From IMG/VR virus record IMGVR_UViG_3300031994_000655, positions 1 through 17,880 of that record: a DNA stretch of 17,880 nt; one strand, 5' to 3'. This document shows, one piece after another, positions 1 through 17,880 of the stretch. The notes beneath the pieces were generated by a model. The model saw only the letters and a list, made by a program, of their open reading frames with translations. It was not told the origin of the DNA and searched no databases. This DNA is from a virus. The position numbers and the translations under genes are program-made. Every line of letters begins with the position of its first letter. Position 1 is the stretch's first letter.

Positions 1-1166
1 CCATTGAAGACCTGAAAAAGACCTACACCAAGTTGGCAGAGGAGATGTCCCTGTTCGACCTGAGTTCTTACGAGAAGCAACTGGCAGAGTTTACCAAGAA
101 CGAAAACGCTGCGCTGGAGACTATCGCAAAGGCCAAGGAGAAGGGACTTATCACGGCTGAACAGTACGAGGCTGACCGTCTGAAACTCACCAAGCACTAT
201 GCCAAACTGCGTGAGGAGGCTGAGATTGCTGAGGCTAAGCGCGTTCGCGGCGTTGAACTGGAGTCGATGGATATCAACTACCAGTTGCAACAGGCCAAGT
301 TACAGCAGCAGTACGACGAGAAACTCATTTCTGAGGAAGAGTTCAACAACCGCAAGAAGGAACTTCACAGCACCTTCGTGCAGGATTACATTGACCAGAT
401 TCAGTTCATGCTGGATACTGAGAAGGACCTTACCGATGAAGAGGTTCTGGACCTCACAAACAAGATAAACGAAGCGCGCGCCAGTCTTGTAGCGCCTCCT
501 GAGGAGAAGGGTGATAGTCTTACCAAACAGATTTCTGATGCTATCAACGCCTCAGCAATGGCCCTGAATGACTTCTCTGACAACCCTGCGTGGGGTAAGG
601 TACTCCAGAACGTTGCATTGATTGCAGCCAACTGGGATACACTTCACGAACAGATGAAGAAAGGCGGTACTGAGGCATTCACTGCATACGCACAGGTTGC
701 AGCAACTGCGTTCGCGGCTATCGGTAACATGCTTAACGGACTTGCGGCTGAGATGGATACTTCCAATGAGGAAGGATTCGAAAGCCAGAAGAAGATGCAG
801 ATTGCTGGTGCTACCATGAACATGCTTTCTGGTATTGTAAGCGCTTGGGCTAGTTCAATGCAGTTAGGTCCTATTGCTGGTCCTATCTTGGGTGCTGTGT
901 TATCTGCGATGATGCTTGCTACTGGTATTGCCAACATCGTTAAGATTAAGAACACCAAGTTCGAAGGCAAGGGTCCTACTGGAGGCGCTGCGAGTCCTTC
1001 TACGGGCGCTATCAGCAACGTCATTGCACCTGTTCAGTATACTCAGGATGTACAAGGTGCTTCTATCGAGGGTGCCATCAAGGATACGAAAGTCTACGTG
1101 ACGGAAACGGACATCACAGACACCCAGAATCGCGTATCAGTAACGGAGAATGAAGCCCGTTATTGA
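1..1166 (+). CDS. 3' part of a large virion protein, tape-measure-like or internal ejection-protein-like (5' end outside window)
   Basis: The frame of ORF 33..1166 stays open back to nt 3 (..IEDLKKTYTKLAEEM..). The gene is therefore cut by the window edge and the TTG at 33 is not a real start. The N-part is charged and coiled-coil-like (EEAEIAEAKR, QQAKLQQQYDEKL). The C-part has Gly/Ala-rich hydrophobic segments (IAGATMNMLSGIVSAWASSMQLGPIAGPILGAVLSAMMLATGIANIV). Function is inferred from composition only. Confidence 0.6.
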   Translation, partial: IEDLKKTYTKLAEEMSLFDLSSYEKQLAEFTKNENAALETIAKAKEKGLITAEQYEADRLKLTKHYAKLREEAEIAEAKRVRGVELESMDINYQLQQAKLQQQYDEKLISEEEFNNRKKELHSTFVQDYIDQIQFMLDTEKDLTDEEVLDLTNKINEARASLVAPPEEKGDSLTKQISDAINASAMALNDFSDNPAWGKVLQNVALIAANWDTLHEQMKKGGTEAFTAYAQVAATAFAAIGNMLNGLAAEMDTSNEEGFESQKKMQIAGATMNMLSGIVSAWASSMQLGPIAGPILGAVLSAMMLATGIANIVKIKNTKFEGKGPTGGAASPSTGAISNVIAPVQYTQDVQGASIEGAIKDTKVYVTETDITDTQNRVSVTENEARY

Positions 1167-1209
1167 TGCGCTTCGCATTAAAACGATATTAACTGTGTAG
1201 GAAACGACG

Positions 1210-1800
1210 ATGAAAGTATTTTACATCAACATAGACGAAATGGACGGGACTGGTATCGACGCTATCTCATTAGTGGACGTACCAGCGGTTCAGCGTAATT
1301 TCCTTTGTTTCGGCGAGGAGAAGCCTGTGAAGTTAAACTTCGATGACTCCAAGCACATCATTACTGGTGTGGTTTGCCTCGCTGACACCCCGATTTACCG
1401 CTACAACGAGAAGTACGGAGAGTACTACGTTGTCTTTACCAAGGAGACCATTCAGAAGATGGTGGAGAAGTTCGCCCGCATGGACTTGTTCAAGCAGGTT
1501 AACCTCCAGCACGACGATGAGAAGTTCGTTGACGGCATCTACATGATTGAGTCTTACATCGTGAACAGCGAGAGGGGAATCGCCCCAGTGGAGTTCGCGG
1601 ACATCCCAGATGGATCTTGGGTAGCCTCTTACAAGGTGGATAACGAGGAACTCTGGAAAGAAATCGTGAACGGCAACAAATTGAACGGATTCAGCCTGCA
1701 AGGTTTGTTCAACCTTTCACCTGAGAAGTTCGAAGAGGCTGAGGCCCCAAAGGTCGAGGAGAAGAGTTACGACGAATGGTTAAGTGAAATCATACAGTAA
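1210..1800 (+). CDS. prohead protease-like protein (XkdF-like putative serine protease)
   Basis: 196-aa ATG ORF. The N-terminal segment IDAISLVDVPAVQRNF resembles the XkdF-type phage protease family as recalled. It sits directly upstream of the scaffold-like and capsid genes. Confidence 0.6.
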   Translation: MKVFYINIDEMDGTGIDAISLVDVPAVQRNFLCFGEEKPVKLNFDDSKHIITGVVCLADTPIYRYNEKYGEYYVVFTKETIQKMVEKFARMDLFKQVNLQHDDEKFVDGIYMIESYIVNSERGIAPVEFADIPDGSWVASYKVDNEELWKEIVNGNKLNGFSLQGLFNLSPEKFEEAEAPKVEEKSYDEWLSEIIQ

Positions 1801-1804
1801 AACA

Positions 1805-2320
1805 ATGAATACAAACGTTCTTAAACTTTGGAAACAGATGCTGAAACTGGCCGAGATTGAGACTGACAAGGCCGTTCTCATCGTAGACGGCGACCTGGAA
1901 GTCGGCTTGGAGGTATTTGTTCAAAAGGAAGACGGTTTTGTACCTGCTGAGGACGGTGAGTACGAGGCTGAGGACAAGGTTATCGTAGTAGCAGAAGGCA
2001 AGGTTGTTGAGATTCGCCTGAAAGAGGTTGAGGAACAGCCGAAAGCCGAGGAACCTGCTGAGGAACCTGCACCTGAGGCACCCGCAGAGCCAGTTGCACA
2101 GGCAGAGGAAGAACCCGAACCTGCATCTGAACCCGATGAAAAAGACGCAAGGATTGCTGAATTGGAAGCAGAACTTGCAGAGAAAGAAGCCAAGATTGCC
2201 GAGTTAGAGGCAGAGTTGGCAAAACAAAAAGAGGCACTTGAGATGTCAGCCGCAGAACCAGCAAAGGAGGCTGTTAAGCACGCTGAGAAGCAAGGCGCAT
2301 TGAGGTACTTCGCTAACTAA
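1805..2320 (+). CDS. scaffolding-like acidic coiled-coil protein
   Basis: The track ORF begins at a GTG (1784) inside the previous gene; the first ATG is 1805 (MNTNVLKLWKQ). The protein has a very acidic PE/PA-rich linker (EEPAEEPAPEAPAEPVAQAEEEPEPASEPDE) and a repeated IAELEAELAK coiled coil. It lies between the protease and capsid genes. Confidence 0.6.
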   Translation: MNTNVLKLWKQMLKLAEIETDKAVLIVDGDLEVGLEVFVQKEDGFVPAEDGEYEAEDKVIVVAEGKVVEIRLKEVEEQPKAEEPAEEPAPEAPAEPVAQAEEEPEPASEPDEKDARIAELEAELAEKEAKIAELEAELAKQKEALEMSAAEPAKEAVKHAEKQGALRYFAN

Positions 2321-2342
2321 AGACAAAAAACACACAAACACA

Positions 2343-3224
2343 ATGGCAATTAGCACATCTGGCTTGACAGCCTATGTAGAGGAACAACGTCTTCCTCTGA
2401 TTCGTAAGACTATTTTTGCTGCACCGTCTGTGAAGTTCTTCAATCTCCAGACTGGTATCAAACACAGTGCAGCCCTGAACATCCTTTCTACCGATGTAGA
2501 GTTCGGTGACGGCGCCGCTTGCGGTTGGAACGAGGCAGGTACTAGCGAGTTCTCGCAGCGTATCCTGGAGGTAGGTAACTTCAAGGTTAACATGTCGTTC
2601 TGTGACAAGGCGATGTTGAAGTACTGGACTGGTTATCAGGTACGTGTAGCCGCTGGTCAGAAATCGCTTCCGTTCGAGGAGGATTTCGTTAACGGCGTTA
2701 TCGACGGCGTAAAGAAAGCAATGGAACACAACATCTGGCAGGGTGTTAAGGCGCAGGACCGTATGGACGGTATCTTGACTATCCTCGCAGGTGAGAGTGA
2801 CGTAATCACTCCGAGTGTATCTAGCGCAGACACCATCTATGACAAGACCCTTGCTGCTTACAAGGCTATCCCTGCAAGCAAACTGGACAAGGCTGAAATC
2901 TTCATGGGTGTAGACGCTTTCCGCGACCTCGTTCTTGAGTTGACCGCTAAGAACCTCTATCATCACAATCCTGCCGTAGACGAAAGCCTGGAGATTATCC
3001 TTCCTGGTACTTCTACCAAGGTTCACGGTGTTGCTGGTTTGAACGCTTCTGGCGCTATCGTAGCCGCTGACCCTGAGAACATCTACTACGGTGTTGACAT
3101 GGAGGGTGACGACGAGAAGTTCGACCTCTGGTACAGCCAAGACAACCAAGAGTTCCGCCTGGCAATCAACTTCAACGCTGGTGTACAAGTAGCATTCCCT
3201 GACGAGATTGTACTTGTAGCCTAA
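2343..3224 (+). CDS. major capsid protein (HK97-fold-like by position)
   Basis: 293-aa ORF directly after the protease and scaffold genes, with an A/C-rich leader (aaaaaacacacaaacacaATG) and a GC-rich terminator hairpin behind it. Assignment is by gene order and size, not by a search. Confidence 0.7.
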   Translation: MAISTSGLTAYVEEQRLPLIRKTIFAAPSVKFFNLQTGIKHSAALNILSTDVEFGDGAACGWNEAGTSEFSQRILEVGNFKVNMSFCDKAMLKYWTGYQVRVAAGQKSLPFEEDFVNGVIDGVKKAMEHNIWQGVKAQDRMDGILTILAGESDVITPSVSSADTIYDKTLAAYKAIPASKLDKAEIFMGVDAFRDLVLELTAKNLYHHNPAVDESLEIILPGTSTKVHGVAGLNASGAIVAADPENIYYGVDMEGDDEKFDLWYSQDNQEFRLAINFNAGVQVAFPDEIVLVA

Positions 3225-3250
3225 TCTAGGCCCAGGACATCAAAGAAGAC

Positions 3251-3280
3251 GGGGCGGCGTTCCCGCGTCGCCCCTCTTAA
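3251..3280 (+). terminator. intrinsic terminator-like hairpin after the capsid gene
   Basis: GGGGCG (3251-3256) pairs with CGCCCC (3269-3274). The inner GCGT/GCGT segment pairs with G-U wobbles around loop TCCC. The hairpin is followed by TCTTAATTAAA. Confidence 0.55.
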
Positions 3281-3307
3281 TTAAACAGACAAAAACGCAA
3301 TACAACA

Positions 3308-3838
3308 ATGGCTTGTAATTCATATACATTAGGTGGATGGAATGACGCCTGCAAACAATCATCATTCGGTGGTATTAAAAGGGTGTTTATTGCGCTTATT
3401 GACGATGTAGAATCAACGTCTGTGGACAGTTCTTCTAATCTGTTGACGCCTACGATGGTGACAGGCAAGAAATTCAAGGAGTACAAACTCTTGAAGTCTA
3501 CTGGTTCTTTGACTTCTACATTGAACACTAGCGAGACATCTGCATCCTACTTCACAAACGAGGTTACCATTCAGTTTATGAAGATGGAGACTGGTAAGCG
3601 CATCGAGATTATGGCGATTATGATGAGTTCTTGCGCAGTGGTAGTTGAGGATGGTAACGGAAAACTCTGGTACCTCGGTAAAGACAACTACGTTGAATGC
3701 ACCGCTGGTTCAGCACAAACTGGTACGGCAGTTGCAGACAGCAACCACTACGAGTTGACTCTGACGGATACTTCTGCCGAACTGCCTTACGAGGTAGATG
3801 CAGACGCATTCCACGGGTTGTACGACCCAGTAGCGTAA
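3308..3838 (+). CDS. virion structural protein of unknown role (decoration, head-fibre or tail-tube-like)
   Basis: 176-aa ATG ORF with an A-rich leader and stem-loops on both sides (3251-3274 and 3863-3908). This suggests a separately dosed, abundant structural protein. No family was recognised. Confidence 0.7.
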   Translation: MACNSYTLGGWNDACKQSSFGGIKRVFIALIDDVESTSVDSSSNLLTPTMVTGKKFKEYKLLKSTGSLTSTLNTSETSASYFTNEVTIQFMKMETGKRIEIMAIMMSSCAVVVEDGNGKLWYLGKDNYVECTAGSAQTGTAVADSNHYELTLTDTSAELPYEVDADAFHGLYDPVA

Positions 3839-3862
3839 CGCATAAGACATCAAATTAGGAAT

Positions 3863-3908
3863 AAAGGGGGTTGAGAGTAACCGATAAGGCAACTCCAACC
3901 TCCTTTTT
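3863..3908 (+). terminator. possible terminator or attenuator stem-loop
   Basis: There are two alternative pairings. GGGGTTG (3867-3873) pairs with CAACTCC (3890-3896) with one G-U. AAAGGGGG (3863-3870) pairs with CCTCCTTT (3899-3906) with one G-U. A T-run lies at 3904-3908. The structure overlaps the TTG start at 3871 offered by the ORF track. Confidence 0.4.
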
Positions 3909-3936
3909 CTATCAAACAAAACATAACAACACGGCT

Positions 3937-4263
3937 ATGATATATATCAGCGAACTCAGCGGGCACATTGACATCCCGCGTCACGGTAACACTTCGTCAA
4001 CTGGTTTTACCGTTGAATTATCATCAAACCTCACAGGTGATATTACCATAGTTGAAGATGGTGAAAATGTTTCTGCATCGCCCCTGTTCTATAGACTGGC
4101 GTTGGGCGACCTTTCATCCCTGGAAACTGGCGAGTACAAGTACACATTGTACGGTGACTATGCACAGGTCTTAGAGACGGGTTTGCTTACGTTCGGAGAC
4201 TATCACAGGACGCCTGTAGTAAACAACACTTTTAACAAGCAAAAGATACAATACAATGGATAA
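3937..4263 (+). CDS. hypothetical virion protein (108 aa)
   Basis: First ATG (MIYISELSG) of ORF 3871..4263. The upstream TTG start lies inside the stem-loop, whereas the ATG has the usual A/C-rich leader. The 3' end overlaps the portal start by 8 nt (ATGGATAA). Confidence 0.55.
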   Translation: MIYISELSGHIDIPRHGNTSSTGFTVELSSNLTGDITIVEDGENVSASPLFYRLALGDLSSLETGEYKYTLYGDYAQVLETGLLTFGDYHRTPVVNNTFNKQKIQYNG

Positions 4264-5332
4264 CCTGAAATTCGGTATATTCGATTCGCCTGTCAAAGTG
4301 GTTCCGACCTTTGTTGAAAAAGAGAACTCAGGTAAACCTTATCTGAGTTACGGACAAGACAACAGATTCCCGAACTATCTCTGGGAACTCTATCTACGTT
4401 CTGCACTCTTGCAGTCTATCGTAGAGGGCACGGCGAACTACGTAGGAGGAAACGGCCTGGTGTTTGCCGAAGCGCCAACAATTCAACGCCTGAAAGAAGA
4501 GGCTAACGCCGACGGTGAGACTCTTGAAGACATCATCAAGAAGATTACCGCTGACTACCTTATCTTCGGCGGTTTCTCCCTGCAAATCATATACAACAAG
4601 TTAGGTGAAATCAATGAGATTTACTGGCTTGACTTCCGTAATGTCCGACTCAACAAAGAGGGGGACAAGGCTTACTATTCCGAGGACTGGATTAAGCACG
4701 CGAACGACTACACAGTCTACGACGTGTTTGACCCGAAGGCGGAGAAGAAGCCTAAGACCTCCGTGTACTACTTCAAAGGCCACATCTCTCGCGGCGTATA
4801 CCCGATTCCCCGTTACAACGGTGCATTGAACGCCATCGAGACGAGTACCGAAATCAGCAAGTTCCACCTGAATTCCATATTAAACAACTTCTCAGGGAAC
4901 TTCATCATCAACTTCAACAACGGCCAGCCTACCGAGGATGTACAGGAGGACATTGAACGTCGCATCAAACAGAAATTCTCTGGTGCAGACAACGCGGGCA
5001 AGTTCCTTGTATCGTTCAACGACAGCAAGGACAACGGAGTTACCGTAGAACGCATCCAGGATGACCAGTTTGACAAGAAGTATGAGAGTCTGCGTACGGA
5101 CACGTACAAAGAGGTTTTCGTAGCCTTCCGCGCGATACCTCAGTTGTTCGGCTACAGCCTTGAAGGAACGGCGTTCAACAAGCAGGAGTTTACGGAAGCG
5201 TTCGAGTTGTACAACAAGACGACCGTACAACCTATTCAAAGGGACTTGAAACGCACCTTCAACAAGATATTCGGCGTTGATGCAGCGTTTGACTTCGTTC
5301 CGTTTGAACTTTCAAAAACTGAGGAGGCATAA
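4256..5332 (+). CDS. portal protein
   Basis: 358-aa ORF with portal-like blocks as recalled from phage portal families. These are YGQDNRFPNYLWELYLRSALLQSIVEG near the N-terminus, YPIPRYNGALNAIETSTEISKFHLNSILNNF, and KQKFSGADNAGKFLVSF. Confidence 0.7.
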   Translation: MDNLKFGIFDSPVKVVPTFVEKENSGKPYLSYGQDNRFPNYLWELYLRSALLQSIVEGTANYVGGNGLVFAEAPTIQRLKEEANADGETLEDIIKKITADYLIFGGFSLQIIYNKLGEINEIYWLDFRNVRLNKEGDKAYYSEDWIKHANDYTVYDVFDPKAEKKPKTSVYYFKGHISRGVYPIPRYNGALNAIETSTEISKFHLNSILNNFSGNFIINFNNGQPTEDVQEDIERRIKQKFSGADNAGKFLVSFNDSKDNGVTVERIQDDQFDKKYESLRTDTYKEVFVAFRAIPQLFGYSLEGTAFNKQEFTEAFELYNKTTVQPIQRDLKRTFNKIFGVDAAFDFVPFELSKTEEA

Positions 5333-5334
5333 CT

Positions 5335-5847
5335 ATGGCAAAAGTATTTCTAATAAGCGCGAAGACACTCAAGGAGAACTCGGTTATCAACAACAACGTT
5401 GACGAGATGTACCTGTTGCCTGCTATCGAGTACGCACAGGACGCTGGCTTGCAGCCTCTCCTTGGAACCAAACTGTACAACAGGTTGATGGATCTGGTTG
5501 AATCCCGTCGGATACTCCAGGAAGAAGACTACAAGTTGCTACTGGATGAGTATGTTACTCCGTATCTGCTGAACAAGGTGACTGCGGATATTCAGATTCC
5601 GCTGGCCTTCAAGGTTAGGAATCAAGGGGTGGTTCAGCAGACGGGTGACAATACCTACACGCCGTCAATGCACGACCTGCAATACGTCATCCAGAACTAC
5701 GAGAACAAGGCTACGTTCTACAGCAAGCGTCTTTCTGACTATCTGTGCGCGAACAGGTCCAAATACCCTGAGTACTGCAAGATTGATTCGTCAGCAGACA
5801 TGCACTCGAATCCGAAGGCGTACAATACAGGCATTTATCTGGGATAA
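5335..5847 (+). CDS. head-tail adaptor/connector-like protein
   Basis: 170-aa ORF starting 3 nt after the portal stop. The N-terminal ISAKTLKENSVINNNVDEMYLLPAIEYAQDAGLQPLLG resembles gp6-like head-tail connector openings. Assignment is weak and rests mainly on position. Confidence 0.45.
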   Translation: MAKVFLISAKTLKENSVINNNVDEMYLLPAIEYAQDAGLQPLLGTKLYNRLMDLVESRRILQEEDYKLLLDEYVTPYLLNKVTADIQIPLAFKVRNQGVVQQTGDNTYTPSMHDLQYVIQNYENKATFYSKRLSDYLCANRSKYPEYCKIDSSADMHSNPKAYNTGIYLG

Positions 5848-5859
5848 AGGAGGTGAACC

Positions 5860-6339
5860 ATGGAATATGTAGTAGAATTTACTGAACTCATCAATGTCAT
5901 CAAGTGGGTTGCTGCACAGCAGAATCCTGTTCACTCGGTTTACGAGGGTGACGTCTATGAGAACTGGAATAGCGCTGAGGCCAAGTACGGTAGCGTCAAT
6001 GTAGGACTGCAATCCGTACAGTCGAATGACACGCTTACGACATACAGGTTCATCCTTTACTACGGAGACCGCTTGTTACAGGACAAGAGTAATGTCAATG
6101 CGATATACGCCGATGGAGTCAACGTACTCCAGACGATAGTGAACAACCTGAACAACGTTCACGGCGTGGAGGCTACCACTTCGGTTGAGTACACTCCGTT
6201 CGAACAGCAGTTCATGGACTACCTGGCTGGCGTATACGCTACTGTTGACGTTACCTGCGAGAGTGTTCTCGGTACCTGTGGAGACCTCTTGTCAACGGAT
6301 TGGCGCCTTGGTATGGCTTTACCTGCAACCCTTTCATAA
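5860..6339 (+). CDS. hypothetical virion protein
   Basis: 159-aa ATG ORF between the adaptor-like gene and the tail fibres. It is preceded by a canonical AAGGAGGTGA box (5847-5856). Confidence 0.6.
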   Translation: MEYVVEFTELINVIKWVAAQQNPVHSVYEGDVYENWNSAEAKYGSVNVGLQSVQSNDTLTTYRFILYYGDRLLQDKSNVNAIYADGVNVLQTIVNNLNNVHGVEATTSVEYTPFEQQFMDYLAGVYATVDVTCESVLGTCGDLLSTDWRLGMALPATLS

Positions 6340-6358
6340 AAACAAACACTAAACTACA

Positions 6359-8380
6359 ATGGCAAAGAAAAAACTTAGAGAGGACTACCGTGACGGCGAA
6401 CTCTACCACGGAGAAGACGTCAATGCTATCACCAAGCGTGTCAACGAACTTGATGATACCTCTGTTGATATTACCAATGTTCTGGAAGGGAAACAGGATA
6501 AACTGACCGCTGGTGCCAATATCACGATTGACGAGAACAATGTCATCAGCGCGAGGCCTCAGGACCTGAGTCAGTACGCGCTTTCGGCTGATGTGGCTAC
6601 CGAACTGGCCAAGAAGGCGGATGTAAGTGCGCTGACTGAGTACCAGGAGGCAACGAATGCGGCCATCTCTGCTAACACCAGGGACATCGAGATACTGGAC
6701 AACGGCAAGCAGGACAAACTGACTGCGGGTGAGAACATCACTATCGAGAACAACGTTATCTCGGCGCAGCAACCAGACATGAGTCCATACGCACTGAGTG
6801 CTGATGTAACAACCGAGTTGTCGAAAAAGCAGGATACTCTTACGGCTGGTTCTGGCATTTCTATCGTGAATAACGTGATAAGTGCACAGCAGCCTGACCT
6901 TAGTGAGTACGCAAAACAGTGCGATGTCATTCTGGTAGGTTCTGATATGGATGGAGACAAAATAGACTGGTCTCCTACTACAGGTATGACTACACCAGGT
7001 GTGTATCGTGCATTGCTGTACGTAGCAAACCAGTTAATCACTGACGAGATGATTGTTCAGTACTTCGGCAGTGTAGAAGAGTTCCTGACATATTGTTCAC
7101 AGAACGGCATCAAGGTAATAAGGGATGAGGCGCAATCTGGATACCTGGTTGTTGAGGCGGAAGTCGCAATGAGAATGACAGTAACCAACTACGTTGTTGG
7201 TAGTTTAGTGCAGTCATTCACTTATGACTACAGTTTTGCAAAGCACATGTATGAAAGGGTGTTCGACCAGAGTAGCAATTCGTGGTCTACCCAGTACTAC
7301 AGGTTCTTGTCAGGTAACGACTCCGATGATATAAGCAGCGCATTTAAGAGAGATGTTACATTCTCGCGTCGTAAGATAGAGGAACTCCTCGCTTCTAAAC
7401 AGAACAACCTTACTGCTGGAACGAATATCACCATCCAGAACGGGGTTATCTCGGCGCAGCAACCAGACCTCAGTCCGTACGCGTTAACGTCAGAGGTAGA
7501 AAGTGCTATTTCTCAAGTAGAAGAAAGCAAACAGGACAAACTCTCGGCAGGTACTAACATCACCATCCAGGACAACGTCATAAGTGCTACGGTACCAGAC
7601 GTTTCTGGAAAGATGAACAAGGTTGACTACGAGGTTGCCTACACGCTTCCTTCTGGTGCTATCGACCTGAGTCCGCTTAACAACGTGCTTACGCCTGGCA
7701 TCTACAACCTGAAAGTGAACTCATTCATCCCGAACACGTCTTACAACGGCGTTCTGATGGTAGGAAGACAAGGTAACTCCTTCTCGCAAGAGGTGGTTAT
7801 CTCAGGTTCCCAAACTCAGGTGCTGAAACGCGCTACCAGCAACAGTGGATCCACCTGGACAACGATGTACGCTGGCTGTCTGGCACACGTAAACGACAAC
7901 AGTGACGGGAATGGATACGGCGGTATCAACGAGACCTACTCGGCAAATAAGATTCTGACTCTCATTGACGAGAAACAGAACCAACTTACCGCTGGAACGA
8001 ACATCACTATCGTGGACGATGTCATCAGTGCACAACAGCCTGATTTAAGCCCGTACGCGCTTTCTGCTGATGTGGCAACGGAATTGTCCAAGAAGGTCGA
8101 TACAAGCGCTTACACGCAAGATAAGGCGGCAATGCAGGCCTCTATCTCGGCTAACACCACTGCTATAACTCAGTTGCAGCAGTCTAAGCAGAACAACCTT
8201 AGCGCTGGAACTGGTATACAGATTCAGAACGACGTTATCAGTCTGACTGGTTCGGGCGGTGCGATGATTGACGATACGACAACAGGTTCAACAACGGCCT
8301 GGAGTTCACAGAAGATTGTCAATGAGATGGGTATAGGCCTCATAGACCTTACCAACAGCGGCAACGCAATTCGATTCTAA
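6359..8380 (+). CDS. tail fibre protein, repeat-built with two inserted globular segments
   Basis: 673 aa. There are seven copies of a K-Q-x-x-L-[TS]-A-G-x-N-I-T-I-x-x-N-V-I-S-A unit, usually followed by QPDLSxYA. Repeat-free segments lie at about aa 190-340 and 410-525. The C-terminal motif is IDDTTTGSTTAWSSQKI. Confidence 0.8.
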   Translation: MAKKKLREDYRDGELYHGEDVNAITKRVNELDDTSVDITNVLEGKQDKLTAGANITIDENNVISARPQDLSQYALSADVATELAKKADVSALTEYQEATNAAISANTRDIEILDNGKQDKLTAGENITIENNVISAQQPDMSPYALSADVTTELSKKQDTLTAGSGISIVNNVISAQQPDLSEYAKQCDVILVGSDMDGDKIDWSPTTGMTTPGVYRALLYVANQLITDEMIVQYFGSVEEFLTYCSQNGIKVIRDEAQSGYLVVEAEVAMRMTVTNYVVGSLVQSFTYDYSFAKHMYERVFDQSSNSWSTQYYRFLSGNDSDDISSAFKRDVTFSRRKIEELLASKQNNLTAGTNITIQNGVISAQQPDLSPYALTSEVESAISQVEESKQDKLSAGTNITIQDNVISATVPDVSGKMNKVDYEVAYTLPSGAIDLSPLNNVLTPGIYNLKVNSFIPNTSYNGVLMVGRQGNSFSQEVVISGSQTQVLKRATSNSGSTWTTMYAGCLAHVNDNSDGNGYGGINETYSANKILTLIDEKQNQLTAGTNITIVDDVISAQQPDLSPYALSADVATELSKKVDTSAYTQDKAAMQASISANTTAITQLQQSKQNNLSAGTGIQIQNDVISLTGSGGAMIDDTTTGSTTAWSSQKIVNEMGIGLIDLTNSGNAIRF

Positions 8381-8400
8381 CGAAAAAACAACAATAAACA

Positions 8401-10749
8401 ATGCAATACGATTCAGATTACGAAGTAAGGTTGGCAACCCTTGCAGCCTTAGGTGGTAACACGGGTGTCACATACGATTCTGTATACGAGATTGACCTCG
8501 AAATCCTCCGCCTCACCGAACAAGGTGGGGGCGGTGGAGGCACAGGTACGTCCATCGACGATACAGTTACATCTACAACCAAGACCTGGAGTTCAAGCAA
8601 AATCAACAACGAACTTGCTGGCAAACAGGGTGCACTGACGGCTGGTGACAATATCACCATTACCAACGGTGTTATCTCTGCTACAGGCGGTGGTGCGGAC
8701 ATCGACGATACAGTTACATCTACAACCAAGACATGGAGTTCAAGCAAGATTAGCGGTGAACTCGACGGCAAGCAAGAGACCCTCACCGCAGGTACCAACA
8801 TTACCATCTCCAACAACGTTATCAGCGCCCAGCAGCCTGATTTGAGTGGTTATGCCACGAAGGACGAACTAACTGGTTATGCGACAGTCGAAAGTTTAAC
8901 GAACGGGTTAGCGCAAAAGCAAAATACGCTTACGGCTGGCACAAATGTAACGATACAGGACGGCGTTATTAGCGCTACTGATACGACATACACGGCAGGT
9001 AACGGTATATCCATCAACAACGGTGAGATTTCAGCAAATCTGACAGGTTACGCTACCAGCGAGGACCTGAATAACGGCCTTTCGTTCAAACAAGACACTC
9101 TGACGGCTGGTACTGGCATTAACCTCGTTAACTCAGTTATCTCTGCCGAGTCGGAAATCGACGACCTACACGCTGGTTCTGCAACTACCTACTCATCCAA
9201 CAAGATTATCGAGTTGACTCAGGGCCTTGGCTTCGACGTTGAGATAGTTCAGGCGCTTCCGCAGACAGGCGACGCACAGACCATCTACATGCTTCCGAAG
9301 GCTGACTCAGCGGCTACAGACGTGTATGACGAGTACATCTACACGAATAACGCCTGGGAGAAGATTGGTAACACGCAGACAGACCTCAGTCAGTACTACA
9401 CCAAGTCCGAGACGGATACGCTGCTTAACGGAAAACAGACCACGCTGACCGCTGGTACTGGCATCCAGATTGTCGATAACGTTATCTCTGCAACAGGTGG
9501 AGGCGGAACAGCGTTGTATGCTGGCACTAACATAAGCATCGTTGACAACAAGATTAACGCAAACGGATACAACTGGACTACTCATACGTATTATAAGCAA
9601 TTCAAGGTAGATTATGGCCTCAACACTGGTACACATGTTTTATTGGGATTTTCTAATTCATTCCCTTATACTGGATCCAGTTACACGTATTATAACCCAT
9701 ACGGAAGTGTAGCCATCGGTGTAAAGAATACTCTTGGTTATTCGTTTAATTCAGGTTCACAAATGTCCAGATGGTCAGCAATCGCAATGGGTTACAGCAA
9801 CTACGCTAGAGAAAAATCGTCTGTTGCGATAGGTACAGGATGTTTAACTGATGTTTGCGGGCAAGTTTCTATTGGTGCATTCAACGCAACACACGGAAGC
9901 GGTAATGATGACATGAAGACGTTTGAGTCAAGTGCAACAACTCTTATCGCATTTGGTGCTGGTACGTGCAATGGACTCCCATATACAAGGCCTGATAGTA
10001 GTAATATAAGCGGTATAAGTCGTAAAAATGCCATGGAGATTATGCGTAATGGTGACATCTACGTATACGGCGCAGGTGGATACGATGGTAAAAACCTCTC
10101 TGGTTCTACCCTCCAGCAACTCCTTGCAGGTGGAGGCGGAGGTGGCCAGTCTCTGAGTGCAGGTACGAACATCAGCATCCAGAACGACCTTATCAACGCG
10201 CTTGGCTATGAGTACGACTCTACGCTTAACGCAGTTAAGATTGGTGAAGGTCTGAACGCTTCTGGTAACAACTCAGTTATCGTTGGTCAGTACAACCGCA
10301 GTCGTACGACCTCTTCGGGTGATACTATCTTCGCGATAGGTGTAGGTACTGGAACTGACAACGCAAACCGCGTCAACGCTATCGAGACCCTTAGCAACGG
10401 TAAGACCTATGTCAACGGTGTAGGTGGTTACACGGGCCAAGGTATGGCTAACACTAAGCCGTTGGACGAGGTTATCAACGAGATTAGCACAGTTGCTAAC
10501 GCTGCGGCTACGATTGACGACTCAGCATCGTCTTCTACAAATGTCTATAGTTCTCAGAAGGTAGACCAGTTGCTGTCAGGTAAGCAAGCATCGCTTACCG
10601 CTGGAAATAACATTACCATCAGCAATAACACGATTAGCGCGGCTGGTAACGTTGCATCCACAAGCGTGTTTACCATCTGGTCTGGAACACAGGCACAGTA
10701 CGACGCCCTTTCGAGCCACAGCAACGACGTTCTTTACCTGATTAAGTAA
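8401..10749 (+). CDS. tail fibre / adhesin-like protein with YadA-head-like repeats
   Basis: 782 aa. There are nine copies of the same LTAG-NITI-NVISA unit and four IDDxxxxxxxxx[WY]SSxK motifs. Other elements are GGGGGG linkers, an LPQTGDAQTIYML..EYIYTNNAWEKIG block, and SVAIG/AIAMG/QVSIG repeats (about nt 9700-9900) reminiscent of trimeric-autotransporter head repeats. Confidence 0.8.
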   Translation: MQYDSDYEVRLATLAALGGNTGVTYDSVYEIDLEILRLTEQGGGGGGTGTSIDDTVTSTTKTWSSSKINNELAGKQGALTAGDNITITNGVISATGGGADIDDTVTSTTKTWSSSKISGELDGKQETLTAGTNITISNNVISAQQPDLSGYATKDELTGYATVESLTNGLAQKQNTLTAGTNVTIQDGVISATDTTYTAGNGISINNGEISANLTGYATSEDLNNGLSFKQDTLTAGTGINLVNSVISAESEIDDLHAGSATTYSSNKIIELTQGLGFDVEIVQALPQTGDAQTIYMLPKADSAATDVYDEYIYTNNAWEKIGNTQTDLSQYYTKSETDTLLNGKQTTLTAGTGIQIVDNVISATGGGGTALYAGTNISIVDNKINANGYNWTTHTYYKQFKVDYGLNTGTHVLLGFSNSFPYTGSSYTYYNPYGSVAIGVKNTLGYSFNSGSQMSRWSAIAMGYSNYAREKSSVAIGTGCLTDVCGQVSIGAFNATHGSGNDDMKTFESSATTLIAFGAGTCNGLPYTRPDSSNISGISRKNAMEIMRNGDIYVYGAGGYDGKNLSGSTLQQLLAGGGGGGQSLSAGTNISIQNDLINALGYEYDSTLNAVKIGEGLNASGNNSVIVGQYNRSRTTSSGDTIFAIGVGTGTDNANRVNAIETLSNGKTYVNGVGGYTGQGMANTKPLDEVINEISTVANAAATIDDSASSSTNVYSSQKVDQLLSGKQASLTAGNNITISNNTISAAGNVASTSVFTIWSGTQAQYDALSSHSNDVLYLIK
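8554..8747 (+). repeat. near-identical 47-nt direct repeat inside the second fibre gene
   Basis: atcgacgatacagttacatctacaaccaagacNtggagttcaagcaa occurs at 8554-8600 and 8701-8747 (46/47 identical, offset 147 nt = 49 codons). Both copies encode IDDTVTSTTKTWSSSK. Confidence 0.9.
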
Positions 10750-10758
10750 TTTACAGCC

Positions 10759-11652
10759 ATGATAGCATTAGGAAGTACATCATTATCAAAAATCTATTTG
10801 GGTAACACTGAGGTGGTGAAAGCCTACCTCGGTGCAACCCAGATATGGCCTATTGTATCATTCAATGATGCTGTCCGCTTTACGTCAGACAAAGGTATAT
10901 CTAGCGTTGGATTCTCAAATCTGCCGTCCAACTATTCGGCTGAGTACTCTCTCAACAGCGGTGCTACCTGGAATACGTTTGAGTCAACTACTTCTATTGC
11001 CTTGAGCCAGGGCCAGTCCGTGTATGTCAGAGGAACGTTGACTAATCCATCAACGTCGTCTACAGTGCACATGACTATAACTGGAAACGTATCAGCGCAT
11101 GGTAATGCCAATAGGCTGATTGATTACGGAAACGAGAGTGATACCACTCTTCCTGGAAATGACGCATTCTATTATTTCTTTGGAGGATGCGACGGTTTGG
11201 TTGACGCTTCGGACCTGACATTACCAGCGACGACTCTTACAGCAAGGTGCTACAAGAACATGTTCAGTGGCTGTGAAAACCTAATGTACGGACCTGCCAC
11301 TCTTCCTGCTACGCATCTGACTGATGAGTGTTACTCGTTGATGTTCGCGTCGGATGATTCATTGCTTGAAAGTCCAGTAATAGTTGATAACTCAACGCAT
11401 TCTGGTGAACGTCATGCTTACGGAATGTTCAGAGGATGTTACTCTATCGGAAAAGTAACGTGCTTATGGCATCATCCGTACCAAACCTCTGGAACAGAAG
11501 ACCCGTGGACGACTGACTGGCTTGGTGCAGACGCTGGAACACAGGCTACCAATCCTACGTTGTATCAAAATCCGAACATTACAAAGGAATGGACAGCCAA
11601 TTCGGCGAATGGTTATCCTAGCGGTTGGACATTGCGTGACTATCAATCATAA
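10759..11652 (+). CDS. BspA/LRR_5-like repeat protein, probable distal tail or receptor-binding component
   Basis: 297 aa. The N-terminal KIYLGNTEVVKAYLGATQIWP motif is common in phage fibre-associated proteins. Repeated LPATxLTxxCYxxMFxxCxxL units (TLPATTLTARCYKNMFSGCENL, TLPATHLTDECYSLMFASDDSL, AYGMFRGCYSIGKV) resemble BspA-type leucine-rich repeats. Confidence 0.55.
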   Translation: MIALGSTSLSKIYLGNTEVVKAYLGATQIWPIVSFNDAVRFTSDKGISSVGFSNLPSNYSAEYSLNSGATWNTFESTTSIALSQGQSVYVRGTLTNPSTSSTVHMTITGNVSAHGNANRLIDYGNESDTTLPGNDAFYYFFGGCDGLVDASDLTLPATTLTARCYKNMFSGCENLMYGPATLPATHLTDECYSLMFASDDSLLESPVIVDNSTHSGERHAYGMFRGCYSIGKVTCLWHHPYQTSGTEDPWTTDWLGADAGTQATNPTLYQNPNITKEWTANSANGYPSGWTLRDYQS

Positions 11653-11658
11653 GGCATC

Positions 11659-11682
11659 GGAGGGTGTCTTATGACACTCTCC
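11659..11682 (+). terminator. stem-loop closing the structural operon
   Basis: GGAGGGTGTC (11659-11668), loop TTAT, GACACTCTCC (11673-11682). This is a 10-bp stem with one G-U and no clear U-tract. Confidence 0.4.
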
Positions 11683-11710
11683 AGCCATTTAATAGAAAGG
11701 AAACTAGAAT

Positions 11711-11965
11711 ATGAAAAAGGAGACTGTAGATGCGATGCGACTGGGTATTGTCTGGGTCGCAGCGATTATTGCCTTTCTTGTCGGTATCGCCCTGGTCATA
11801 GCGGGTTTCGCAGTCCCTCCGACTGGGGTTATTGACGGAACGGTGTTAACTGCGCTAGGAGAATTGCTGACGTTCTTTGGATCCGTATTCGGCATTGCTG
11901 AGTTCACCAAGGTACAGATGGCAAGGATTAAGAATGCTGCGAGTGTGGGACAAGATGAAGCGTAA
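11711..11965 (+). CDS. holin-like two-TM membrane protein
   Basis: 84 aa with two hydrophobic helices (LGIVWVAAIIAFLVGIALVIAGFAV and VLTALGELLTFFGSVFGIAEF) and a charged C-terminus. It lies directly upstream of a spanin-like gene at the end of the late operon. Confidence 0.5.
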   Translation: MKKETVDAMRLGIVWVAAIIAFLVGIALVIAGFAVPPTGVIDGTVLTALGELLTFFGSVFGIAEFTKVQMARIKNAASVGQDEA

Positions 11966-12040
11966 AGAAAGAAATTGGATTTGAGAGGGGGAAATGGGTT
12001 TGGCCTATCTCTCCCTCCATTTTATAAAAAGAAGCGCTGT

Positions 12041-12520
12041 ATGAAGAGATTTTGGGCCTTTGTGGCCATTCTATTCATCCTTACAGGATGTGCAACGAAG
12101 AAATACGTCGACAAGAGTGTCATTGAGAACCATGTGGACAGCACATCGGTTGCCTCCAGCGTGACTCATAACGACGTTACGGAGACGACTGACAACGACA
12201 AGGTGAAGACGATAGTCATTACTGAGTACGTGACGGTGTATGATACCATTACGAAGTCCTATCCAGTGAAGAGTGTTACTGAGATACGCGAGGAAGACAG
12301 AAGCAAGGTGGTTAAGGAAGACAAGTCTGTATCCGCAGACTCTACGGCCACCGCTGTCGCCTCGGACAACTCGGTTAAGAACGACGTTACGGAAGAGAAG
12401 AAACAGAACGCCTCCAGTTACTGGTGGGTGTTTGTTCTCGGAATGGCGGTTATGCTGATACTCATCCTGGCCGTCAAACTCGGCTTAAAGTACGTCAAGG
12501 CGCACATCGGTATGGTATAA
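12041..12520 (+). CDS. lipoprotein with C-terminal transmembrane anchor (unimolecular-spanin-like)
   Basis: The internal ATG at 12041 gives MKRFWAFVAILFILTGC, a signal peptide with an L-T-G-C lipobox. The C-terminus YWWVFVLGMAVMLILILAVKLGL is a TM helix. The track start at 11975 adds 22 non-signal residues and is unlikely. Confidence 0.5.
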   Translation: MKRFWAFVAILFILTGCATKKYVDKSVIENHVDSTSVASSVTHNDVTETTDNDKVKTIVITEYVTVYDTITKSYPVKSVTEIREEDRSKVVKEDKSVSADSTATAVASDNSVKNDVTEEKKQNASSYWWVFVLGMAVMLILILAVKLGLKYVKAHIGMV

Positions 12521-12527
12521 AACAACA

Positions 12528-12551
12528 ATAGAGGCCCGTAGAGGCCCCTAT
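12528..12551 (-). terminator. stem-loop at the convergent junction, likely terminator of the minus-strand operon
   Basis: ATAGAGGCC (12528-12536) pairs with GGCCCCTAT (12543-12551), with one A-C mismatch and loop CGTAGA. On the minus strand it is followed by TTGTTGTTTT. Confidence 0.4.
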
Positions 12552-12661
12552 CGTGCGTTCTGGATGGACTTCTCATTTAGACAGTATAATTTATCGTCTG
12601 AGTGCAGTAAGTCCTTCCAGAACGCGTTTCTTTGAATTTGCTTCCCTATTGGAATGGGCAT
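12548..12661 (-). CDS. possible 37-aa micro-ORF
   Basis: ATG at 12661 (MPIPIGKQIQRNAFWKDLLHSDDKLYCLNEKSIQNAR). It is the last ORF before the junction hairpin. The longer track version (12548..12745) would overlap the upstream gene. Weak call. Confidence 0.25.
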   Translation of the reverse strand: MPIPIGKQIQRNAFWKDLLHSDDKLYCLNEKSIQNAR

Positions 12662-12713
12662 CAAAATCAGATATGGGTCTTGGTAGTGTAGTTGACCACC
12701 CAGGCCATTTTCG

Positions 12714-12974
12714 TTATTTCTTTGCCCGTTGTAAGCGTTCTGCAATAGCAGCCTTCTGTTCCTCGCTGAGAACCCTCGGTGTACGGTATGGATTCTTACC
12801 TAAGCGGAAGGGCCACAGGAAGCACTTGGTGCAGTTGCATTCCTCTACATCTTTGTCGCTTCCCGCGCAGCAATCCCATTTGCATTTGGCCCTGATGGCC
12901 TTAACTGGGTTCTGGTAGTACTGGAAGTTGCCGTTTTCGTCTGTGAATTGGTCTTCGTAATGTAGTTTTGACAT
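12714..12974 (-). CDS. small Cys-rich (zinc-ribbon-like) protein
   Basis: 86 aa with KCKWDCCAGSDKDVEECNCTKCFLWPFRLGKNPYR. This Cys cluster followed by an [FY]R.GKNP motif recurs in small phage and plasmid proteins of unknown function, as recalled. Confidence 0.7.
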   Translation of the reverse strand: MSKLHYEDQFTDENGNFQYYQNPVKAIRAKCKWDCCAGSDKDVEECNCTKCFLWPFRLGKNPYRTPRVLSEEQKAAIAERLQRAKK

Positions 12975-13108
12975 AGTTGTGATGTATTAGTGGTTAATAA
13001 ATCCGTTTGTTGCCGTTTCTTGCCCATTCCTAGCGCATCTCAGCGCATGAACGGTGTTGAGTGGCACAATCCTCCACCCGACTTGCGTTCGTGTCTTAGA
13101 ACGCAGTT

Positions 13109-13294
13109 TTATAGGCCGAGTTTCAATTTGAGTTGGTTCAGCATCCGTTCCTTAATCAGCGCGTCTTCGTCTATTGCCGCGAGTCCAGGGTGGTATGCTG
13201 TCTGCACCTCAATGGTGATGCGTTTGTCTGTTGCTTCGATTTCGTCATGGTACTCGGTGAAGGTTAGTACCATGGTCTTGTGCTTGAATTCCAT
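13109..13294 (-). CDS. hypothetical small protein (61 aa)
   Basis: ATG ORF in the same orientation and tight spacing as its neighbours, with balanced composition. Confidence 0.55.
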   Translation of the reverse strand: MEFKHKTMVLTFTEYHDEIEATDKRITIEVQTAYHPGLAAIDEDALIKERMLNQLKLKLGL

Positions 13295-13322
13295 TGTGTC
13301 TCATTGTGTTCTTCGATTTAGG

Positions 13323-13511
13323 TTAGTACTCTCTTCTAGGTTCTCTGAGGGTGTACGGGCATTGTGTTTTGAGTTCCCAGGCCTGTCGGTAGACGCTGAT
13401 GAGTTCTCTCTGTATGGTAGCCGCAGCCTCTTCCAGGTTCTTGATGCGTGTGCATAGTTGGTTGTAGGCAACCTGGTAGTCCTTTTCGGTTACTAGTGGT
13501 GTGTTCATCAT
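13323..13511 (-). CDS. hypothetical small protein (62 aa)
   Basis: ATGATG start 6 nt after the stop of the upstream micro-gene, with a helical-looking sequence (YNQLCTRIKNLEEAAATIQRELISVYRQAWELK). Confidence 0.55.
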   Translation of the reverse strand: MMNTPLVTEKDYQVAYNQLCTRIKNLEEAAATIQRELISVYRQAWELKTQCPYTLREPRREY

Positions 13512-13517
13512 GTTCTC

Positions 13518-13685
13518 TTATTTTCCGATTAGTCCTTTCCAGTACGTAACCAGGTTCTTGTCCAGTTTCTCTGGCATAGTCTCAACGATGAAGGTGAGTC
13601 TGTCTGGGTCTCTTGTACAGTTGTACTTGCGGCTTAATCCGTTGGCAAGTGATTCCAACTGGCTTTTGCTTAATGGTGCGTTCAT
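13518..13685 (-). CDS. hypothetical small protein (55 aa, below ORF-track cutoff)
   Basis: Hand translation from ATG 13685 gives MNAPLSKSQLESLANGLSRKYNCTRDPDRLTFIVETMPEKLDKNLVTYWKGLIGK, ending at TAA 13518-13520. It fills an otherwise empty gap in the packed operon. Confidence 0.5.
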   Translation of the reverse strand: MNAPLSKSQLESLANGLSRKYNCTRDPDRLTFIVETMPEKLDKNLVTYWKGLIGK

Positions 13686-13705
13686 TTATCTAACTGTTTT
13701 AGGTT

Positions 13706-13840
13706 TTAGAGGCCAAGTAAGGCCTTGTATAGGTCCGTCAGTGCTTTCGGCGGACGTGAGTCGGCTGTGTAAACCTCAATGGCGTTCAGCCAGTCGATTG
13801 GTTGCGGACGCAGGTCCTTGGGATTGATAGCAGCCATCAT
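13706..13840 (-). CDS. hypothetical small protein (44 aa)
   Basis: Internal ATGATG start of track ORF 13706..13924 (MMAAINPKDLRPQPIDWLNAIEVYTADSRPPKALTDLYKALLGL). It overlaps the stop of the upstream 33-aa ORF in an ATGA arrangement. The alternative is the full 72-aa ORF. Confidence 0.4.
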   Translation of the reverse strand: MMAAINPKDLRPQPIDWLNAIEVYTADSRPPKALTDLYKALLGL

Positions 13841-13938
13841 GCTTTCCGTTTGCGGTTTATCTCTCGGCAGATGAGTTGCATCTCTTCCTTGTTCGCGCCG
13901 CGTGCTATGGTGGCTTCCATCCATTCGTTATGTGTCAT
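13837..13938 (-). CDS. hypothetical small protein (33 aa)
   Basis: ATG at 13938 lies 12 nt downstream of motif copy A. Hand translation gives MTHNEWMEATIARGANKEEMQLICREINRKRKA, ending at TGA 13837-13839. This reads more protein-like than the overlapping MDGSHHSTRREQGRD frame. Confidence 0.4.
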   Translation of the reverse strand: MTHNEWMEATIARGANKEEMQLICREINRKRKA

Positions 13939-13950
13939 GTCTATCGGTGT

Positions 13951-13985
13951 TCTACCTATAAATAGTATCAAAGTTGAAAAAGTGA
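13951..13985 (-). promoter_or_regulatory. conserved promoter-like motif, copy A
   Basis: The minus-sense sequence is TCACTTTTTCAACTTTGATACTATTTATAGGTAGA, 29/35 identical to copy B. It sits in the 45-nt gap between two minus-strand genes. Confidence 0.55.
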
Positions 13986-13991
13986 TTGGTA

Positions 13992-14633
13992 TTACTTGTT
14001 GTTTACCTTGCGCCAGTACATAACTACGTTCTCAGGTATGAGTTCTCCCAGTTTAACCCATGCATTGTGCCTTGCCTCATCGTCTGTTAATGTCTTTCCG
14101 TGCTTCTCGGCTAATCTGAATACTCTCTCCAAGGTGTCACACTGTTTGTGTGCTTCACAGCCTTTACTCTGCTTGTTGCCTGTGTATGCTGGATTGATGA
14201 TGATTGAGTTCTTCTCGTTGTCCTTGGCTATCTTCCTGCAATTCTCGATACTCTCGTTCAGCGCCAAGTCAGCCAGGGATACTATCATGTCTACTGGATA
14301 ACCTCCTTCAATCTCAGTAAAGCACGATGCATCAATGTACATGTTATACAGGAGTTCGTCAGGAGTAATCTCTGGCTTGATAGCACGATGTATCATTCCG
14401 TATTCAGTCAGTTTCTTTGTCCTCCATGCTATACCGTACTTGCATGTTGGGATGATGTAAGGCATTCGATAGAAGTCATTTGTGATAATTAGCCATTCCA
14501 TATCACCGAAATCGACCTTAGTCTGCTTTACTATCTCGTAGCCGCGATGTTCAAATGAAGCCATCAACTCTTCTACTGTCGGTCTTAGCATAAGACTCTC
14601 TACTAACTCTTTGTCAAATAAGTTCTTTTCCAT
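13992..14633 (-). CDS. hypothetical protein (213 aa)
   Basis: ATG at 14633 (MEKNLFDKELV). The track TTG start at 14678 lies inside the -7 box of the predicted promoter. No family was recognised. Confidence 0.7.
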   Translation of the reverse strand: MEKNLFDKELVESLMLRPTVEELMASFEHRGYEIVKQTKVDFGDMEWLIITNDFYRMPYIIPTCKYGIAWRTKKLTEYGMIHRAIKPEITPDELLYNMYIDASCFTEIEGGYPVDMIVSLADLALNESIENCRKIAKDNEKNSIIINPAYTGNKQSKGCEAHKQCDTLERVFRLAEKHGKTLTDDEARHNAWVKLGELIPENVVMYWRKVNNK

Positions 14634-14675
14634 GGTTCTATTGCTTGTTTGTGGTTTATACTTTGATTCTGGATG

Positions 14676-14706
14676 CAAAGATACTACTTTTCTATGGATC
14701 TTGCAA
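14676..14706 (-). promoter_or_regulatory. Bacteroidota-type promoter (TTGC-N19-TATCTTTG)
   Basis: The minus-sense TATCTTTG (14683-14676) matches the TAnnTTTG -7 consensus exactly. TTGC (14706-14703) lies 19 nt upstream, and the ATG at 14633 is 42 nt downstream. Confidence 0.5.
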
Positions 14707-14720
14707 GTATTTTGGTCAGT

Positions 14721-14830
14721 TTTCCGTTTTGTTCACTCATTGTTTAGTGTATCACTCTCTTCTTTATTATAGTTTATAAAGTATATACTATGTATATATC
14801 TTATAAAAATTAGAGTGAACAAAACGGAAA
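14721..14830. repeat. 18-bp perfect inverted repeat flanking a 74-bp AT-rich spacer
   Basis: tttccgttttgttcactc (14721-14738) is the exact reverse complement of gagtgaacaaaacggaaa (14813-14830). The spacer contains gtatatactatgtatatatc and ttataaaaatta. It lies immediately 3' of the replication gene stop (14833). Confidence 0.85.
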
Positions 14831-14832
14831 GT

Positions 14833-16566
14833 CTATTTGGAACGTAGTTGATTGAGTATCTCATAAGCCTTAGTCTTCTTACAACCAAGAATGTTCATAA
14901 CGGTTTTAGCACTCATGTCAGGAGTTATGGAATTCATAAGTTCCTCTTCACGTTTCTTTGATTCATCAATATACCCAAGCCTAACCAAGGATTTATAAAC
15001 GGTTGTTCTGGCTGGTACACCACAAGGTTTGCCGTAGAACGTAGTGAACTTTACACCATTCAAATAGTACTCCTGGAGTTTTTTATGTACATTGTCAACC
15101 GTTACTTCCTTTCCCTCAGATAAGAGTTCCTCTGCTGCGGCTGACACGTAGTCGTTAGAGTTTGACTTCTGCAATCTCTTGTACTCAACCCTCTTGTCTC
15201 CTTCAACTGAGTTGTTTATGTACACCTCTTTTGACTTGAAGTGTTCCTTCATGTAGGCTATCATGTCATCCATTTCGATACTCATGGTCCAATAGGTCTT
15301 CTCTAGCAACGCCGTTCTGGTTATAGCACCGTCGGAATTGTCAATCATGTTTATGCTGCACCAAATGAGAGTGAGTAACACATCATCCGCGCAGTGAGTA
15401 GGAGAGTTATACCTGGCCTTTGTTGCGATAGTAGGCAATACCTTAACCCTGCGCTTGTCTCCATCCGAGTAAGGGACGTACTTGCCTCCCTTGGCTATCT
15501 TGGACTTGATTCTCGAATCAAACCCATCCTGCGTACAGGTGAACGTCGAACCAGTATCCTGAACAGGTGCAAGGCACGGCTTCCATCCAAGCATCTGGAA
15601 ATGGCGTAAAACTTCACTGTCATCAGCCGTCTCAGACAACTCTCTCTGTAACTCAGGAGAGAACATACCTGTAAAATCCTTTCCTTGGCCGTTTCCTTGC
15701 GTTCTGGCGGGCTTTCGGTTCACACATGGGTAATCCTTCCTCCACTGTTCCAAATCAGCCTCAGAGACGTCGTAAAAAGCATCGAACGACATAACCTCGA
15801 CAATAGGCAGTCTGGAAGTGGCTGTAGTTCCGAAGCATCCATCGAACATCTCAAGCCATCCAGATACATCCTCATCCTTGTAGATGTTCTCTTTAATCCA
15901 TTTGATGCCGCCCTTCTTGTCGTCACCCAGGTGTAACTTGTTCTCTTCTGGATCCATGTATGCGTAGTACTGAATCGTACGTCCAGCGGGAACTCCGTTG
16001 CCGTGCATCATCTGGTTCTTATGCTTGCTACAGTGGTCGAGTTCCACCCCGATAACCTTCTCTACCTTGTCAGCCAGGTACTCTGCGAATGCGCAGCAGT
16101 TCTCAACTCCTTTGATAACCTCCCTGGTCACATATACAAGGCGGTAGCGACAGATAGGCGTTGTAACCGTCTCTCCGTCTTTCTCCTCCGCAAGCAGGTA
16201 CGTCATGTGGCTTGTGGTGGTGTAGGCTAGTGTCGGATAAATGTCCTGGTTATCGTCGAATTCGCTTAACAGGCTGCCAAGAGTCTTGTGCTTGATATCA
16301 AAGTCGATGTCAATAAAGAAGAACTGCGTGCCAACGAAGTTATCCGTGGTACGTTCCGAACTTGTCATCTTGTTTTTCGTGTAAATTCCTGCCAATGAAC
16401 GACCCTCTTGGATGCAGCGCACCATGAATGCGAGGTTTGCGTTGCAGTACGTGGAGAAACTCATCTCCCAGTAGTCGGCAGTACCCTGAATGGGTTTGTG
16501 GTCATAGCCCTTGTCTGTTACTGATAGGCTTATGCCACTGAAGTTTGTGTCTCTGAATTGCTTCAT
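14833..16566 (-). CDS. primase-polymerase-like (AEP-type) replication protein with C-terminal HTH
   Basis: 577 aa. QFFFIDIDFD (D86/D88) resembles the AEP DxD motif I. LAYTTTSH and ELDHCSKHKNQMMHG resemble the following motifs of VirE-N/BT4734-like primases as recalled. The C-terminal SAKTVMNILGCKKTKAYEILNQL looks like a helix-turn-helix. Confidence 0.55.
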   Translation of the reverse strand: MKQFRDTNFSGISLSVTDKGYDHKPIQGTADYWEMSFSTYCNANLAFMVRCIQEGRSLAGIYTKNKMTSSERTTDNFVGTQFFFIDIDFDIKHKTLGSLLSEFDDNQDIYPTLAYTTTSHMTYLLAEEKDGETVTTPICRYRLVYVTREVIKGVENCCAFAEYLADKVEKVIGVELDHCSKHKNQMMHGNGVPAGRTIQYYAYMDPEENKLHLGDDKKGGIKWIKENIYKDEDVSGWLEMFDGCFGTTATSRLPIVEVMSFDAFYDVSEADLEQWRKDYPCVNRKPARTQGNGQGKDFTGMFSPELQRELSETADDSEVLRHFQMLGWKPCLAPVQDTGSTFTCTQDGFDSRIKSKIAKGGKYVPYSDGDKRRVKVLPTIATKARYNSPTHCADDVLLTLIWCSINMIDNSDGAITRTALLEKTYWTMSIEMDDMIAYMKEHFKSKEVYINNSVEGDKRVEYKRLQKSNSNDYVSAAAEELLSEGKEVTVDNVHKKLQEYYLNGVKFTTFYGKPCGVPARTTVYKSLVRLGYIDESKKREEELMNSITPDMSAKTVMNILGCKKTKAYEILNQLRSK

Positions 16567-16628
16567 TTGTTAATCTTGCGTTAACGTTTAGGTTTGTTAC
16601 TAACACAGTTAGCATGTGTAGAGCCGAT

Positions 16629-16775
16629 TTAGGATGGCTGGTCCTCTTTTCTCACTGAGGTGACGTAAACAATCTCTCCTCTGCGTTCTGCTTTCTTGTA
16701 GCCGTTCTGGCCAAGTGCCTGCTTTGCCAATTTACGAGTCTCATAGAAGACTCCTGTAGGTGTGTGAACTAACAT
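16629..16775 (-). CDS. hypothetical small basic protein (48 aa, below ORF-track cutoff)
   Basis: ATG at 16775 lies 16 nt after motif copy B. Hand translation gives MLVHTPTGVFYETRKLAKQALGQNGYKKAERRGEIVYVTSVRKEDQPS, ending at TAA 16629-16631. Confidence 0.5.
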   Translation of the reverse strand: MLVHTPTGVFYETRKLAKQALGQNGYKKAERRGEIVYVTSVRKEDQPS

Positions 16776-16791
16776 ATCTGTCTAGTGTGTT

Positions 16792-16826
16792 TCTACCTAT
16801 AAATAGTACGATGTTTCAAAAAGTGA
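16792..16826 (-). promoter_or_regulatory. conserved promoter-like motif, copy B
   Basis: The minus-sense sequence is TCACTTTTTGAAACATCGTACTATTTATAGGTAGA. It is identical to copy D over 31 nt. Confidence 0.6.
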
Positions 16827-16846
16827 TTCAAAGTCGTTCTCGACGG

Positions 16847-16878
16847 CAAAAGTACACATAATTTCTCAAAGAAGCAAA
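16847..16878 (-). promoter_or_regulatory. Bacteroidota-type promoter P(-): TTTG-N20-TACTTTTG
   Basis: The minus-sense sequence is TATTTGCttctttgagaaattatgtgTACTTTTGC, an exact match to the -33 TTTG and -7 TAnnTTTG consensus with a 20-nt spacer. It points toward motif B, the 48-aa ORF and the replication gene. Confidence 0.6.
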
Positions 16879-16891
16879 TAAACCGCCTCCA

Positions 16892-16926
16892 TCTACCCTA
16901 TAAATAGTACCATGTTCCAGAAAATA
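16892..16926 (-). promoter_or_regulatory. conserved promoter-like motif, copy C (degenerate 5' half)
   Basis: The minus-sense sequence is TATTTTCTGGAACATGGTACTATTTATAGGGTAGA. The core GTACTATTTATAG is intact, with one extra G. No convincing ORF follows before the P(-) promoter. Confidence 0.45.
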
Positions 16927-16959
16927 AAAACTGGACCACATCATCACGACGTTGTCCAG
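16921..16959 (-). terminator. intrinsic terminator after the 36-aa ORF
   Basis: In minus sense, CTGGAC pairs with GTCCAG (16959-16954 and 16936-16931). An inner ACGTC/GATGT helix has one G-U, with a 5-nt loop. The structure is followed by TTTTTATTTT (16930-16921). Confidence 0.6.
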
Positions 16960-16997
16960 CCAATAACTAAAATCATAAATAACATGGCCAGGTAAGG

Positions 16998-17108
16998 TCA
17001 AAGGCGCTTGCGTATGGCCTCCCTGATAGGATGGAAAATGAGATTTCCGATAGTGCTGATGGTAATGAATACGTTCAGCCAGTAGTGTTTCATAGTCTTG
17101 TTCTTCAT
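16998..17108 (-). CDS. 36-aa single-TM membrane peptide
   Basis: ATG at 17108 lies 18 nt after motif copy D. Hand translation gives MKNKTMKHYWLNVFITISTIGNLIFHPIREAIRKRL, ending at TGA 16998-17000. The hydrophobic core is flanked by basic residues, and a terminator follows 38 nt downstream. Confidence 0.5.
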   Translation of the reverse strand: MKNKTMKHYWLNVFITISTIGNLIFHPIREAIRKRL

Positions 17109-17126
17109 GGTTGTTCTTGTTTGCTT

Positions 17127-17160
17127 TCACCTATAAATAGTACGATGTTTCAAAAAGTGC
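17127..17160 (-). promoter_or_regulatory. conserved promoter-like motif, copy D
   Basis: The minus-sense sequence is GCACTTTTTGAAACATCGTACTATTTATAGGTGA. Confidence 0.6.
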
Positions 17161-17165
17161 AGCCT

Positions 17166-17217
17166 ATCGGGTATAAAACCGACCGATTTCTTGAAGATTG
17201 CCTCCAATCGGGTATAA
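17166..17217 (+). repeat. two 11-bp direct repeats ATCGGGTATAA in the divergent control region
   Basis: Copies lie at 17166-17176 and 17207-17217 (41-bp offset). A third partial copy, ATCGGGTA, is at 17283-17290. CCGACCGA recurs at 17179-17186 and 17494-17501, with CGACCGA at 17300-17306. Confidence 0.7.
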
Positions 17218-17242
17218 TATAAGTGGATCCGCCATCGGATTA

Positions 17243-17274
17243 TTTGCACAATCCAGAAAATATGTGTACTTTTG
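17243..17274 (+). promoter_or_regulatory. Bacteroidota-type promoter P(+): TTTG-N20-TACTTTTG
   Basis: The sequence is TATTTGCacaatccagaaaatatgtgTACTTTTGC. TTTG is at 17243-17246 and TACTTTTG at 17267-17274, with a 20-nt spacer. It is about 28/35 identical to the inverted P(-) element. Confidence 0.6.
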
Positions 17275-17280
17275 CATCTG

Positions 17281-17485
17281 GAATCGGGTAGCAACCTTTC
17301 GACCGAAGATTTTTCATGCCGTGACATACGTTAAAACTCCATATATCCGCTACCCGTTCCCTTACTGACATATCTGTCAACCAATATACATTGCGTCTGA
17401 CTTGTTCCCTACCATAGGATAAGGGGAAAAGTTGTTCTAGTTTCGAGAGTAACTCCGTTGAGATAACGTGGTTACTCCTTTTTTT
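17281..17485 (+). ncRNA. candidate ~205-nt structured non-coding RNA (class unknown)
   Basis: It is bounded by the P(+) promoter and an intrinsic terminator. The only + strand ATG (17315) opens a 2-codon ORF. Helices visible by eye are CGGGTAGC 17285-17292 with GCTACCCG 17349-17356, TGACA 17366-17370 with TGTCA 17375-17379, and CTTGTTCCCT 17401-17410 with AGGGGAAAAG 17422-17431 (one mismatch). The 5' end is a prediction. Confidence 0.45.
17447..17485 (+). terminator. rho-independent terminator
   Basis: GAGTAAC (17447-17453) pairs with GTTACTC (17471-17477). An inner CGTT/AACG helix surrounds loop GAGAT. The stem is followed by C and seven Ts (17479-17485). Confidence 0.7.
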
Positions 17486-17520
17486 GTACCTATCCGACCG
17501 AAATCGGTTCACACCCCCGT

Positions 17521-17554
17521 CACTTTTCCAAAGTACGTACTATTTATAGATAGA
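17521..17554 (+). promoter_or_regulatory. conserved promoter-like motif, copy E (only + oriented copy)
   Basis: The plus-sense sequence is CACTTTTCCAAAGTACGTACTATTTATAGATAGA, 28/34 identical to copy B. It faces the sigma-like gene, whose ATG is 145 nt downstream. Confidence 0.55.
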
Positions 17555-17699
17555 AGCCACTCCAAAAGCCTTCTAGTGAGAAATCCGTTCTAAGGCGCTA
17601 ATACTACCTCAGTGGTACAATTACACTGCCGAACGATTAAACACTCCCAGAACGAAGGAAACGGGGCAAGAACAAAGAAATAGACTACACTTAGATAAC

Positions 17700-17880
17700 A
17701 TGGAAACAAAGAACAACAGAGAAGAGAGGCGATTGAACCTCATCAAAGAGGCCAAGACAGGTAATGCCAACGCAGGCAACCTGCTGGTCAATGAATATAA
17801 GGACTTCATACACTGGGCGATGTGGACTACAATAAAGCCTCACATAGAATTTGTTAGGCATGTCCTTGACGAACTGGAGT
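17700..17880 (+). CDS. sigma-70/ECF-like factor, N-terminal 60 codons (3' end outside window)
   Basis: This ATG ORF is open to the window end and is absent from the track. It reads METKNNREERRLNLIKEAKTGNANAGNLLVNEYKDFIHWAMWTTIKPHIEFVRHVLDELE. The LIKEAKTGNANAGNLLVNEYKDFI segment resembles the region-2 opening (..A..GD..A...L...Y..) of ECF-type sigma factors. Confidence 0.45.
   Translation, partial: METKNNREERRLNLIKEAKTGNANAGNLLVNEYKDFIHWAMWTTIKPHIEFVRHVLDELE

Follow-up and report, generated by a model that had tools for sequence, protein, structure and literature searches.

A repeated, gene-oriented 34-bp element of rumen Bacteroidales phages is probably a second, non-canonical class of core promoter

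The window, a stretch of 17,880 nt, is part of the circular 30,845-bp genome of a rumen Bacteroidales phage, which we put together from contigs in ENA, JGI and Logan with >99.9% identity. Judged from its sequence, the host of the phage is a member of the Bacteroidota. Searches of GenBank phages by megablast and tblastn, with the region, the terminase and the 577-aa protein as queries, found nearest relatives no closer than 26% identity. The copies of the repeated element in the window (A-E) and the features around them are as follows.

13951..13985, minus strand: copy A (CACTTTTTCAACTTTGATACTATTTATAGGTAGA), in the 53-nt gap between a 213-aa gene and a 33-aa ORF; 19 nt from TATTTAT to ATG
14676..14706, minus strand: canonical-type promoter TTG-N20-TATCTTTG, upstream of the 213-aa gene
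16792..16826, minus strand: copy B; 23 nt from TATTTAT to the ATG of a 48-aa ORF
16847..16878, minus strand: canonical Bacteroidota promoter TTTG-N20-TACTTTTG, between copies C and B
16892..16926, minus strand: copy C, in tandem, upstream of the canonical promoter and copy B, with no ORF of its own
16998..17108, minus strand: 36-aa ORF downstream of copy D, membrane-like and conserved
17127..17160, minus strand: copy D; 24 nt from TATTTAT to the ATG of the conserved 36-aa membrane-like ORF
17243..17274, plus strand: canonical Bacteroidota promoter TTTG-N20-TACTTTTG, rightward, heading a predicted ~205-nt non-coding transcript
17445..17485, plus strand: intrinsic-terminator hairpin (GAGAGTAAC...GTTACTCC) followed by T7 (seven T), ahead of copy E
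17497..17510, plus strand: palindrome ACCGAAATCGGTTC, found only upstream of copies E and F; candidate regulator site
17521..17554, plus strand: copy E; sigma gene 145 nt downstream
17700..17880, plus strand: 5' part (regions 2 and 4) of a 253-aa sigma-70-family gene that continues beyond the window

The core of the element, RTACTATTTATAG, has five exact matches in the window (13956-13968(-), 16797-16809(-), 16898-16910(-), 17131-17143(-) and 17537-17549(+)), one in each of the five copies that the original prediction had placed at the coordinates above, and there is an extra site with two mismatches at 14785. In shuffled sequence 0.73 matches are expected, and none of 200 shuffles gets to six. 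Alignment of copies A-E returns the ~34-nt consensus of that prediction and bears out the identity of copies B and D over 31 nt. The prediction had also proposed a search of the remaining genome, which yields one more exact core match, copy F (19409-19421(+) of the genome), and the late operon's first gene has its ATG 18 nt further on; the ~25-kb structural module is free of exact core copies. All six copies lie within one 5.5-kb regulatory/early region, and all six are intergenic in a genome of which just 9.4% is non-coding (P about 7e-7). Each points the same way as the next gene, so the orientation claimed for five copies extends to the sixth. The start codons follow the end of the 34-nt motif at the distances first reported, namely after 12, 16, 18 and 145 nt for copies A, B, D and E; measured from the 13-nt core, the values for A, B and D are 17, 21 and 22 nt. 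Copy C has a spacer 1 nt longer than that of the other copies and shares sequence with a 100-aa ORF call that is doubtful; what is conserved at that place is the 36-aa ORF, whose 34-aa homolog in the relative L226 also follows a motif copy, with the orientation flipped. The leftward operon below copy B comprises the 48-aa ORF, which comes first, and a 577-aa ORF.

When relatives are compared, what remains of the motif is TTTTT(G/C)AA-N9-TATTTAT-W-R-N-T-A-R-A, with the ATG usually 12-26 nt on. The spacer is fixed at 9 nt, the distance from the end of the T-run to TATTTAT is 12 +/-1 nt, and G is replaced by C in the TTT(G/C) block at about half of the sites. This family element heads both homologous and non-homologous genes in no fewer than nine genomes of related phages. 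Specifically, L210, the sigma of which is 86% identical, has six copies, two of them preceding genes unlike those in this phage, and diverged copies with the same block spacing occur in L226, L211, L213, L223, L219, L215, L218 and L222; the genes headed by such diverged copies include a conserved 225-aa-family gene and divergent operons. A logo of 28 sites from 10 genomes has conserved AA at -11/-10, A at -2, T at +10 and A at +13, all of them columns independent of the search pattern. Repeats found de novo in L223, L226 and L213 include the motif, set within modules of 60-99 nt, the upstream parts of which are A/T-tract, UP-like sequence. A sigma-based locus search of IMG/VR and a 225-aa-family search of the genome collection each gave no match.

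Fixed orientation and tight start-codon distances would also suit an RNA-level element in the 5' leader of read-through transcripts, for instance an enhancer of translation, a translational operator or a site of RNase processing. We consider this very improbable. The next ORF is 100-145 nt away from copies C and E, the region from which copies D and E point away from each other offers neither of them a promoter further upstream on its strand, and a terminator stands ahead of copy E. Moreover, as signals in DNA the T-run block and UP-like tracts are readily understood, and we found no conserved RNA structure and no Rfam match (a scan of 12500-17880 gave zero).

Promoters of the Bacteroidota primary sigma factor (sigma-ABfr) consist of a -33 TTTG and a -7 TAnnTTTG (PMC7366714). 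The motif fails to fit TTTG-N19-21-TAnnTTTG, as had been predicted, and three matches to the canonical type lie close by. The -7 box TAnnTTTG is absent from all six copies in every register, the best being TATTTATA with 4/6 specified positions; nor is there a -33 TTTG at 19-21 nt, the distance from TTT(G/C) to TATTTAT being 11-12 nt, about 8-10 nt too close. Canonical TTG-N19-21-TAnnTTTG promoters are present in these phages and before inserted IS1595 transposases, and the perfect canonical sites that coexist with the motif in the same phage form a visibly separate class. The two have in common an AT-rich bipartite element close upstream of Bacteroidota genes that lack a Shine-Dalgarno sequence (none is found in these phages), and a T-run ending in G or C with an AT-rich block (4/6 of the -7 box), whereas the motif keeps TATTTAT and the following T..A instead of TAnnTTTG. 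Both are probably read by the same core enzyme. The match of TATTTATW to TAnnTTTG at 4/6 specified positions is a poor fit to the host primary-sigma consensus and counts against a host reader.

By inspection, no register of the motif fits the E. coli-type -35/-10, ECF, sigma-54 or IHF consensus; for an ECF reading, TGAAAC and CGTA are only 2 nt apart. Taking the T-run for the -33 element and TA(R)A for the -7 box is disfavoured because the start would then fall inside the ORF at many viral-contig sites, where the ATG is 12 nt past TATTTAT. Sigma genes and promoters of the Bacteroidota type show the host to be bacterial, for which reason an archaeal BRE/TATA reading was rejected.

The 3' part of the motif matches the T7 promoter at 14/23 positions including TATAGG-AGA (P about 0.009 against shuffles). 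This resemblance, pointed out in the original prediction, holds, and like T7-class promoters the motif is a conserved, oriented stretch of ~23 nt with TATAG close to where transcription presumably starts. The reader proposed on its strength, a phage RNA polymerase, does not. The prediction had suggested looking for an RNA polymerase gene outside the window; none was found in the complete 30,845-bp genome with Pfam, PHROG or PDB, and the proteins of 1141, 741, 673, 782 and 392 aa have no RNA polymerase match in any of the three. Homologs of the 1141-, 741- and 392-aa proteins share no conserved D.D.D motif, and the sole DMDGD lies in the 673-aa protein, a repetitive tail fibre. Two-barrel virion RNA polymerases of the crAss/N4/P23-45 type have a catalytic DxDxD in a large virion protein, which at the sequence level was not found here. 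Furthermore, the T7 similarity is not kept in relatives, falling to 7-12/23. A promoter for a single-subunit (T7-like) or cryptic virion RNA polymerase of the phage is thus exceedingly improbable and as good as refuted.

The other reader originally proposed is the sigma-like factor at 17700. The 253-aa protein is a genuine sigma-70-family member with regions 2 and 4, and word-indexed and exhaustive searches found one close relative, with other homologs at most 36% identical. The predicted terminator at 17445..17485, a hairpin kept in a diverged relative with compensatory stem changes, ends the RNA of the canonical rightward promoter before copy E, and copy E is the sole promoter-like element between the terminator and the sigma gene. 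With the terminator standing between that promoter and copy E, transcription of the sigma gene would depend on a motif copy. The six copies may accordingly be phage-sigma-dependent promoters: early transcription from the canonical promoters by host RNA polymerase would pass a leaky terminator and yield sigma, and sigma would read the motif, amplify itself from copy E and turn on the remaining units, among them the late operon from copy F. We regard this cascade as possible, though rather unlikely. In 3/3 sigma-carrying phages the sigma gene is immediately preceded by a motif copy, which is the signature also of a positively autoregulated sigma and counts against a host reader. The same is true of the canonical promoters in the control regions, which among the loci sampled coexist with the motif only in sigma-carrying phages; this fits a cascade from host promoter to sigma to motif. 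The sigma family is, moreover, an orphan one, in keeping with a private specificity.

The distribution of the motif argues the other way. A sigma HMM run over the relatives, several of them partial contigs, gave matches in this phage, in L210 and in L226, and in no other. Seven relatives have the motif but no sigma in the retrieved DNA, an absence that in several rests on partial contigs; they include L213, L223, L219, L215, L218 and L222, where motif and spacing are the same. For L213 the 10 kb upstream of the terminase, including the whole control region, contains the motif and neither a sigma gene nor a canonical promoter. The sigma of L226 is only 24% identical to that of this phage, and the same motif adjoins both. 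Across the relatives, some with partial contigs, the motif does not co-occur with sigma as a sigma-dependent promoter would. The region-2/region-4 geometry of sigma-70-family holoenzymes is fixed, and the centre-to-centre block spacing of about 17 bp would probably be off it. Finally, this type of motif is widespread in unrelated viral contigs and before Bacteroidales chromosomal genes. The phage's own sigma factor, although real, is not necessarily the reader, and on this point the original prediction found no support.

In IMG/VR, the exact core 14-mer and a gapped pattern with 17 specified bases gave singleton chance matches only. A scan of IMG/VR with the family pattern gave 119 matches, with an ORF start at most 60 nt downstream in sense at 97 and in antisense at 15. 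The motif-to-ORF distances have a sharp peak at 12-16 nt, and 8/85 leaders are SD-like. In a collection of species-representative genomes, an ORF starts 10-35 nt downstream of 13/19 Bacteroidales matches versus 12/102 matches in other taxa (Fisher p = 7e-7; p = 3e-5 with identical loci collapsed); the family pattern is thus far commoner ahead of genes in Bacteroidales MAGs than in other taxa. The neighbours of the Bacteroidales chromosomal matches are housekeeping genes or integrases, and zero proteins are common with this phage. A point against host reading is that these matches may represent cryptic phage remnants, inactive in uninfected cells. In the portion of the B. thetaiotaomicron TSS table that was covered, TATTTAT occurs at variable positions and no bipartite family member is present.

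The motif could instead be the binding site of a phage or host regulator (repressor, activator or nucleoid protein) and not itself a promoter. CTATTTATAG is an imperfect 4+4 palindrome, copy B lies at about +16 to +50 relative to the canonical leftward promoter, and further candidate operators cluster close by. On the other hand, the 34-nt element is asymmetric and strictly oriented with the gene (6/6 here, 97 vs 15 in viral contigs), and its distance to the start codon is fixed. Copy D, copy F and the operons of L213 lack any further upstream promoter candidate, and the motif stays clear of the canonical -33/-7 boxes. An operator, the alternative already considered in the original prediction, is therefore improbable.

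From the repetition, position, orientation, conservation and distribution of the 34-bp copies, we infer that they are probably core promoters, with a start site close downstream, of a second, non-canonical class used by Bacteroidales phages and most likely read by host RNA polymerase. The host enzyme is the probable reader because relatives lacking sigma, many phage contigs and some chromosomal genes carry the two-block element. The original prediction is hence supported and extended in its promoter-like, non-canonical part, and not in either of its proposed readers.

In the literature we found no description of a T5(G/C)AA-N9-TATTTAT motif. Phage sigma cascades and autoregulated alternative sigmas are well known, for example SPO1 gp28 and ECF sigmas. 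The sigma-70-family gene of this phage, preceded by a repeated motif, is reminiscent of them, but in the relatives the motif does not co-vary with the presence or identity of sigma. The T4 late promoter, TATAAATA, is read with gp55/gp33. The family sequence TAT-W-R-N-TA equals TATAAATA exactly in L218, L271 and L299, whereas the octamer in this phage is TATAGGTA, and the motif is much longer, with an obligatory upstream block. No gp55/gp33-like protein was detected among the small proteins scanned, such factors being hard to detect. A reverse-strand T4-like TATAAATA reading was rejected on orientation.

Middle promoters of the crAss-like phage phi14:2 and strong Bacteroides phage promoters of the P_BfP1E6 type are read by host RNA polymerase (bioRxiv 10.1101/2020.03.07.982082; 10.1101/2025.03.18.644028). 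Similarly to the motif, they have extended multi-block sequences and UP-like tracts of A/T, and their leaders are very short or missing. They differ in that phi14:2 P070, P075, P108 and P110 and the phage B124-14 promoters, whose sequences we read, are canonical TTG-N17-21-TAnnTTTG without T5(G/C)AA-N9-TATTTAT; the element does not correspond to the tripartite motif of those four phi14:2 promoters. B. thetaiotaomicron also has a non-canonical class, promoter motif 2 (PM2), with boxes near -10 and -30 and an elusive recognising factor (PMC7366714, PMC11697453); as a non-canonical host promoter class it resembles the motif, a comparison made by description only. In the GibS promoter, CTCTTTTTAATCTGTTATATTTAT|G(+1), T5AA, a spacer and TATTTAT stand right before the mapped start (PMC7366714, PMC11697453), with 9 nt from the end of the T-run to TATTTAT, compared with 12 in the phage motif.

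In the model that we favour, in which the host enzyme reads the motif, the users would be an uncultivated lineage of ~25-31-kb rumen/gut Bacteroidales phages together with other Bacteroidota-type phages. The promoter would consist of the T-run block TTTTT(G/C)AA, a 9-nt spacer, TATTTAT and then W-R-N-T-A-R-A. TATTTAT would serve as an AT-rich -10/-7-like melting element, and transcription would start 0-7 nt past it. The resulting leaders would be short and A-rich, without Shine-Dalgarno sequences, of 12-24 nt here and down to 5-12 nt in AT-rich relatives. Copy D would head the small membrane-protein gene, copies C and B a leftward replication-type operon in tandem with a canonical promoter, copy A a small-gene cluster, copy E the sigma gene and copy F the long late/structural operon. 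Host holoenzyme would act in a recognition mode unlike -33 TTTG / -7 TAnnTTTG, and the phage sigma, which lies in an accessory cassette flanked by copies E and F, would not be needed for the motif in general.

More tentatively, T5(G/C)AA-N9-TATTTAT might be a widespread second promoter architecture of Bacteroidales/Bacteroidota RNA polymerase, read by the primary sigma in an alternative mode or by another host factor, possibly that of PM2. Many phages and small orphan chromosomal genes would use it to make mRNAs with very short leaders, and orphan phage sigmas might be takeover factors that read, or compete for, these sites.

Known promoter recognition in Bacteroidota is almost solely that of the -33/-7 consensus. 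If active, the motif would give a handle on a further recognition mode of the Bacteroidota transcription machinery, and it would mark transcription units in uncultivated gut and rumen phages. Strong orthogonal parts for engineering Bacteroides and Prevotella are scarce, and an active motif would be a candidate promoter part. In this phage, the canonical promoter, the terminated small RNA, the palindrome, the non-canonical promoter and the orphan sigma cassette stand side by side in a natural arrangement in which temporal control could be dissected.

The repeated motif was confirmed. All five copies of the original prediction carry the 13-nt core RTACTATTTATAG exactly, about 34 nt are alignable across them, and a 31-nt stretch is identical between copies B and D. 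Searching for the core beyond the window identified a sixth exact copy, F.

13956 (−): exact core, copy A
16797 (−): exact core, copy B
16898 (−): exact core, copy C
17131 (−): exact core, copy D
17537 (+): exact core, copy E
Genome position 19409–19421 (+): exact core, copy F; ATG of a 225-aa gene 18 nt downstream

With up to two mismatches allowed, six core matches are observed versus 0.73 expected, and none of 200 dinucleotide shuffles reaches six. All six copies are intergenic in a genome of which 9.4% is non-coding (P about 7e-7), and all six, including the new one, aim at the next gene, as had been claimed for the five. The claimed gaps from the 34-nt motif to the ATG were reproduced (12, 16 and 18 nt for copies A, B and D, and 145 nt for copy E). 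The one ORF call that copy C overlaps, of 100 aa, is doubtful; a 36-aa ORF is the conserved gene at that place. The 100-aa ORF (16828–17130, minus strand; a pipeline call) has a GTG start within motif D and is uncalled in the related phage contig L210, while the 36-aa ORF (16998–17108, minus strand) is hydrophobic, lies in a different frame and has a 34-aa homolog in a second related contig, L226.

The window was placed by exact-protein look-ups on an ENA contig, a JGI contig and Logan contigs. The joined contigs give a circular genome of 30,845 bp, with 0–4 mismatches between sources; the ENA contig (30,986 bp) exceeds this by a 141-bp assembler overlap. A late, structural operon of ~25 kb runs rightward (PD-(D/E)XK-like 225-aa gene, small genes, terminase, tail and head genes), and a block of ~4 kb runs leftward (48-, 577- and 213-aa genes and small ORFs); there is also a divergent control region. 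Scanning of the complete circular genome found no motif copy in the structural module. The interval separating the 577-aa gene from the 213-aa gene holds 74 nt of AT-rich sequence, in which palindromes overlap and a 2-mismatch core match lies at 14785, enclosed by the two arms of a perfect 18-nt inverted repeat (TTTCCGTTTTGTTCACTC at 14721–14738 and GAGTGAACAAAACGGAAA at 14813–14830); this region (14721–14830) may be a terminator or a structure resembling an origin.

Terminase homologs define a large family of uncultivated phages of 25–31 kb, for which no cultured relative was found. The motif is kept, in diverged form, across these relatives. L210, whose σ is 86% identical, has six exact copies, two of which precede genes other than those in this phage. 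L226, with a terminase 90% identical and a σ at the corresponding position only 24% identical, has five copies; one lies 20 nt ahead of the σ start, and one travels with a small membrane-protein gene in flipped orientation. Diverged versions, for example TCACTTTTTGAAACTTGCAAGTATTTATAGATAGAA and GTCGTTTTTCAAAGTGCAAACTATTTATAAGTAAA, precede the 225-aa-family gene and divergent operons in relatives L211, L213, L223, L219, L215, L218 and L222. The logo of 28 sites from 10 genomes reads TTTT(T)nAA-N7-A-n-TATTTAT-W-R-n-T-n-n-A, with 12 ± 1 nt from the end of the T-run to TATTTAT. Unsupervised repeat finding in three relatives returned the motif as the top repeat, in 60–99-nt modules with phased A/T tracts upstream.

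A phage single-subunit RNAP had been proposed as reader, on the basis of likeness to the T7 promoter. The likeness itself holds, with 14 of 23 consensus positions matched (P about 0.009), but is not conserved in relatives (7–12 of 23); the GTAC and TATAGGTAGA parts from which it arises are phage-specific. The search for an RNAP gene was negative: the 1141-, 741-, 673-, 782- and 392-aa proteins have no RNAP match in Pfam, PHROGs or PDB sequences, and no DxDxD is conserved among homologs, the single DMDGD lying within a repetitive tail-fibre protein. Because the complete genome has no RNAP gene and the T7 resemblance is lost in relatives, a T7-like RNAP is refuted as reader, and the element is not a member of the T7 class. 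The 1141-aa protein, encoded outside the window upstream of the 673- and 782-aa genes, has Ig/BACON-like repeats at its C-terminus and resembles tail or receptor-binding proteins. The 673-aa (6359–8380) and 782-aa (8401–10749) proteins have common internal repeats of tail-fibre type.

The other proposed reader was the σ-like factor.

Window 17700–17880 onward (L121, this phage, 7145–7906, minus strand): σ gene; L226 counterpart at 1951–2718

The 253-aa protein is indeed a genuine σ70-family member (Sigma70_r4, 29.3 bits, cut-off 24.1; TIGR02937, 52.9 bits, cut-off 42.9; PHROG 351, E = 4e-22), with a region 4 alignable to the RpoD and SigA structures. Against a library of about 15 billion proteins, clustered to 1.8 billion representatives, it comes out as an orphan, with one relative at 86% identity and all others at or below about 36%. 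Its role as motif reader is weakened, as the motif occurs in relatives in which no σ was detected: among the fetched loci, some of them partial contigs, only this phage, L210 and L226 are positive with the σ HMM. Specifically, the 10 kb upstream of the terminase in L213, including the whole control region, contain no σ and no canonical promoter. The element is not demonstrably σ-specific, and we lean modestly toward its being read without the phage σ. The σ cassette (σ and a 169–194-aa partner) is confined to some members of the phage lineage and evolves very fast (terminases 90% but σs only 24% identical between two phages). A very AT-rich, non-coding stretch of ~950 bp with many short repeats (L213 6585–7532) lies between two divergent motif copies of this σ-less relative and is a possible replication origin.

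The good matches to the host consensus claimed nearby are real: the full TTTG-N19-21-TAnnTTTG is found three times versus 0.26 expected.

16847–16878 (−): canonical Bacteroidota promoter, full-consensus match
17243–17274 (+): canonical Bacteroidota promoter, perfect, full-consensus match
17445–17485 (+): intrinsic terminator, strong hairpin plus T7 tract, closing a ~205-nt non-coding stretch
17166–17176, 17207–17217, 17283–17293: ATCGGGTATAA twice and ATCGGGTAgcA once, flanking the rightward canonical promoter
17497–17510 (genome 19369–19382 for the second copy, L121 about 6224–6237, minus strand): palindrome ACCGAAATCGGTTC, exactly two in the genome
L210 11788–12861, L226 3741–4814, L211 121–1182, L213 2080–3192: IS1595-family transposases with their own canonical promoters

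A TTG-N20-TATCTTTG site is also present upstream of the 213-aa gene. Because the phage and the IS1595 transposases inserted in relatives share the canonical promoter type, and start codons have no Shine-Dalgarno sequences, the host is a Bacteroidota. Three of these four IS1595 insertions share one intergenic region, immediately upstream of copy F.

Rightward, the order is canonical promoter, ~205 nt of non-coding sequence, terminator, palindrome, copy E and σ gene. A diverged relative has the same order from promoter to motif, and the changes in its terminator stem are compensatory. Because the motif lies downstream of the terminator in a conserved order, it is an independent signal, not part of the canonical promoter. 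The promoter-RNA-terminator unit (17243–17487, plus strand) is kept in L210 and also in L226, where its body has diverged and the terminator changes are compensatory; its ~205-nt transcript, which has no Rfam match, is a candidate phage small RNA. ACCGAAATCGGTTC precedes only copies E and F, ~10 nt from the 34-nt motif and 26 nt from the core. These two copies and their palindromes flank the σ cassette, and related palindromes lie ahead of L226 motif copies; the palindrome may be a regulator site, or the remnant of a duplication by which the cassette came in. All four plus-strand AATCGG sites in the genome are within control regions, and the ATCGGGTATAA/AATCGG sites are candidate operators.

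As originally claimed, the element does not fit the canonical σABfr promoter, both of whose defining features fail (PMC7366714). Reading the T-run as −33 and TA(R)A as −7 (N21) is disfavored; the start would fall within the ORF where the ATG is 12 nt past TATTTAT. Since this happens at many sites, TATTTAT(W), matching TAnnTTTG at 4 of 6 specified positions, is favored as the −10/−7-like element. From this we infer a geometry in which transcription would start 0–7 nt past TATTTAT, initiation may take place at the conserved T..A and the T-run would lie at about −30 to −23. The Bacteroides thetaiotaomicron GibS promoter, CTCTTTTTAATCTGTTATATTTAT|G(+1), with an experimentally mapped start (PMC7366714, PMC11697453), looks similar, with 9 nt from T-run end to TATTTAT versus 12 in the phage element. 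The middle promoter of crAss-like φ14:2 and the strong phage promoter of B124-14 type, both read directly, are canonical, unlike the element (bioRxiv 10.1101/2020.03.07.982082; 10.1101/2025.03.18.644028). The comparison covered the σABfr, φ14:2, B124-14, T7 and σ-specific classes.

IMG/VR and a species-representative genome collection were searched for the family pattern TTTTTSAA-N9-TATTTATWRNTARA. Among the 119 IMG/VR matches listed, an ORF of at least 40 aa starts within 60 nt downstream in 97 sense versus 15 antisense cases, the distance from TATTTAT to the ORF start peaks sharply at 12–16 nt, and only 8 of 85 leaders have SD-like strings; several contigs carry 3–6 copies. Matches in the genome collection are mostly chance, in AT-rich taxa. 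An ORF starts 10–35 nt downstream in 13 of 19 Bacteroidales matches versus 12 of 102 elsewhere (Fisher p = 7e-7; p = 3e-5 once four identical loci are collapsed). No proteins are common to the Bacteroidales loci and this phage; the loci have housekeeping genes as neighbors (tRNA synthetase, D-Ala-D-Ala ligase, a PorX-like regulator, peptidase M13) or adjoin integrases. Four downstream genes have the N-terminus xxIRLTES(Q/E)L in common; these (Bacteroidales MAG loci L238, L274, L299 and L329; 92–186 aa) are solitary amid housekeeping genes, with a motif-family copy directly upstream. MAGs of Prevotellaceae and Alloprevotella carry, after a phage-type integrase, a motif copy and a small basic protein of NUMOD-like type.

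L259 3961–3991 and 6955–6985: motif copies, 29 nucleotides identical
L242 about 3175: motif copy

Judging by these integrase loci, the motif's host range is likely Prevotellaceae. Position, orientation, conservation and distribution strongly support the promoter interpretation, and the element is very probably a promoter. Its distribution in IMG/VR and Bacteroidales argues for reading by the host's machinery rather than by a phage factor specific to the lineage. The best account of the element is a promoter class of Bacteroidales phages with a non-canonical architecture, which the host RNA polymerase probably reads.

Follow-up and report, generated by a model that had tools for sequence, protein, structure and literature searches.

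A candidate structured noncoding RNA with its own promoter and terminator in uncultivated phages of putative Bacteroidota hosts

The phage genome and the neighbourhood of the RNA unit

The window investigated here, that is the whole stretch of 17,880 nt from the IMG/VR record IMGVR_UViG_3300031994_000655, is part of a phage genome of ~31 kb with genes for a tape measure protein, a head protease and a portal. A protein of 577 aa encoded beside the RNA unit was identical on three metagenomic contigs (L001, L002 and L003), whose regulatory DNA was 100% identical to the window over the overlap, and L002 reaches beyond the window end. The phage is uncultivated and siphophage-like; the best terminase identity among deposited phages was 26%, and there was no cultured relative. 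The sequence points to a Bacteroidota host, because 21 of 29 genes are without a Shine-Dalgarno sequence, the leaders consist of 48% A and all exact host-type promoters fit the Bacteroidota consensus. An analysis of GC skew showed no sign of an origin.

The gene starting at 17700 encodes a sigma-70-family factor of 253 aa, in which Pfam Sigma70_r4 scored above and Sigma70_r2 just below the cutoff, and NCBIfam TIGR02937 scored 52.9 bits against a cutoff of 42.9. At 170 nt from the RNA unit described below, and on the other strand, lies an ORF of 36 aa with a hydrophobic core (16998-17108, minus strand). Relative to the most similar homologous contig, L004, this ORF displayed three synonymous changes and two conservative replacements, and judged by its sequence it is a real gene. 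An overlapping ORF of 100 aa (16828-17130, minus strand), called in a public contig, was rejected as not real: every changed codon was non-synonymous, and a 2-nt indel was found near its end. The original prediction had placed the RNA between a small membrane-peptide unit and a sigma-like gene. This holds for the window (36-aa ORF at 17108..16998 on the minus strand, sigma gene from 17700), but the position is not conserved, the peptide module being inverted in the homologous loci termed type B below.

The promoter consensus of Bacteroidota is TTTG / TAnnTTTG. Exact matches of the form TTTG-N19-21-TAnnTTTG were present in three copies in the 17.9-kb window, where 0.17 were expected and none of 200 shuffles contained three or more, and all three are confined to 16566-17274. 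An additional 6.7 kb read of this phage contained no further exact consensus promoter. Altogether ~24.5 kb were read, with exact host-type promoters at three places, each of them in the early region; of these, the promoter at 17243-17274 on the plus strand (P_right) alone points rightward into the RNA unit. P_right has a 40-nt inverted copy, 80% identical, at 16846-16885, firing leftward toward a 48-aa ORF and the 577-aa gene. This divergent host-type paralogue, P_left (16847-16878, minus strand), lies outside the RNA and is the promoter assigned to these two genes. The 577-aa gene was taken as a replication gene, and the operon next to the RNA unit was taken to encode replication functions.

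The third exact promoter (16566-16596, plus strand) is antisense at the start codon of the 577-aa gene and directed into the 48-aa ORF. A weak terminator-like hairpin (16622-16639) comes after it, and the promoter is kept at 2819-2849 of the homologous contig L039. By analogy with plasmid copy control, a short RNA antisense to the 577-aa gene around its start could arise from this promoter.

A motif of ~37 nt (CACTTTTTGAAACATCGTACTATTTATAGGT) precedes genes in a consistent orientation. Its leftward copies are located at 13947-13987, 16796-16825, 16898-16919 and 17130-17159, a rightward copy is located at 17520-17557, and another copy was found at 5146-5167 of L002. Several start codons have the motif 19-25 nt ahead of them; for the sigma gene of the window the distance is ~143 nt, and the copy at 16898-16919 is ~20 nt from P_left. 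The spacing of the motif corresponds neither to sigma-70 nor to the sigma-A of Bacteroidota. The motif is probably a middle or late promoter of the phage's own, possibly read by the phage sigma factor. A 12-bp palindrome, ACCGAAWTCGGT, was found at 17497-17508, at ~19369 in the extended genome (near 5187-5198 of L002) and in L027 at 1105, 1136, 1423 and 4939. It is located 10-25 nt upstream of rightward copies of the motif, in type B also upstream of P_right, and looks like the binding site of a dimeric regulator. Its half-sites, ATCGGGTA and GACCGA, are confined to 17166-17501.

Anatomy of the predicted transcript

The original prediction described a novel structured RNA of ~205 nt with a promoter and a terminator of its own at 17243-17485. 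The exact Bacteroidota promoter that it named is present as TTTG-N20-TACTTTTG at the position of P_right. A promoter-derived 18-mer, TATGTGTACTTTTGCATC, was also found directly upstream of the tmRNA gene of Palleniella intestinalis (L075 6615-7046) and of tRNA genes in a Chitinophagales genome (L072 3454-3641), and the phage promoter thus resembles host promoters of stable RNAs. The genome scan with this 18-mer returned Bacteroidota promoters and no homologues of the RNA. Transcription would be expected to start 6 nt past the last G of the promoter and to end in the T tract of the terminator, and promoter geometry and terminator together predict a primary transcript of ~206 nt (17280-17485, plus strand).

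The canonical terminator with seven Ts was confirmed at 17447-17485. It consists of a bipartite hairpin at 17447-17477, with an outer stem (17447-54/17470-77) and an inner stem (17456-60/17464-68) of together -13.6 kcal/mol, and seven U at 17479-17485. A simple terminator scan missed it because the bipartite stem exceeds the loop limit of the scan. The U tract follows the hairpin on the plus strand only. Between promoter and terminator the plus strand was said to hold no usable ORF, and 17275-17490 indeed contained no ATG-initiated ORF of more than two codons, the best alternative frame being one of 15 codons starting with GTG.

A long-range helix of 8 bp had been claimed; the helix is real and longer than that, comprising 4 bp, a 1-nt bulge and 8 bp between 17280-17292 and 17349-17360. 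The 5′ strand of this helix, termed P1, reads GGAA-U-CGGGUAGC and its 3′ strand GCUACCCG-UUCC. The energy of the duplex was -21.2 kcal/mol compared with -11.0 +/- 2.8 kcal/mol in dinucleotide shuffles, and 0/500 shuffles were as good. P1 encloses an interior of 56 nt (17293-17348). Downstream of P1, at least two further hairpins had been proposed, and two were predicted. The first, P2 (UGACA-UAUC-UGUCA), is located at 17366-17379. The second, at 17399-17433 in the minimum-energy fold, holds the second copy of the direct repeat GTTCCCT, which is exact as reported and has only two plus-strand copies in the window (17356-17362 and 17404-17410); no role was found for the repeat. A linker predicted to be unpaired (UUCUAGUUUCGA, 17435-17446) leads to the terminator.

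The fold of the whole molecule was not unusual in the window copy: z-scores were -1.97 when the terminator was included and -0.80 when it was left out, and a better score was obtained for the minus strand. The overall folding energy being unremarkable, the evidence for structure comes from the 5′ helix and the comparative data. The RNA had not been recognised as any known class, and the searches agreed with this: Rfam 15 gave zero matches at gathering scores in the window and three chance-level matches at E 2.8-7.1, and ARAGORN found no tRNA or tmRNA.

Homologous loci and covariation

The RNA unit was found in six further metagenomic phage contigs, making seven contigs in total, which fall into two types. 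Type A comprises the window and L004; type B comprises L027, L037, L038, L039 and L040. The sigma proteins of the two types are only 25% identical. The samples of origin are JGI 3300028805, ERZ27256871, SRR9006654 and SRR28378877. L004 was reached as the single close relative found by the sigma protein search, with 86% identity in the sigma protein and 94% identity over the region 16819-17880, and the type B loci were reached via terminase homologues with contig look-up and a second sigma search. Other routes returned no relatives of the unit. A BLAST search of the region against deposited phages gave no match, scans of IMG/VR with proteins, the repeated motif and RNA or promoter patterns gave only chance single matches, a scan of JGI metagenomes with the repeated motif gave the source contig and chance matches only, and an exact look-up of the 48-aa ORF gave no new contigs.

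The terminase homologues reveal a large family of phages of 25-30 kb. The RNA unit is absent from relatives with a terminase ~70% identical. Some distant relatives have, at the same divergent junction, a gene-free and AT-rich region of 1.2-1.4 kb (L030 5200-6573 and L034 2153-3456), which starts with a consensus promoter and contains iteron-like repeats (GTTCAACGTGAGTTGAAAT and GGGTGTC..GACACTTGGGT) and a direct repeat of ~130 nt; this region may represent an origin or some other noncoding locus. Several relatives also share, in the same place in the genome, a DDE transposase gene of IS1595 type that has an exact Bacteroidota promoter of its own (L004 7788-8861, L027 3741-4814, L028 121-1182 and L039 5787-6860). 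This gene is absent from the window phage, and only its promoter is kept in L037; either the gene has been inserted recurrently, or a conserved accessory gene is in the process of disappearing.

The unit with its own promoter and its own terminator was conserved in all seven loci. P_right was 92% identical between the types, and its differences between the window and L004 were confined to the spacer. By the start-site and terminator rule, the unit was 206-216 nt long across both types and 210-216 nt in type B. Sequence similarity between the types was limited to five places: the promoter, an island in the 5′ domain, the P2 hairpin, the linker, and the inner stem and loop of the terminator. The interior of P1 differed between the types in the alignment except for the island UUUUNCAUGC..GACA; it is 93 nt long in type B, and no shared substructure was found inside it. 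P2 matched type B in 14/15 nt (CUGACAUAGUCUGUC), the hairpin being written CUGACAUA(N)UCUGUC, and the linker was conserved as UUC(C)UAGUUUC[G/A]A(G). The hairpin at 17399-17433 is specific to type A and absent from type B, which has a single GGTTCCC in another structural context. The U tract of the terminator varied from 5 to 9 U across the loci and was lengthened in L004 by an indel.

In both types P1 starts 6 nt past the promoter with a shared geometry of 4 bp, a 1-nt bulge and at least 8 bp. The type B helix comprises 4 + 14 bp at -29.9 kcal/mol, against -11.6 +/- 2.7 kcal/mol in shuffles of which 0/500 were as good. Seven of the 12 pairs of P1 differed on both sides between types A and B, and all remained standard pairs; in the terminator stem 6/13 pairs changed on both sides with pairing kept. 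Altogether, 13 of the 30 pairs were replaced on both sides without loss of pairing, which amounts to one evolutionary split, as only two deep lineages are available. Over five helices, 176 of 180 sequence-pair cells were standard pairs, compared with 60-96 of 180 after sliding the 3′ partner by 1-3 nt, both counts being made on a script-built segment alignment hand-fitted to the helices, with the 3′ strands placed by complementarity. This alignment was used because MAFFT and RNAalifold misplace the 3′ arms between the types; its anchors were the promoter for the 5′ strands and the conserved loop and U tract for the terminator arms. The fold of the type B RNA had a z-score of -3.83 on the plus strand versus -1.64 on the minus strand, and both terminators as well as the type B extension of P1 contain G-U pairs that suit the plus strand only, since on the minus strand they would be A-C mismatches. 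The predicted structured unit is thereby conserved in two deeply diverged lineages, with two helices that keep their pairing.

Between the window and L004, 4 differences were found in 300 nt (17119-17418), versus ~6 per 150 nt elsewhere. This low divergence suggests constraint at every codon position, and could alternatively reflect recent recombination, as similarity is just as high in other blocks of the genome. In L004, the change at 17371 is at a loop position of P2, and the changes at 17421-22 are in an internal loop and a helix-end pair of the hairpin at 17399-17433. A pairing is conceivable between the P2 loop at 17371-17375 (UAUCU in type A, AGUCU in type B) and the terminator loop at 17461-17465 (AGAUA in type A, AGAUU in type B), and the two loops change together between the types. 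Against such a pairing, the L004 change at 17371 breaks one pair, and the terminator inner stem also explains the change in the terminator loop.

The homologues also bear on the minus strand, where an ORF of 90 aa (17240..17512) might be a real protein gene with the RNA features as incidental. The original prediction preferred the RNA over this ORF, and named a minus-strand frame conserved with synonymous-biased substitution and no helix covariation as a finding that would speak against the RNA; the opposite was found in the homologues, where the frame is not conserved across the types and pairing is kept in two helices despite 13 double-sided changes. The frame is open over 90 codons in the window and a 76-codon version is open in L004, yet in L004 a 2-nt insertion shifts the frame in the start region, the C-terminus is truncated, and both changed codons (2/2, from three nucleotide differences) are non-synonymous. 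An 84-aa minus-strand ORF in type B had no similarity to the 90-aa ORF (E = 16), and its frame across the shared promoter was not that of the 90-aa ORF; 1-nt indels are present in L039 and L040, and in L040 the frames fuse into an ORF of 164 aa. The 90-aa ORF had no Pfam or PHROG match, was never called by the gene finders of the three source collections or contigs, and has no upstream promoter of either type, and the sole terminator faces the plus strand. A protein gene in this frame is hardly credible. On the plus strand no ORF was conserved across the types. We regard coding on both strands as excluded by these sequence comparisons, and the interval is very probably a noncoding RNA gene.

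What follows the terminator differs between the types. In the window, as the type A example, it is the 12-bp palindrome at 17497 (ACCGAAATCGGT), the ~37-nt motif at 17520-17557 and the sigma gene. Palindrome and motif recur in type B but there drive a homologue of the 36-aa peptide on the plus strand; further on come a hairpin between convergent genes, a minus-strand ORF of 69 aa with its own motif, and then the motif and the sigma gene. The divergent host-type promoter pair was common to 7/7 loci, and P_left was the only constant partner of the RNA unit. As the downstream neighbour differs, the unit is probably a stand-alone RNA gene and not a leader of the sigma gene. A cis-acting leader, riboswitch or attenuator of that gene was rejected on the same ground, the peptide gene, the hairpin and the convergent ORF lying between unit and sigma gene in type B.

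The arrangement in the window, with the rightward host-type promoter and then a strong terminator just upstream of the sigma gene, also resembles a promoter-proximal gate of the lambda pR'-tR' type. The RNA would then be mainly a by-product, and an antiterminator or a leaky terminator would let polymerase from P_right reach the sigma gene and other rightward genes. P2 and the linker, being conserved in sequence and not covarying, as expected of a site recognised by a protein, would be a nut-like or put-like site. A precedent is StxS, made from PR' (PMC7547250), and as for StxS the short product of such a gate may itself be functional. This is the main rival explanation, and it is unlikely: no downstream gene is conserved, type B interposes the peptide gene with its own motif, the hairpin and the minus-strand 69-aa ORF, the sigma gene has its own upstream motif and palindrome in both types, and no Q-like or N-like protein was recognised, many ORFs being unannotated. 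Among the seven loci, the RNA unit appears to be the sole conserved product of P_right.

The interval might instead act as DNA, as an origin or operator cluster in which P_right mainly activates the origin or the divergent promoter and the sequence of the RNA is irrelevant. Short repeats are dense here: ATCGGGTA occurs three times on the plus strand and GACCGA three times, all within 17166-17501, and ATCGG/CCGAT half-sites number six in 17000-17499 against a mean of 0.67 per 500 nt. The unit moreover adjoins the operon taken to encode replication functions, and the iteron-rich gene-free region of the distant relatives occupies the same junction. Binding sites or iterons leave unexplained, however, the compensatory changes between helix arms 56-93 nt apart and in the terminator stem, and copies of the full palindrome ACCGAAWTCGGT elsewhere in the genome accompany the promoter motif and not the RNA. 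A purely DNA-level element is therefore quite improbable. An origin or operator role of the surrounding ATCGG-type repeats is plausible and can coexist with an RNA gene.

Proposed role and relation to known RNAs

Partners of the RNA were looked for among the phage mRNAs by exact k-mer and ungapped complementarity, full-length RNAduplex being discarded as it returned meaningless long-loop duplexes. No conserved base-pairing target was found among the phage mRNAs tested. The best complementarity in the phage linked the P2 hairpin over 15 nt, one pair being G-U, to the start codon of the 48-aa ORF; it was equalled by 1/40 shuffles and is absent in L004. Complementarity to the sigma mRNA was below the shuffle mean in both types.

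An antitoxin-like function had been suggested for the RNA. Small RNAs of type I toxin-antitoxin systems may be encoded divergently from the toxin gene, as in IstR-1/tisB, OhsC/shoB and OrzO/zorO. The unit is alike in being a small RNA beside a gene for a small hydrophobic peptide, divergent in the window. The 36-aa ORF is real, has a hydrophobic core, lies 170 nt away on the opposite strand and is adjacent to the RNA in both types, and 17431-17443 of the RNA matches the start region of the ORF in 12/13 nt. This is shorter than the ~18 nt or more expected of such an antitoxin, its score of 24 is below the mean best score of shuffled RNAs (26.1) and so at chance level, and the match is not conserved, type B keeping only 4 + 4 bp around a bulge. 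The type B peptide furthermore has Arg residues within the putative membrane segment, and the inversion of the peptide module between the types means that the orientation is not conserved either. The suggestion was accordingly not borne out, and control of the adjacent peptide gene by a type I antitoxin-like RNA is very improbable.

With coding, cis-regulatory and antitoxin readings set against the evidence, the unit has the predicted anatomy of a stable regulatory RNA, with a paired 5′ end, a 3′ terminator hairpin, and a conserved loop and linker. The role may be depicted as follows: The host RNA polymerase would start at the sigma-A-type P_right immediately upon infection. The transcript would open directly with the 12-bp long-range helix, sequestering its 5′ end, would carry the sequence-conserved hairpin and the conserved unpaired linker, and would end at the strong intrinsic terminator, with neither strand translated. 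The released RNA would then act in trans as an early regulator, either by base-pairing via the conserved hairpin and linker or by binding a protein. The most likely target would be a host function or the early-to-middle switch, with a host RNA or a protein as the partner. Transcription, stability and action in trans are here inferred from the sequence. We put at roughly 0.6 the probability that the unit is, in full, a stand-alone, stable, trans-acting early noncoding RNA of ~206 nt with a partner outside the phage mRNAs tested.

A more specific version, unlikely in our judgement, is that the RNA serves early take-over or anti-defence by sequestering a protein, either as a decoy of the host sigma-A polymerase or as a mimic disarming an RNA-guided or RNA-sensing defence of the host. 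Protein sequestration would explain the host-type early promoter that serves an RNA only, the conserved stems and loops, and the missing base-pairing target in the phage. Were the decoy version true, transcription would be handed to the phage's own sigma factor.

Bacteroidota phages of gut and rumen are abundant and almost unstudied at the RNA level, and the phage family described here has hundreds of metagenomic relatives and no cultured one. That one of the few host-type promoters apparently makes only a structured RNA, beside a phage sigma factor, hints that the early programme includes a step based on RNA. The unit is compact, has clear boundaries and exists in two natural variants, and it provides a seed alignment for a new RNA family.

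Among known systems, 6S RNA, the decoy of RNA polymerase, is similar in length, and a sigma-A decoy would be sensible as the phage encodes its own sigma factor. The 5′ end of the unit, however, has its pairing partner inside the molecule instead of at the 3′ end, the fold lacks a rod with a central bubble, and no match to the 6S models was listed in the Rfam search even at E up to 10.

The lambda 6S RNA and StxS, from pR'-tR' regions, are alike in the always-available promoter, the strong terminator within ~200 nt and the discrete short RNA beside genes of later expression; StxS itself is the small RNA that results when transcription from the constitutively active PR' promoter is stopped directly behind it (PMC7547250). 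The unit differs in that no Q-type antiterminator was recognised, the downstream gene is not conserved and has its own motif, and its helices covary, a sign that the RNA itself is under selection.

The unit also resembles the trans-acting small RNAs of phages as a general class, of which early examples were mapped by cappable-seq in Pseudomonas phages (PMC10914365). The unit shares with this class the length of ~200 nt, the noncoding character, the dedicated promoter, the Rho-independent terminator, the conservation in related phages and the location in the early region. It differs in matching no Rfam sequence or structure and in its Bacteroidota host; no small RNA family of Bacteroidota phages is curated in Rfam, and the literature contained no comparable Bacteroidota phage RNA that we could find. 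The kind, a phage small RNA, is already known, and the unit is a new family of that kind, known from seven contigs.
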